Part shown: piece after piece, positions 1 to 64,000 of the stretch
Numbering within the stretch: position 1 is the first letter of the stretch
How the letters are laid out: every line of letters starts with the position of its first letter
The notes under the pieces: generated by a model
What the model was told of the DNA's origin: nothing
Databases searched by the model: none
The model's input: the letters and a program-made list of their open reading frames with translations, nothing else
Translations under genes and position numbers: made by a program
Origin: Deferribacterales bacterium
GTDB lineage: Bacteria; Chrysiogenota; Deferribacteres; Deferribacterales; Geovibrionaceae
Assembly: GCA_050253075.1 (NCBI GenBank)
Contig: JBFWJS010000003.1
Coordinates: 149,458-213,457 of the forward strand
Direction: 5' to 3'
DNA length: 64,000 nt

Positions 1-93
1 GCACTCCCTGATCTCGAACTCGATGTCGTCGGGAAGGCTTCTGATAAGGAATTTACGTGCAATGGCAGAATCATCAACAACAAGTATTTTCAT
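1..93 (-). CDS. CheY-like response regulator receiver (partial, runs off window start)
   Basis: Manual translation MKILVVDDSAIARKFLIRSLPDDIEFEIREC; classic receiver N-terminus (KILVVDDS). Confidence 0.85.
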   Translation of the reverse strand, partial: MKILVVDDSAIARKFLIRSLPDDIEFEIREC

Positions 94-294
94 AAAAATA
101 GTCTCGCTTAAAATCAATAAAATATGTGTGTTAGTAAATATTACATAATTAGTCCGTTTTATGCAAGATATACTAATTTACCTAGTGAATTTTATAAGTT
201 TTTTTCAATGACATCCACCCCCATTTCTGGTATAAGAAAAGCTCCAAAAAGATTGCAAATACAAGAAACTATCAATATAAAAAAGGTGCTTTTT

Positions 295-528
295 ATGAAG
301 GTTAAAGTTTTCGTAAAGCTGAAAGACGGCGTTCTCGACCCTCAGGGTCAGACAATCCTCGGTTCCATAGGCAGAATGGGCTATGATTTTGCCACTGACG
401 TACGTGTCGGAAAATTCTTTGAAATAGAAGTAAACGACAAATCCTGCGAGAAAGAGCTGGAAAAGATTTCGGCTGATCTCCTCTCCAACCCTATTATCGA
501 AGAATATTCGATAGAGTTCGTGGATTAA
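295..528 (+). CDS. purS: phosphoribosylformylglycinamidine synthase subunit PurS
   Basis: MKVKVFVKLKDGVLDPQG...LLSNPIIEEY; start reset from 124 to the ATG at 295. Confidence 0.95.
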   Translation: MKVKVFVKLKDGVLDPQGQTILGSIGRMGYDFATDVRVGKFFEIEVNDKSCEKELEKISADLLSNPIIEEYSIEFVD

Positions 529-531
529 GAT

Positions 532-1230
532 ATGAAAGCTGGTGTTGTAGTATTTCCCGGTTCAAACTGTGACCACGACTGCTATCACGTTTTAAAGCAT
601 GTTATGGGCGTGGAAACTGTTTTCCTCTGGCATAAGGACACAGACCTTCAGGGTGTGGACCTTGTAGTATTCCCCGGCGGTTTCTCTTATGGAGATTACC
701 TCCGCAGCGGCGCAATCGCAAAATTCAGCCCCATCGTGAACGAGGTTAAAAACTTCGCCGGCAAAGGCGGACATGTGCTCGGCATATGCAACGGCTTTCA
801 GGTGCTGACAGAAGCCGGGCTCCTCCCCGGTGCTCTGATGCGTAACCGCGATCTTAAATTCATCTGCAAATACGTTAACCTTCGTGTCGATAATTCCGAC
901 ACACCGTTCTCCCGTATGTATGCATCAGGCGAAGTTGTCGGCATACCTGTGGCACATATGGACGGTAACTACTACATAGATCCAGACGGTCTGAAAAGAC
1001 TCGAGGACAACGGCCAGGTCGTCTTCCGCTATTGCGACGAGAACGGCGAGGTCATAGATTCCACTAACCTTAACGGATCGCTCAATAACATCGCAGGTAT
1101 CGTGAACGAGGCGGGCAACGTCATGGGTATGATGCCTCACCCTGAGAGATGCGCAGAGGGCATGATGGAGACCAGAGACGGATACTTCCTCTTTGAGTCC
1201 ATCCTGAAAGCTATCGGAGGTGCTGCATGA
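532..1230 (+). CDS. purQ: FGAM synthase glutaminase subunit PurQ
   Basis: [32 protein letters not shown] motifs. Confidence 0.98.
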
Positions 1231-3458
1231 GCGTATACGACAGCTTTAACTACCCGGAGGTAACATTCCCCGTAGCGAAAGAGATGGGGCTCTCCGAAGC
1301 CGAGTTTGAGAGCGTTAAAGAGCTCCTCGGCAGAACACCGAACTATATCGAACTCGGCATCATCTCATCCATGTATTCCGAGCACTGTTCATACAAGTCA
1401 AGCCGTGTGCACCTTGCCAAATTCCCTACGGAAGCTCCGTGGGTGGTACAGGGGCCGGGCGAAAACGCAGGGGTTATCTCCGTCAATGACGAAGGTCTCT
1501 GTGTATGCTTTAAGGTGGAGTCACACAACCACCCTTCATTCATTGAGCCGTTTCAGGGCGCTGCCACAGGTGTGGGCGGTATCCTCAGAGACGTGTTCAC
1601 AATGGGCGCACGCCCAGTAGCCGCTATGAACTCTCTTCGCTTCGGCAGCCTTGAGAGCGCAAAGAACAGATACATCTTCGAAGGTGTGGTGGAAGGTATT
1701 TCCCACTACGGTAACTGCTTCGGTGTACCTACTGTCGGCGGTGAAGTTTACTTTAACGACTGCTACGCAGGCAACCCGCTGGTGAATGCTTTCGCCCTCG
1801 GTGTCGTGCAGAAAGATAAGATTTTCCTCGCTAAAGCAGAAGGAAAGGGGAACCCTGTGATATACGTCGGTGCCAAGACAGGACGTGACGGTATTCACGG
1901 TGCTACTATGGCCTCTGCCGAATTTGATGAAAACAGCGAGGCAAAGAGACCAAACGTACAGATAGGCGACCCGTTCAAGGAGAAACTGCTCCTCGAGGCT
2001 TGTCTGGAGCTGATGAAGACAGACTACATCGTAGGTATTCAGGATATGGGTGCTGCGGGTCTGACCAGCTCATCATTTGAAATGGCGTCCAACTCGGGCT
2101 CAGGCGTAAGGCTTGACCTCGACAACGTGCCTATACGTGAAAAGAACATGACCCCTTACGAAATCATGCTTTCCGAGTCTCAGGAGCGTATGCTCATGGT
2201 GGCTAAGAAGGGCTATGAAGATAAGGTTAAAGAAATATTCGAAAAGTGGGACCTAGATGCATCCGTTATCGGTGAAGTTACAGACGACGGATACGTAAGG
2301 CTCACATGGGCAGGCGAAGAAGTTGCCGCACTTGAGGCTGCTCCCCTCGCTAACGAAGCTCCGAAGTATAAGCGTCCATACGCAAGACCTGCTTATCAGG
2401 ACGAACTCCAGAAGGAAGTCGAGGTTGAAGAACCTTCCGACCTTCAGGATGTTCTGGTAAAACTCCTTGCGAATCCGACCATAGCTTCCAAACGCTGGGT
2501 ATGGGAACAGTACGACCACATGGTACGTGTGGGCACAGTACAGCTCCCCGGATGTGACGCAGCGGTTATCAGGCTGAACGAAGGGGAGAACGGCGTAGCC
2601 ATCTCCAGCGACTGTAACAGCAGATACTGCTACCTCAACCCATACGAAGGCGGTAAGGCCGCCATCGCAGAATCAGCGAGAAACGTCGCTGTCAGCGGTG
2701 CGAGACCACGTGCTTTCACTAACTGTCTGAACTTTGGAAACCCTGAGAAAGAAGACATCATGTGGCAGTTCGCTACGGCTATCGACGGTATCTCCGAAGC
2801 TGCTAAAGCTCTCGAGACACCTGTTGTCAGCGGTAACGTGTCACTTTACAATGAAACAGAAGGAACACCTATCCACCCGACACCGACGATAGTAATGGTC
2901 GGCGTTATAGATGATGTGAACAAGCGCATCGGCTCTTACTTCAAAGAGTCAGGCAGCATGGTTTACCTGCTCGGCGAATGCGACGGACACATCGGCGGTT
3001 CCGAATATCTCGCATCTATCCACGGCAAAGAGCTCGGCGACGCTCCGAAGGTTGACCTCGAGCGTGAGAAGGGCATCATCGACTTTATGTGTGATGCTGC
3101 AGAGGCTGGCCTCGTAAATGCTGCCCACGACGTGTCCGAAGGCGGACTTGCCGTAGCTGTCACAGAGATGACATTCGGCTCAGACTGCATCGGCGTGGAT
3201 ATAAAGCTGGAAAACGACATCCGCAGCGACAAGCTCCTCTTTGGTGAAAACCACGGAAGGGTCGTGCTCGAAGTTTCGAACGCAGACTCGAGAGAGGTTG
3301 AAAAACTTGCGGAAAAGTATAACTTACCAATCAGCAGAATAGGCCGTACATGCGGCGACACAATAGTAATATCTGCAGGCAGAGCGAAAGTCATAAGCAT
3401 GCCTGTGAAAGATGCTGAGGCTATATGGAAGAACAGCATCGGGGAAAAAATGAAATGA
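1227..3458 (+). CDS. purL: FGAM synthase subunit PurL
   Basis: [33 protein letters not shown] motifs. Confidence 0.98.
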
Positions 3459-4822
3459 TTTTTGATAAGTTTCACGAAGAATGCGGTGTAGCGGGGGTTT
3501 ACGCTAATGAAGACGCTGCAAACCTTGTGTACCTTTCTCTCTATGCCCTTCAGCACAGAGGACAGGAAGGTGCGGGGATAGCAGTCAGCAACCGCAGTGA
3601 GATAGCTACAGAAAAAGGGATGGGGCTCGTGGCGGACATCTTCTCTCAGGAGAAGCTGGACAGGCTCACAGGCGACATCGCTATCGGGCATAACAGATAC
3701 AGCACAACCGGTATATCCGAGGTGCAGAATACTCAGCCAATTACAGTTACCATCAACGTAGGTGCGATATCTCTCGCCCACAACGGTAACATCGTGAATG
3801 CAGACGAGATAAAAGCGGAGCTGGTTAAGCAGGGTGCGATATTTAACTCTACATCAGATACAGAGGTCATCGTGCACCTCATCGCAAAGAGCAAAAAAGA
3901 CAACCTTTTCGACTCTATCGTCTATGCGCTTTCACAGCTAAAGGGTGCTTTCTCCCTTCTTATCATGACAAACGACAAGCTGATCGGCGTGCGTGACCCT
4001 ATGGGTATGCGTCCGCTCGTCCTCGGAAAGCTGAAGAGCGGATACATCCTCGCTTCTGAAAGCTGTGCACTCGACCTCATCGAAGCCACAATGGTGAGAG
4101 AGATCGAGCCGGGCGAGATGATCATCATCGACGATAACGGCATGAAGTCAGTATTCCCATTCGAAAAAACAGCACCGAAACAGTGCGTTTTTGAGCATAT
4201 ATATTTCGCCAGACCCGATTCATTCATCTTCGGCAACAGTGTTTATAACGTGCGTAAGCGCATGGGCTATAAGCTCGCCGAGGAGGACGATATCGAGGCT
4301 GATGTTGTTATCCCTGTGCCCGACTCGGGCGTGGTGGCAACACTCGGCTATGCCGAAAAGAGCGGAATACCCTTCCAGATGGGACTTATGAGAAACCATT
4401 ACGTGGGCAGAACCTTCATCGAGCCGAGCCAGTCTATCAGACACTTCGGCGTGAAGATAAAGCTGAACCCTGTTAGGGAAGTGATCGAAGGGAAGAGGGT
4501 TGTCGTGGTGGATGACTCCATCGTCAGAGGAACCACCAGCCGTAAGATAGTGAAAATGCTGAGAGAGGCGGGCGCTAAAGAAGTGCACATGCGCATAAGC
4601 AGCCCTCCGACAGCTTACCCTTGTTTCTACGGTATCGACACACCGACCAGAAAAGAACTTATCGCCTCCACACACACAATAGAGGAGACGAGAAAATACA
4701 TTACTGCGGATAGTCTAAACTATCTGAGTATCGAAGGTCTGATGGAATGTGTGCAGAGCAATAACTATTGCCAGGCATGTTTCACCGGGGAATACCCGAC
4801 CATCCATCATAACGGTGATTAA
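3455..4822 (+). CDS. purF: amidophosphoribosyltransferase (propeptide and 4Fe-4S type)
   Basis: EECG N-terminal nucleophile after short propeptide, [16 protein letters not shown]; Fe-S-type Cys in CVFE, PCFYG, YCQAC. Confidence 0.97.
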
Positions 4823-4834
4823 CAGGAGCAGCAT

Positions 4835-5194
4835 ATGGCTGATGTGATTGTTGTCAGAATGTTCGGCAGCAGCATGGAATTTGTTTCCGGCTGAAGCCCT
4901 TCATATTTCCCCTCGGGCTGTGGGGTAAAAGATGATCCTTACGAAGAGCTCTCTTATAAGACCGACGCACTCCTTACCACTGAGTTTGGTAAGGACAATG
5001 TCGACTTTAAGTATATAGATGTCTCTTCACCTGAAATACTAGATTATATCAACGATGTTACCAATATCGTTGAAGGCAGACTGCCTTTCCCTTATATCTC
5101 TTTGAACGACAAGCCTTTGTGCTGGGGGCTCATGGAGCCGCAGGAGATAATGGGCAAGATAAAAGATAAGCTCGACGGCGGGGCGGAAGCGTAA
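4835..5194 (+). CDS. candidate selenoprotein, YuzD/DUF1462-like thioredoxin fold, 119 aa, Sec at codon 20 (TGA 4892-4894)
   Basis: SD AGGAG 4824-4828, ATG 4835; frame open to TAA 5192-5194 except one TGA; MADVIVVRMFGSSMEFVSG(U)SPSYFPSGCG...FKYIDVSSPE...LPFPYISLNDKPLCWG; SECIS-like hairpin follows the TGA. Confidence 0.8.
4901..4935 (+). promoter_or_regulatory. putative bacterial SECIS hairpin
   Basis: TCAT/ATGA, TTT/AAA, CCCC/GGGG stems with apical C-GGGCT-G; first loop G is 21 nt after the UGA. Confidence 0.6.
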
Positions 5195-5276
5195 CATTGT
5201 AAGTTAGTTTTGCACATATGGCGAAATATTGTATAATGGGTAATACAGTGATTATTACTTATTATGTGGTGCTTAC

Positions 5277-6386
5277 ATGATGGATACACAATACGCTCCG
5301 GCCGAAAGAGATGCCGATGATATGATTTGGGCGCAATACGGTAAGTTTTGTGCCAGTCCCGTGCTGAACAATTTTCTAAGTAAGATTGATCAGTACATCA
5401 TCGTCCTGAATAAACGCAGACAGATCATATTTGCGAATGCTTCATTCCTTGCCGATATGGGGGTTTCCGATGTTTACGATGCTCTTGGCAAGCGTATCGG
5501 AGAGCTTCTCGACTGTCGCTTTGCCTGGTGTGTCGCAGGATGCGGAACATCTGAGTTCTGCATGGAGTGCGGTGCCGTCCGCTCTATCCTGGAGTCTCAG
5601 AACGGCATGGATAACGTCAGGGAATGCATCATTCTCACCAAAAATTCCAAAACACTCGAGCTGGGCGTATCCAGTAAAAGGATACATATCGCCGGCGAAG
5701 ATTACACGCTTTTCAGCATTACGGACCTTTCGGAAAGGAAGAATCTGAAAGCTATCGAAGACATCTTTTTCCACGATATATCGAATCTGGCTACCAGTAT
5801 GCATTCCATGATACACCTGCTGCACGATGAGCGTATCCTTGATAAGCAGAAGATACAGGCACAGCTTGTCCGCAGCTCCGAGGAACTCCTCAGCGAGCTG
5901 AATTCTCATAAACTGCTGAAATCTGCAGAGAAGAACGAGCTAGCCGTTGATATGGGCACTTACAGCTCTATCACTATTATGGAGCGTGCCATCGGGCTGG
6001 TGGAGAGGCTGCAGTCCTCCAGAGGAAACATACTGTACATCCACCACAACAGTGCAGAGTTCGATATTAAAACAGATATAAATCTCATTAACAGAGTCCT
6101 TATAAACATGCTTACCAACGCACTGGAAGCCTCATCCTTTGGGGAGAAGGTGACCATCGGCTCAGAGATACTGGGCGAGAACAAGATATTCTGGGTGCAC
6201 AACAGCTCTTACATGAGCCCTGCTATACAGGCAAAGATATTCCGCACTAATTTCAGCACGAAAAAGAGAGGGTCGGGATACGGCACAAGCAGCATAAGGC
6301 TCATAACGGAAAATTATCTGGGCGGGCGGGTGAGCTTCAGCTCGGATAAAGACAACGGAACAGTTTTCAGGATAATATTGAAATAA
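5277..6386 (+). CDS. PAS-like domain sensor histidine kinase (cytoplasmic)
   Basis: IFFHDISN H-box, NMLTNALEAS N-box, GSGYG G2-box; Cys-rich CRFAWCVAGCGTSEFCMECG in the sensor part. Confidence 0.88.
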   Translation: MMDTQYAPAERDADDMIWAQYGKFCASPVLNNFLSKIDQYIIVLNKRRQIIFANASFLADMGVSDVYDALGKRIGELLDCRFAWCVAGCGTSEFCMECGAVRSILESQNGMDNVRECIILTKNSKTLELGVSSKRIHIAGEDYTLFSITDLSERKNLKAIEDIFFHDISNLATSMHSMIHLLHDERILDKQKIQAQLVRSSEELLSELNSHKLLKSAEKNELAVDMGTYSSITIMERAIGLVERLQSSRGNILYIHHNSAEFDIKTDINLINRVLINMLTNALEASSFGEKVTIGSEILGENKIFWVHNSSYMSPAIQAKIFRTNFSTKKRGSGYGTSSIRLITENYLGGRVSFSSDKDNGTVFRIILK

Positions 6387-6395
6387 TGATTCTGA

Positions 6396-6639
6396 TCAGA
6401 TCTTTCGGCTGAACCCTCAGGATGACAGTAGAATATGATATTGAAATAACAAAGGGAGCCTTTCGGGTAAGGGACTTAAAAGATTTGTTACAGAATCTCT
6501 AAAACAAATATAACTACGTCATTCTGAGCGTAGTGAAGAATCTGATACCATTAGAGGATCCACGTGTTCAGATCCTTCGGCTTAAACCTCAGGATGACAC
6601 TAGAATATGATATTGGAATAAAAAAAGGGAGCCTTTCGG
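6396..6639. repeat. ~71-bp direct repeat (6396-6466 and 6568-6639) plus a REP-like palindromic element (6518-6598)
   Basis: TCAGATCYTTCGGCT..CCTCAGGATGACA.TAGAATATGATATTG.AATAA..AAAGGGAGCCTTTCGG twice; GTCATTCTGAG...CTCAGGATGAC and GAAGAATCTGA...TCAGATCCTTC inverted repeats. Confidence 0.85.
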
Positions 6640-6647
6640 CTCCCTTT
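6624..6647. terminator. intrinsic terminator between convergent genes
   Basis: AAAGGGAGCC-TTTC-GGCTCCCTTT. Confidence 0.85.
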
Positions 6648-6652
6648 GTCGT

Positions 6653-8554
6653 TTACTGGTAGTACTCTGTGTATCTCTGGTTGATTATGATCTCAGCCTT
6701 TGATTTCAGGTTTGCGACATAGCTTTCTACAGCTTGTGTCGACTTTGTGCCGTAGAGTGCGGCTTTTATCTCTGCTTTTTCCTGATCTGACATCAGCGAT
6801 GTGTCAGGTTTGTATATCTCTTTCACCTGAACAAGGAAGACCTTGCTGCCCACAGTGTAGGCATCCTGTATGAACTTGCCTGCTTCGGATGTAAAGATAT
6901 CTCCCATAAGTCTCTGATTTATGCCTAGTCCTGTTATAGGATCGTTTCTCTTAAACTTAGGAGTTGTTGTATATGACTTTTTAAGCTGGTTAGCGGCATC
7001 GTCCATAGTGGCGAGCTGTGCAGCTTCTTTTGCCGTATTCTGTGCAAGCTCAAGGCTCTTAGCTTTCATAAAGTCCGCTGTGACCTGCTCTTTGATGTCG
7101 TTGAGCTCAGGGATGTATGAGTCATACTTCTCTGTCATTTCGAATATCATCTTGTCTTCGCCTACTTCCATAACCTGAGAAAGCTCAGATTTGTTCAGAA
7201 CGAGCAGTCTTGCTGCGGCGTTTGTATTGCCGAGAAGAGGAGCAACATCGCCTGCTGCGGAGAGTCCCTTGATCTCGTGAACTTCGAGTTTCTCTTCAGC
7301 ATCAGCGTTATAAGCTGTGATGTTAGACTTGTTTAATATCTGCTTGTATGTGTCGAAAACGTAAGTTCTGAAAGAAGACTGAGCCTTCTGATCTTTGATC
7401 ATAGCGGCTATTCTGTCTCTTACCTGGTCGAGGCTAGGGTTTGTCTCAGGTACGTATTCGTTTACTTTTATAATGTGGAAGCCGAACTGTGTCTTAACAA
7501 CGTCGGATATTTCACCCGGCTTTGTTTCGAATGCAGCTTTCTCGAATTCAGGAACCATCTGACCTCTGGTGAAGAAGCCGAGCTCTCCGCCTGTCTGTGC
7601 TGTGCCGTCCTGAGAGTATTTTTTAGCAAGTGCAGCGAAATCTGCCCCATTTGCCAGCTGCTCACGTATATCTTTTGCTTTTTTATAAATTTCGTTAGCT
7701 GCCATCTCGTCTGACCAGTTATCTACTTTCAGAAGGATGTGTGCGGCGCTTACTTTTTCAGCTTCTTTGAATGCATCTTTGTTCTGGATAAAGAAAGACT
7801 CGATCTCGCTGTCTGTAGCGTCGAAGCTGCCTTTGTAAGACTCGGCATTGAAAGCTACGTATTTAAAATCAGCCTTTGTAGGAACTCTGTATGCCTCTTT
7901 GTTTTCCTCGTAGAAAGCGTTGAGAGCTTCGTCTGTGAGTTCTACGCCGCCGATGAAGTCGTCTGCGGAGAGTTCAAGGTATCTGATGGATGCTTCTGTG
8001 TTTCTATAAACATATTCGAGGTCGATCTCTTTCGGACTTACCTCGACAGATTTTCTGATGAGGTCATCCATCTTCTGAAGAGTAAGGTCTCTTCTGATGC
8101 TGTCTTCGAAAATCTGCGGTGTCAGCCTGTTTCTTCCGAGGAGCTGAACATAGAGCTGCTGATCAAACTTTCCGTCTGTCTGGAAAGCCTGTACAGACTG
8201 TATCTGAGCCGCAACTTCAGCATCGGAAGCCGGAATGCCGAGCTTCTCTGCCTCGCCGCGGAGGAGTGATTCGTTTATAAGTGTGTCCATAACAGTTTTT
8301 TCGATGGAGTTACCTTCGAGAAGTTCGTCTATATTGTTACCGAAAAGCTGTCTGAACTGGTTTCTTGTATCTTCGACTCTCTGTCTGAATTCCTGATCCG
8401 TGATCATGACGCCGTTAACTTTTGCAGCGTAAAGCTGTTCCTGTGCTTTGTCGCCGACTCCCCAGACGAAGAATATTGTGCCGACAAATGCTGCGATGAT
8501 GAACCATAGGGAAAATGTGGTGAGTTTCTTTTTGTTTCGTAAGCTGGAGATCAT
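6653..8554 (-). CDS. ppiD: PpiD-like periplasmic chaperone/peptidyl-prolyl isomerase (SurA-N + parvulin)
   Basis: N-terminal TM, SurA_N region, parvulin motifs AAHIL, GGELGFF, MVPEFE, TQFGFHII. Confidence 0.88.
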   Translation of the reverse strand: MISSLRNKKKLTTFSLWFIIAAFVGTIFFVWGVGDKAQEQLYAAKVNGVMITDQEFRQRVEDTRNQFRQLFGNNIDELLEGNSIEKTVMDTLINESLLRGEAEKLGIPASDAEVAAQIQSVQAFQTDGKFDQQLYVQLLGRNRLTPQIFEDSIRRDLTLQKMDDLIRKSVEVSPKEIDLEYVYRNTEASIRYLELSADDFIGGVELTDEALNAFYEENKEAYRVPTKADFKYVAFNAESYKGSFDATDSEIESFFIQNKDAFKEAEKVSAAHILLKVDNWSDEMAANEIYKKAKDIREQLANGADFAALAKKYSQDGTAQTGGELGFFTRGQMVPEFEKAAFETKPGEISDVVKTQFGFHIIKVNEYVPETNPSLDQVRDRIAAMIKDQKAQSSFRTYVFDTYKQILNKSNITAYNADAEEKLEVHEIKGLSAAGDVAPLLGNTNAAARLLVLNKSELSQVMEVGEDKMIFEMTEKYDSYIPELNDIKEQVTADFMKAKSLELAQNTAKEAAQLATMDDAANQLKKSYTTTPKFKRNDPITGLGINQRLMGDIFTSEAGKFIQDAYTVGSKVFLVQVKEIYKPDTSLMSDQEKAEIKAALYGTKSTQAVESYVANLKSKAEIIINQRYTEYYQ

Positions 8555-8582
8555 AATGAAATTACCTCAGATGTTGTTTAAA

Positions 8583-8688
8583 GGACCCGACAGGGTGACT
8601 CCGGCACACAGAGATGCCCACTACCGTTGCTTCCTTCCGGACCTGGCGGGGTTTGCGGGAAATCCGTTGCAGAGGCCCCATCGGGACC
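8583..8688 (-). ncRNA. ffs: signal recognition particle small RNA (4.5S)
   Basis: Minus strand contains CCGCCAGGTCCGGAAGGAAGCAACGG (SRP helix 8, GGAA tetraloop) within long terminal pairing; located downstream of tRNA-Ser. Confidence 0.93.
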
Positions 8689-8720
8689 ATTCTAAATAGT
8701 TTTGTTAAAACAACAAAAAG

Positions 8721-8810
8721 CGGAGAAGGAGGGATTCGAACCCTCGGTACGCGATTAACGTACACACACTTTCCAGGCGTGCTCCTTAAACCTGACTCGG
8801 ACACCTCTCC
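8721..8810 (-). tRNA. tRNA-Ser(GGA)
   Basis: GGAGAGG acceptor, anticodon arm CACGC-CTGGAAA-GTGTG, long variable arm, GGTTCGAATCC; CCA not encoded. Confidence 0.96.
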
Positions 8811-8964
8811 AGAAAGGAATCAAGTTTATATCAGCCTTTTCGCTTTCTGTCAATAGTATACATGACAGTTTTTAATCAATTTTCTGATCAATACTGCTCA
8901 CTGCTAAACATATCACATCCTGAGATAAAATATAATCTTTTCATACTTTAAAACGGAGGAAAAA

Positions 8965-9108
8965 ATGGACGGTAAACGTGAGAACACATTACAGACATGT
9001 CTGTCTGAGGAAGAGAGAGAGGCCGTGATACGTATGGCAGAGGACGAAGGGATAAGCGTTTCGGCTTTCATACGAAGGGCTGTGCGCAGAGACATTAAAA
9101 AGAATTGA
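8965..9108 (+). CDS. small ribbon-helix-helix (CopG-like) protein, 47 aa
   Basis: SD GGAGG 8955-8959; MDGKRENTLQTCLSEEEREAVIRMAEDEGISVSAFIRRAVRRDIKKN; followed by terminator; below the ORF-track cutoff. Confidence 0.75.
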   Translation: MDGKRENTLQTCLSEEEREAVIRMAEDEGISVSAFIRRAVRRDIKKN

Positions 9109-9114
9109 AACAGA

Positions 9115-9142
9115 AAACGGGCTGTTTACGGACAGCCCGTTT
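9115..9142. terminator. bidirectional terminator
   Basis: AAACGGGCTGT-loop-ACAGCCCGTTT. Confidence 0.8.
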
Positions 9143-9557
9143 ATTTCACAAGCTCCAGTTCGGCTTTCATATCTGTCTTTTCTATCAGCAGGAAATACTG
9201 CTCGGGCTTTTTCTCCTCCGGCTGTGTGCCTCCGGCGGTGACGAGTATCTTCCCGTCTTTTTTTACGACACTCTGAATATCGAGACCGCATCCTTCGCAG
9301 AAGGCGCTCCCTTTATTTATAATGAGTACTGAGTTCTTGCCGAAATCCACATCTTTCAGCGGCTGATGCTCCTTCAGAGCGCGCATCATAAGGAATGATG
9401 TATATTCCGCTTCGGAGTTTATAATCCTTGCCATCGGGGCAGGTTTGTAAAACTGGGTATCTGTGGTGATAATGGTATAATTCACAAGCGTATCTCCTGT
9501 GGCACAGGCATAAAGCATTGATAAAGATAAAAGTGTAAAAATTAATATTTTTTTCAT
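9141..9557 (-). CDS. lipoprotein, PrcB C-terminal-like domain
   Basis: Lipobox LYAC; VDFGKNSVLII-x-G...GLDIQSV...ILV...Y-LLIEK pattern typical of PrcB_C. Confidence 0.65.
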   Translation of the reverse strand: MKKILIFTLLSLSMLYACATGDTLVNYTIITTDTQFYKPAPMARIINSEAEYTSFLMMRALKEHQPLKDVDFGKNSVLIINKGSAFCEGCGLDIQSVVKKDGKILVTAGGTQPEEKKPEQYFLLIEKTDMKAELELVK

Positions 9558-9649
9558 ACCTTCTCCATCTTAAAATCGTATATAAATTTATAACACAAAT
9601 ATAGGTACTATGATATTATATGTTATCGAAACAATTAGGAGACTAGAGT

Positions 9650-11134
9650 ATGTCTGCAAAATTAAAAATTCTATTTTTATCATTATTCATCCTCACTATG
9701 TCCACGGCTGCATTTGCTGAGGGAGCAATTGCTACGCCCCGTATCATAAACGGTACAACGGCATCTGACGGTGAATTTCCATTTCAGGTTGAACTTATGA
9801 GAGACTATGGTGCGACCTATTCAGTGTATTGCGGAGGAACGCTCATCAACAGCAGATGGGTCGTAACTGCTGCGCACTGTATCACAGAGGTCGGCGAGCC
9901 TACTCATATTATATACGGTACAAATACTATATCACCGCTTGATGAAAATCAGACTATGGCAGTGACAAACGTTTATGTCCATGAGGACTACGCCGGTGAG
10001 ACACTCGTGAACGGCAAATACTATATGGACCATGACATAGCGCTCCTTCAGCTGGCATCAGATGTGAATCTGACACCGATGGATTACTTTGCTATGGCAG
10101 GAAACCTCGGCTATGTGGTCGGCACTATGGCGACAGTTTCAGGATGGGGAACAACTGAGTCAGGGCACAGCTCAAACGTGCTTATGAAGGTTGATCTCCC
10201 GGTTTTCGACCAGACACAGTGTACAAACATATATAACGGTACAACAAACCCTGTATCCGACAACATGCTCTGCGCCGGTTATACAGACGGTACGGCTGAC
10301 TCCTGTACGGGTGACAGCGGCGGACCGCTCTTCGTACAGAACTCTAACGGCACAGATACTCTTATCGGTATAGTCAGCTTCGGCGTCGGCTGTGCAGAGG
10401 ACGGGTATCCCGGTGTTTATACAAATGTATCTGCATACATCGACTGGATAGAGTCAAAGACAGGTCTTACACTCGCAGAAGTGACTTCCGATACGACACC
10501 TTCCCTGCCTTACGGAATGGATTCTATCTCTTCAAGCTATGACATAGATGAAACAGAAAGAGTAGTAGAGACAGGAACAATAGATAATGACACGGTAGCA
10601 GTCTATGTATACGGCGGAAGCACCGTAGAGGACTACAGCATAAGCACCAGCTCTGATTTCGTATCCCTCACTCAGGACACACTGCATAAACTCAGATTTA
10701 AGCTCACACCTTCTAGTGATGGCGAGGACGCTGCTGTTATCATAGATTTCACAGGTTCGGGAGATGACGTAGCTGATTTCAACTTTTACATGTGTGACGT
10801 ATTAACTACTTTATGCAGTGAAGTAGGAACAAAAAACACCTCTGAGAACTGGGTTAGAATACTTATAGAGAACAACGGCGACTATGACTATAACGTAGAA
10901 GGGCTTGTCAGCCTGCGTACCGCTGTTTCCGACAGGGCCATAATCGATAAGATCGACGCTGACATATATGTTACCGAAGATAACACTGCCGGCAGCATAG
11001 TGGACAGCATCGGCGGCGGTGGCGGCGGCGGTTGTTCCGCATCCGGCGAAGGTTCTGCCTTCAGCTTCTTTGCTCTACTTTCACTTTGCGGGGTTTATCT
11101 CCTCAGGAGAAAGCTGGGTATAATAAGGAAGTAA
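9650..11134 (+). CDS. secreted trypsin-like S1A serine protease with GlyGly/Cys-CTERM-type sorting tail
   Basis: Signal peptide, R|IING activation site, TAAHC, DIALLQL, DSCTGDSGGP; C-term GGGGGGGC-TM-RRK. Confidence 0.92.
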   Translation: MSAKLKILFLSLFILTMSTAAFAEGAIATPRIINGTTASDGEFPFQVELMRDYGATYSVYCGGTLINSRWVVTAAHCITEVGEPTHIIYGTNTISPLDENQTMAVTNVYVHEDYAGETLVNGKYYMDHDIALLQLASDVNLTPMDYFAMAGNLGYVVGTMATVSGWGTTESGHSSNVLMKVDLPVFDQTQCTNIYNGTTNPVSDNMLCAGYTDGTADSCTGDSGGPLFVQNSNGTDTLIGIVSFGVGCAEDGYPGVYTNVSAYIDWIESKTGLTLAEVTSDTTPSLPYGMDSISSSYDIDETERVVETGTIDNDTVAVYVYGGSTVEDYSISTSSDFVSLTQDTLHKLRFKLTPSSDGEDAAVIIDFTGSGDDVADFNFYMCDVLTTLCSEVGTKNTSENWVRILIENNGDYDYNVEGLVSLRTAVSDRAIIDKIDADIYVTEDNTAGSIVDSIGGGGGGGCSASGEGSAFSFFALLSLCGVYLLRRKLGIIRK

Positions 11135-11161
11135 TTCAGAGCATTACAAAACTTAACATTC

Positions 11162-11188
11162 AAAAGGGGGCTTTGAGCCCCCTTTTTT
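11162..11188 (+). terminator. intrinsic terminator
   Basis: AAAAGGGGGCT-TTG-AGCCCCCTTTTTT. Confidence 0.85.
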
Positions 11189-11239
11189 GTTGCAAAAAAT
11201 AAGTTTATATATTTATTTATGGATGTACTGAATCATAAT

Positions 11240-11266
11240 GAACTTTTAGGCGGATAAAAAATCTAT
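11240..11266 (+). promoter_or_regulatory. sigmaE-type promoter upstream of rpoE
   Basis: GAACTT-N16-TCTAT matches the ECF sigmaE consensus. Confidence 0.7.
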
Positions 11267-11288
11267 GTTACATAAAAGCGGAGGCAAT

Positions 11289-11864
11289 GTGAAAGATTCT
11301 GCAATAATTGAAAAGGTGCTGGAGGGCGATACCCAGGCTTTTGAGATGCTCATACTGAAGCATCAGTCAAAGCTGTTTGCCACAGTGCTGAATGTTGTGA
11401 AAAACAGAGAACTCGCAGAGGATATCACGCAGGAAGCATACCTGAAAGGGTTTGACAAACTGGACACACTGAAAAACCGTGACCAGTTCTATCCTTGGCT
11501 TAAGAGGATAGCGCTTAACTTGGCTCTGAACCATTTTGAAAGAGCTAAGCGTGTTATGGATGTAGAGAGTGAAGAGGACGAGACGAGCTTTTTCGAGCGT
11601 ATCCCTGACGGGGAAAGCCCAGAAGAGCTGCTTGTCAAAGAGGAGCTTAAAAGATACGTGAGGATGTACGTGGAGGCCCTGCCTGACAAACTTCGGGTCG
11701 TTGTCGTCCTTAGAGAGATCGAAGACTTAAGCTATGAAGAGATAGCCGAAATGATGAACATACCAATAGGTACTGTTCGAAGCAGACTCTTTAACGCAAG
11801 ACAGATAATAAAAGACAGACTGATAAACCAGGGGTTGGCAGATGGACTGTACAAAATTTCATGA
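11289..11864 (+). CDS. rpoE: ECF RNA polymerase sigma factor (RpoE-like)
   Basis: AEDITQEA, FYPWLKRIA, LSYEEIAEMMNIPIGTVRSRL; GTG start after GGAGG. Confidence 0.9.
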   Translation: MKDSAIIEKVLEGDTQAFEMLILKHQSKLFATVLNVVKNRELAEDITQEAYLKGFDKLDTLKNRDQFYPWLKRIALNLALNHFERAKRVMDVESEEDETSFFERIPDGESPEELLVKEELKRYVRMYVEALPDKLRVVVVLREIEDLSYEEIAEMMNIPIGTVRSRLFNARQIIKDRLINQGLADGLYKIS

Positions 11865-12276
11865 ATTAATTTCACTTTATATCGACGAAGAGACGAACAG
11901 TGTGCAAACACAGGCTCTTGAAAAACACATGGAGACATGCGGCGGATGCAGATCTGCTTTGACAAATCAGCTTAAGCTCCGTGATATGGTGAAAGAGTCT
12001 TTCAGCAAAACATCCGAGATCGATCTGTCTATGTCTATTATGTCTAAGCTGTCTGTTCCGTCATCGGCGAAAAAGCCGTCTATAATGAAGAAATTATCCG
12101 TATACGCAGCAGCGGCAGCAGCCGTTTGCATCATCGCCATGGCTGCAATGATGAGCCTGCATGTGGATAACAATAAAGTCGCAGGAAACGAAAAACTCGA
12201 AGAATACGTCATCGAGCATGTCGGCACAGGCCAGACCGATTTCCGCGGCGAACTCGAAACGGTGAACGCAGAATAA
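11842..12276 (+). CDS. zinc-binding (zf-HC2) transmembrane anti-sigma factor
   Basis: C...HMETCGGC ZAS motif plus TM helix; directly after the sigma factor. Confidence 0.88.
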   Translation: MDCTKFHELISLYIDEETNSVQTQALEKHMETCGGCRSALTNQLKLRDMVKESFSKTSEIDLSMSIMSKLSVPSSAKKPSIMKKLSVYAAAAAAVCIIAMAAMMSLHVDNNKVAGNEKLEEYVIEHVGTGQTDFRGELETVNAE

Positions 12277-13004
12277 TGAAAAAACTGATCCTGCTTTTTT
12301 GTCTTGTAGGGTTCGTAGGCTCAGCCTACTCCGCTGAGCAGGTCTATTTCAAAATTGCTGTAAACGAAAACGAATATTCTACTTTCCTTACAGACAGAAT
12401 AAGCACTCAAAAAGAAACTTTACAGCTTCTGGCGGCTAAGATGCGTCAGGAGGTGTTTCATCCCGATCATTTGAACCATGATTACTATCATGTTCACATC
12501 AGCAGCGGGATAAAATATTTCGACAGAAGTGTCGTACAGTATGACATTGTGCCCATTTACGGCGACAGATTCAGGCATTTGGTCATGGTGGACGAAAAGA
12601 ACGGCTATGTTGTGCGTAAAGAGGTTTACGACGATAACAATAAGCTGGTCTTCTCCTTCACCAGTTTGGATGAGACAGGCGAGGAGATGCCTCCGCAGGT
12701 TTCCGGCGCGGCCGCATCCGAACCCATGCATGAGTTCTATAACGGTTTTTACCTTATAGCAGACAGAGAGCTGAAAGACGGGACAAAACACATCATACTC
12801 AGCGACGGTATAAACAAGTTTTCCGTTTTTAGGAAAAATGTTTCCAGCTTTGAACCGGTTAAGCAGGAACGTGTCCTTTACGGAAATTACATTTTCAGGA
12901 AAATAGTAGGCAAAGAGCTCTACACGGCTGTGGGGACGCTCCCTTTCAAAGATATGGAGCACTTCATAGACAAGATAGCAACGCCGGAGGAATCTAAGAA
13001 ATGA
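12276..13004 (+). CDS. RseB/MucB-like periplasmic regulator
   Basis: Signal peptide, SDGINKFSVF and TAVGTLP motifs; operon position. Confidence 0.7.
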   Translation: MKKLILLFCLVGFVGSAYSAEQVYFKIAVNENEYSTFLTDRISTQKETLQLLAAKMRQEVFHPDHLNHDYYHVHISSGIKYFDRSVVQYDIVPIYGDRFRHLVMVDEKNGYVVRKEVYDDNNKLVFSFTSLDETGEEMPPQVSGAAASEPMHEFYNGFYLIADRELKDGTKHIILSDGINKFSVFRKNVSSFEPVKQERVLYGNYIFRKIVGKELYTAVGTLPFKDMEHFIDKIATPEESKK

Positions 13005-14359
13005 GAAAAGTTAGCCTGATTTTACTTATCCTTTGTGTTTCTGTGACCAGCGCCCTCGCGAAAGGACCTGACGGATTCTCAGAAATCTATAAACAGACGA
13101 AAGACGCTGTGGTGAACATCTCCACAACAAAAGTAGTGACAAGAAAATCTATGTCGCACGACGACCTTTTAAGAAAATTCTTCGGGGACAATTTCCCCGG
13201 TATGCCTAACCAGCAGCAGCAGGATGATACTCCGAAAGAGTATAAGACATCTGCTCTCGGTTCAGGGTTTATAATAGACGCCAGCGGATACATCGTGACA
13301 AACAACCACGTTATAGACGGTGCAGACGAGATAATCGTAAAACTCAATGACGAGCATAAATTTGATGCGAAAGTAGTAGGGCGCGACCCGCTCACAGACC
13401 TCGCACTTATAAAGATAGAGCCAAGCGGTGTGAAGCTGAAGACTCTGCCTCTCGGCGATTCTGACAATGCCGATATAGGCGACTGGGTCGTTGCCATAGG
13501 TAACCCGCTCGGACTCGAGTGGACAATCACAGCGGGCATCATCAGTGCGAAAGGGCGTGAGCTCGGAAGCGGTCCATACGACAACTTCCTTCAGACTGAT
13601 GCATCCATCAACCCGGGTAACTCCGGCGGACCGCTGATCAACATGGACGGGGAAGTAGTTGCTATCAACACTGCCATCATCCCATCCGGTCAGGGGCTTG
13701 GGTTTGCCGTACCCGTAAATATGCTTAAAGAACTCCTGCCTAAGCTGAAGACAGGCTCTGTAAAGCGCGGCTGGCTCGGCGTGATGGTTCAGCCTATCGA
13801 CGAGAAGCTGGCGAAAGGCTTTGGCCTGAAAGAGCCTAAGGGCGCACTCATTGCAGACGTCACAAAAGGCGACCCTGCAGAGAAAGCAGGCGTTAAAGCA
13901 GGCGACGTTGTTATCAAGATAAACGGCGAAGAGATCGAAGACTCAAGAGAGCTAGTAAACAAGATCGGACGTATGAGCCCTAACGAATCAGTGACACTCA
14001 CTGTGCTCAGGGGTAAAAAGCAGACCGATATAAAAGTAAAACTCGGCGAAAGAAAAGACGGTGTAACAAAATCTGAACTAAACGAAGATACACCTGTCAT
14101 AGTAGAAAACCTGACATCTGACGAACTTGCTAAGCTCGGACTTGCGGGCGGTGTAAAGGTAACAGGTGTTGAGGGCGATTCCAATGCATATGGAGCAGGT
14201 CTCCGCAGAGGAATGGTTATAGTAGCTGTGAACCACGAGCAGGTTAGTGACGCAAGTACCTTCTCAGAGAAGTTCTCGGCTGTTAAGAAGGGCGAGGTTG
14301 TTGTTCTTCAGGTTTACCTGAGAGGAAAGACAAACTTCATCGCTTATGACAAGGACTAA
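13001..14359 (+). CDS. degP: DegP/DegQ (Do) family serine endoprotease with two PDZ domains
   Basis: GSGFII, TNNHV, QTDASINPGNSGGPL, RGWLGV. Confidence 0.93.
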   Translation: MRKVSLILLILCVSVTSALAKGPDGFSEIYKQTKDAVVNISTTKVVTRKSMSHDDLLRKFFGDNFPGMPNQQQQDDTPKEYKTSALGSGFIIDASGYIVTNNHVIDGADEIIVKLNDEHKFDAKVVGRDPLTDLALIKIEPSGVKLKTLPLGDSDNADIGDWVVAIGNPLGLEWTITAGIISAKGRELGSGPYDNFLQTDASINPGNSGGPLINMDGEVVAINTAIIPSGQGLGFAVPVNMLKELLPKLKTGSVKRGWLGVMVQPIDEKLAKGFGLKEPKGALIADVTKGDPAEKAGVKAGDVVIKINGEEIEDSRELVNKIGRMSPNESVTLTVLRGKKQTDIKVKLGERKDGVTKSELNEDTPVIVENLTSDELAKLGLAGGVKVTGVEGDSNAYGAGLRRGMVIVAVNHEQVSDASTFSEKFSAVKKGEVVVLQVYLRGKTNFIAYDKD

Positions 14360-14399
14360 TAAACAAAGCAATACAAAATCTCCTGAACGTAACTGTATG

Positions 14400-14430
14400 G
14401 AAAAAGGCCGCTCAATGAGCGGCCTTTTTC
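14400..14430. terminator. bidirectional terminator
   Basis: GAAAAAGGCCGCTCA-A-TGAGCGGCCTTTTTC. Confidence 0.85.
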
Positions 14431-14451
14431 ACGTCTATTAATAAGTAAATC

Positions 14452-15780
14452 TTAGTTTATGTCGAACTTCTCGAGCCTGTAGAGCAGAACGTGGCGGGGG
14501 ATGCAGAGGTATTTAGCTGCTTTGCTCTTATTCCCGTCGAATTTTTCGAGGGCTTTTATCACGATATTCTTTTCCAGCTCTTCCAGATTCAGCTCGTTAT
14601 CGGGCAGATGCATATCCAGACATGACAGCATGTCGCTGCAGAACTCCGACGGGAGCATGGATTCGTCTATCTCGCCGTTTCCTCTCAGGATGCACAGCCT
14701 ATAGACAGTGTTTTCCAGTTCTCGAATATTCCCTGTCCATGAATAATTTATCAGCTTCTGCATGGCATCTTCGGAGAACGTTACCTTTGAGCCGTATTTT
14801 TTGGAAAACAGCTCCACGAGGTCTCTTATGTCCTCACGTCTCTTTGCCAGAGGCGGAACCTCCACGGGGAAGACATTCAGCCTGTAGTACAGATCCTCAC
14901 GGAAATCGCCTTTTTCAGACATTGTCTTAAGGTTTCTGTTTGTGGCGGCTATCACCCGCACATTCACCTTTACGGGGATGGCGGCGCCGACGGGCTGTAT
15001 CTCTGATTCCTGTAGGAAACGCAGCAGTTTTACCTGTATAGAGAGGGGGAGTTCGCCTATTTCGTCGAGGAAGAGCGTGCCTCCGTCTGCTTCTAGTATC
15101 TTTCCTTTGTAGTCTCTGTCTGCGGAGGTGAAAGAGCCTTTTTTATGTCCGAAGAGCTCGCTTTCGAAGAGTGCTTCGGGGACAGCCGCACAGTTCACCG
15201 TTATAAACGGTTTATCCGCTCTGCTGCTGTTGCTGTGTATCTGTTTTGCTATGAGCTCCTTACCGGTACCGCTTTCGCCCAGTACCAGCACGGGGGCATC
15301 AGTGGGGGCGACGGTATCCGCCAGCCTGAGCATCTGCATGAATGCCTCGCTCTTTCCCACCATATTCGGCGTGTTGGACTGCTTCATGTACTGCTTCATT
15401 CGGGAGTTTTCACGGCGCATCCTGCATACCTCTGCGGCATTTTTCACAGAGTTCAGCAGGTCTTCGTTTTCGAACGGCTTCGTCAGATAGTCATACGCAC
15501 CGTTCTTTATAGCTTCCACCGCATCCGGGATGTTCCCGTGGGCGGTGATTATAATCACGGGCATGTCGGGGTATAGCTTCGATGCTCTTTCCAGCACCTC
15601 GTTTCCGTCTATGCCTGGCATACGGATGTCTGTGACGAGCACTTCATACTCTTTCTCCGAGAGCATCTGCATCCCTTCGTATCCGTTCGGTGCGTGGTCG
15701 TTCTCTATCCCTTCGGATGTGAGATACATCCCCACGAGAGTAGCCAGAGATATGTTATCTTCGATAATCAAAACACTCAT
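14452..15780 (-). CDS. sigma54-dependent response regulator (NtrC/ZraR family)
   Basis: Receiver domain + GESGTGKE + GSFTSA (GAFTGA variant) + Fis HTH; start reset to MSVLIIED. Confidence 0.93.
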   Translation of the reverse strand: MSVLIIEDNISLATLVGMYLTSEGIENDHAPNGYEGMQMLSEKEYEVLVTDIRMPGIDGNEVLERASKLYPDMPVIIITAHGNIPDAVEAIKNGAYDYLTKPFENEDLLNSVKNAAEVCRMRRENSRMKQYMKQSNTPNMVGKSEAFMQMLRLADTVAPTDAPVLVLGESGTGKELIAKQIHSNSSRADKPFITVNCAAVPEALFESELFGHKKGSFTSADRDYKGKILEADGGTLFLDEIGELPLSIQVKLLRFLQESEIQPVGAAIPVKVNVRVIAATNRNLKTMSEKGDFREDLYYRLNVFPVEVPPLAKRREDIRDLVELFSKKYGSKVTFSEDAMQKLINYSWTGNIRELENTVYRLCILRGNGEIDESMLPSEFCSDMLSCLDMHLPDNELNLEELEKNIVIKALEKFDGNKSKAAKYLCIPRHVLLYRLEKFDIN

Positions 15781-16865
15781 TTTTCCCCCTTGCTGATGCA
15801 CATGCCGAATGTACATCCGTCGCCGCTGCAAGACACCGAGAGAGTACCTCCGTGCGCCTGAGCGATCTTTTGTGCGAGAGCAAGCCCGAGCCCTGTTCCT
15901 TTTGCTTTTGTGGTGTAAAAGGGCTCAAATATCCTGTTTATTTCTTCTGTCGGGATACCTTTCCCGTTGTCTGTTATGTTGAATGTTACGGTTTCTTCCG
16001 TGATGTCTGCTGACAGCTTCAGCTTTCCTTTACCGGTCTCTTTGGCTGCCTCTATGCCGTTCATGATGATGTTCAGCAGGGCATGTTTCACGGCGTTTTT
16101 GTCCCATTTCACCGTAATGCCTTCGACATCGTGAAAGGCGTATTCTATCTCTACATCCTGTCTGGCGGCGGCCAGCTTCACCAGCTCGGACATCTCGGAT
16201 ATGAAGTGGCTGAGGCTGAACTCAGTCTTTTCATCAGAGCCGAATCTGGAATACTGCAGAAACCTGCTGATGAATTTATCCAGCTGGTCTATCTCCGTAC
16301 TGAGAATGTCTATGACCTGCTCATTCCCTTTACCTGACTTTATCAGGGATATGCCTGTCTTTATGGCTGCCAGAGGGTTTCGTATCTCGTGTGCCACACC
16401 TGCAGAGAGCTGTCCTATTGCCTTGAGCCTGTTGTCGTGGGCGACCTTGCGCTCCAGCTCCAGCATCTCCTGAGAGACCGCTTCCACCTTTTCCTTCTCT
16501 TTGCGCAGTTTACCGCCGAGTATCCCCGCTGTGAGTGCCACGGCGTATACCATCGTCACCTCTACCATCGACGGCAGGATGTGATGCGGAAAGCTGAGGT
16601 GCAGTGCGTAAATGTATGCCGAAGGGCTGTAGATAAGCGTCAGTATGACGGCAACTATCATCCCGCCCCTTAGGCGGAATCGGTATGATGCGTATATGAC
16701 TATGATATAGAAAGCGTAATAGTGAGAAATATGCACTACGGTGTGGTGTTTAGGCACACCGTAGTGAAAGTATGTAATGATGATCGTCGCAACGACAATT
16801 ACAGATATACTGATGATATTGTCTTTTATGCTATACCGCCCCTGCGGTCCTGTCTTGTTCTCCAC
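15777..16865 (-). CDS. membrane sensor histidine kinase with His-rich TM input domain
   Basis: AHEIRNPL, NGIEA, DNGKG, GTGLGL; TM region HYGVPKHHTVVHISHYY. Confidence 0.9.
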   Translation of the reverse strand: MENKTGPQGRYSIKDNIISISVIVVATIIITYFHYGVPKHHTVVHISHYYAFYIIVIYASYRFRLRGGMIVAVILTLIYSPSAYIYALHLSFPHHILPSMVEVTMVYAVALTAGILGGKLRKEKEKVEAVSQEMLELERKVAHDNRLKAIGQLSAGVAHEIRNPLAAIKTGISLIKSGKGNEQVIDILSTEIDQLDKFISRFLQYSRFGSDEKTEFSLSHFISEMSELVKLAAARQDVEIEYAFHDVEGITVKWDKNAVKHALLNIIMNGIEAAKETGKGKLKLSADITEETVTFNITDNGKGIPTEEINRIFEPFYTTKAKGTGLGLALAQKIAQAHGGTLSVSCSGDGCTFGMCISKGEK

Positions 16866-17520
16866 TGATGTGTCCGTCCTTCATCTCGATGACCCTGTCT
16901 GCATACTTTGTATATTCGAGTGCGTGGGTAACCATCACCACCGAGAGGTCTTCAGAGTTAAGCTCTTTTAGTAATTCTATAATACTTTGCCCTGTATTTA
17001 TATCAAGACTTCCTGTGGGTTCATCGGCAAAAAGAATCTTCGGTCCCTTCACCAGAGCTCTGGCGATGGATACACGCTGCTGTTCCCCTCCGGAGAGCTT
17101 GCCGGGCAGTCTGTTTTCCATCCCCTTCAGCCCCACACGTTCGATGATGTGCAGTGCTTTGTCCTTTGCGGCTTTATTGACGGGAGAAACACCGGAAAGA
17201 AAAGGCAATAGCACGTTTTCCATAACGGTGAGATAAGGGAGCAGATGAAACGACTGAAAAACCACAGAGAAATCCTGCTGTCTGATCCTGTTTATCTCAC
17301 GGGCGCTTGCCTTGCCGAGGTCTCTCCCGTTATATACAACGCTCCCCGAATCGGGGCGTAAAAGGGTGCTCAGGATGTTTAGGAGAGTACTCTTTCCCGA
17401 ACCAGATCTCCCTATGATACAGGTGAAATCACCTGTGTGGATATCAAGGGAGACCCCTTTCAGAACGTTGGTGGTTGTCTCGGATACGAATGACTTTTTT
17501 ATATCTATAGCTGATAGCAT
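16831..17520 (-). CDS. ABC transporter ATP-binding protein (LolD/MacB-like)
   Basis: GRSGSGKST, LSGGEQQR, ADEPTG. Confidence 0.93.
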   Translation of the reverse strand: MLSAIDIKKSFVSETTTNVLKGVSLDIHTGDFTCIIGRSGSGKSTLLNILSTLLRPDSGSVVYNGRDLGKASAREINRIRQQDFSVVFQSFHLLPYLTVMENVLLPFLSGVSPVNKAAKDKALHIIERVGLKGMENRLPGKLSGGEQQRVSIARALVKGPKILFADEPTGSLDINTGQSIIELLKELNSEDLSVVMVTHALEYTKYADRVIEMKDGHISGEQDRTAGAV

Positions 17521-17532
17521 GTTAACTCCTGT

Positions 17533-18696
17533 TTATATCTGGCTGAATACTTCTGTAGGCTGAACCTTTGTCGCCTTCAGAGCAGGTATAACGGCCGAAG
17601 CGATAGACAGAAAGCCGACAAATACGGCACAAAATGCCATGAATCCCGGGCTGAAGGCTATCTGTCCTGCACCTTCGATATCTATCCTTTTCAGCAGTTC
17701 TACACTGCTGACGTAGCCTCCCAAGTATCCTGCGATACCTGATACGATACCGATGATCATCGCTTCGAATCCAAAAATTATGAAGATCTTACTTCCGGAG
17801 TAGCCAACTGCACGCAGTATGCCTATCTCCTTCTTCCTTTCGTTCACTGCAGCCAGCATAAACATTGAGAGCATGAAACAGGCTATGACGAGTATCACGC
17901 CGCTAACCAGCATCACAAGGTGCTTCACATAGTTTATGGTGGTCATCCTTTGTTTTACGATGTTCTGCAGTGCATTTATGTCTGTGTCGGGGAGCTTTTC
18001 ATGTATCTGTGCCACGATGTCGTCGATGGGGCAACCGGAGCAGAGAGCAGCAACTTCAAAGAAGTTTACTAAATTCTCTTTGCCGACAGATTTCTGAACT
18101 GTGTGAAGGTCCGCAAATATGAGGTTGTCGTCTTCTGTTCCGGTTTTGTGTAAAATGCCTGTTATAGTTACGGTTTCGGTGCCTATCTGTACGGGGGTGT
18201 GTATCGAGACACCGAGGAGGTCAGCTGCGCGAGAGCCGATGATTGCTTCTTCCGGGCTGGCAGGCATTGCACCATCAAATGACCAGTAGCTCTTTATGCG
18301 TTTTTCTTCATCCCATAAAACGCCTGTAACAGCGACCGGTTTTTCGTTGTATTTTGCCACGGTGACGAGCTTTGGCGCCACTGTGCTTATGTTTTCTTTG
18401 TAGCCGATGCTTCTGATGGCATCGATGGTCTCTTTCTCAGGCAGGTATTTCACCTGATAGGAGAGACTTCCCATGCTGAAGCCGCCGTAGCTGACATTTA
18501 ACGAATCAGACTTTGGATAGATCAGTATGTTAGCTCCAAATTCTGTCATCTTTTTTTCCAGCGAATGTCCGATGGTCTCGGAAACATTGTAAAGCATGAC
18601 GACAGAAAGTATTCCTACGGTAAAAACTGCTGCGAGGATGCTCGTACGCAGTAATTTTCGTTTAAGGTTTCTGATGGGAAGTGTAAATATGTTCAT
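17533..18696 (-). CDS. FtsX/MacB-type ABC permease
   Basis: NERKKEIGILRAVG FtsX motif, large periplasmic domain containing CSGCP. Confidence 0.9.
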   Translation of the reverse strand: MNIFTLPIRNLKRKLLRTSILAAVFTVGILSVVMLYNVSETIGHSLEKKMTEFGANILIYPKSDSLNVSYGGFSMGSLSYQVKYLPEKETIDAIRSIGYKENISTVAPKLVTVAKYNEKPVAVTGVLWDEEKRIKSYWSFDGAMPASPEEAIIGSRAADLLGVSIHTPVQIGTETVTITGILHKTGTEDDNLIFADLHTVQKSVGKENLVNFFEVAALCSGCPIDDIVAQIHEKLPDTDINALQNIVKQRMTTINYVKHLVMLVSGVILVIACFMLSMFMLAAVNERKKEIGILRAVGYSGSKIFIIFGFEAMIIGIVSGIAGYLGGYVSSVELLKRIDIEGAGQIAFSPGFMAFCAVFVGFLSIASAVIPALKATKVQPTEVFSQI

Positions 18697-18708
18697 ATAT
18701 GTTATCCC

Positions 18709-19149
18709 CTAGAAATAGCCTGCGCCGGACTGTATGTCGGCCATAGTTATCACTACGTTTTCGCCTTCGGTTGTCCTGTGCAGAGGCGAGGGGTTGCATC
18801 CGCCTTTTACGATGTTGATACGGCTGGTGTGGAATCTCTGTCCGCAGTTGTTACAGATCATGTATTCGCCGTCCTGTGTGTAGCCTTTCTTTTCTTTGTA
18901 ACAAACGTCACAAGCATCGAATGCCGCTCTGATCACTCCGTCTGTGGATTTCACCACGAAGAATTTGATCTCTTTGCCTGCTGCGTTGATCTTGTAATAG
19001 TGTGCGTTGCCGTCGTTAACCTGTGAAACAGGGATAACGATCCTGCCGTTTTCTGCTTTTGCTTCGGAGTATTTATCTGAAATGCCTCCGCATGCTGCTA
19101 AAGCTGTTATCATGAGTCCTAATAAAATGATTCTGGAAAGGTTTCTCAT
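18709..19149 (-). CDS. DUF2318 (FtrD-like) Cys-rich lipoprotein
   Basis: Lipobox LAAC; DACDVC...CNNCG...GGCNP; SD GGAGG before MRNLSR. Confidence 0.85.
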   Translation of the reverse strand: MRNLSRIILLGLMITALAACGGISDKYSEAKAENGRIVIPVSQVNDGNAHYYKINAAGKEIKFFVVKSTDGVIRAAFDACDVCYKEKKGYTQDGEYMICNNCGQRFHTSRINIVKGGCNPSPLHRTTEGENVVITMADIQSGAGYF

Positions 19150-19179
19150 CCTGTCCTCCATGTTGTTTGGTTTATAAAA

Positions 19180-19196
19180 AGCAACAGGAGTGCCAG
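19180..19196 (-). promoter_or_regulatory. sigma54 (-24/-12) promoter
   Basis: Minus strand CTGGCAC-TCCTG-TTGCT matches TGGCAC-N5-TTGC. Confidence 0.85.
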
Positions 19197-19244
19197 TTTG
19201 TAAATGATTGATAAATATAGCTAGAGGTTTTGCGCTTCGGCAAA

Positions 19245-19294
19245 AGTAGAGAATATTCTGCAATTTTACCTGAGGCGAGTGGAGAATATTCTAC
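19245..19294. promoter_or_regulatory. paired palindromic enhancer sites (UAS)
   Basis: AGTAGAGAATATTCTGC (19245-19261) and AGTGGAGAATATTCTAC (19278-19294), 33 bp apart; IHF-like TATCAA-N4-TTA at 19201-19213 (minus strand). Confidence 0.7.
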
Positions 19295-19386
19295 AAAAAA
19301 AAGCCCGCCATGATGACGGGCTCTTATATCTATATCAGCCGACCGAAGGAAGGCGGAAATCGAAATGCACAAAAGTGCTGACTTTG

Positions 19387-21756
19387 TTAGCGGAGCTGTG
19401 CTCCGTATTCTTTTGTCATGTTCTCTATCATCTTCTGAAGTATACCGTTGGTCTCTTCGTCTGTGAGTGTTCTGTCCTCAGCGGTGAAGAGCACACGGAA
19501 AGTACGGCTGGCTTTGCCCGCCTCGATTCCTGTGCCTGTGTATACGTCAAAGAGGAAAGCATCCTCTGCGATAGGGCTTGTTGCCATTATGCACTCTATC
19601 AGCTTTTCTGTAGGAGTAGCCATGTCCACCACTACGGATATGTCTTTATAGACGGACGGGAACTTGCTGAATGACGCAAATTTGTATGTGAAAGCAGCGG
19701 CATTCACGAAGTCTTCCATGTCTATCTCAAAGAGTGTCACACGCTCACGTATGTCTGCGTCTTCCGCTTTGGAAGGGTGCAGCTCGCCGATGAAGCCGAT
19801 AGATTTACCGTTCACAATCACCTCGGCAGATTTACCGGGATGGAGGAAGGCTCTCTCTGATTTTACGAATGTAGCTTTAACCTTGTACTGATCGAGGAGG
19901 TTCTCGAGAACTCCCTTCATCATGTAGAAAGGCTCTGTCCCCTTTGGAGCTGCCCAGCCCATAGGCCAGTATTCACCTGCGGATGCACAGGCTAGCTTCA
20001 TGCGCTGTTCGGGGAGTTTCTCACCTGTTTTAACGAAGTTAGAGGCAAATTCGAAGAATCTGACCTGCTTGAATCCGTTGTTCAGGTTGTATCTGATAGT
20101 CGCCAGTACGCCTGGGAAAACCTGTGGGCGCATGGTGTTCATATCTTCGGAAATAGGGTTAAGCAGTTTGACAAACTTTGATTCGTCGTCGAACAGCTTG
20201 AGGAACTCGTCCTTCATGAAGGAGTAGTTCACGGCCTCGTTGAAGCCGAGTGTCTTCAGCTTCTGCGCCATTACCTTGCGTGTGGCAAGGAGCGGCTGCA
20301 TAGGCATAGAGTCTGCGTTTATCTTCGGCAGAGTAGTAGGGATGTTGTTGTATCCGTACATTCTGGCTATCTCTTCTGCTATGTCCTGACGTGTGCAGAT
20401 GTCCACTCTGTATGACGGAGCTGTTATCGTTATGTCACGTCCGTTTACCACAGGCTGAAGTGCCAGCCCGCCGAGTATCTCGATCATCTGCTCGAGTGAT
20501 ACGTCTGTGCCGAGATAGCTGTTTATCCAGTCTGCATTCACAGTGAAGGATACCTTCGCAGGTTCGCTGTATTCGCCGAGCACGCCTTTGCATACCTTTC
20601 CGCCGCAGAGCTCCTGAAGCAGATAGGCTGCGTATTCACACATTTCTTTGGTGTTTACGGGGTCAATGCCTCTCTCATATCTGTATGAGGCGTCTGTCTG
20701 CATGCCGAGCTTTCTGGCTGTCATGCGTGTCTGTTTCGGCTCGAAGTATGCACACTCGAGGAAAACGTCTTTTGTATCTTTGCTGATGCCCGAGTGCTCA
20801 CCGCCCATGACGCCTGCCACAGCGAGTGATTTCTTCTCGTCTGTGATGAGGAGCATGCTGTCGTTGAACTCACGCTCTTTTTCGTCGAGGGTGAGGAGTT
20901 TTTCGCCGTTTTCAGCGTTACGCACGATTATCTTACCGTCGATCTCTTTCAGGTCGAAAGTGTGCAGGGGCTGACCGTATTCGAAAAGCACATAGTTTGT
21001 GATGTCTACGACGTTGCTGATGGGGCGCACGCCCACTGCACGCAGTCTGTTCTGCATCCAGAGCGGCGAAGGCTTGATAATAACGTCTTTGATAACACGT
21101 CCGAGGTATGTCGGACATGCTGTTTTATTCTTTATCTCGACTCCGCCGTAGTTCACTACTGCGTCGTCTGTTTCGTTTATGGTGAATTCGTTCTTTTTCA
21201 GCTCACGTCCGTAGAGTGCCGCCACTTCACGGGCATAGCCTATGATGCTGAGGCAGTCTGCACGGTTTGGCGTGATGCCTATCTCGAGTACTGTGTCGGG
21301 CAGTCCGAACAGCTCGTTAACGGGTGTGCCCGCCTCGAGGCTGTCGTCGAGTATCATGATACCGCCGTGGTCTTCGGAAAGACCGATCTCGTCCTCGGCA
21401 CATATCATACCGAAGGATTCAAGACCGCGTATCTTTGCTTTTTTGATTTTGAAATCGCCTGGCAGTACTGCGCCTACTTTGGCGAAAACGACTGTCTGGC
21501 CTGCGGCTACGTTCGGCGCACCGCATACAACCTGCCATGTTTCCTCACCGTCGAATACTTTTGTGAGGGAGAGCTTATCGGCATCAGGGTGCTTTCCGCA
21601 TTCCATGACCTTAGCCACGACAACGTTATCCAGAGCGCTGAGGTGCTCAACAGCATCGACTTCAAGACCGCACATCGTCAGCTTTTCAGCTATATCTTTA
21701 GGGTCGAGGTCTGATACTTCTACGAATTTATTTAACCAGTTTAAACTTACTTTCAT
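19387..21756 (-). CDS. pheT: phenylalanine--tRNA ligase beta subunit
   Basis: MKVSLNWL, HPDADKL, VVCGAPN, TPNRADCLS, FDX-ACB C-terminus. Confidence 0.98.
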   Translation of the reverse strand: MKVSLNWLNKFVEVSDLDPKDIAEKLTMCGLEVDAVEHLSALDNVVVAKVMECGKHPDADKLSLTKVFDGEETWQVVCGAPNVAAGQTVVFAKVGAVLPGDFKIKKAKIRGLESFGMICAEDEIGLSEDHGGIMILDDSLEAGTPVNELFGLPDTVLEIGITPNRADCLSIIGYAREVAALYGRELKKNEFTINETDDAVVNYGGVEIKNKTACPTYLGRVIKDVIIKPSPLWMQNRLRAVGVRPISNVVDITNYVLFEYGQPLHTFDLKEIDGKIIVRNAENGEKLLTLDEKEREFNDSMLLITDEKKSLAVAGVMGGEHSGISKDTKDVFLECAYFEPKQTRMTARKLGMQTDASYRYERGIDPVNTKEMCEYAAYLLQELCGGKVCKGVLGEYSEPAKVSFTVNADWINSYLGTDVSLEQMIEILGGLALQPVVNGRDITITAPSYRVDICTRQDIAEEIARMYGYNNIPTTLPKINADSMPMQPLLATRKVMAQKLKTLGFNEAVNYSFMKDEFLKLFDDESKFVKLLNPISEDMNTMRPQVFPGVLATIRYNLNNGFKQVRFFEFASNFVKTGEKLPEQRMKLACASAGEYWPMGWAAPKGTEPFYMMKGVLENLLDQYKVKATFVKSERAFLHPGKSAEVIVNGKSIGFIGELHPSKAEDADIRERVTLFEIDMEDFVNAAAFTYKFASFSKFPSVYKDISVVVDMATPTEKLIECIMATSPIAEDAFLFDVYTGTGIEAGKASRTFRVLFTAEDRTLTDEETNGILQKMIENMTKEYGAQLR

Positions 21757-21768
21757 TTCATATCCCCC

Positions 21769-22782
21769 TTAGAACTGCCTTAAGAATTTCAGGTGGTTTT
21801 CAAAGAAAGAGCGGAGGTCGCCTATGCCGTATTTCAGCATTGCGATACGCTCGATACCCATTCCGAAGGCAAATCCGGAGTAAACACCGGGCTCGTATCC
21901 CGCATGGCGGTAGAGCTCGTCGTTACACATACCGGAGCCGAGGATCTCTATCCAGCCTGTGCCCTTACACACACGGCATCCCGACCCGCCGCATATGGTA
22001 CATCCCATGTCTACCTCAGCCGAAGGCTCGGTGAAAGGGAAGAAGCTAGGACGGAAACGTACCGGTACGTTAGAGCCGAACATGCTCTGTATGAAGTGTG
22101 TCAGCGTACCTTTAAGGTCTGCGAATGTGACGTTTTTATCGACAAGGAGACCCTCAACCTGATGGAACATAGGTGTGTGGGTGATGTCGTAGTCGCATCT
22201 GTAAACCTTGCCCGGTGCGATGATCTTTATCGGAGGAGTTTTGCTCTCCATCACTCTCGCCTGAACGGGGGAGGTGTGTGTACGGAGCAGAACGTCGTCA
22301 GATATATAGAATGTATCCTGCATGTCTCTCGCAGGGTGCTCCTGCGGGATGTTCAGCATTTCAAAGTTGTAAAGGTCGAGCTCGACCTCTGGGCCGACAG
22401 CCACTTCGAAGCCCATAGAGCCGAAGATGTCTGCTATTTCATAATATATAGACATGATAGGGTGCTGAGAGCCTGTGTGCATAGGGAAGCCTTCCATTGT
22501 GATGTCGAGGGCTTCATTCACGAGCTTTGCGTCCATTTCGGATTTCGCCAGTTCGCTCTCTTTTTCAGCAAACAGAGCTTCAAATCCGTTTCTCAGTTCG
22601 CCTATCTTCATTCCGAATTCTTTTTTATCCTCGTTGGCCACGTCTTTGAGCTGTTTGCTCATTCCGCTGATCAGACCCTTTTTACCGAGGTATTTTACTT
22701 TGACCTGATAAAGTTCGTCAGAGGTCTTTGCGGAGGCTATCTCCTGCTCGTACCCCTTGATACTGCTGATATCTAATTCCAC
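21769..22782 (-). CDS. pheS: phenylalanine--tRNA ligase alpha subunit
   Basis: HPARDMQDTF, LRTHTS, FFPFTEPS, GFAFGMGIER. Confidence 0.98.
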   Translation of the reverse strand: MELDISSIKGYEQEIASAKTSDELYQVKVKYLGKKGLISGMSKQLKDVANEDKKEFGMKIGELRNGFEALFAEKESELAKSEMDAKLVNEALDITMEGFPMHTGSQHPIMSIYYEIADIFGSMGFEVAVGPEVELDLYNFEMLNIPQEHPARDMQDTFYISDDVLLRTHTSPVQARVMESKTPPIKIIAPGKVYRCDYDITHTPMFHQVEGLLVDKNVTFADLKGTLTHFIQSMFGSNVPVRFRPSFFPFTEPSAEVDMGCTICGGSGCRVCKGTGWIEILGSGMCNDELYRHAGYEPGVYSGFAFGMGIERIAMLKYGIGDLRSFFENHLKFLRQF

Positions 22783-22944
22783 TGTAAACTCCGTGAATTA
22801 ATGATTTTCTGAATATAACGTTTTACTTGAATAGACGTACAGTTTCAACAGCAAATATAAGGTCAACAGGTATTAGAGGATAAAATAATAAGATTTATAG
22901 AGGGCAGGGCGGCTGCCTGCCCTATTAGTTATGATGTTTTGTGT

Positions 22945-23487
22945 TTACAGCATCTGTAAAAGCTTTTCGGCGTGCTCTTCAGCTCTCTTGGCAATGTCGT
23001 CTTTATCGCCTCGAATACCGGGGATATAGCCAACATCGTAGGAGACCAGAGCTTCATATTTCATCCCTGTCATCTTTGCCGACTGCTCCATATGTTTCAG
23101 TAAAAGCTCTATTTTGAATGTATCGTCATTTTCTGTTGTATATGCTATTTCTGGAGCGCCTGTTGTCGTAGATATGATGAGCCTTTTTCCGTGAAGTTTT
23201 GTCCCTGTGGAACCGTGGGCAAAGCCGTATGTTAAGACTTCGTCCATCCATTCTTTTAAAATACCGGGAACCGAATACCAGAAAAATGGAAACTGGAAAA
23301 CAACATTGTCAGCCTCCAGCAGGGCTTTCTGTTCTGCTTCGACATCAATTTTAAAATCTGGATAGAGAGCTTTGATGTCTCTTACGGACACGTTCGGGGC
23401 TGTTTTCAGCTTAGAGATAATAGCCCTGTTTGCAATAGATTCATCATTGAGACTTGGGTGACCGGATATTACCAGTGTCTTAGCCAT
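22945..23487 (-). CDS. NAD(P)H-dependent oxidoreductase, flavodoxin-2 family (KefF/MdaB-like)
   Basis: GHP, DVEAEQ, FQFPFFWYSVPGILKEWMD. Confidence 0.9.
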   Translation of the reverse strand: MAKTLVISGHPSLNDESIANRAIISKLKTAPNVSVRDIKALYPDFKIDVEAEQKALLEADNVVFQFPFFWYSVPGILKEWMDEVLTYGFAHGSTGTKLHGKRLIISTTTGAPEIAYTTENDDTFKIELLLKHMEQSAKMTGMKYEALVSYDVGYIPGIRGDKDDIAKRAEEHAEKLLQML

Positions 23488-23534
23488 TAGTTCTACTCCT
23501 TTGCATGCGCATGCATGCGTTATAGCAAAATTTT

Positions 23535-23972
23535 TTATTTAGAGTTGAGCTTTTCGTCAGCTCTCCTTACTGCTGCTGTTAAAATGTCTGATTCTTCCTG
23601 TCCGAGTATTTCTACATAGTCTTTATAGGTGTCTCTCCAGGCAGATTTTACTTCTAGTATGAACTCTTTGCATTTTTCAGTTGCGGACACGACTGCCAGT
23701 TTTCCTTCCTGAGATTTTTCAAGATAGCCTTCACGTACCATACCGTCTACGAACCTGCTGACGGTGGATTGTGCCAGATGAAGGTGCTCTCCAAGTTCTT
23801 TCTGTGATATCCCCGGTTTTTCTATAGCAAGCATAAGCAGGAATCCTTCAGATGGGCATATTCCTACCTTACTGAAGTTTTTATCGGTCAGTCTGGTTAT
23901 GCTTCTCGCTAACGAGTTCACTGAGAAGAACAGGCAGTTACTAAAGTAATGTTGGAGGTCTAAGTTTTTCAT
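23535..23972 (-). CDS. MarR family transcriptional regulator
   Basis: GISQKELGEHLHLAQSTVSRFVD wHTH; start uncertain (23972 or 23981). Confidence 0.88.
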   Translation of the reverse strand: MKNLDLQHYFSNCLFFSVNSLARSITRLTDKNFSKVGICPSEGFLLMLAIEKPGISQKELGEHLHLAQSTVSRFVDGMVREGYLEKSQEGKLAVVSATEKCKEFILEVKSAWRDTYKDYVEILGQEESDILTAAVRRADEKLNSK

Positions 23973-24300
23973 ATCTTCCATGTATGTGCATACATAAGGC
24001 AGCTTTAGAAAAAACACAAGCATTTTTTAAAAAAAGATTATGGAGTTTTTGTATAGATTGCCCGCCTGTTTTTTGCCTAAATGGAGCTAAATGTGGATTA
24101 GAGGCGGATTTAAGCATTTTGCTTTATACCGAATGTCCCTTTTTACTAACGTTTTAAGGGGGATGTAAGGGAAATATGAATTCACATCTCCATACTATCT
24201 GCACAATTAAGACAAAATCTCCTTAATTGCCAATATCTTAAGGGATGCTTTTTATTTCCGATATGACATGCAGGCAAAGAATGCTGACAAGGAGGTCGAC

Positions 24301-24732
24301 ATGAGTATTTCATCAATAGGTATGTCCTATTCAACGTTGCAGCAAACTTCCGCGTTGACCATAAAAGGTCAGGAAAGCGCAACTAACGAAGAAAAGTCCT
24401 CAAGCTCCGTTACCAGTACGGGCAATATGGACACAGTCACCCTGACAGAGGAAGCCTCTCAGGATTATAAGATAGGCAGTGATACTGTTTCAAAATCTGA
24501 ATTTGACCAGTATGACACAGACGGTGACGGAGAGATAAGCGCATCCGAACAGGCCGCTTATGAAGCTGACCAGGCCGATGCCGCTTCTGAAGAGGATTCT
24601 GATCTCGCTCTCATAGAGTCTCTTGAAGAAGATCAGGACGAAGACGAAGAAGAGTCTGCTGCTATGTATTCCCCATACGGGAGCATGAGCGTCAGAGGAG
24701 AATCAGGAGCTTCTGTTAACGCAACAGCTTAG
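24301..24732 (+). CDS. small acidic EF-hand protein
   Basis: SD GGAGG; DTDGDGEISASE EF-hand loop; Ser/Thr-rich N-terminus MSISSIG. Confidence 0.75.
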   Translation: MSISSIGMSYSTLQQTSALTIKGQESATNEEKSSSSVTSTGNMDTVTLTEEASQDYKIGSDTVSKSEFDQYDTDGDGEISASEQAAYEADQADAASEEDSDLALIESLEEDQDEDEEESAAMYSPYGSMSVRGESGASVNATA

Positions 24733-24805
24733 AACTGATACCATTTGATCCTGTCAAAGTTTAAGAAAGGGGGCAAGCAGCCAGCCCCCTTTTTTATATC
24801 TATTA

Positions 24806-25258
24806 CTACTTATTCAGCTTTTCAGCGACCAGCTTATCCAGAGCGAATTTACCGCCGCCGCTTATAGCCACTGCCAGAGCAAGTCCCACTGCGAGGATAT
24901 GGTATTCATAGCCTTCACCCTGCTGTGTGCCGAACCAGTTCATGAAGAAGCCGTTTGGCAGGTGTACCATCAGAGCACCTATGCCCACTGTTACGCCCAC
25001 GCCTATCGCAGCCAGCCTTGTGAAGAGGCCTGCTATGACTGCAGCTGCGCCCAGTGACTCGGCCAGCACAGCGAGCAGTGCGAATATATACGGTATGCCC
25101 ATCTGCTGTGTGAAGAAGCCCATAGTACCTTCGAATCCGAATCCGCCGAACCATCCGAAAACTTTCTGGAGTCCGTGGGGGAGGATAACTATGCCTAGTG
25201 TCAGTCTTGCCACTAAAGCTGCGTATGAATCTTTTGTTTCAAATATCTTTCTTATCAT
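24806..25258 (-). CDS. DoxX family membrane protein
   Basis: RLTLG...HGLQK...GYEYHIL...GGGKFALD. Confidence 0.92.
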   Translation of the reverse strand: MIRKIFETKDSYAALVARLTLGIVILPHGLQKVFGWFGGFGFEGTMGFFTQQMGIPYIFALLAVLAESLGAAAVIAGLFTRLAAIGVGVTVGIGALMVHLPNGFFMNWFGTQQGEGYEYHILAVGLALAVAISGGGKFALDKLVAEKLNK

Positions 25259-25445
25259 TTTATATCTCCTTAAAACATCTAGTTAGATTTAATCTCTGAA
25301 ACTAAATCTAATTAGATATAAATTTTATGCAAGAGGTAATTTTGAAAAAGTTTAGATTTTTATATTGCGTGGCATCTATATCTAGCTAGATTATTGATAT
25401 AGGGGCTTTGCCCGAGTGGTTCATTATTATTATACGGAGAACAAA

Positions 25446-26033
25446 ATGAAGAAAATCTTATTCAGCATAATAGCTTTGGCTATGTTTACGACAGTTGCCA
25501 CGGCATCAGAGTGGGATATCGATCCCGATCATTCTAATACATATTTCAGCGTAAAGCACATGATGATAGCGGATGTGCACGGAATGTTTCCTAATGTGGA
25601 AGGGAAGGTTACCATCGATGATGCAGACATCACAAAGTCTAAGGTAGACGTTGTCATAGGCGTTAACTCCCTTGATACAGGGGTGGAAGCTAGGGATAAG
25701 CATCTGCGAACCCCTGATTTTTTCGACCTTGAGAACTTTCCCGTTATGAGATTCACATCTACAAAGGTTATACAAAAGCCTGACGGCGGACTCACCGTCG
25801 AGGGTAAACTCACCATCAGAGGTAATACGAGCCCCGTCACTCTGGACGTTGCTGAACTTTCAGAGGTCATAACAGACCCGTGGGGGAATAAGCGCAGAGG
25901 TATCAAAGCCACAACAAAGCTGAACAGATACGACTTCGGCGTTTCATGGAGCGGAAAGCTGCCTAACGGAGCAGACCTTGTCGGCAGTGAGATAAACATC
26001 ACCATAGATGCCGAGGTGATCGAGCATAAATAA
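25446..26033 (+). CDS. YceI family periplasmic protein
   Basis: Signal peptide, WDIDPDHS, RDKHLRTPDFFD, DPWG. Confidence 0.93.
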   Translation: MKKILFSIIALAMFTTVATASEWDIDPDHSNTYFSVKHMMIADVHGMFPNVEGKVTIDDADITKSKVDVVIGVNSLDTGVEARDKHLRTPDFFDLENFPVMRFTSTKVIQKPDGGLTVEGKLTIRGNTSPVTLDVAELSEVITDPWGNKRRGIKATTKLNRYDFGVSWSGKLPNGADLVGSEINITIDAEVIEHK

Positions 26034-26066
26034 ACCATTTAAAGCGGTTCTTCGGAGCCGCTTTTT

Positions 26067-26807
26067 TTATATCATCAGTTTTAAAATTAGTATTGTTCCC
26101 ATGACTAAAAGGAAGTATAGCACTGTCTTTTTATGTGCCGACACAGACATTCTCTGCTGTATGCGCCCGCCTATATAAACAGCACCTAATACAGGGATGA
26201 GCCCGAGTATTGCGGTGATTATCATGTGGGGCTGTATGAATCCGAGCTTCTTCATTCCTATCAGCACGACGAAGCTGGCCATTGTGAAATATATATTTAT
26301 CGACTGTATGAAGAGCTTCTTATCCATATCAAGTGCCAGCAGAAAGGGAAGGGAAGGCATAACCTGTGAGCCTGTGAGACCGTTTACAAACCCTGTGCAG
26401 AATCCTGCAGGGATCTTTAATAGCATTTCAGCTTTTTCAGAGAGTATCGAGTCGTGCTTCGTAAGTGCATATCCTGCATAAGATATCAGTATTATACCCA
26501 GAGCAGCCTTTGCTATCTGCACATTTATAAGAGCTAGTACGGATATGCCGAGAATAAGCCCCGGGATGCTCGCAAGGTATAACGGGTAAAACCGCCTGAC
26601 TGCCTCACGGAAATGTCCTGCCTGTATCATTACCGATATGTTGCTGACGATGGACGGGATTATCACCAGAGGTATAGCTATCTTCAGATCCAGCCTGAGC
26701 GCCATAATAGGAAGACACGAAGTTGAAAAGCCAACGCCCGTGAGACCTTTTATCAAGCCTGCTACAGCGTACGCCGTGAAAATTATAATATAATCTGCTT
26801 CGCTCAT
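26067..26807 (-). CDS. TauE/SafE family exporter
   Basis: Multi-TM, AGLIKGLTGVGF and GFVNGLTG repeats. Confidence 0.85.
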   Translation of the reverse strand: MSEADYIIIFTAYAVAGLIKGLTGVGFSTSCLPIMALRLDLKIAIPLVIIPSIVSNISVMIQAGHFREAVRRFYPLYLASIPGLILGISVLALINVQIAKAALGIILISYAGYALTKHDSILSEKAEMLLKIPAGFCTGFVNGLTGSQVMPSLPFLLALDMDKKLFIQSINIYFTMASFVVLIGMKKLGFIQPHMIITAILGLIPVLGAVYIGGRIQQRMSVSAHKKTVLYFLLVMGTILILKLMI

Positions 26808-26886
26808 GTTGTTGTATGTATGAAATTAGATGATTTGGTTTGTAACAAAAAAGGCGACCCGTAAGAGTCGCCTTTGATGGTTTTGA

Positions 26887-27234
26887 TTAGCCTTTTACCT
26901 GCTGGCAGAGTTGCTCGAACTCTGCAGGGGCGTTAATAGCCATATCGGAGAGGACCTTTCTATCCGCTTCGATACCTTTCGCTTTCAGACCGCCGATGAA
27001 GGCGCTGTATGAAAGGCCGTGCTGACGAACAGCAGCGTTGATACGGATGATCCACAGCTTTCTGTAGTCGCGCTTTTTCTGCTTACGACCAACATAAGCT
27101 GTCTCCAGAGATCTCTCGACCTGTTCACGAACCTTTTTATAAACGGTTCTAGTCTGACCTCTGTTACCTTTGGCTTTTTTCAGCCACTCGTTTCTTCTTC
27201 TGCGGGTTTTATACCCACCTTTAGCTCTTGGCAT
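26887..27234 (-). CDS. rplT: 50S ribosomal protein L20
   Basis: [19 protein letters not shown]. Confidence 0.98.
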
Positions 27235-27251
27235 TTCTTACTCCTTCTTTC

Positions 27252-27449
27252 TTACGCGTACGGCATCATTTTTTTGATGGTGGCCGCGTCTTGACCTTGA
27301 AGGATGCTAGGGTGGCGTAAATCGCGCTTGCGCTTAGAGGACTTAGAGGTGAGTATGTGCCTCAGTCCGCTTTTCTTCGCTTTTACTTTTCCGCTTCCAG
27401 TGATTTTAAATCTCTTAGCGGAACCCTTATGGGTTTTCATTTTCGGCAT
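27252..27449 (-). CDS. rpmI: 50S ribosomal protein L35
   Basis: MPKMKTHKGSAKRF. Confidence 0.98.
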   Translation of the reverse strand: MPKMKTHKGSAKRFKITGSGKVKAKKSGLRHILTSKSSKRKRDLRHPSILQGQDAATIKKMMPYA

Positions 27450-27465
27450 TCGAAAACTCCTTAAA

Positions 27466-28023
27466 TTAGTTTCCAGCAGTGTTAACAGGTGATACCATCA
27501 TAACCTGCTGGCGACCCTGCATCTCGGGTTTTTTATCAACAATACCGATTCCCTCGATATCGTTTTTTATTCTATCAAGTAATTCCATTCCCATTTCCTG
27601 GAACATCATCTCTCGTCCGCGATAGCGAAGGACAACCTTCACTTTGTCGCCGCTGGTGAGGAACTTTTTAACGTTCTTCATCTTAACTTCGTAGTCATGC
27701 TCTTCGATCTTGGGTCTGAATTTAACTTCTTTTGTGTCGACCTGATTGGCTCGCTGTTTCTTGCGTGCCTCACGGTCTTTCTTATTCTTTTCAAACTTGA
27801 ACTTACTATAGTCCATGACCCTGCATACGGGCGGTTTTGCTGTTGGAGCGATCTCCACCAGATCAAGACCGGCTTGATCAGCCAGGGAACGTGCTTCTGA
27901 AATACTGCATATCCCGTGCTGTGATCCGTCATCCAATATCAGCCTTACCTCTTTATGAGGTATCTCTTCGTTTATCCTCTCCTTGTCCTCTTTGACAGGG
28001 GGTGCGAATTTACCGCCTCTTAT
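27466..28023 (-). CDS. infC: translation initiation factor IF-3 (probable ATA start)
   Basis: RINEEI...VRLI, LDLVEI, PPVCRVMDY, KEVKFRP; GGAGG 6 nt before in-frame ATA at 28023. Confidence 0.95.
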   Translation of the reverse strand: MRGGKFAPPVKEDKERINEEIPHKEVRLILDDGSQHGICSISEARSLADQAGLDLVEIAPTAKPPVCRVMDYSKFKFEKNKKDREARKKQRANQVDTKEVKFRPKIEEHDYEVKMKNVKKFLTSGDKVKVVLRYRGREMMFQEMGMELLDRIKNDIEGIGIVDKKPEMQGRQQVMMVSPVNTAGN

Positions 28024-28026
28024 AGG

Positions 28027-29940
28027 TCACCTCCACAATTCAAGCGTCTTATTTTTGTCAAGCTCTGTTAATACACCAAGATAGGTGGAAAAATCAAGCT
28101 CATTTTTATTTTCTCCGTTACGAAGTCTAACAGAAACCAGATTATTATCAACCTCGTTCTGTCCAATGATCAGCATATGTGGAATTTTCTCCATCTGTGC
28201 TTCACGGATTTTGAATCCCATTTTTTCGTTGCGCAGGTCGGAATCCACTCTGAATCCCGCAGCCTTCAGTTTACGCTCGAGCTCCTTGCAATAGTCCGCC
28301 TGTGCGTCTGTGACGTTGATAACGCGAACCTGCTTTGGTGCTATCCATATAGGGAAAGCACCTGCGAAGTGCTCTGTGAGAACCCCGATGAACCTGTCGA
28401 CAGAACCGAGGATAACCCTGTGGAGCATAACAGGTCTGTGCTTTTGTCCGTCCTCGCCGATGTAGTTGAGGTCAAATTTTTCAGGAAGGTTGAAATCCGC
28501 CTGAATTGTAGCACACTGCCAGTAGCGTCCGATAGCATCTTTCAGTTTGATGTCGATCTTAGGTCCATAGAATGCGCCGTCGCCTTCGTTTATCTCATAG
28601 TCGAGACCTCTCGCTTTAAGAGCCTCAAAGAGTGCGTTTGTCGCTTTTTCCCAGTTTTCGTCGGAGCCGATGTATTTCTCAGGCTTTGTGGATATCTCAA
28701 TTTCGTATGTGAAGTTGAAAATGCCCATGATGTCGTCGACAAAGTTTATGATGCCGATGATCTCGTCCTGAAGCTGTTCCGGTGTGCATAATATGTGTGC
28801 ATCGTCCTGTGTGAATGCACGCACACGGAGCAGACCGTGGAGAACGCCTGATTTTTCGTGTCTGTGTACTGTGCCCAGCTCAAAGTATCGCTGAGGCAGG
28901 TCACGATAGCTGCGTATCTCAGAGTTGAAAACCATCATGTGCGCAAGGCAGTTCATAGGTTTCACGCCGAAGTCAACGTCGTCTATCTTCGTGAAGTACA
29001 TGTTTTCACGGTAGTTGTCATAGTGGCCGGATTTTTTCCACAGATCCTGCTTGAGTATCTGCGGGCCGTATACTATGTCGTATCCGCGTTTAATGTGCTC
29101 TTCCTTCTCGAATGTCTCGAGAACGTTGCGGAGAGCGCCGCCGTTAGGCAGATATATAGGGAATCCCGCACCGGCTTCTTCGCTGAATGTGAAGAGCTTG
29201 AGCTGTTTACCAATCTTACGGTGGTCACGCTTCTCAGCTTCTTCGAGCATATTGAGGTAGTTGTCGAGATCCTCTTTTGTTGTCCAGCTTGTGCCATAGA
29301 TACGCTGGAGCATTTTATTCTTTTCGTCGCCTCGCCAGTATGCACCCGCCACGGAGAGCAGCTTAAAGTGCTTAATGCGCTTTGTGTTGTCCACGTGAGG
29401 TCCACGGCAGAGGTCTGTGAAGTCGCCCTGATCGTAAAGGGATACGGACTCTGCACCGATGTCTGTTATCAGCTCGACCTTGTATTTCTCATCTGCGAAT
29501 TCTTTAAGGGCATCCGCACTGGAGATGTCTCTGCGTGTGACAGGGATAGCCTCGGAGGCGATCTTTGCCATCATCTTTTCGATAGCTTTCAGGTCGTCCG
29601 GGGTGAATTTTCTGTCGCCCATGTCAAAGTCGTAGTAAAAGCCGTCTTTGATAACGGGGCCTATTGTCACTTTCACGTCTTCAAAAAGTCTCTTTACGGC
29701 ATGCGCCATAAGGTGTGCCGTTGAGTGTCTTATGATGTCCAGAGCTTCGGGGTCCTGCTCCGTTATTATTTTTATGGTATCGCCGTCTTTAAGCACGGCT
29801 GTTATATCTTTTGGTTCGCCGTTGATCTCTGCTGCGATAGCTTTCTTTGCGAGACCCACGCTTATCTGTTTCGCTACGTCGTATCCTGTTGCGCCGTCCT
29901 GTACGTCCAGCTTGGCGCCGTCGGGAAGTAAAATGTTCAT
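28027..29940 (-). CDS. thrS: threonine--tRNA ligase
   Basis: [29 protein letters not shown]; start reset to MNILLPDG. Confidence 0.98.
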
Positions 29941-30095
29941 TTGCACGCTCCCAATGGAATTTGTGAACCATAGAATATACTTGTGTACCATGTTTTTGTC
30001 AAGGTATATGGCGGGTAAATTTGCCTGAAAACCTTATTTGTCTAGGGGCTTTTGGACGACATGAAAAAAAGTTGAAAAAAATTTAAAAAACCTGC

Positions 30096-30124
30096 TTGAC
30101 ATGACGGAGTTGTTAGTGTAATTT
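30096..30124 (+). promoter_or_regulatory. sigma70 promoter for tRNA-Leu with upstream A-tracts
   Basis: TTGACA-N17-TAATTT; A-tracts at 30064-30090. Confidence 0.6.
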
Positions 30125-30137
30125 CTCATTCTCGTTA

Positions 30138-30223
30138 GCCGAGGTGGTGGAATTGGTAGACACGCAGGACTAAGGATCCTGTGCGAGTCAAATCGTGTGC
30201 GAGTTCAAGTCTCGCTCTCGGCA
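30138..30223 (+). tRNA. tRNA-Leu(AAG)
   Basis: GCCGAGG/TCTCGGC-A acceptor, GGAATTGGTAGAC D-arm, anticodon arm CAGGA-CTAAGGA-TCCTG (AAG at 30172-30174), long variable arm, GAGTTCAAGTCTC. Confidence 0.93.
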
Positions 30224-30228
30224 TTAAG

Positions 30229-30257
30229 AAAAGCTCAGCGTAAAGCTGGGCTTTTTT
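30229..30257 (+). terminator. tRNA-Leu terminator
   Basis: AAAAGCTCAGC-GTAAA-GCTGGGCTTTTTT. Confidence 0.8.
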
Positions 30258-30474
30258 CGTTTGTGACAGAATAGATTTCGTCTACTAAGTCAGTGGCTAT
30301 TCAGCAACTACCTAAATGTACATAAACTAAATTTATCCAATACCGTCTTTACATTTAAGCGGCCTCTCTGATACCATACTCTTATCAAAGCCCAAAAGGC
30401 ATGCAGTTCTATTTTGAATATACATACGAAGATCAAGACCTATTATAAAAGGTCGGGACAAAAGCGGTAATTTA

Positions 30475-31731
30475 ATGACAGTTTATGATGTTGTTGTGAT
30501 AGGTGGAGGCCCTGCCGGTCTTATGGCGGCCGGGACTGCGTCTGAGAATGGTGCAAAAGTTCTGTTAATCGAAAAGATGGGTTCTGTCGGTCGCAAACTG
30601 CTTATCAGTGGCAAAGGGCGATGTAACATCACAAACACCATAACTAATACCAAAGAATTCGTAACGCACTTCGGTAAAACCGGAAAATTTTTATATCAAG
30701 CCTTTAACGCCTTCTCTTCCGCTGATACTATAAACTTTTTCAACAAAAGAGGTATGGTTACTAAGGTCGATAAGGGCTTTAAGGTATTTCCCATGTCAGA
30801 CCTAGCAGAAGAAGTACTATCAATTCTTACCAGATATCTGAAAGAGCACAAGGTTGAGATACGCCAAGGTGTAATAATCCATAAGATCAATACTACAGAT
30901 GATAGAATAACCTCTATATCAACCGCAACCGGAGATATCTTGTGCAAGTCAGTGATACTTGCCACCGGTGGTAAATCATACCCTAAGACAGGTTCTGCAG
31001 GGGATGGTTACAATTATGCGAAGAAGCTTGGGCATAATATAATAGAGCCAAAACCAGCACTTGTTCCTGTTATCGTCAAAGAAAGCTGGGTAAAAATACT
31101 TCAAGGGATGAGTCCAAGAGGAGCTCGTTTTTCCATATATCATGGTGGTAAAAAGATTGCTGATGATCTAAACGATGCAGTATTTACAGATAATGGGTTA
31201 TCGGGTCCCGCGATATATAACCTGACAAGGGTAATTGATATTACTCAGGCGGGTTTACAGCTCTCCATTGATTTTAGACCAGATATTGAGCATCACTTGC
31301 TGGACAAAGAGATAGCTGAATATATAAATGAAAATAGCCGGAAAAAGCTAAAAAATATGCTGGACAAATACTTTCAACCAAAGCTTTTGGCACTTGCGAT
31401 AGAGCAAACCGGCATTAACCCGGAAATGCGGTCATGTGACCTGAAAAAAGAAGATAGAAAAAAACTAATCAATATCCTCAAAAATCTACGCTTAAATATT
31501 GAAAAATTTGCAGGCTTCGAACGTGCAGTTGTCACAGCAGGCGGAATAGACCTTAAAGAAATCGACGGTAAGACCATGAAATCAAAGATCATAGATAATT
31601 TATATTTCGCAGGTGAAATCATCAACCTAGACGGTCCGACAGGTGGCTTTAATCTTCAGCTGTGCTGGAGTACAGGTAGGCTCGCCGGTAAGTCGTCCAG
31701 CATGATATATCATCATTGCGATAGGAATTAA
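30475..31731 (+). CDS. HI0933/BaiN/YhiN family flavoprotein
   Basis: GGGPAG, GRKLLISGKGRCNITN, ATGGKSYP, VTAGG, GPTGGFNLQ. Confidence 0.92.
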   Translation: MTVYDVVVIGGGPAGLMAAGTASENGAKVLLIEKMGSVGRKLLISGKGRCNITNTITNTKEFVTHFGKTGKFLYQAFNAFSSADTINFFNKRGMVTKVDKGFKVFPMSDLAEEVLSILTRYLKEHKVEIRQGVIIHKINTTDDRITSISTATGDILCKSVILATGGKSYPKTGSAGDGYNYAKKLGHNIIEPKPALVPVIVKESWVKILQGMSPRGARFSIYHGGKKIADDLNDAVFTDNGLSGPAIYNLTRVIDITQAGLQLSIDFRPDIEHHLLDKEIAEYINENSRKKLKNMLDKYFQPKLLALAIEQTGINPEMRSCDLKKEDRKKLINILKNLRLNIEKFAGFERAVVTAGGIDLKEIDGKTMKSKIIDNLYFAGEIINLDGPTGGFNLQLCWSTGRLAGKSSSMIYHHCDRN

Positions 31732-31758
31732 TACACCTGCCTCAGAATAGCAAAATGA

Positions 31759-31983
31759 CTACTTTTTAAAACGGGTGATAAGGTAAAGATCTTCTACCTT
31801 TGTCCTTGCCCATGGTGTTTTTCTTAAGAACTTCAGGCTTGATTTGATACTTGGATTGTCTGTAAAACATTTAATTTTAATCTTTCCGGCCAACCTTTCC
31901 CACCCGTAATGCTCGTATAATTTTGTAATAATTGTTTCGAGTGTAATACCGTGAAGCGGGTCGCCTGATTTAATTTCGCTCAT
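31759..31983 (-). CDS. VF530/DUF2132 family small DNA-binding protein
   Basis: PLHGITLE...YGWE...[23 protein letters not shown]. Confidence 0.92.
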
Positions 31984-32201
31984 TATATCTCCAGTCATGT
32001 TGAATCGCCTCTAGTCTTATATATACTTTTGAGAATGAAAGCTAGGTGAGTTTCTTCTGACAGGATTCTGACAGATTGGGTGAAATAGCATTTAGAGTTA
32101 AGTGATTATTGTCATTCACTTTAGCTCCCTATACTTCCCGCTGATTTCTATATGAATTAGAGTTCAAGGATGCCGAAACAAGTTCGCCATTTCGGGGAAA
32201 A

Positions 32202-32249
32202 CTCGCTCTCGGCATTAAGGAAAGCCCAGGGTAAAACTGGGCTTTTTTT
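32202..32249 (+). repeat. duplicate of tRNA-Leu 3' end plus terminator (att-like, copy 2)
   Basis: CTCGCTCTCGGCATTAAG identical to 30211-30228, followed by a similar hairpin. Confidence 0.85.
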
Positions 32250-32276
32250 GTCTCTGCGGTTCTTTGGTTTGGAAAG

Positions 32277-32945
32277 TTACTTCTTTGGCTCTGCTATGGG
32301 TTCCTGCTTTATCCCTGTGAGCATAGAGCCGACCATGCCGAAGATGTATGATGCGTATGCATGGATGACCGCATAAACCACCATTATCATCGATACTGAT
32401 ATGTGAAGAAATCTCGTTGCGGCGGCAGGGTTGTCAAACCCGCTGAAGATCGCCTGACTAAATCTGTTTACGATGCTGAAATCTGCCGGAAATATCAGCC
32501 CCAGACCTGTCAGTACCATTATCATCCAAAGGGTAAGCCAACCCCACCAAGCAAGTACTTCCGTTAAGACTATCTTTTCCTCATACTTATTCTTTTCAAT
32601 ATTATACCTGACGGGGCTCTCTAGTTTTTTGCCCTCTACGATGCACTTTATCTCGTGCATGAAAAAGTCGAATCCTTTGCCAATGCGGGAAAGCCCGAAC
32701 CATTTGTATTCACCGCTAACGACGAAATAATATAGGAAGAACGTTATGGTTCCCGTCCATGCCATGGATATGACTATGTGCAGGCTTCTCGCAACGCCTC
32801 TGCTGAGGATAGGCAGCTTAAGGTATTCGCTGACCGCCATGCCTGAGATAACAAGCATGAGTACCTCTGCGACGATCGCCCAGTGCAGTATTCTGTATGT
32901 AAGGCTGTGTCTTTTAACGCTTATGGTATTAGTCGTTGTCTTCAT
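32277..32945 (-). CDS. di-heme cytochrome b membrane anchor (FdnI/HupC-like)
   Basis: RHS..YRILHW, SLH, RFLH...IHAY; four TM helices. Confidence 0.85.
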   Translation of the reverse strand: MKTTTNTISVKRHSLTYRILHWAIVAEVLMLVISGMAVSEYLKLPILSRGVARSLHIVISMAWTGTITFFLYYFVVSGEYKWFGLSRIGKGFDFFMHEIKCIVEGKKLESPVRYNIEKNKYEEKIVLTEVLAWWGWLTLWMIMVLTGLGLIFPADFSIVNRFSQAIFSGFDNPAAATRFLHISVSMIMVVYAVIHAYASYIFGMVGSMLTGIKQEPIAEPKK

Positions 32946-33978
32946 GGTCTTTTCCTTTCTTGGCTCGCTTGTTTACGGCGTGAACGCCTATGCCGGAGAT
33001 GGTTCCGACGACTGCTGCCCCTGCCCAAGTGTTCACCTTTGTGCCGAAGGCTGTCTGAAGTCTGTTTTCGCCTTTATGCGGGTCCATCTTTTTGTCATGT
33101 TTGTCGTCGTGACAGCTTCCGCATTCCATAGATCCTCTGGTGAACTGTCCTGACTCGTATTTGTCGCCTTTGGAGTGGCATGTTTTACATCCTGCAGTAT
33201 CATGTGAGAGGTGCATAGGGAAAGCGGTGTGGAGCTCGCCTTTGACGTGGGCGTTCATTAGCTTCACTGCCATGGCTGCTATGTCGCCTGTCACTCTGGC
33301 ACATCTTTCCGATCTTTCTTTCGCACCGCTGGCATAGCCTGATTTTTCGCACCACTTGCCCACACTTACATGGCAGAGGACAGAGCTGCTGCATGACTGT
33401 GGCAGAGCATTTGCGCTCTTGTATTTAGGCGGGAAGAACTCGCCCGAGGATGCGTACGTATTTGATTCGTTCGTGGGGAAAGACTCAGTTTCGTAATATC
33501 TTAAAAGTCTGGGGACAATCTCGTCGACCACATTCATCGGCAGCATGTATGTCATGGCAGAAGCAGCCCCGTTTGGTGCACCGCAAAGTGTTCCGTATCC
33601 TGCGACACCGCCTGCGGCATACTGCATGGGTATCTGCATGTGTTTTTTGCTCCCTGTTTCGAGGTGTTCCATAAAGTCCTCTTTGCTGTAGCTGGGGATA
33701 AGGGTAAATGGATATCCAGTCTTTTCACGCATGGCTGTTATGATAGCCCAGAAGGCGCCGCCGCCGCACTCCTCGAGATAATATCCGAGATGACCGAGTT
33801 TCCTCACGTATTCAGGATCCAGCTCCTGATAACCCCATGGGAGTATAGGCGTCTCCTGTTGTTCTGCGGGGGTTTCTGCCGCTAATGCGCTCTTCATTGT
33901 TGCGGTACTGCATAAAGCCATTCCTGAAACGGCCACTGCACCCTTGATAAAATTTCTCCTGTTTAATGTCCTCATCAC
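32929..33978 (-). CDS. Tat-exported split-Soret cytochrome c / C_GCAxxG_C_C family protein with C-terminal TM
   Basis: NRRNFIK Tat motif, ECGGG, TLCGA, LCH, ERCA, CKTCH and CGSCH heme motifs. Confidence 0.8.
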   Translation of the reverse strand: MMRTLNRRNFIKGAVAVSGMALCSTATMKSALAAETPAEQQETPILPWGYQELDPEYVRKLGHLGYYLEECGGGAFWAIITAMREKTGYPFTLIPSYSKEDFMEHLETGSKKHMQIPMQYAAGGVAGYGTLCGAPNGAASAMTYMLPMNVVDEIVPRLLRYYETESFPTNESNTYASSGEFFPPKYKSANALPQSCSSSVLCHVSVGKWCEKSGYASGAKERSERCARVTGDIAAMAVKLMNAHVKGELHTAFPMHLSHDTAGCKTCHSKGDKYESGQFTRGSMECGSCHDDKHDKKMDPHKGENRLQTAFGTKVNTWAGAAVVGTISGIGVHAVNKRAKKGKDHEDND

Positions 33979-34260
33979 TCACCTCCATAAAATGTTGCTT
34001 TGTTGAGTTTTACTGTATGTATATTAATTTTATTTATATATAAAAAAGCTGGTTTGGGTTTTAAAAAAGCGAATGCTTAGGCAAGTCGGAATATCTATAG
34101 TAATATATTGTTTACAATATATTTATGGCTAAGTTATTCCGGCTTTAACTTTGCATTATTTCTTATGTATACAAAACTAAGGTTGTATAATAAGACAATA
34201 GTCACTATATTTTCTTATGTAAAATCAATAATAATTGAATAATATATAAGGAAAATTTAT

Positions 34261-35139
34261 ATGAATATAACGATAAGGCAGGTAGAGGTGTTTTATTACA
34301 CCGCAAAGCTGGGGAGCATATCACTTACGGCTGAAAAGCTGTGCATAACCCAAGCCGCTGCCAGTATGGCTTTGAAAGGGTTTGAGGAGCAACTGGGTGA
34401 GAAGCTCTTTGACAGGGTCGGCAAGAAACTAGTGCTGAACGGTAAGGGGGATGCGATACTTCATGCCTCTTCGGAACTGATATCAAAAGCCGGTGAAATT
34501 TCTAATTTTTTCTCTGATAAGTCATCATTGTACGGGCATCTGGCCATAGGAACTATCCCGTCTATCGCTAATTATGTTCTGCCTGAGTATATCTCCGCCT
34601 TTGTGGATGAAAATCCGAAGAGCAGTGTCCATATGAATATAGGCAACAGTGATTACGTTATAGATAAACTGCTTAAACATGAGATAGATATAGGGGTGAT
34701 AGAAAAGCCTTACAGGCACCCGCAGATAGAAGTTGTCCAGTGGAAAGAGGATGAGCTGTCCATATTCACATCTGCTTCTCACTCTTTAACTAAAAAGGAG
34801 AGGGTCGAGCCTTCTGATCTGGAGGAATTCGGCTGGGTGATGAGAGAGATAGGCGCAGGCTCCAGAAGGGTTTTGGAGAGCGAACTGAAAGAACACTCTA
34901 TTAAAATACAGATAACGATGGAGCTGACTCTAACCGAGGCGATAAAAAACTATGTCGCCAGCGGGCGAGGCATTGGCTGCCTGTCTAAATATGTTCTCGG
35001 AGATATGGAAAAACTGGGCAAGATAAAAACACTTTCGACCCCGTTTCTTAATCTTAAGCGCAGTTTTTACGTTATTCTGCATAAGGATAGATTCAGAACG
35101 AGGCTTCTGGAGGAGTTTACGAACCTGCTGCGGCTTTGA
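34261..35139 (+). CDS. LysR family regulator (CysL/YeiE-like)
   Basis: N-terminal HTH (TQAAAS...LFDR), REIGAGSR, TEAIK. Confidence 0.92.
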   Translation: MNITIRQVEVFYYTAKLGSISLTAEKLCITQAAASMALKGFEEQLGEKLFDRVGKKLVLNGKGDAILHASSELISKAGEISNFFSDKSSLYGHLAIGTIPSIANYVLPEYISAFVDENPKSSVHMNIGNSDYVIDKLLKHEIDIGVIEKPYRHPQIEVVQWKEDELSIFTSASHSLTKKERVEPSDLEEFGWVMREIGAGSRRVLESELKEHSIKIQITMELTLTEAIKNYVASGRGIGCLSKYVLGDMEKLGKIKTLSTPFLNLKRSFYVILHKDRFRTRLLEEFTNLLRL

Positions 35140-35228
35140 TGATTAGTTAAGCACCGGTGTCCACTTCATTGGAAAACCATGAGAGAAGCAATTATAATAG
35201 ATCATTAGTTATTACAGGGAGTTGATTT

Positions 35229-36443
35229 ATGTCTGAATGGCTTGGCAAGAACGATCCGCATATGGAAAACCTTCGCTTATACTGCGAAGGGATACTGGAA
35301 GATGAAGACCTCGGCGCTCTTTATGCTGAATATGAGAGCGACATAAAATCTGTCAGATACGACGAAGTTATGGCGTTGGTTGACTGGATGGTTACCTGTG
35401 AGAAATATGATATGGAAACTATCAAAGGAGCTCTTAACAGGATAATCAACATATTTTCCAATCAGTTAGATGATGATGTCTTTAACCTCTGCAGGAATGT
35501 TCCGCAGTTTATATCTATAATGACAGACGAGAACGCAGCGATAACCGAGCATATGGAATCTATCAAAGAGCAGCTTCAGCTTTTCAGCAAGGCGGAAGAG
35601 GGCTCGCAGGAATTCGACAGATACAGACGTGCTATCAAAAAGAAGATCGAAGAGCTCGCAGAGATAGAAAAGCACTATGTAAAGAAGGAGAATATCCTTT
35701 TTCCTTATGTTGAGAAATACATCCCAGAGTATAGATGTGTTAATGTGATGTGGTCTATCCACGATGATGTACGTAAAGGGATGAAGTCGCTTCTGACGGT
35801 TTTGGATGCTGATAAATATGACGGCATCAGGTTTAACAGAGTGGTCGGTAAGCTGTTTTTTGATATTTACGGGCTGATCTTTAGGGAAGACTACATTCTG
35901 CTCCCTATGGCTGCCTTGAAGATACCTGAAAATGTTTTTCCCGAGATGGCGGGACAATGCCCTGAGGAGGGGTACAGCTTTATAGATACCCCTGAGGTGG
36001 AGAGCATTAAAGCAGAAGAGCCGAAACTGCCCGAAGGGATGATAAATATGGAGACGGGTTCTCTCACAGTCGGCGAGCTTATGACTATGCTGAACACTCT
36101 GCCTGTGGACATCACATATGTTGATGCAGACGATAAGGTAAGGTATTTTTCCTCGCCTAATGAGCGTATATTTCCACGCTCAAAGGCCATCATCGGCCGA
36201 AGCGTGCAGAACTGTCATCCGCCGGAGAGCGTGCATATCGTGAATGAGGTCGTGGAAAGGCTGAAATCCGGCAAGCGTGATGTGGAATCATTCTGGATAC
36301 AGATGATGGGTAAGTTCATACTGATACAGTATTTTGCACTCCGAGACGGCGAAGGGGAGTACATCGGCACAATAGAGGTCAGTCAGGACATCACAGAGCT
36401 TCGCTCGCTTTCAGGCGAAAAGAGGCTTCTGGATTATCAATAG
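35229..36443 (+). CDS. DUF438/hemerythrin + PAS domain protein
   Basis: HYVKKENILFP, VMWSIHDDVR, LPVDITYVD, IIGRSVQNCHPP. Confidence 0.9.
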   Translation: MSEWLGKNDPHMENLRLYCEGILEDEDLGALYAEYESDIKSVRYDEVMALVDWMVTCEKYDMETIKGALNRIINIFSNQLDDDVFNLCRNVPQFISIMTDENAAITEHMESIKEQLQLFSKAEEGSQEFDRYRRAIKKKIEELAEIEKHYVKKENILFPYVEKYIPEYRCVNVMWSIHDDVRKGMKSLLTVLDADKYDGIRFNRVVGKLFFDIYGLIFREDYILLPMAALKIPENVFPEMAGQCPEEGYSFIDTPEVESIKAEEPKLPEGMINMETGSLTVGELMTMLNTLPVDITYVDADDKVRYFSSPNERIFPRSKAIIGRSVQNCHPPESVHIVNEVVERLKSGKRDVESFWIQMMGKFILIQYFALRDGEGEYIGTIEVSQDITELRSLSGEKRLLDYQ

Positions 36444-36490
36444 ATTTATAAACGGTATAGCCGGCTTTAAAAGTGCCGGCTATGCTTGTT

Positions 36491-36862
36491 TTATTTTACT
36501 TTTTTCGCCGTGACATCACGCACAATAGAGCTGAAGCCCGCTCTTTTGCCGTTTTCGTGTATCACCTGTATAGAGAATTCTATGATGAGCTTATGCCCGT
36601 CTTTAGAGACAGCAGGCACAGAGAGCATTTTGTCTGCATATCCGCTTTCGCCTGTTTCGATAACCCTGTCAAATCCTGTCCAGTGTTTTGCCCTGTGTCT
36701 TTCGGGGATGATAAGGTCTAGATTCTGCCCCAGAGCCTCGCTTTCGGAGAATCCGAAGATCTTTTCACAGCCGATATTCCAGTATCTGATGATTCCGTCA
36801 GCCGAAACATACATTATACCGTCGTGGGCTGTCTCTGCCATTTCTTTTAAAAAATCAGTCAT
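36491..36862 (-). CDS. stand-alone PAS domain protein
   Basis: IRYWNIGCEKIFGF..EALGQNLDLIIPE. Confidence 0.88.
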   Translation of the reverse strand: MTDFLKEMAETAHDGIMYVSADGIIRYWNIGCEKIFGFSESEALGQNLDLIIPERHRAKHWTGFDRVIETGESGYADKMLSVPAVSKDGHKLIIEFSIQVIHENGKRAGFSSIVRDVTAKKVK

Positions 36863-37088
36863 TTCAGCACCCCTTATGATTCTTATAATAAAATAACCCG
36901 CCTTTTGAATATGTAAATTGATTCAGGTCAATAATCATCGATTGGGTAAAAAACGTTATTTCGGACATATTAATTTACATATTTAACGCAGATCAATTTT
37001 TTAAATCTAATAAATGTTAAAACTGATATGTCCCGATGCTGTGAGCATCTTATTTTCATTTAGCGGCTAATTATTTAAGGGGTGGAAT

Positions 37089-39068
37089 ATGAATATCAAA
37101 ACAAAACTTTATCTTGCTTTAGTAATACCTGTTATCGCTCTGATGATTTATTCAGTATCGGGCATAATGCGTAACTACAACACATACGACAATATGGTGC
37201 ACATTGTCAGCTATACGGATACGTCCGCTCTGGTCAGCAGGCTGGTGCATGAGACTCAGAAAGAGAGAGGAATGACGGCAGGGTTCATAGGCAGCGGCGG
37301 TTCGTCATTTTCATCCGAGCTCAAAAGGCAGAGGGAATTGACGGATAAGACAGCGTATGAATTCACATCATTTTTTGAAAGTCATAAGGCGAAGCTGTCG
37401 ACTGAGCTGCTGGAGCACATCGGCGTAGCCTTAAGATATATGGATCAGATGCCAGACATAAGGAGGCGGGTGGATTCTTTCTCCATACCTCTTTCGGATG
37501 CGATATCCTATTACTCCGGTCTTAACGGCGATTTCCTGTCTGTTATAGCGGATGCGGCACAGGCAGCGGATAATGCATCAGTATCGAGGAATTTGTTGGC
37601 ATATATGAGCTTTCTTTTGGCAAAAGAGAGGGCTGGTATCGAGAGGGCTGTCCTCGCGAATGTCTTTGCCAAAGACAGCTTTGGCAAAGGACTTTATGAA
37701 AAACTCATAAGGCTCATCGCAGAGCAGGATTCATATATGAGTTCTTTCGAGCTTTCCGCTTCGGAAGATATATTGAATATCTATAATACAGTGCTGTCCG
37801 ATCCTTCTTTTAAAGAGGTGGCAAAGTATCGTCAGACAGCCGTCGACGGGGCAGCTTCGGGCAATTTCGGCATCAGCTCCGATAAATGGTTTGCGACGAT
37901 AACGCAAAAGATAAATGCACTAAAAGAAGCAGACGATAAGATGAGCACGTCTATCATAGATCAGGCGAACCTGTCATTATCCTCTGCAAAGCGCAGTATG
38001 CTTATGAATATCTTCATCAGTGTTTTATCCATCATATCCCTTCTGGCTCTGCTTTATGTCATCAGAGATGCGGTGATATCCAACCTGCTCAGGTTGATAA
38101 GGCTGACGGCGAATCTCAATAGCGGTGACGCAAACCTTACACAGAGGATAGTTGTTAAAAATAAGGATGAGATAGGTGAGCTGGCGGAAAATATAAATAC
38201 TTTCATCGCCAGTATCGAGGACATCGTCGTGGATGTGAAGAATGTTTCGAACAACCTCGCATCGAGCAGTGCCGAATTTGCCGCCACAGCCGAAGAATTG
38301 TCCACCACTTTTTCAGAACAGACAGGTCAGGCAAATGATATGGCTTCCGCTATGGAGGAGATGAATGTCACGTCTAAATCCATAAATGAAAATACATATG
38401 AGGCAAATAACCTCACACTACAGGCTTTTGAGCTGACCCTTGAGGGGAGCGGAGAGCTCGCCAATGCAGTGAAGAAGATAAACAGCATTAAAAACTCCAC
38501 AGAGGAGCTTTCTATAGTGATAGCAAATCTTAATAACTCTTCGGGTGAGATAGGCGACATAGCGGGCTCCATAGCAGATATTGCAGACCAGACAAATCTG
38601 CTGGCGCTGAACGCCGCCATTGAGGCAGCCAGAGCAGGGGATGCAGGAAGGGGATTCGCCGTGGTGGCAGACGAGGTTAGAAAGCTCGCCGAAAAGACTC
38701 AGGAATCGACTAAAATGATCACCGAGATCATCGGTACTCTGGTCAACGAGTCTAAACAGGCGGATAAGAACATGTCTATGGCAAAGGTGAGTGTGGACGA
38801 AGGTGTAGAGGTCATCGAGCTTACCACTGTTATTTTCAATAAAATTAAAGATGCCGTTTCAAAGGTTAAAGAGGCAAATGACTTTGTCGGTGTCTCGATA
38901 TCCGAACAGGCAGATGCGATAGACGCAAGCAGCGAGAATATCCGCATGGTCTTTCAGGGGATCACCGAGAGCAACGTTGCTGTGGAGCAGATCAGCTTTA
39001 CCGTGAATGATCTGGAAAGTCAGGCGGTCAGCTTGAATAATATGATGAATAAATTCAGAACCAAATAG
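37089..39068 (+). CDS. methyl-accepting chemotaxis protein with NIT (nitrate/nitrite-sensing) domain
   Basis: [10 protein letters not shown] and [13 protein letters not shown] motifs, [21 protein letters not shown]. Confidence 0.92.
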
Positions 39069-39071
39069 ACA

Positions 39072-39111
39072 CTCGGCATATAAGAAAAGCTCAGTGTAAA
39101 GCTGGGCTTTT
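39072..39111 (+). repeat. duplicate of tRNA-Leu 3' end plus terminator (att-like, copy 3)
   Basis: CTCGGCATATAAGAAAAGCTCAGTGTAAAGCTGGGCTTTT differs from 30217-30255 by one insertion and one substitution. Confidence 0.8.
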
Positions 39112-39123
39112 CTATCTTTTTGT

Positions 39124-40002
39124 TTATTCCGACTTAGAGTTCATTATCTCTGTGGGGCTCTCTCCGAAAAACTTTTTAAACTCTCGGCTGAATTGTGAAA
39201 CGCTCTCATAGCCGACCTTATGGGCGGCGATATAAACCTTCATCCTTTCATTTTTGATGAGTTCCTTCGCTTTATTCATGCGCACTTTCTTTATATACTG
39301 ACCAGGTGATTCGGATGTTATCTCTTTGAAAGCTCGGTGAAATGTCGAGAGGCTCATGTTTGCCGATTCTGCCAGATGTGTCACATCGTCTTTGATAGAG
39401 CAGTCTCTGTGTATCATCATCAGCGCCTTTGAAATACGTGCAAATTTACCGTCGTGGGCGGCGAGTGCATAGAGCGACTGAGCCTGACTGCCTCGGAGAG
39501 CTCTGTATATTATCTCCCGAACAAGTCCCGGGCCAAGTATGGACGCCTCTGTCTCAGACTTCAGGCATTTCAGCAGGCGTATAACAGTGTCGGACATTTC
39601 CATATCCATAGTGGCCGGGCCTACACCTTTCGGTATCTCGGCCACCGACAGGTCTCTTCCGGTGCTGTTCTGGCCGAGCAGTCCTATCAGCTCGTGCAGC
39701 ATGGGCATGTCTATGTCCACGTACAGCCCGAGGAAAGGCTTGTCAGGTTGGGCGAATGTCTCGCACTCGAAAGGTATGGGAAGCGATGTCACAAGGTAGT
39801 TCTGTGCGTCATACTGAAAGCTGCGCTCGCCGAGGTAGCCTATCTTCTGCCCCTGAGCCACGATGAATATCCCCGTGTTGTACAGCAGGGGAGACCTGCA
39901 TATATGGGTGCCGGATTTAAAAAAGCGCACACCATTCAGGTGGGATTTGTTGAACAGTTCGTTCAGGTTAAATTGTTCGAGCAGTTCTACCATCTGAGAC
40001 AT
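39124..40002 (-). CDS. AraC family regulator (YqhC-like)
   Basis: QGQK...YD...YL...PFECE N-domain; VGYESVSQFSREFKKFFG. Confidence 0.92.
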   Translation of the reverse strand: MSQMVELLEQFNLNELFNKSHLNGVRFFKSGTHICRSPLLYNTGIFIVAQGQKIGYLGERSFQYDAQNYLVTSLPIPFECETFAQPDKPFLGLYVDIDMPMLHELIGLLGQNSTGRDLSVAEIPKGVGPATMDMEMSDTVIRLLKCLKSETEASILGPGLVREIIYRALRGSQAQSLYALAAHDGKFARISKALMMIHRDCSIKDDVTHLAESANMSLSTFHRAFKEITSESPGQYIKKVRMNKAKELIKNERMKVYIAAHKVGYESVSQFSREFKKFFGESPTEIMNSKSE

Positions 40003-40210
40003 GCATTCACCTCTGTTATCGTCTGTGTTAATTTACTTGGCACAATATAGCATGAAAAAATGTAAAAATACTATTTAAAAATATCATTTTGACATGATTA
40101 AGCAAAGTTTAAGCAGGAATGGATATTCCATTCTCTTTTCGGTGTCTGTATAGTCCTTCAAACAAACGGACGTCCCCGGAAAATATGAACAGACAAAAAA
40201 GGAGAAAATA

Positions 40211-41356
40211 ATGTCATCATTTACAGTACCAAGAACTATCCACCACGGCCCAGGCTCATTAGAAAACCTCAAAGACGTAAAAGGCAGCAAAGCTGTTATC
40301 GTGATTGGCGGCGGTTCTATGAAGAGGCTCGGTGTTCTCGATAGAACTATCGCACTTCTTAAAGAAGGCGGTATCGAATCAGTTGTTTTCGAAGGTGTAG
40401 AGGCTGATCCTTCCGTTAATACAGTTATGAAAGGCGTTGAGCTTTTTAACAGAGAAAAGCCCGACCTCATCATCGGTCTCGGCGGATGCTCTGCCATAGA
40501 CGCTGCAAAGGCTATGTGGATATTCTACGAATACCCTGACTATACTTTTGCCGATGTCACAGTGCCTTTCGGCATCAAATCGCTGAGGAACAAGGCTCAC
40601 TTCGTAGCTATTCCTTCCACAAGCGGTACAGGTACAGAGGTCACATGTGTGGCTGTTATCACTGATACAGAAAAGGGGATCAAACACCCCCTCGTATCCT
40701 ATGAGATAACACCGGACATCGCCATCGTTGACGGCGAGCTCGCCAAAAGTATGCCCGCAAACGTGACGGCAGACACAGGCATGGACGCTCTTTCTCACGA
40801 TGTAGAGGCTGTTGTGGCGGCACTTGCCAGCACATATTCAGACACCCTCGCCATAGATTCTATCAGTGCTATTTTCGAAAACCTGCCTGTGGTTGTCGCA
40901 GACGGAGAGAATATAGAGGCAAGACAGGCAATGCACGACGCTTCATGCAAGGCCGGTATCGCATTCTCTAACGCTATCCTCGGCATCATCCACTCTATGT
41001 CTCATCAGATAGGCGGAACATTCAGCATACCTCACGGACGTGCGAATGCTATCCTCATGCCTAACGTCATCAGATATAACAGTGTAGAGACTGATAAATA
41101 TGAGCTTATGGCTAAGGCTGTGGGGAAAGAGACAGCGGAAGAGTTCGCTTGTGAAGTTGAAGCTCTCCGCGAAAGAGTGGGCATCGAAAAGAGCTTCCGT
41201 GACTACGGCATAGACGAGAAAGAGTGGAACGAAAAGCTCGACGACCTTGTAGACCACGCTCTCGCAGACCCATGTACGGGTACAAACCCTAGAAAACCTT
41301 CGGCAGCAGATATCAAAAACATACTGACATGCTGCTACAACGGCGTATCTATCTAA
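40211..41356 (+). CDS. iron-containing alcohol dehydrogenase
   Basis: GGCSAIDAAK, PSTSGTGTE, DALSH, HSMSH, PHGRAN. Confidence 0.93.
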   Translation: MSSFTVPRTIHHGPGSLENLKDVKGSKAVIVIGGGSMKRLGVLDRTIALLKEGGIESVVFEGVEADPSVNTVMKGVELFNREKPDLIIGLGGCSAIDAAKAMWIFYEYPDYTFADVTVPFGIKSLRNKAHFVAIPSTSGTGTEVTCVAVITDTEKGIKHPLVSYEITPDIAIVDGELAKSMPANVTADTGMDALSHDVEAVVAALASTYSDTLAIDSISAIFENLPVVVADGENIEARQAMHDASCKAGIAFSNAILGIIHSMSHQIGGTFSIPHGRANAILMPNVIRYNSVETDKYELMAKAVGKETAEEFACEVEALRERVGIEKSFRDYGIDEKEWNEKLDDLVDHALADPCTGTNPRKPSAADIKNILTCCYNGVSI

Positions 41357-41442
41357 AATATTCAAGGTGTCATGACCTTTTTAAGTAACAAGAAGTCGAA
41401 GGACTCTGCACCCTGCAGGGTCCTTTTGCTTTTCAGCGGAGT

Positions 41443-42099
41443 TTAGAAATGGATGGAGATGTTCCGCCCGTGGGTTGTTATCTCATTTCGCTCTATCATT
41501 GCTTTTATTATGCGGGAGAGGTTCTCAGGGGTGGTGCCGAGCAGAATTGCCAGCTCGCACTTTGCCACAGGCAGCCTGAAGCTCTTTGAATTTTTCTTTT
41601 CCGCATGCCTCAGCAGGAAATTTTCCAGACGCTGTTTCGTGTCGGACAGCATCAGATCCTCTATATGTGTGATGTAGAACTCAAATTCCTTTTTACATGA
41701 CGCCAGCATATCTTCCAGAACTTCATTGTCGCTGAAGGCGGCCTGTTTCAGCACGTTCTTATCCACGGCGAGCACCTCGCACCTTTCCAGTGCTTCGGCG
41801 GAAAGTATCGTCGGCCCTGTGATGATGCTCTTTGCAAAGGATTCGCCGGGCGAGATATATTTAAATACGACTTCCTTGCCGTCTTCGTTATGCCTGTACA
41901 GCTTTATGAGACCGCTTATCAGGTGGTAGGTGCTGTCCAGGATGTCCCCTTGCGTATAGAGCGTCTCTTTCTTTTTCAGAAAAAACACATTGCTGTTTTT
42001 TTCAATTTTTTCAGCCAGCGAAGGGGCATTCTTACCTATTCTGTGTAAGAGCAGGCTCTCTATCGCATCTTTTTTATTCAAAGTCTTAACACGCGTCAA
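41443..42099 (-). CDS. Crp/Fnr family transcriptional regulator
   Basis: cNMP domain (ISGLIKL, PGESF) and LGTTPENLSR HTH; TTG start with AGGAG. Confidence 0.9.
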   Translation of the reverse strand: MTRVKTLNKKDAIESLLLHRIGKNAPSLAEKIEKNSNVFFLKKKETLYTQGDILDSTYHLISGLIKLYRHNEDGKEVVFKYISPGESFAKSIITGPTILSAEALERCEVLAVDKNVLKQAAFSDNEVLEDMLASCKKEFEFYITHIEDLMLSDTKQRLENFLLRHAEKKNSKSFRLPVAKCELAILLGTTPENLSRIIKAMIERNEITTHGRNISIHF

Positions 42100-42116
42100 T
42101 GTTTTACTCCTTAAAT

Positions 42117-42135
42117 GATGTTAATACTCATTATC
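42117..42135. promoter_or_regulatory. Fur-box-like site
   Basis: Reverse complement GATAATGAGTATTAACATC matches GATAATGATAATCATTATC at 14/19 positions. Confidence 0.55.
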
Positions 42136-42205
42136 AATAAGTGGACGGCTTGTCAACGAAAACAGGAATAATAATGACTTTATAAATGTTACAGGAGATA
42201 AATTT

Positions 42206-44317
42206 ATGAGAGTACTATTGGCATTGATGATTGTTTTTACATTTTCAGTATCCGTACATGCAGAGAATATCATGCAGGATACCATTTATCTGGATTCTGT
42301 CACGGTGACAGACACGGGCTTCACGGAAGAACAGCTTAAATCCAGCGGATACAGGGTGGATGAAAGCAAGAGGAGCAACAACATCGCAGACTTCCTCGAG
42401 GACGACCCTGAGATAAGCCTTAAGAGGAAAACCGTAATAGGCGACAGCGGAGATGTCCTTACCATCAGGGGGCAGAGCGGACAGAGGATAATGATGAATC
42501 TGGACGGCAGATCGATGAACTCCACAGGTACAAACGGCGGTAACTATATAGATTTCAGCACTATCCCGCTGGACAACATTGAACGCATAGAAGTTATCAA
42601 AGGCGGAAGCAGCGCAGAATACGGCAATAATGCCCTCGGCGGTGTCATAAACGCATATACATATAAGCCCTCATCAAAGCCCAGTATAAACCTGTATGGT
42701 ACACTTGGTAAGTGGGACTGGGACGACGGCTTTTCTAATATACGAGGCAGCTATCTGCAGAAATTCGGCGCAATAGGCTTTAGCCTCTCAGGCAGCTATC
42801 AGGAAGCAGACGAATACCTCTGGAACAACGACTACCGCTCGACCCACTTCGCACCGAAGCTGTATATCGATACGCCCGGCGGAGGCGAGCTCGTACTCGG
42901 ATATGACTATACCAGAACATACCGGGGGCTCATCATAACAAACAGAGCCTCGAACGACCCTGACGACCCGGGGTATGACCAAAAGATAAATGAGGATGCT
43001 CCGCTCTCTCTCGGAGAGGTATTTTCTGGCGGTGCGGGCGGACGTGCCATGAGCGTAATAGGCGAGGGCGCACACTCAAATAAGATAAAGCATATGTACA
43101 ACGCAGCATATACCCATAATATAGGCGACAATGCCTTTGTCGAGTTCTCCGCATTTATGAACAAAGAGGATAGAGAGGATAAGAACTACGCAGATTCCAC
43201 ATTCGGCGGTGTGCAGGAGGGCGACCTTGTTCTCGACAGAACAGTAGAAGTAGACCGCAGCTACGGCTTTAAGGCGAAGAGCGAGATCAACCTTGAGAAG
43301 CACCACATAATCTTAGGCGCAGAGCAGAAGAATATGAAAGCAGGCGCAATAGACGTTGACTATGTAGCCTCAGGTCCGTGGCAGGGCGGTATCTCCAGCT
43401 CGGATTCCGACCCTGAGATAGAGAACATCGGCGTCTTTTTATCAGACACATGGGCGATAAATAATAAGCTCAGTATAGACGCAGGTCTCAGATACGACGA
43501 CTATGAAGCGGGACAGGATAAAACTATAAACGGAGTCCCCGGTCGTAAAACATATGAGGAAGACAGCCTGACACCGAAACTGGGAGCGACATACGCTTTC
43601 ACAGACAGAGACAAACTGGGCGTATATGTCTATCAGAGCTACAGAACTCCGACCATCCCCGAGATGAACCACTACGGCGACGCTCTCTCCATAGCGGCGC
43701 TGGAGGATGAGTCTCTGAAAGCGGAAAAAGCGAATGCCATAGATATGGCTTATAAGCACACATTCGCAGACAGGTCAGGATATGTGAAGCTGTCGGCATT
43801 CTATTACGACATAAAAGACTATCTGCTGATGGGCACAAACCCCGATACGAATATGGGGCGTATAACGTATAACATCGACAACGCAGTCTTCAAGGGGGTC
43901 AGCACGGCTGTCAGCTATAATGTATCCCCTAAGGTGACAGTGAACGCAGGTGCCGCATATCAAAAGACCAAAAAGAAGGGCGACCCTGTGACAGAATCAT
44001 ACGTTGGCTATACCTCAGACGAGGTGGACTATGTACCAGATGTCAAAGCTAATGCAGGGGTGGTGTGGAGGATAAGCGACAAGCTGACTCTGGACACTGA
44101 GCTGAGCTATGTGGGTGAGCGTAAATATTTCTACTACGGGAAATCACGTGACCTCGACCCATACGTGCTGGCGGATGCAAGCATAAGCTGGGAAGTGCTG
44201 AAGAATACTACCGTCGAGTTCTATCTCGATAACATATTTGATAAAGAATACGAAGAACAGTACGGATATCCTTCACTGGGGATAAACGGAGGAGTGAGCG
44301 TTAAATGGAAACTGTGA
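42206..44317 (+). CDS. TonB-dependent receptor
   Basis: TonB box DSVTVT, IRG, IERIEVIKG..SAEYG..ALGGVIN plug, DNIFDKEY barrel end. Confidence 0.95.
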   Translation: MRVLLALMIVFTFSVSVHAENIMQDTIYLDSVTVTDTGFTEEQLKSSGYRVDESKRSNNIADFLEDDPEISLKRKTVIGDSGDVLTIRGQSGQRIMMNLDGRSMNSTGTNGGNYIDFSTIPLDNIERIEVIKGGSSAEYGNNALGGVINAYTYKPSSKPSINLYGTLGKWDWDDGFSNIRGSYLQKFGAIGFSLSGSYQEADEYLWNNDYRSTHFAPKLYIDTPGGGELVLGYDYTRTYRGLIITNRASNDPDDPGYDQKINEDAPLSLGEVFSGGAGGRAMSVIGEGAHSNKIKHMYNAAYTHNIGDNAFVEFSAFMNKEDREDKNYADSTFGGVQEGDLVLDRTVEVDRSYGFKAKSEINLEKHHIILGAEQKNMKAGAIDVDYVASGPWQGGISSSDSDPEIENIGVFLSDTWAINNKLSIDAGLRYDDYEAGQDKTINGVPGRKTYEEDSLTPKLGATYAFTDRDKLGVYVYQSYRTPTIPEMNHYGDALSIAALEDESLKAEKANAIDMAYKHTFADRSGYVKLSAFYYDIKDYLLMGTNPDTNMGRITYNIDNAVFKGVSTAVSYNVSPKVTVNAGAAYQKTKKKGDPVTESYVGYTSDEVDYVPDVKANAGVVWRISDKLTLDTELSYVGERKYFYYGKSRDLDPYVLADASISWEVLKNTTVEFYLDNIFDKEYEEQYGYPSLGINGGVSVKWKL

Positions 44318-45057
44318 CAAAGAGCGAAAAGATGTGGGATAAAAAAGCAGAATCTTATCCAAGATATAACCCTTCGAAAGACACTTTCGAAGCGAAAATA
44401 ATAGAGATGATAAAAGAGCGTGGGGTTCCCCTCAGCGGCAGCAGCATTCTCGATGTCGGTTGCGGGAGCGGTAAATTCAGCATAGCACTGGCGAAAGAGT
44501 GCGGCTCGCTCCACGGCATAGATATCTCGGGCGTCATGCTCCGCATACTTCAGGAGGATGCCCTTGCCGAAGGCGTGGATAACATCACCACGGAGAAGAC
44601 AGGCTGGGAAGAATTCGAAGGGAAGGGCGACACATACGACATAGTATTTTGCTCCACAACCCCCGCCGTGCGAGAGCCCGAGGCGTATCAGGCGGTGCAC
44701 GGCATGGCACGTAAAGCTGTGGTATACCTCGGCTGGGCAGGCCGTAAGGAGTCTGATGTCTCAATAGCTGCGTGTAGGCATTTCGGCATAGAGCAGAAAG
44801 ATTTCAACGATACCACCGACCTGAAAAAATGGCTGGACGAGCAGGGGATAGAGTATCAGGCAGACGTGATAGAGAACGAATTCAGCAGGACAGAGCCCGT
44901 GTCCGGTGCTGTGGAGACCATCCGCGGTACCGTGGGCTATATGGGTATAAAAGCGACCGAGCAGGATATCGAAGCCATACTGAAAGGGATGGTCAAAGAC
45001 GGCGAGGTGACAGACAGGCACTATTTCAGAAGAGAGCTGATAATATGGGGAAAATGA
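44305..45057 (+). CDS. class I SAM-dependent methyltransferase
   Basis: ILDVGCGSG, GIDIS..ML. Confidence 0.9.
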   Translation: METVTKSEKMWDKKAESYPRYNPSKDTFEAKIIEMIKERGVPLSGSSILDVGCGSGKFSIALAKECGSLHGIDISGVMLRILQEDALAEGVDNITTEKTGWEEFEGKGDTYDIVFCSTTPAVREPEAYQAVHGMARKAVVYLGWAGRKESDVSIAACRHFGIEQKDFNDTTDLKKWLDEQGIEYQADVIENEFSRTEPVSGAVETIRGTVGYMGIKATEQDIEAILKGMVKDGEVTDRHYFRRELIIWGK

Positions 45058-46124
45058 GGCTGATCCTCTTTATGGCTGTCTTTATGTCTGCCCTTTCGGG
45101 GTGGGCATACGAGGTGACAGACCTCCTGGGGCGAAAGGTGAATATACCAGACGAAGGGGTAAACCGCATCGTCCCGCTGAAGAGCACTAGCGGACTGATA
45201 TCATTCCTCGGAGCACAGGCGGATGTCGTCGGCATAGAAAAGGTGGATGTGGCATATTCAGAGCGCAGACCCTTCACTATCGCTTCGTATAAATATTACA
45301 AAGACCTGCCGATAGTCAGCGAAGGCGGAGCAACGGGCAAGCCAGCCCATGAGATTATAGTCTCTCTGAAGCCTGATGTCGTATTTATGATATCGACAGA
45401 TGCCGCAGAGGCAGACATGCTGGAGAGGAAGATACGTAAGCCTGTCGTGGTGCTGAGCTACGGCACGGCAGAGACAGACTTCGAGAGCATATATGAATCC
45501 CTCCGTCTGGCAGGGAGGATACTCGGCAGATCGGAAAGGGCGGATGAGCTGATTGAATATATGAAAAAGCTTCAGTCTGAGCTGTGGTATGCGCCCGATG
45601 AAAAGGCGAAGGCATACATCGGCGGTGTTGCCTATAAGGGTATCCGAGGGCTGGACAGCACAGAGGGCGAGTTTGTCCCCTTTGATCTGGCGCATGTAGA
45701 GAATATGGCAGATAAGATGGGGCGGAAAGGGCATATGTTCCTGCAAAAGGAATATCTGTCTCTGTTAAATCCGCCGCTGATATTCATAGACTCCGCAGGC
45801 TTTGAGGTTGTGTCCGAACAGAGCAGAAAGGAACAGAGATACTATAAACGCTTTAAAGCATTCAAAGAGGACAGGGTGTACCTGCTCCCTCCGAATAATA
45901 CATTTTACAGAAACATCGATCTGATGCTTGCCAATGCGTTCTTCATAGCAAAGGCAGCCTATCCGGAGCAGTATAAAGAGCTCGACCCTTTTGCGAAGGC
46001 GGACGAGATAATAAAGACCTTTACCGGTGAGGCTCTCTACGGTGCTATGGCGGATGAGTTCGGCGGGTTTAAAAAGGTCAGGCTGACAGACGACGGGCTG
46101 ACTCTGGGGGATGCCGGTCTATGA
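45054..46124 (+). CDS. iron/cobalamin-type ABC substrate-binding protein
   Basis: Signal peptide, VTDLLGRKV, EIIVSLKPDVV; start reset to MRLILF. Confidence 0.88.
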   Translation: MRLILFMAVFMSALSGWAYEVTDLLGRKVNIPDEGVNRIVPLKSTSGLISFLGAQADVVGIEKVDVAYSERRPFTIASYKYYKDLPIVSEGGATGKPAHEIIVSLKPDVVFMISTDAAEADMLERKIRKPVVVLSYGTAETDFESIYESLRLAGRILGRSERADELIEYMKKLQSELWYAPDEKAKAYIGGVAYKGIRGLDSTEGEFVPFDLAHVENMADKMGRKGHMFLQKEYLSLLNPPLIFIDSAGFEVVSEQSRKEQRYYKRFKAFKEDRVYLLPPNNTFYRNIDLMLANAFFIAKAAYPEQYKELDPFAKADEIIKTFTGEALYGAMADEFGGFKKVRLTDDGLTLGDAGL

Positions 46125-47149
46125 GACAACAGGTTATTTTCTGGAGCGTGATGCTGTTTCTGCTGGCGGCATTCGTTTTAATGGGGGCAAAGCACGGGGC
46201 TGTGGAAAACAGCTGGGGCGACACCGTCAGAGCATTTTTAATGACGGGCGACGATGAGGATCTGGAATATTTCCTCTGGCATCTGCGTATGCCGAAGATA
46301 GTAGCGGCGCTTGCCGTCGGCGGTGCGCTGGCTGTCAGCGGTGTGATACTGCAGAACATCCTGAACAACCCGCTTGCTTCGTCTTTCACACTTGGACTTT
46401 CACAGGGTGCCTCATTCGGGGCGACCTTTTCGATAATAATGCTGGGGGCGGGCTTTTCGGGCGGCGGATTCATGCTGGGCAATCTGGGCGTGGTGGCTTT
46501 CGGAGCTTTCCTCGGTGCGCTTCTTTCCGCCGTGATAATTCTGCTGTTCTCCTTTGTCAGGGGGATGACACCGCAGGGGTTGATACTCGTTGGTGTTGCC
46601 ATGTCTGCTTTCTTCAGCGCATGTACCATGCTTATGCAGTATTTCTCCACGGATTCGGAGCTGGCTGCTGCCGTCTTCTGGACATTCGGAGACCTCAGCA
46701 AGGGCGCATGGTCAGAGGCTGTCACTGTATTTATCGTATTGCTCGTCGGGCTTGCCTTTGCCGTCAGGTACAGCTGGGACTACAACGCTCTGCAGTGGGG
46801 CGATATGCATGCAGTGGGGCTGGGTGTGGATGCTAAGAGGATAAGGGTGTATTCGCTGATAATGACATCATTTATGGCTGCGTTTGCAACTGCTTATTAC
46901 GGCATAATAGGCTTCGTGGGGCTGATAGCTCCGCATATGGTGAGGATGACGTTCAGACACGTGAATCACGGTTTTCTCATACCTGCCTCTGCTGTTCTGG
47001 GCGGTGTTTTCCTTTTGGGTGCGGACACGCTTGCACAGATGCTCTTTTTCCCTTTATCGCTCCCCGTGGGCGTGATAACAGCATTCGCCGGTGTTCCTAT
47101 GTTTCTTTTTATACTGATGAAGAGGTCGCTGCAGCATGGTAAGAGCTGA
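46121..47149 (+). CDS. FecCD/BtuC family ABC permease
   Basis: LRMPK, NPLAS..TLG, IGFVGLIAPH, LPVGVIT. Confidence 0.93.
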   Translation: MRQQVIFWSVMLFLLAAFVLMGAKHGAVENSWGDTVRAFLMTGDDEDLEYFLWHLRMPKIVAALAVGGALAVSGVILQNILNNPLASSFTLGLSQGASFGATFSIIMLGAGFSGGGFMLGNLGVVAFGAFLGALLSAVIILLFSFVRGMTPQGLILVGVAMSAFFSACTMLMQYFSTDSELAAAVFWTFGDLSKGAWSEAVTVFIVLLVGLAFAVRYSWDYNALQWGDMHAVGLGVDAKRIRVYSLIMTSFMAAFATAYYGIIGFVGLIAPHMVRMTFRHVNHGFLIPASAVLGGVFLLGADTLAQMLFFPLSLPVGVITAFAGVPMFLFILMKRSLQHGKS

Positions 47150-47885
47150 TAATATAACATTCAAACTCAAAAGCGGACGGAAGATATTAGACAATGTGAG
47201 CTTTGCTCTCGAGAGCTCAGAGATATGCGCCGTGATAGGTCCGAACGGTGCGGGGAAGAGCACGCTTATGAAGGTGCTGAACGGGATAATTATGCCATCG
47301 GAAGGAGTTGTGAGGATAGGCAGCCAAAAGCTGAACGGGCTGAAAAGGAGCGAAATAGCTAAGATGATAGCCTTCCTCCCTCAGACAACCCATGCTGTCC
47401 CCTGCCGTGTGTATGACTCTGTGCTTTTGGGGCGGAAGCCGTATATGAGCTGGAACCCAAAGGAACGTGATCATTCTATGGCTGAGGATGTGATGAGCGA
47501 ATTCGGCATATGTGAAATGCGTGATAAGTGCGTGACAGAGCTTTCCGGCGGAGAATTTCAAAAGACGCTGATAGCAAGGGCTATGGTGCAGAACGCAGAT
47601 ATACTTATGCTGGACGAACCGATAAACCATCTGGATGTGAAGAATCAGGTGGACATAATGAACATAGCACAGTCTGTCACAAAACGCCGTAATCTGGCGA
47701 CAATGATAGTGATGCATGATCTGAATCTGGCTATGCGTTATGCGGATAAGATACTGCTGATGAACAACGGAAAGGTTGTCCACTGGGGGCGGAAGGAAGA
47801 CCTGTCCGAAGAGCACCTGTCGGGCGCATTCGGTATAGATATCTCTGTCCACAGGCTGAACGATAAAAGTGTCGTGCTTTTTTAA
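47136..47885 (+). CDS. ABC ATP-binding protein (FecE-like)
   Basis: GPNGAGKST, LSGGE, LDEP.NHLD, HDLNLA. Confidence 0.93.
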   Translation: MVRADNITFKLKSGRKILDNVSFALESSEICAVIGPNGAGKSTLMKVLNGIIMPSEGVVRIGSQKLNGLKRSEIAKMIAFLPQTTHAVPCRVYDSVLLGRKPYMSWNPKERDHSMAEDVMSEFGICEMRDKCVTELSGGEFQKTLIARAMVQNADILMLDEPINHLDVKNQVDIMNIAQSVTKRRNLATMIVMHDLNLAMRYADKILLMNNGKVVHWGRKEDLSEEHLSGAFGIDISVHRLNDKSVVLF

Positions 47886-47904
47886 AGCAGACACAGCCTC
47901 CGCA

Positions 47905-48051
47905 TCATTCTTCTCTGCGGAGTATGATCTGTTTTATCTCTGGCGGAACGAACAGTCTGAATGAGAAGCCTGCCCAGATACCTGTGCCTGCATTAAAAAG
48001 CGGAAGGCTTCCGGTACGTCTGTCATGGCTTTGCGAATGATACATACTCAT
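47905..48051 (-). pseudogene. remnant of a YkuE-like metallophosphoesterase C-terminus
   Basis: 48-aa frame ending NAGTGIWAGFSFRLFVPPEIKQIILRREE*, the G-x-G-x-W...R-L-x-x-P-P-E-I family tail; the rest of the gene is absent. Confidence 0.6.
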
Positions 48052-48248
48052 AATGCACGTTTCGGCGGTAAAGCGTTATACGGTTCCTGAGTGATACTTG
48101 GCTGATACTGCATATCAACAAATTTAGGTTTTCTGCATTTATAGGCAAGAATATTGTAAGAATTGGCTATTACTTTTTTTGTAAATGTACATATTATAAC
48201 CCATAGTGATTTTCTAATTTTATTCACTTTTCTTCGGAGTAAAATCTA

Positions 48249-49451
48249 ATGCCTCGGAACGAATTCATAAATGCAAAAGGCAGTTTGCGACTTTTGCTTA
48301 TCCTTAGCCTTCTTATGGGCTTTGCTTCACTTTCCACAGACGTATATCTCCCCGCTATGCCCGCAATGCAGCAGGCACTGGGTGTCAGCCCGGGTATGAT
48401 AGAGTTCACTGTTTCAGGGTATCTCATCGGCTTCAGTATCGGTCAGTTATTCTGGGGGCCGATAAGCGACAGATACGGACGGCGAAAGCCTGTTATCATC
48501 GGGCTGGTGCTGTTTATCATCGGTTCTGCCGGTTGTGCTATGTCGGGGGATATTATCACCATGATAGCATGGCGTGTAGTTCAGGCACTCGGAGCATGTG
48601 CCAGTGTGGCTCTGTCCCGAGCGATGGTTCGGGATATATACAGCGGAAGTGAGGCGGCGAGAATGATGTCTGTGCTGATATCCGTGATGGCTATCGCACC
48701 CCTCGTAGGTCCATTCATCGGCGGGCAGGTACTGCTCTTTTCAGGATGGAGGATGATATTCTGGGGGCTGGTGGTTCTCGGTGCTCTGACGCTGGCGTCT
48801 ATGTTCACCATACAGGAGACGCTCCCTGCGGAAAGGCGTGATACCGACACATCGATCTTTAGCTCCATACTAAACTATTTTAAGCTGATAAAGCACCGCA
48901 GTATCCTTGCATATGCGGGTGCCAGCGGCTTTTTCTATTGCTCGATATTTGCCTATGTGGCGGGCAGTCCGTTTGCATACATAGACTATCATCATCTGAA
49001 ACCACAGTATTACGGCATATTATTCGGCATAAATACTCTGGGCATCATGCTCAGCAACCTTTTGAATAATAAGGTCGTGACCAGATTCGGCCTTAAGAAG
49101 ATTATCGTATTCGGAGGTGTATGCTCAACTGTTGCGGGTATTGTGCTTGTGCTGAATGCGTTGTCTGATTTCGGCGGTCTTGCAGGGCTTGCCATACCTC
49201 TCTTTGTGCTGGTCAGCATGAACGGCTTCATCGTGGCAAACTCCATAGCCGGCGCTCTGGAGGACTTTCCTCATAATGCAGGTGCCGTGTCGGCGCTGAT
49301 AGGCATGATACAGTACGGCAGCGGTATAGCAGGTACGGGCATAACGGGTCTGCTGGCTGACGGCACTCCTCTGCCTATGGCAGGTGTTATGGGTGTTTCG
49401 GGCGTCTTTATACTCGTTTTCGCACTGCTCATACCAAAGAGGGCGGATTAG
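48249..49451 (+). CDS. Bcr/CflA family MFS drug efflux transporter
   Basis: STDVYLPAMP, GPISDRYGRR, RAMVRD, AGAVSAL. Confidence 0.93.
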   Translation: MPRNEFINAKGSLRLLLILSLLMGFASLSTDVYLPAMPAMQQALGVSPGMIEFTVSGYLIGFSIGQLFWGPISDRYGRRKPVIIGLVLFIIGSAGCAMSGDIITMIAWRVVQALGACASVALSRAMVRDIYSGSEAARMMSVLISVMAIAPLVGPFIGGQVLLFSGWRMIFWGLVVLGALTLASMFTIQETLPAERRDTDTSIFSSILNYFKLIKHRSILAYAGASGFFYCSIFAYVAGSPFAYIDYHHLKPQYYGILFGINTLGIMLSNLLNNKVVTRFGLKKIIVFGGVCSTVAGIVLVLNALSDFGGLAGLAIPLFVLVSMNGFIVANSIAGALEDFPHNAGAVSALIGMIQYGSGIAGTGITGLLADGTPLPMAGVMGVSGVFILVFALLIPKRAD

Positions 49452-50088
49452 TCTCTACTGCTTTACTTCAATAAAATACACTTCGTACCTTTTCAAAAAT
49501 GCTGAAGTTATTTAACATTATTTAACTAATAGTTTACAAAATCAAACCTGTTCTTATGCCCTCTATAGTTCATGGAGAGCTTTTGATTTGGGTGTATTTC
49601 ATGTGTTTTGCATCAATAATATATAACCTAAATGCATTAATTTTACACAAAAAACATATTAACCTGAGTGCATGGAAGTATAGTCTGTGGTTATAAGTGG
49701 TTGTGCTTTGAATGTGATTTGCACATAAATTTTCTTTTATATTAATTATTTGAAATTTTATGACGAAAAAAGTATCAATTTGAAAACTTATCTCCCATAT
49801 GATGATTGATATATAAATTTTTATTATAATTGCGGTTCGCTAAATGGTTGCATTCTTTGAGGATTTCACCATATGAACTTATAATATAAAGGTATTAAAA
49901 ATGATTTATTTATGCGAAAAGGTAAAATTCACTATTAATCTTAGTTAAAAATCTGTAGTATTACACACGTTCTATTTTATTAATTATTAGCGGCGTTTTT
50001 TTATCAATTAATACACCCAATTAAACAACGAACAAAAAATATATGTATGTCTATGGCATAGATGCTGAAAATCTATGGAGGAATAGCT

Positions 50089-53000
50089 ATGAGTAAAGTT
50101 CTCGCAACTGTAAACGGGATATCGGGCAAGTTTTTTGCGATGTCGCCGACAGGAGAAGTAAGGGTCTTAAACAGCGGTGATGTGGTATATGAAGGTGATG
50201 CGATATTCTCTCAGGTCGCAGACGGGTCTTTCGAAGACTTTATCGACTTCGTATACACAAACGGCGAGAATGTTGTCCTGACCGGTTCTTCATATTATCT
50301 GGTGGAGACCATCATCGCAGGAAATGATGATACAGACATCCAGAGGTCATACCCCTCGCAGGAGCAGGAAGAATATATAAGGCTCCACGGATATGCCGAA
50401 GGCGAAGATGAAGACTCATATTATAACAACAATCCTGACAGTGCCTCATTCATTCCTAACACTATCAGGCCTGAAAATACAAACCCTGCACCCGAGGAAG
50501 ACCCCTCAGCGGAGGGAACTGCTCCCGATACTGATGTTGATGTCATCGGCGCAGACACGGCGCAGGATATCCCTAACGCTGAGCCCGAGGCTCCCGGCAG
50601 CGAGATAACGGGTATCGAAGATACAGAATACGTCATAACTCTCGCCGATCTGAACTATTCAGATGCAGACGGCGACCCTGCCTTTGCGGTGAAGATAATA
50701 TCTCTGCCCGATGAAGGTACGCTGACGCTGAACGGAAATCCCGTGGTGGAAGGTCAGGTCATACACGCATCAGATATAGACGGCGGTCTGCTGGTATTCA
50801 CACCTGATGCAGACGAATACGGCAGCGGATACACAGAATTCCTCTATGCTGTATCAGACGGCGAAGCATACAGCAACCCCGGCACTATGATAGTGAATAT
50901 CGACCCCGTGGACACAGGCATAGACAACCAGACATACACTGAGAACGACCCTGCAACGATACTGGATTCGGAGATCAGCCTTACAGATGTGGCGGGTGAT
51001 TATGTATCCGGTGCGACTGTTACCATAACAGACCTGCAGGATGGGGATGTGCTCTCATTCACACAGCAGAGCGGGATAACAGGCTCTTACAATGCTGCAA
51101 CGGGCGTGCTTACCCTGACGGGTACGGCGACAGTGGCAGAGTATGAGGCAGCTCTTGAAAGTGTGACATACATCTCACAGAGCGACGATCCTACGGTGAA
51201 CGATGCCTTTACCACAAGGGACATAGAATGGAGCGTTACAGGCGCAGAGAACACCACCCATTATGGATCGCTCCTGACCATCATACCTCTGACAGATAAC
51301 CCCGTGGTGATGTCGGACAGCGTGACAATGTATACCGAAGGCGAACCGGCGGTGGTTATCGACCATGCTGTCAGCCTTTCAGACGTGGACGACACAGAGA
51401 TCACTTCGGCTACGGTACAGATAACCGAAGGGCTGAACACGGGCGATGTACTCTCTTTCATCGATACGGCAAATATATCGGGAAGCTATGACCCTGAGAC
51501 GGGCACTCTCACCCTTACAGGTACGGCGTCAGTGGCAGAGTATGAAGCCGCTCTCCAGAGTGTCACATACGAAAACACCGGAGACGACCTCTCCGACGAT
51601 AAAACTATTACATGGACAGTAAACGACGCAAACAGCGACGATGCAGGAACGGGCACAGGGATAGCGACAAGCACCATAGTGGCCATACCTCTTCCTGATT
51701 CGCCTGTTTTCGCCGATATAGACGATCAGGTATATACAGAGAATGACCCTGCAACGGTGCTCGACTCAGACATCAGCCTGACAGATGTGGATGACGAATA
51801 TATATCAGGCGCATCCATAACCATAACAGACCTGCAGGACGGCGATGTTCTCTCATTTACGGAGCAGAGCGGGATAACCGGCTCATACGACCCTGTGACA
51901 GGTGTGCTGACCCTGACGGGTACGGCGACTGTGGCAGAGTATGAATCCGCTCTGGAGAGCGTGACATATCTCTCCGAAAGTGATGACCCCACAGTGGGCG
52001 ACACGGAGATGACAAGAGACATCAAGTGGAGCGTGACAGATGCCGACAGCGACGGCACAGGCGCACAGACCACTACATATACATCTCTGCTGACCATAAC
52101 CCCCGTCGAGAATGATGATGCTCCTATAGCAAATCAGGCCGCTGACGTCACAGTCACCGAGGCGGACTATGACGCTGTGGCAGACGTCACCGTGAACGGA
52201 AACCTGCTGACAGACGGCGGTGCGGATAACTTCAACGACGGATTCGACTATGTGCCCGACAACGGCGCAGTGATCTATCAGGTGTCCTACACTGACACCA
52301 ACGGTGATGCGCAGACAACGACACTCACGACAACGGAAACCACACTCGATACATACTACGGCTCACTCACAATAAACAAAGATACCGGTGCATATGCATT
52401 TGATATAAGCGGAAATATCGACCACACAGCCTCTGATTCGGTTACTGAAACATTCAGCTATAACCTGATAGACGGCGACGGAGATATATCAAACTTCGCA
52501 GACCAGAACATCATAATCACAGACGGCACAGACCCTTCATTCGGCACGGTGGACAGTGCAGTGCTTTATGAGAAGAACCTCGCCAGCGGTACAGACCCCG
52601 ACGCAGGGAAGCTCTCTGTGACAGGATCCCTCGACCTTACCGGAGGAAGCGACGACTTCGAGGCGGTATTCACACAGAATACTATCGACTACCTCGAAAG
52701 CCTTAACCTTGAATCAAATAACAGCACCGTAACATACTCCCTCTCCCCTGACGGAAGCACTATCACTGCGGAAAAGGACGACCTCTCGGGTGTTGTCTTC
52801 ACAGTGGTACTGACATCCTCAGACTCCGACAGCGCAGGCTACACATTCACCCTGTCTGCTCCGATAGACGAAAGCGGGGATAAAGTGATGAACCTGCCCG
52901 TGAGCGTGACAGACAGTGATGACGACACGGCAACGGCGACTATATCACTCACAATCATGGATGACACTGCCCCCACAGAGCAGACGATATCCGTGAACGA

Positions 53001-56000
53001 AGACTCGAATGCAACAGTGAATACAAATGCAGACGTGACACAGGTAAACACCGTGATAGGCACAGGCGCAGTCGCAGGAGACATCGCCCCCACACACGGA
53101 ACAGCAGTAGTAAACCCGGACGGAAGCATTACATATACGGCAACAGACCAGAATTACAGCGGTACTGATTCATTTACATACACCACGACGACAGATCAGG
53201 GGGAGTTTACGACCACTGTTACGGTAAACGTTATCCCGGTATCTGATGCTCCTACATGGAGCGGCACAACAGACTACACCACCCTAGAGGATACGTCTGT
53301 ACCTCTCAGCGGAATGGCTCTCCCTGTCCTTTCAGACACAGATACCGATCAGTACTCTGAAAAGCTCGGCACCATAAATGTGGATATATCCACAGGTGCC
53401 GCGCTTGAATATTCATACACTGAACCGGGCGGGAATATCGTCAGCGGTAACAGTATAACAGGCACAAGCAGCACTGCTGACATGCACATCGTTATCGTCA
53501 ACGGAGACGGCACGGTGAATACAGACTATCACTACAGCGACATAGACACTACGGGCGCAGTACTGATGACAGTGGCACAGTATCAGAGCATGGTTTACAC
53601 ACCAACGCCTGATGATGCAGACGATGCAGATATCACCATAACAGCCACAAGCTACGACAGTACAGACGGCACTATGGCAAGTGCTGTGGCGGGGGCGAGC
53701 AGTACCTCGACAGTACACGTGGAAGTAGAGGCGATAACAGACCCTGTGACTATGGCAGCAAGCGCAGCCAGTGACAGCCTCACCGCATCAGAGGATTCAT
53801 GGATAAATATCGGCAGCTATTTTACATGGACGACGGGAGATTTCGACGGCTCCGAGGATAAAAGCATCACCATATCGGGCATCCCGAGCGGATGGTCATA
53901 CAGCGTAAACGGAACGTCTGTGAAAGGGACTGCGAACGGTTCCGACATTACCATAAGCGTCAATAACTCATTCTATATAAAACCGCCTTTAAACAGCGAT
54001 GCAGATGCAAACTTCACCGTGACATTTACTGTCGAGTCCACCGACACGGATGACGACACGACAGTATTTACGACCCCTATCATAACAGAGACGGCGAGCG
54101 ACAGCATCACGCTGGACATAACAATAGACCCTCAGCCTGACGGTGTTACGATAAACACCACAGACGGACAAAACTATGAGGACAGTCTCGTTTCATTTGA
54201 CGTATCTGCGACCATAAAGGATACGTCGGTGGATGACGGCTCGGCAGAGACCATCGATACTGTGACTATAAGCAATATACCGACAGGGGCCATCATCTAT
54301 ACAGATGCAGCGGGCACTGTCGTATTAGTGGATAACACAACAGGGGCGAACAGCAGCGTCGTCATAACAGTGAACTCCACATCAGACTACAGCGACACTT
54401 TCTATATTCTACCCCCTCAGGACTATAACGGTTCTTTCGATCTGGACATAGATGTTGAATCTTATGAATCAGCCGATGCGGGAAATTCTGTGACAGACTC
54501 AGGAACCGTAACAATCGATGTCGTAGGTGTCGTGGATACTTCGGCAGGCGATGCAGATCATGCCGATGCGGGATACTTAGATGTATCGATAGGTGGCAGT
54601 GCAGGGACGGGTGTCTCTTCCACTGCCAGCTATCTGGCAACATACGCCACGGATGAGGACGTCAGGGTAAACCTGAACATCGACGTGGACTCTTTTGAAT
54701 CCAGCGGTGACGGCTCTGAAAAGATAACTGTCGTGATCAGCATGGACGACGGCTCATACAGCGGAGAGTTCACCATAGTGGATAACGGCGGCAATGAGAT
54801 AGGCTATGCATCCCACGACGGATGGCACCTTACAGCAGCAGAGGCGGCGGATGCGCACCTTCTGCCTGCGGAAGATTCAGGGGATGACCTTTCCCTCGCT
54901 GTGACTACGATAGTAGAGGATAAAGACGGCAGTACCGTCGACGATGTGAACACACAGACAGAATATATCTACATAGACGTGACACCAGTGACAGACGTAC
55001 CCGACATAGTGGTCAGGGATGTTTTCACCAATGAGGACAGTGCAGTAAACCTTGATATACGCCCAATCGTGACAGATATAGACGGCAGTGAATCGCCGAT
55101 ATCTGTTTCGCTAACTGTTCCTTCGGGGGCTGCCCTTTCATATTACGACTCCGGCTCGGACAGCTATATCACTATCTTTGTGAATGATACGGCGGGCGAG
55201 CTTACATACGATTTCAGCATAGATGCCGTCTCGACAGGCACTACAGGTCTGGCGAGCGGTGCAGGCGGAACATATGCCAGCGGTATCACACTGGAAAACC
55301 TCGGCAACCTGTACTTTACACCGCCAGCACACGCAAACGGCGATATAGAGCTGACCGTGACACCTGTCGTACAGGAAGATACAGGGGAAGTACCTGCATC
55401 CCAGACGGTCACAGTGACAGTCTATTCACAGGGTATAGCCGATGCGCCTGTTCTGCATCTGGTGGATACAGACGATAGCTCCGTGATACTGAATCAGGGG
55501 ACAGGCGAAGAATCCACTCTGAACCCTAGTCAGGACGTTATATACGACGGCGACGACACCATAACCATCGTCGGCCATGAAAAAACAGAGAATAATCCGA
55601 TAGTCGGCATACCGATAAGCCTTTATGCCGTCAGCAGTGAATATACTGCCTCGGTGGATATCAGCACAAATCCTGCTTACTCCGCTGCGGCAGACCCAAT
55701 GACAGATACATCCGAGACCATAAGCTACATTCTGGATAATGTGCCTGACGACATCAGGCTGGTGGACTCTGCGGGTAATCTCGTGGGGACATACATGGGT
55801 GCAGGCGGTGACAGCGACACGAAGAAGTGGGCTATCACAGCCGACGAGATGTCAGACCTGCTGCTCTCTGCTCCTGAGAAATATTCGGGCGTATTCGAGC
55901 TGATACTCACCACTATCGTCACAGAGGACGACGGTGACGAGACAAGCATACAGACTCCTATCACTCTGGATATACAGCCTGAGATCACGACCACGGCCGA

Positions 56001-59000
56001 TGATGTTCTCGTCGGTGCGACAGGGTCTGAGGACGGGCTGATGATACTTAGCTTCGGCTCTTCGGACGATACCTCCGAGGTGCTGACATATGTGAAAATA
56101 CCTGAAAGCGGTATACCCGAAGGGTTTACCCTTATGATATACGACGAAGGCTCTTCCCAGTGGGTTGCGGCTTCGTCATTCCTCACACCTGAGGGCGGAT
56201 ACTATGTAGTGACAGACTATTACCAGTCAGGCTATGTGGCTCTGCAGGTGAATGACGGCGGTGTATGGTCTCAGAAGGATACGGCGACAGAGGGCGTTAA
56301 TCCCCAGATAACAGGCATCATCGTCGGCATAGACGACCTCACTGACGGAGACTCCACCGAGACAGACGCAGCCCTGACAGGGGATATGGATGTCATCATC
56401 GATGCAGATGCCGATGCTCCTGCTATGAGTGTCGCAGACGACACTCTCGAGCCTGACTGCGGCGTTGCCATCGGTCTGGGGATAACAGCCTCCTACGACG
56501 ACAGCGACGGTTCTGAAACACATTATTACATAATACAGAGCGTGCCGAACGGATGGTATGTGACCAATGCCGAATACAACGGCGACGGCACATGGTATGT
56601 CGAGGCGGGGGATATCTCAAACGTGAGCATCGTGGCATACGGCAACGACCCTGCGGATATCACCGTTGTGGGATACTCTGTGGAGACATCAAACGAAGAT
56701 ACGGAGACCAGCTCTATCGTTATAAACGTAGACCCCGTTGACGGAACATGCTCCGGCCCCGGTACTGAAACATATACTGCACAGGTGCCTACTCTTGTAG
56801 TGGTTACGCCTACGACGACAGAAGACACTGCGTCTCTGTCTCTGGACGACTTTATCACTTCGCTGCATCTGAACGACAGCGACTCGGGCTCTGAGTCACT
56901 GGTGCTGATAATATCAGACCTGCCTGCGGGGGTAACTCTCTCTTCGGACACATACGACCTGATAAATTACACAGACAGCACAGGCAAGGACTGTATAAGG
57001 GTGGAGATACCGACGAACGGCAACGACGAGGTTGACCCTGCGGTGCTTCAGGCGATAATGGTGAACCTGCCGAGCGACTACAGCGGCATGATCACATTCA
57101 CCTTAAACGCCGTGGCTATAGAGACAGGCAACGGAACACGCATAGTTTCAGCGGGGACAGATCAGGAAAACAATGTATCAGCCAGCATATCGCCTGTGGC
57201 GGATGCTCTGGTCGTGATGCCTATCGTAACAAGCATAGTGGAAGACCAGCAGACGGCACTGCAGTTTACGCTCTCTTCGTCAGACGGAGTGACCAGCAGT
57301 GTAGACCATGCTGAGACAGTCTCATCCACTGTATATATAACAATCACAAACGGAACATTCGTGGATGGCAGCGGGAACACACTCGCCTCGACAAACCTCG
57401 AGGTGCAGGTGGACGGCAGCGGAAACGTAACATTCGGAGGCAGCGTAGTTTACGTCGTGCCGAACAGCCAGACCACAGATACCGTCACCATAAGCATTTC
57501 TGCCGATGTGACAGATGCTACAGACGGATATGTATCCAGCGTCATCACGCAGAGTACATCATACGAAATATCCGTAAGCTCCGAGCCTGACCCTGCGGGG
57601 TATGAGGACGGCAGCAATACGCCTTCGACACTGGCGGTGCTCGATGCCTCCGGAGCAGAGGATGCTCCGATACAGCTTAATATCACCGCTGTATTCCCCG
57701 ATGCGGACGGCTCAGAGATACAGTCACTCGTGCTGACAGATATGCCTGACGGAGCGATCATAGTGAACTCGCTCGGCAATATAGTCGGGCAGAACAACGG
57801 CAACGGCACATGGGACATCACAGGCGCAGACCTCGGCGATATCTACTTTGTACCTTCGCCGAATTTCAGCGGAACACTTACACTCGGCATAACATCCTAT
57901 GCCATAGAGATAGACACTTTCGACGCTGCCGAATACAGCACCACATTCGATGTGGAGGTGACGGCAGTTGCAGACGGAGTGGTCATCACAACCCATAACG
58001 CAAGCGGTGCCGAAGGGGACTATATAAGACCTGCGGGCGACACCGGCTTCCTCGAGGGTGCTCTGGTAGAGACCGAGGAATATCTGCTCTCTACATACTA
58101 TGATGCAAATACCCCTGACGAATCCAGAATGGACGAGACCTATAAGGTGGTATTCGACGGAGTGGACGACGGCATCAGCTTCTATTATCAGGACGCAGGC
58201 GGGAACTACATCCTGCTTCAGGACACAGACGCCGGTGCTGACACATACACCATGGAAGGACTGACACAAAGCCAGCTGGATACGCTCTCTATAGTCTCCA
58301 CAGAGACTACGGGAACGCTCTATCTCGGTGTGGAGGTCTCATCTCAGGAATACGACAGCGACGGCAACCTCGTGGATACATCCGCACCCGAGACAGGAAG
58401 CCTGACTGTTTCAGTCAGTGCAGTCACTCAGGGGCTGGAGCTCACAGATTTCGGCAGAGGCGCAGCGGGCGCACCTGCTGACCTTACCCTCAGCTATATA
58501 GACGGTGACGGAAGCGAATCCATAAGCGGGAACATAGTAATCACTACGACAGCATCCCTGAACCACGGCAGTGAGTCGTCGGACGTGTGGACACTGAGCG
58601 AATCTGACCTCACAGGGCTGACATTCACTCCTGCGGACAACGCAGCATTTACCACAACGATAGAAGCCACGACCACGGAAAACGGCGTGGATAACATACA
58701 GACCATCACCATAAGCCACGGCTCGTCTTCCAACGACAGCTTTAACTACGGCGATGCGGACTATATTGACGGCTGGGGCGGTACAGACACTGTATCTATG
58801 AGCGGTCAGACTATAAACCTTGAACTCGTCTCATCCAACATGACAGGGATAGAAAAGATAAATATGGATAACGGCACAAGCACCAATGCCATAACAAACC
58901 TCAGCGTGAACGACTTCCTCGATATCACGGGCGGGGGGAACACCCTGACCATAGACGGCGGTTCCGAAGACTCCGTGTCTCTGGTGAACGGCGACGGAGG

Positions 59001-59112
59001 AGACTGGACAGACAACGGCGTATCGGGGGGCTACCACTCATTTTCCTATTCGGACGGTGGAAGCACACACACCATAAACATTGATGTAGATATCAATACG
59101 ACAGTTTCATAA
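50089..59112 (+). CDS. giant T1SS-secreted adhesin (LapA/BapA-like, Ig/cadherin-like repeats), 3007 aa
   Basis: Retention-module-like N-terminus, acidic D/T-rich repeats with DxDGSE motifs, T1SS-type C-terminal tail; followed by TolC/ABC/HlyD. Confidence 0.9.
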   Translation: MSKVLATVNGISGKFFAMSPTGEVRVLNSGDVVYEGDAIFSQVADGSFEDFIDFVYTNGENVVLTGSSYYLVETIIAGNDDTDIQRSYPSQEQEEYIRLHGYAEGEDEDSYYNNNPDSASFIPNTIRPENTNPAPEEDPSAEGTAPDTDVDVIGADTAQDIPNAEPEAPGSEITGIEDTEYVITLADLNYSDADGDPAFAVKIISLPDEGTLTLNGNPVVEGQVIHASDIDGGLLVFTPDADEYGSGYTEFLYAVSDGEAYSNPGTMIVNIDPVDTGIDNQTYTENDPATILDSEISLTDVAGDYVSGATVTITDLQDGDVLSFTQQSGITGSYNAATGVLTLTGTATVAEYEAALESVTYISQSDDPTVNDAFTTRDIEWSVTGAENTTHYGSLLTIIPLTDNPVVMSDSVTMYTEGEPAVVIDHAVSLSDVDDTEITSATVQITEGLNTGDVLSFIDTANISGSYDPETGTLTLTGTASVAEYEAALQSVTYENTGDDLSDDKTITWTVNDANSDDAGTGTGIATSTIVAIPLPDSPVFADIDDQVYTENDPATVLDSDISLTDVDDEYISGASITITDLQDGDVLSFTEQSGITGSYDPVTGVLTLTGTATVAEYESALESVTYLSESDDPTVGDTEMTRDIKWSVTDADSDGTGAQTTTYTSLLTITPVENDDAPIANQAADVTVTEADYDAVADVTVNGNLLTDGGADNFNDGFDYVPDNGAVIYQVSYTDTNGDAQTTTLTTTETTLDTYYGSLTINKDTGAYAFDISGNIDHTASDSVTETFSYNLIDGDGDISNFADQNIIITDGTDPSFGTVDSAVLYEKNLASGTDPDAGKLSVTGSLDLTGGSDDFEAVFTQNTIDYLESLNLESNNSTVTYSLSPDGSTITAEKDDLSGVVFTVVLTSSDSDSAGYTFTLSAPIDESGDKVMNLPVSVTDSDDDTATATISLTIMDDTAPTEQTISVNEDSNATVNTNADVTQVNTVIGTGAVAGDIAPTHGTAVVNPDGSITYTATDQNYSGTDSFTYTTTTDQGEFTTTVTVNVIPVSDAPTWSGTTDYTTLEDTSVPLSGMALPVLSDTDTDQYSEKLGTINVDISTGAALEYSYTEPGGNIVSGNSITGTSSTADMHIVIVNGDGTVNTDYHYSDIDTTGAVLMTVAQYQSMVYTPTPDDADDADITITATSYDSTDGTMASAVAGASSTSTVHVEVEAITDPVTMAASAASDSLTASEDSWINIGSYFTWTTGDFDGSEDKSITISGIPSGWSYSVNGTSVKGTANGSDITISVNNSFYIKPPLNSDADANFTVTFTVESTDTDDDTTVFTTPIITETASDSITLDITIDPQPDGVTINTTDGQNYEDSLVSFDVSATIKDTSVDDGSAETIDTVTISNIPTGAIIYTDAAGTVVLVDNTTGANSSVVITVNSTSDYSDTFYILPPQDYNGSFDLDIDVESYESADAGNSVTDSGTVTIDVVGVVDTSAGDADHADAGYLDVSIGGSAGTGVSSTASYLATYATDEDVRVNLNIDVDSFESSGDGSEKITVVISMDDGSYSGEFTIVDNGGNEIGYASHDGWHLTAAEAADAHLLPAEDSGDDLSLAVTTIVEDKDGSTVDDVNTQTEYIYIDVTPVTDVPDIVVRDVFTNEDSAVNLDIRPIVTDIDGSESPISVSLTVPSGAALSYYDSGSDSYITIFVNDTAGELTYDFSIDAVSTGTTGLASGAGGTYASGITLENLGNLYFTPPAHANGDIELTVTPVVQEDTGEVPASQTVTVTVYSQGIADAPVLHLVDTDDSSVILNQGTGEESTLNPSQDVIYDGDDTITIVGHEKTENNPIVGIPISLYAVSSEYTASVDISTNPAYSAAADPMTDTSETISYILDNVPDDIRLVDSAGNLVGTYMGAGGDSDTKKWAITADEMSDLLLSAPEKYSGVFELILTTIVTEDDGDETSIQTPITLDIQPEITTTADDVLVGATGSEDGLMILSFGSSDDTSEVLTYVKIPESGIPEGFTLMIYDEGSSQWVAASSFLTPEGGYYVVTDYYQSGYVALQVNDGGVWSQKDTATEGVNPQITGIIVGIDDLTDGDSTETDAALTGDMDVIIDADADAPAMSVADDTLEPDCGVAIGLGITASYDDSDGSETHYYIIQSVPNGWYVTNAEYNGDGTWYVEAGDISNVSIVAYGNDPADITVVGYSVETSNEDTETSSIVINVDPVDGTCSGPGTETYTAQVPTLVVVTPTTTEDTASLSLDDFITSLHLNDSDSGSESLVLIISDLPAGVTLSSDTYDLINYTDSTGKDCIRVEIPTNGNDEVDPAVLQAIMVNLPSDYSGMITFTLNAVAIETGNGTRIVSAGTDQENNVSASISPVADALVVMPIVTSIVEDQQTALQFTLSSSDGVTSSVDHAETVSSTVYITITNGTFVDGSGNTLASTNLEVQVDGSGNVTFGGSVVYVVPNSQTTDTVTISISADVTDATDGYVSSVITQSTSYEISVSSEPDPAGYEDGSNTPSTLAVLDASGAEDAPIQLNITAVFPDADGSEIQSLVLTDMPDGAIIVNSLGNIVGQNNGNGTWDITGADLGDIYFVPSPNFSGTLTLGITSYAIEIDTFDAAEYSTTFDVEVTAVADGVVITTHNASGAEGDYIRPAGDTGFLEGALVETEEYLLSTYYDANTPDESRMDETYKVVFDGVDDGISFYYQDAGGNYILLQDTDAGADTYTMEGLTQSQLDTLSIVSTETTGTLYLGVEVSSQEYDSDGNLVDTSAPETGSLTVSVSAVTQGLELTDFGRGAAGAPADLTLSYIDGDGSESISGNIVITTTASLNHGSESSDVWTLSESDLTGLTFTPADNAAFTTTIEATTTENGVDNIQTITISHGSSSNDSFNYGDADYIDGWGGTDTVSMSGQTINLELVSSNMTGIEKINMDNGTSTNAITNLSVNDFLDITGGGNTLTIDGGSEDSVSLVNGDGGDWTDNGVSGGYHSFSYSDGGSTHTINIDVDINTTVS

Positions 59113-59136
59113 AGGTTATTATTTAAAGGAGGATAT

Positions 59137-61371
59137 ATGAGAAAGGTGGCAATATTGTGCATAACGGCACTGTTAGCCGTGAGTGCCAATGCGATGGGGC
59201 TTCAGGACATGATAGGAGAGGTTTCGAGAAACAATCCGTCTGTCAAAGAAAAGCTGAAATATTATAATTCCGTTTATCAGGAATATGAAAAAGCAAAGGG
59301 CGGATACCTGCCGAGGCTCGATCTCTATGGAGGGGTAGGGCACGAATGGGTCAGCAACTCCAATACAGACTATGAAGAGAGAGACAGCGACGTTTATCAG
59401 GCGAGGATTGTCCTTCAGCAGGATATATTCACAGGCTTCGGCGTGCAGAATGAAGTGAAAAAGGAATATGCGAAGCTGAACTCTGCGAAATACACATATT
59501 TTAACGAAGTGAACGAAGTCGCTTTCGAAACAGCCACACAGTATATCAGTGCTGTTAAAAGCCTTCAGATGTTTGACTTTTCCAACGAACTGCTGAAAAA
59601 ACAGCAGGTATATATCGACATGATACAAGACAGGGTTGATCAGGGGATGGACCTTGCCTCTGATCTGGAAAGGGCAAACGCTAAAGTCGCCGGCATGCTG
59701 GCAGACAACCTGATGAAAGAGAATGTGCACAGGGCAGCCCTGATAAAGCTGAGCAAGCTGCTCGGCAGATATATCGAAGGGAACGAGCTCATCAGACCGG
59801 ACTTTGACATTGCGAACATACCCGCAAGCCTTCAGGACGGAATGGTGACACTGAAAAATGAGAACCCTATGCTCGTCTCTGCCAAATACGACATCGATTA
59901 TCAAAAATTTAACCACAAAGAGAGCAAGAAAGAATATTTCCCACGTATTTATGCGGAATTTTCACATGACATAAACGACAACATGAGCGGTGTGGACGGA
60001 TTCGAAAGAGAAACCAGAGCCATGCTTATGATGGATTTCAACCTCTTCAACGGTACGAAAGACGTGGACGAGGCGAAGAAGAACGTAAGTCTTTATCACA
60101 AATCTGTAGATGCTAAAAACCGTGTATCAAGAGACCTCGCAAGCGACTATCAGCTCACATGGTCTGCCCACAGGCTTCTCATGAAACAGATATCCTATCT
60201 GCAGAAGAATAAGAACGCTCTCGAAAAAGTGCTGAAATCTTATAAATCAGAATTCAAGATCGGCAAGAGAAAGCTGATAGACATAATGAATCTGGAAAAC
60301 GAGATATTCGCCGTGGACGGAAAGATAACAGAAGCACGCTATGATGCGCTCCTGTTTAAATACAAACTCCTGTATACCCTCGGTACTCTTCCACAGGCGC
60401 TGCAGGTCGTGACACCTGTTGCCTACGGCTCGGACGATCTGCCTGAGATGGAAGACAAGCTCCCCGTGTCATTCGACATGGACGAAGATAAGGTAGAGGA
60501 TGCGGGCGACTTCTGCCAGAATTCCAAAGGCGGAGAGATCGGCAGCGGATGCGACGAGAAAACAACCGAGACATTCCTCAACTCGCCATTCGTGGAGCCG
60601 AAACCTGCCCTTGATTCCCGTGTGATCAGCAGTGTTTCCGAGCTCGCAACGAACAAGCTGAAGACAAACTCAAGGGTGACCACAGGCATAGAATTCTTTG
60701 AAAAAGATTCCACAGAACTGACAATGGACGCTGTAGAGATCATGAGAGAGATGGTGAAACAGCTTCAGGAGATCAGCTCCGGGAACAGCATAGAGATATA
60801 TGTTTACTCGGCAGATAACGGTGATGCCGCAGCAGATTATCAACTCTCCTCAAAGAGGGCTTACAACCTTTTCAGGATAATGCTGATAAACAACGTCAGC
60901 CGTTCGGCTCTTATCACATACGGCAAGGATTACCCAAAAGCCGAGAAGTACCCGCAGAACTTCGTAGAGATCATCGTCAGAGACTCGAGCGAAACATACG
61001 AGAACGTCTATGAGATATACTCCGGCTCTGACCTGTCATTTGTGAATGAAGACGGCGCAGATAAGACGGCTAATCCAGGCAGCCTGAGCGCAACCGGACG
61101 TGAGAGCCTGAGACAGTATGCCATGATGGCTAAGACTGTCGGCTCGGATGTCGCTGTTGACGTTATCAACTTCAGCTATGACAAGGCTGATCCGCTGAAT
61201 AACAAAAAGGTCAGCGAGGAGAGGTCGAAAATAGTCTCCGAAGAGATCGCAAAGATGGATATCGAAAACATACGAATCACTAATTTCGGGATAGACTACG
61301 AGCTTCTCGATGATATCTCCTATGGTAAGGACGCACCAAAAAATAAAACGTATCTGATCATTCATAAATAA
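59137..61371 (+). CDS. TolC family outer membrane protein (LapE-like) with C-terminal OmpA-like extension
   Basis: Signal peptide, NP, GYLPRLD, GKRKLIDIM; C-terminal ~290 aa with LSSKRA and VSEERS OmpA-like motifs. Confidence 0.85.
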   Translation: MRKVAILCITALLAVSANAMGLQDMIGEVSRNNPSVKEKLKYYNSVYQEYEKAKGGYLPRLDLYGGVGHEWVSNSNTDYEERDSDVYQARIVLQQDIFTGFGVQNEVKKEYAKLNSAKYTYFNEVNEVAFETATQYISAVKSLQMFDFSNELLKKQQVYIDMIQDRVDQGMDLASDLERANAKVAGMLADNLMKENVHRAALIKLSKLLGRYIEGNELIRPDFDIANIPASLQDGMVTLKNENPMLVSAKYDIDYQKFNHKESKKEYFPRIYAEFSHDINDNMSGVDGFERETRAMLMMDFNLFNGTKDVDEAKKNVSLYHKSVDAKNRVSRDLASDYQLTWSAHRLLMKQISYLQKNKNALEKVLKSYKSEFKIGKRKLIDIMNLENEIFAVDGKITEARYDALLFKYKLLYTLGTLPQALQVVTPVAYGSDDLPEMEDKLPVSFDMDEDKVEDAGDFCQNSKGGEIGSGCDEKTTETFLNSPFVEPKPALDSRVISSVSELATNKLKTNSRVTTGIEFFEKDSTELTMDAVEIMREMVKQLQEISSGNSIEIYVYSADNGDAAADYQLSSKRAYNLFRIMLINNVSRSALITYGKDYPKAEKYPQNFVEIIVRDSSETYENVYEIYSGSDLSFVNEDGADKTANPGSLSATGRESLRQYAMMAKTVGSDVAVDVINFSYDKADPLNNKKVSEERSKIVSEEIAKMDIENIRITNFGIDYELLDDISYGKDAPKNKTYLIIHK

Positions 61372-61424
61372 TTTATTACGGGCGGGGTTTCGGCTCCGCC
61401 TCATTTTCACAGGAAAGGGCAGTC

Positions 61425-63551
61425 TTGAATAATATAAGTATCGATAACGAAAGTTTGTTTCGCACCTTCAGGCAGTTTGTCTCAAAATATACAGGAATAT
61501 CTCAGGCTCTGATGATGGACTCTATCCCCGTTGAAGAGGGGAAGACAGCTCCCGATATGCTCGCCCACACGGGGAAACAGAGCAATGTGGAGATCATGTC
61601 CCAAAACTGCGGACTGAGGTCGAGATTTATCATAAAGAAGCCTCTGGAAATACACACCGAGGCACTCCCCCTTATCGCTTTTATGAAGGACGGCTCGACA
61701 GTTATCTTAGAGGAGAACAGCCCGTCGGAAGACTCTGTGCTGTGTACGGATGCTAATGGCAAAACCGTAAGGATAAGCAAATATAAATTTGCCGAAGAGG
61801 CGGACGAGACGGTTCTGTTGCTGAAAAAAGAGCTGAAAATCGATGAGAGCATTGGTGAGAAGAAGCGTAATAAGTGGTTCTTCGACGCTGTATGGCTTTC
61901 GAAATTTATTTATCTGGACGTTATAGCGGCATCTTTATTTATAAATCTCTTTGGTATAGTGACGCCTCTATTCACCATGAACGTATACGACAGGATAGTG
62001 CCGAACCACGCCGTGGAGTCCCTGTGGGCTCTTGCCGTGGGTGTCATCACGGTATTCTGCTTTGACGCTGTTTTAAAGTATATGAGGCATCATTTTCTCG
62101 AAATATCGGCGAAAAAGACAGACCTGCTCCTTTCGGGCAGGATGTTCCGTAAGGTGATGGATCTGAACCTGAGCGACAGGCCGAAGGTTATCGGCTCTTT
62201 CGCTTCGAATCTGAAAGACTTTGACATGATAAGGAATTTTTTATCATCGTCCACAGTTTCGCTAATTGTGGATCTGCCGTTTATGATCATCTTTCTGGTC
62301 TTGATAGCATATATCGCAGGCTTCATCGTAGTAATCCCCATCTCGGTGATAATAATACTGCTGATGTATGCTCTCATAATCAGAAAGCCGATAAATGCTC
62401 TGGTAACGGAGAATTATAATGTCTCTTCCAAAAAGAACGGCATGCTTATCGAGTCTCTGAAAACTCTGGAAACTATAAAGTCGTTCAACTTTCACAAGCA
62501 TAAGATGTGGGAGTGGGACAACATAGTCTCTAAGGCGGCGTATATAAATAAGTCGCTGAAGGGGCTCTCTTATTCAATGAATACATTTTTCAACTTTATG
62601 GTGAATCTGACGACAGTATCAGTCGTTATCACAGGTGTTTACCTCATCTCTGAGCTGGAGCTCACCACGGGCGGTCTGATAGCCGCCGTTATGCTCTCCT
62701 CCAGAGCCGTAGCACCGGTCGGGCAGGCGATATCGCTCATCACCAGCTACGATCAGGCAAAGGTCGCCTTTAAAGGGATAGACGACATAATGCAGAAAGA
62801 ATCCGAAACAATAGACAGCTCAAATCTGCTGAACATTGAGCATATAAAAGGGAGCATCGCCTTCCGCAATGTCAGCTTTAAATATCATGAAGAGGGCGCA
62901 TATGCGCTGAAAAATGTCAGCTTCACTGTTCAGCCGGGCGAGAAAGTTGCCATACTGGGAAAGATGGGCTCGGGTAAATCCACCCTGCAGAAGCTGATCA
63001 TGGGCTTCTTTCACCCCAACGACGGCGAGGTGCTCATAGACGGTATATCCGTCTCACAGATAAACCCCGTGATGCTGAGGGACAATATCAGCTATGTCTC
63101 CCAGAACGTGGAGCTCTTCCGTGGAACGATGAAGCAGAACCTATGCATAAGAAAAACAGACGCAAGCGATCAGGAGATAGTGAACGCCGTGAACATAGCC
63201 GGGCTCGGTGGTTTTATAAACAGGCACCCGCAGGGGCTCTCAGCCGAGATAGCCGAAGACGGTCATAACCTTTCGGGCGGGCAGAAGCAGTCTATCACCA
63301 TCGCAAGGGCATTCATCGGTGACAGCAGTATAGCGCTGATGGACGAGCCCACCGACGGCATAGACCACAATACCGAGATGGCAGTCATTCATAACCTTAG
63401 GCAGGTGCTGAAGGATAAGACCCTTTTCCTCATCACCCATAAGAACAGCCTGCTCGATCTGGTGGACAGGGTGATACTGCTGGAGGACGGCGGAATACTG
63501 TTTGACGGTTCAAAGGAAGAGATGTTCAAGCGATTTAGTAAGGTGTCATAA
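61425..63551 (+). CDS. type I secretion permease/ATPase (LapB-like)
   Basis: PLFTMNVYDRIVPN, GKMGSGKST, LSGGQKQ, MDEPT. Confidence 0.93.
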   Translation: MNNISIDNESLFRTFRQFVSKYTGISQALMMDSIPVEEGKTAPDMLAHTGKQSNVEIMSQNCGLRSRFIIKKPLEIHTEALPLIAFMKDGSTVILEENSPSEDSVLCTDANGKTVRISKYKFAEEADETVLLLKKELKIDESIGEKKRNKWFFDAVWLSKFIYLDVIAASLFINLFGIVTPLFTMNVYDRIVPNHAVESLWALAVGVITVFCFDAVLKYMRHHFLEISAKKTDLLLSGRMFRKVMDLNLSDRPKVIGSFASNLKDFDMIRNFLSSSTVSLIVDLPFMIIFLVLIAYIAGFIVVIPISVIIILLMYALIIRKPINALVTENYNVSSKKNGMLIESLKTLETIKSFNFHKHKMWEWDNIVSKAAYINKSLKGLSYSMNTFFNFMVNLTTVSVVITGVYLISELELTTGGLIAAVMLSSRAVAPVGQAISLITSYDQAKVAFKGIDDIMQKESETIDSSNLLNIEHIKGSIAFRNVSFKYHEEGAYALKNVSFTVQPGEKVAILGKMGSGKSTLQKLIMGFFHPNDGEVLIDGISVSQINPVMLRDNISYVSQNVELFRGTMKQNLCIRKTDASDQEIVNAVNIAGLGGFINRHPQGLSAEIAEDGHNLSGGQKQSITIARAFIGDSSIALMDEPTDGIDHNTEMAVIHNLRQVLKDKTLFLITHKNSLLDLVDRVILLEDGGILFDGSKEEMFKRFSKVS

Positions 63552-64000
63552 ATGTTTGCAGATTCTAAAAATAACGAGCTGGACTTTATATCGGCAAAGT
63601 CGGCCTCTATGCTGGAGACCAACTCGAGAAAATCGAAGATAATTATCTGGCTTATCATGCTGTTTATCCTATGCGCAGTCGCATGGGCTTCACTGGCGAA
63701 GGTGGACGAGATCGTGCGCGGCGTGGGGAAGATCATCCCGTCGAAGCATGTGCAGATCATACAAAACCTCGAAGGAGGGATAGTCTCGGAGATATTTGTC
63801 AGACCGGGAGATATTGTCGAAGCCGGGCAGAAGCTCATGAAGATAGATAATAAGCGGAACGAGAGCGGACTGGGTGAAAACACGGTCAGCATGAACGGTC
63901 TGAAAGCAAAGGCCGTGAGGCTGTATGCGGAGAGTCAGGGGATATCTTTCGACGAATCTCTGAAAAAGCTCGGGTATGAATCGCTCCCCACGGGACTGCT
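63552..64000 (+). CDS. HlyD family T1SS adaptor (LapC-like), partial
   Basis: MFADSKNNELDF...WASLAKVDEIVRGVGKIIPSKHVQIIQNLEGGIV; runs off window end. Confidence 0.92.
   Translation, partial: MFADSKNNELDFISAKSASMLETNSRKSKIIIWLIMLFILCAVAWASLAKVDEIVRGVGKIIPSKHVQIIQNLEGGIVSEIFVRPGDIVEAGQKLMKIDNKRNESGLGENTVSMNGLKAKAVRLYAESQGISFDESLKKLGYESLPTGL

Follow-up and report, generated by a model that had tools for sequence, protein, structure and literature searches.

A probable selenoprotein of YuzD-like fold encoded directly behind purF in Deferribacterales

YuzD, the protein of the DUF1462 family (PF07315), is represented by S. aureus SA0798 (PDB 1XG8) and has a CxxC motif after strand 1. ArsD (PDB 3MWH, 3KGK) has a fold of the thioredoxin clan. 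Its thiol ligands, a vicinal Cys pair and a third Cys, sit in the long loop that follows strand 1, and it stands in the context of ars operons. In bacterial selenoproteins, homologues with Cys at the selenocysteine (Sec) position are usual, not obligatory. Selenoproteins of thioredoxin fold have been catalogued as Trx, Grx, SelW-like, SaoT, VPGUxxT, HUIPC, UXX-star and ArsC-like. According to sections of the catalogue, they share a UGA codon with a bacterial SECIS element (bSECIS) behind it and place Sec after strand 1 (PMC13188914).

We describe here a gene, referred to as gene X, whose product resembles each of these systems in part. Its protein has the predicted fold in common with YuzD, but carries S-G-U-x8-C in a longer loop, apparently uses Sec, is encoded next to purF and has no CxxC. 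None of the motifs CxxC, CxxU and UxxC occurs among the 21 orthologue rows of our alignment. Unlike the catalogued thioredoxin-fold selenoproteins, it shows a U-x8-C spacing, and none of 23 members scored over any curated cut-off in NCBIfam release 20.0 (best E 0.09). The predicted fold is of the thioredoxin clan, to which ArsD belongs, whereas the vicinal Cys pair and the ars context are missing and none of 23 members gave a Pfam ArsD match.

Gene X locates in the window, the whole stretch of 64,000 nucleotides from a Deferribacterales genome that was analysed (4835..5194, + strand). It comprises 119 residues and a TAA stop (5192-5194), and its ATG at 4835 follows the purF stop TAA (4820-4822) after a gap of 12 nt. 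The Shine-Dalgarno sequence AGGAG (4824..4828, +) lies 6 nt 5' of the ATG, and similar words precede the start in orthologues. Codon 20 (4892..4894, +) is the single in-frame TGA. The sequence thus bears out the first-pass annotation, which had proposed a 120-codon frame behind purF with this ribosome-binding site, this gap and a lone TGA. Gene X failed the first coding-score filter of our ORF scan and passed a relaxed one.

The motif around the TGA reads F-V-S-G-U-S-P-S-Y-F-P-S-G-C-G, with eight residues between U20 and C29. The C29 codon (4919..4921, +) lies within the 3' arm of the SECIS stem and encodes Cys in 27/27 orthologue copies (TGT in 14, TGC in 13). An SG repeat before U and C had also been proposed; it is present in the window, but the second 'SG' varies, the residue two before C29 being S in 10, A in 11 and T in 6 of the 27 copies. 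Further downstream, Pro86 (codon 5090..5092, +) forms an invariant column just 5' of a modeled strand at residues 87–90, and we infer that it takes the position of the thioredoxin cis-proline.

Upstream of gene X, we identified purS (289..528, +; NF004630, 85.7 bits, cut-off 75), purQ (532..1230, +; NF002957, over cut-off), purL (1227..3458, +; NF002290, over cut-off) and purF (3455..4822, +; TIGR01134, 572.9 bits), so that gene X comes last in the series purS-purQ-purL-purF-X. The TGA stop of purQ overlaps the purL start (ATGA), and therefore TGA is also an ordinary stop in this genome. The order purQ-purL-purF-X recurs in five other genomes that represent five families, and purS precedes it in those where it was listed. 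In all 27 copies purF ends 2–15 nt upstream of the gene X start, while the downstream neighbour varies between families. Based on this spacing, gene X is very likely co-transcribed with the pur genes as their last member. A sigma-70-like match (5209..5237, +; 10/12 consensus matches) ahead of a sensor kinase gene (5277-6386) suggests that gene X ends the pur unit, such sites being as frequent in the region as chance predicts (8 found, 7.7 expected). One assembly (G015) holds two purF-X copies (contigs C7 and C16; loci L029 and L049) with unlike downstream genes, which may reflect a duplication or a mixed bin.

Orthologues of gene X are present in 26 of 41 genomes, the source genome included. 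The 27 copies span five families of Deferribacterales at about 47–81% identity, and the gene tree groups them by family. In every copy, and in a distant paralogue (L050) found in one genome, the TGA follows S-G. When 68 genomes of the phylum were searched with the profile, one additional TGA-bearing genome emerged; a weak partial match (E 0.0096) was left out. Scanning 185,579 species genomes with two short peptide patterns, which distant relatives would escape, gave 16 gene X loci, 15 in Deferribacterales and one in an unclassified bacterium; all nine that were translated have TGA. A metagenome pattern in which the Sec and Cys codons were left free gave three matches, again with TGA in 3/3. 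A plasmid search with the gene X tail P0016 returned no match.

The codons before the TGA are conserved as protein. It had been considered that the upstream 19 codons might be unconserved. In fact, the 12 codons that precede the TGA have a pN/pS of 0.23 in the 27 copies and of 0.09 within family f1 (13 copies), the gene X core having 0.25 and 0.20, respectively. This indicates purifying selection upstream of the TGA.

The genome carrying the window (99.9% complete) encodes the complete Sec machinery sought by the first-pass annotation, each component scoring over its curated cut-off: selA (524 bits), selB (293), selD (339) and tRNA-Sec, the selC product (68.8). Its selD itself carries one in-frame TGA. 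Sec machinery is recorded as present in PMC2885270. TGA terminates 237 of 896 ORFs of at least 400 codons, so a code in which TGA means Trp was rejected and the standard code applies. Six other Sec candidates, each of a known type or context, came out of our scans of this genome: SelD, an HesB-like protein (contig C1:39261-39551), an ArsC-like protein (C1:660451-660783), two SelW-like proteins (C1:679357-679596; C4:237312-237533) and PrxU (C4:28614-29318). Four of these Sec genes were compared with NCBIfam, and all four fell into the expected families; the ArsC-like protein and PrxU exceeded the cut-off of their own Sec models, and one exceeded that of a SelW subfamily. No formate dehydrogenase match in this genome has an internal stop.

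The distribution of gene X follows that of the Sec trait. Among the 41 genomes, X occurs in 26, selA in 27 and selD in 29. A selD with TGA accompanies X in 26/26 genomes and selA in 25/26 (the exception, G035, is 87% complete), and X is absent from all 12 genomes that lack selD. Three genomes have selD and no X (G031, G020, G021), and G031 (88% complete) is also without a purF match. Genus g3, which belongs to the family of the gene X genome, has no selA, selB, selD, X or Cys form in its four genomes (99–100% complete). There, no trace of X is left behind purF, and a terminator-like hairpin directly follows purF in two genomes. Genus g3 represents one loss event, and related genomes do not count as independent in the co-occurrence of X with selD.

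The RNA element was compared across the orthologues. A hairpin CCCC-TC-GGGCT-GT-GGGG had been proposed at 4909-4925, with its first loop G (4915) 21 nt from the TGA. Its position and the first G at +21 hold, but the orthologues show that it is better read as a stem of seven pairs (one mismatch in the window) closed by a GGY triloop at +22, which is GGC (4916-4918) in the window (4909..4925, +). A GG(T/C) triloop hairpin occupies the same place in 27/27 copies, and the paralogue has a triloop hairpin there as well (28/28 loci). Part of PMC13188914 defines a bSECIS by a loop of 3–9 nt, a stem of 4–16 bp, a G in the first two loop positions and a distance of 16–37 nt from UGA; the gene X hairpin, with its triloop at +22 and its covarying seven-pair stem, fits this geometry. 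GG-led loops also stand behind the UGA in the selD, SelW-like, ArsC-like and PrxU genes of the same genome.

Pairing is retained as the sequence changes. Stem cells are paired in 93.1% of 175, compared with 88.3% in shuffles (0/500) and 39–59% in slid controls, and 14 cells changed on both sides (0/500 shuffles), results that the relatedness of the copies inflates. Double-sided change touches only two of the seven pairs, a number equalled in 233/500 shuffles. Under synonymous randomisation, the copies keep a mean of 6.6 stem pairs against 4.4 (median P 0.035 per copy; 0.055 for energy; 0.2 for the window itself). Third positions are nearly fixed inside the hairpin (A in 26/27, G in 26/27) and free just outside. 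Thr ACA goes with Cys TGT in 6/6 copies, and Ala GCA with Cys TGC in 10/11. In 10 copies the third base of the C29 codon has no partner and TGG would give better pairing, yet the Cys is retained, which speaks for selection on the residue. Since the codon is part of the SECIS stem, its first two bases are held by RNA pairing too.

Viewed in this single genome, the hairpin is within chance, and its support is comparative, not local. Of the six selenoprotein hairpins that were folded, it is the least stable (−6.5 kcal/mol), and the 60 nt starting at the TGA have another fold as their energy minimum (z 0.36). A published bound of −7.5 kcal/mol is reached by 16/27 copies in a 30-nt window, the value depending on the folded length. 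Hairpin filters gave no enrichment behind TGA versus TAA/TAG in the genome scan (9/2320, 3/1501, 6/1305) or in a second scan (27/172, 84/607, 26/208). No SECIS model of Rfam matched; the one hit was a spurious snoRNA (21.8 bits, gathering score 100).

In protein databases, gene X is nearly always truncated. Of 65 proteins, 64 match the X profile, one of them through a spurious 4617-aa match, which leaves 63 real homologues. Sixty-one of these miss the Sec column: they are tails of 58–97 aa, apart from one apparently frameshifted entry of 142 aa. RefSeq likewise holds entries with the tail only, for example WP_013011251.1 and WP_013451178.1, and some tails bear the JGI product name 'disulfide oxidoreductase YuzD'. 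The two that span the column, P0003 and P0024, have Trp there, none having Cys or Sec. Both also continue beyond the usual end across additional Trp residues, which suggests gene calls in which TGA was read as Trp.

These comparisons bear on what the homologues were expected to show at codon 20. TGA, one of the two expected states, is found in all copies, but the other, a Cys orthologue, was not found: the Cys form is absent from the 63 database homologues, the 68 genomes of the phylum and the three metagenome matches, a scope beyond which distant YuzD-like proteins lie. A residue other than Cys, which would have spoken for a nonsense codon, is absent from the DNA that we read (27/27 copies, 3/3 metagenome matches), but Trp stands in the two database proteins above.

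The family defined by gene X is absent from the catalogues checked and combines an unusual motif with no Cys orthologue found. Table 1 of the 2026 catalogue of 119 families has no YuzD, DUF1462 or U-x8-C entry (PMC13188914), a term search of PMC12013277 and four of its supplements gave no YuzD or DUF1462 match, and the passages and supplement part of PMC13326102 list Deferribacteres species and neither YuzD nor DUF1462. In the open literature, we found no paper on a selenoprotein DUF1462, a Sec YuzD or Deferribacter selenoproteins, and no relevant one on yuzD with nfu, yuzD in B. subtilis, or PurF or Fe-S with thioredoxin. Searches based on Cys/TGA pairs miss selenoproteins without a Cys orthologue, as a section of PMC12013277 notes. 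Gene X thus adds to the bacterial selenoproteome a family with features that such searches miss, and its full frame corrects the tail-only RefSeq entries.

The predicted structure agrees with the YuzD/DUF1462 thioredoxin-like fold assigned in the first reading of the locus. The model (mean pLDDT 75) contains a strand at residues 5–11, a helix at 35–51, a strand, a helix, Pro86, two strands and a final helix. U20 and C29 lie in a low-confidence loop (residues 16–32, pLDDT below 50). 1XG8 is the best match both in Foldseek (E 1.9e-4) and in VIA-align (Z 10.3, rmsd 3.6, 103 aligned), where the scores after it are Z 9.3 and 8.9 and thioredoxins come next; the profile of the gene X family also matches 1XG8 (E 5.2e-4). 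Against PF07315, 20 of the 23 aligned members give matches with E no higher than 1 (best 7.2e-6). With 16.9 bits, the protein encoded in the window stays under the gathering threshold of 25; one orthologue reaches 25.7 bits and ten more have 17.7–23.2. These matches span profile positions 20–92 only, with the N-terminal motif outside. As judged from the model, the protein is a YuzD-like relative and is not a member of the family by score or by the CxxC motif.

We regard it as almost certain from comparative genomics that the TGA of gene X is read as Sec. The invariant TGA in 27/27 copies, the full machinery, the selection upstream, the covarying hairpin and the co-occurrence with selD all argue for the Sec-containing protein proposed by the first-pass annotation. 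As for its function, we favor, by a modest degree of confidence, a Sec protein of YuzD-type fold that acts through U20 and C29 as a selenol-thiol oxidoreductase and is encoded by the last gene of the pur unit. SelB would bind the GGY-loop hairpin behind the UGA and insert Sec at residue 20. The protein would adopt the predicted YuzD-type thioredoxin fold, with U20 and C29 on a long flexible loop (residues 12–34) between strand 1 and helix 1. U20 may then attack an oxidised thiol or a small oxidant, C29 would resolve the adduct into an intramolecular U20-C29 selenenylsulfide, and the thiol system of the cell would re-reduce it. Fold and motif make this redox cycle rather probable. Against it, the model does not support proximity of U20 and C29, given the low pLDDT of the loop, and the paralogue lacks the Cys at +9. 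The U-x8-C motif, with its partner Cys written inside the SECIS stem, offers a handle on the uncharacterised YuzD fold.

Among the clients that can be named for such an oxidoreductase, the Cys-dependent enzymes of its own operon come first, PurF ahead of PurQ, but it is no less likely that X does general housekeeping and has merely inherited its position. That PurF is a dedicated client by any chemistry seems doubtful, adjacency being the whole case for it. It is a shade more doubtful still that X is a Sec-only lineage-core protein for the first purine step, which would keep PurF functional at its catalytic Cys or its [4Fe-4S] cluster, or tune it by redox. If this is true, X and a second candidate, protein Y, would count among the chief causes for the retention of the Sec machinery by Deferribacterales in the absence of a Sec formate dehydrogenase. 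X is kept far more widely in the order than the other Sec families tested, which are patchy in the 41 genomes at the thresholds used: PrxU in 9, HesB-like in 6, SelW-like in 5 and ArsC-like in 4 (3 with TGA). An FdhA match containing TGA occurs in 1/41 genomes, one that lacks X, where up to 15 candidates were scored in each genome. The wide retention of X thus bears on the upkeep of the Sec trait. Through the fixed place of X behind purF, a selenium link to de novo purine synthesis can be tested directly in species that are cultured and non-pathogenic.

Ligation of a cluster or a metal by X, in whatever form, is possible, and we hold it less probable than not. One form of it, which we judge unlikely, has X carry or repair the [4Fe-4S] cluster of PurF, with U20 and C29 in the loop ligating iron or the cluster and handing it to PurF or shielding PurF. 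Some glutaredoxin-fold proteins do ligate iron or a cluster, and in Firmicutes yuzD adjoins nfu, which can be counted in favor of this idea. PurF of the window has its nucleophile at Cys10 and further Cys at 244, 390, 439 and 442, which we take to be [4Fe-4S] ligands by B. subtilis PurF. Adjacency to purF is strict in all 27 copies, including the duplicated G015 locus, and PurF keeps its four cluster-type Cys. PurF-type enzymes with these four Cys bind [4Fe-4S], as stated in a part of PMC6006212. However, nucleophile and cluster-type Cys are invariant in 31/31 aligned PurF sequences with or without X; cluster-type PurF occurs without X in the four near-complete genomes of g3 and in families f5-f7 and f10, and the paralogue is not near purF.

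Another form, which we consider improbable, has X as an ArsD-like chaperone that would bind As(III), Hg or Cu via U20 and C29, its place at purF being an inherited accident. ArsD structures do appear among the Foldseek matches, weakly and among many thioredoxins (3mwh, E 0.023; 3kgk, E 0.026), and their absence from the best 50 VIA-align matches excludes nothing. However, X has only two invariant ligands, Cys96 being variable, against the three of ArsD; among the neighbours of the 27 copies in the ORF lists we recognised no gene for metal resistance, and X shows the conservation of a core gene and a tree in step with the families, unlike resistance genes with their patchy occurrence. That ArsD and DUF1462 both belong to the thioredoxin clan, as noted in a part of PMC3091736, is in line with the idea. 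A last reading takes the TGA not as Sec but as a true stop (in a pseudogene, or between a 19-residue peptide and a tail with its own start), as an error of sequencing or as Trp under a changed code. It would account for the database tails, the two Trp proteins and the weak local hairpin, but is highly improbable: error and decay are excluded by a TGA common to 27/27 copies, strand 1 of the fold is encoded by the upstream codons, which are under selection, the code is standard, both Trp proteins overrun the usual end (suggestive only) and X tracks selD.

We also note several features of PurF. An extra Cys, Cys432 (window ~4748-4750), stands seven residues before the C-terminal CxxC; it was tried as a mark of X-bearing genomes and rejected, as it occurs in 26/26 genomes with X and also in 3/5 without. 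In genus g3 (L076, L077, L104, L108), PurF ends in N-P-K-S-G-C in 4/4 genomes, and its relatives end in N-P-K-S-E-V, N-P-K-F-E-E and similar, with one E-N-K-C. We speculate that the S-G-C tail is a tethered thiol replacing X; it is one evolutionary event and maybe chance.

The paralogue L050 (L050:1468-1818, −; genome G004, contig C2) shares 29% identity with X. It carries C-T-S-G-U (C-x3-U), lacks the Cys at +9 and has its own triloop hairpin. It adjoins a methyltransferase-like gene, away from purF. Its database form consists of the tails P0036 and P0038 only; a homologue search found only its own truncated entry, and a search against PDB sequences gave only spurious troponin matches.

Protein Y is a second uncatalogued selenoprotein candidate of about 50 aa, with an N-terminal hydrophobic helix (membrane anchor), the motif G-U-x4..6-C-S-[IV]-E-D-R-Y-K and a Lys-rich tail. 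Its loci include G000:C2:563059-563202 (+) in the gene X genome, L110:16381-16536 (+) and L229-L240. The hairpin GT(A/G)TCGA-GGA-TCGATAC, with a GGA triloop, is nearly frozen in 13/13 loci read. Protein Y gave no NCBIfam match and no Pfam match over cut-off, and it has no purF link. It occurs with TGA in 27/41 genomes, the 26 with X and G031; common descent together with a single loss of Sec suffices to account for the near-identical distribution of the two genes.

In genome G038, X was tried as the only selenoprotein besides SelD and this was rejected: protein Y and an HMA-like protein also turned up in a scan of the chromosome and of 139 kb of the second contig (309 kb). The HMA-like protein (85 aa; L141:4752-5006, −) carries U-M-G-C, a UxxC motif, and its matches to NF041115 and PF00403 are weak and under the cut-offs. 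In the window itself, a small SRP RNA and a tRNA gene are found at 8585-8683 (−) and 8721-8810 (−).
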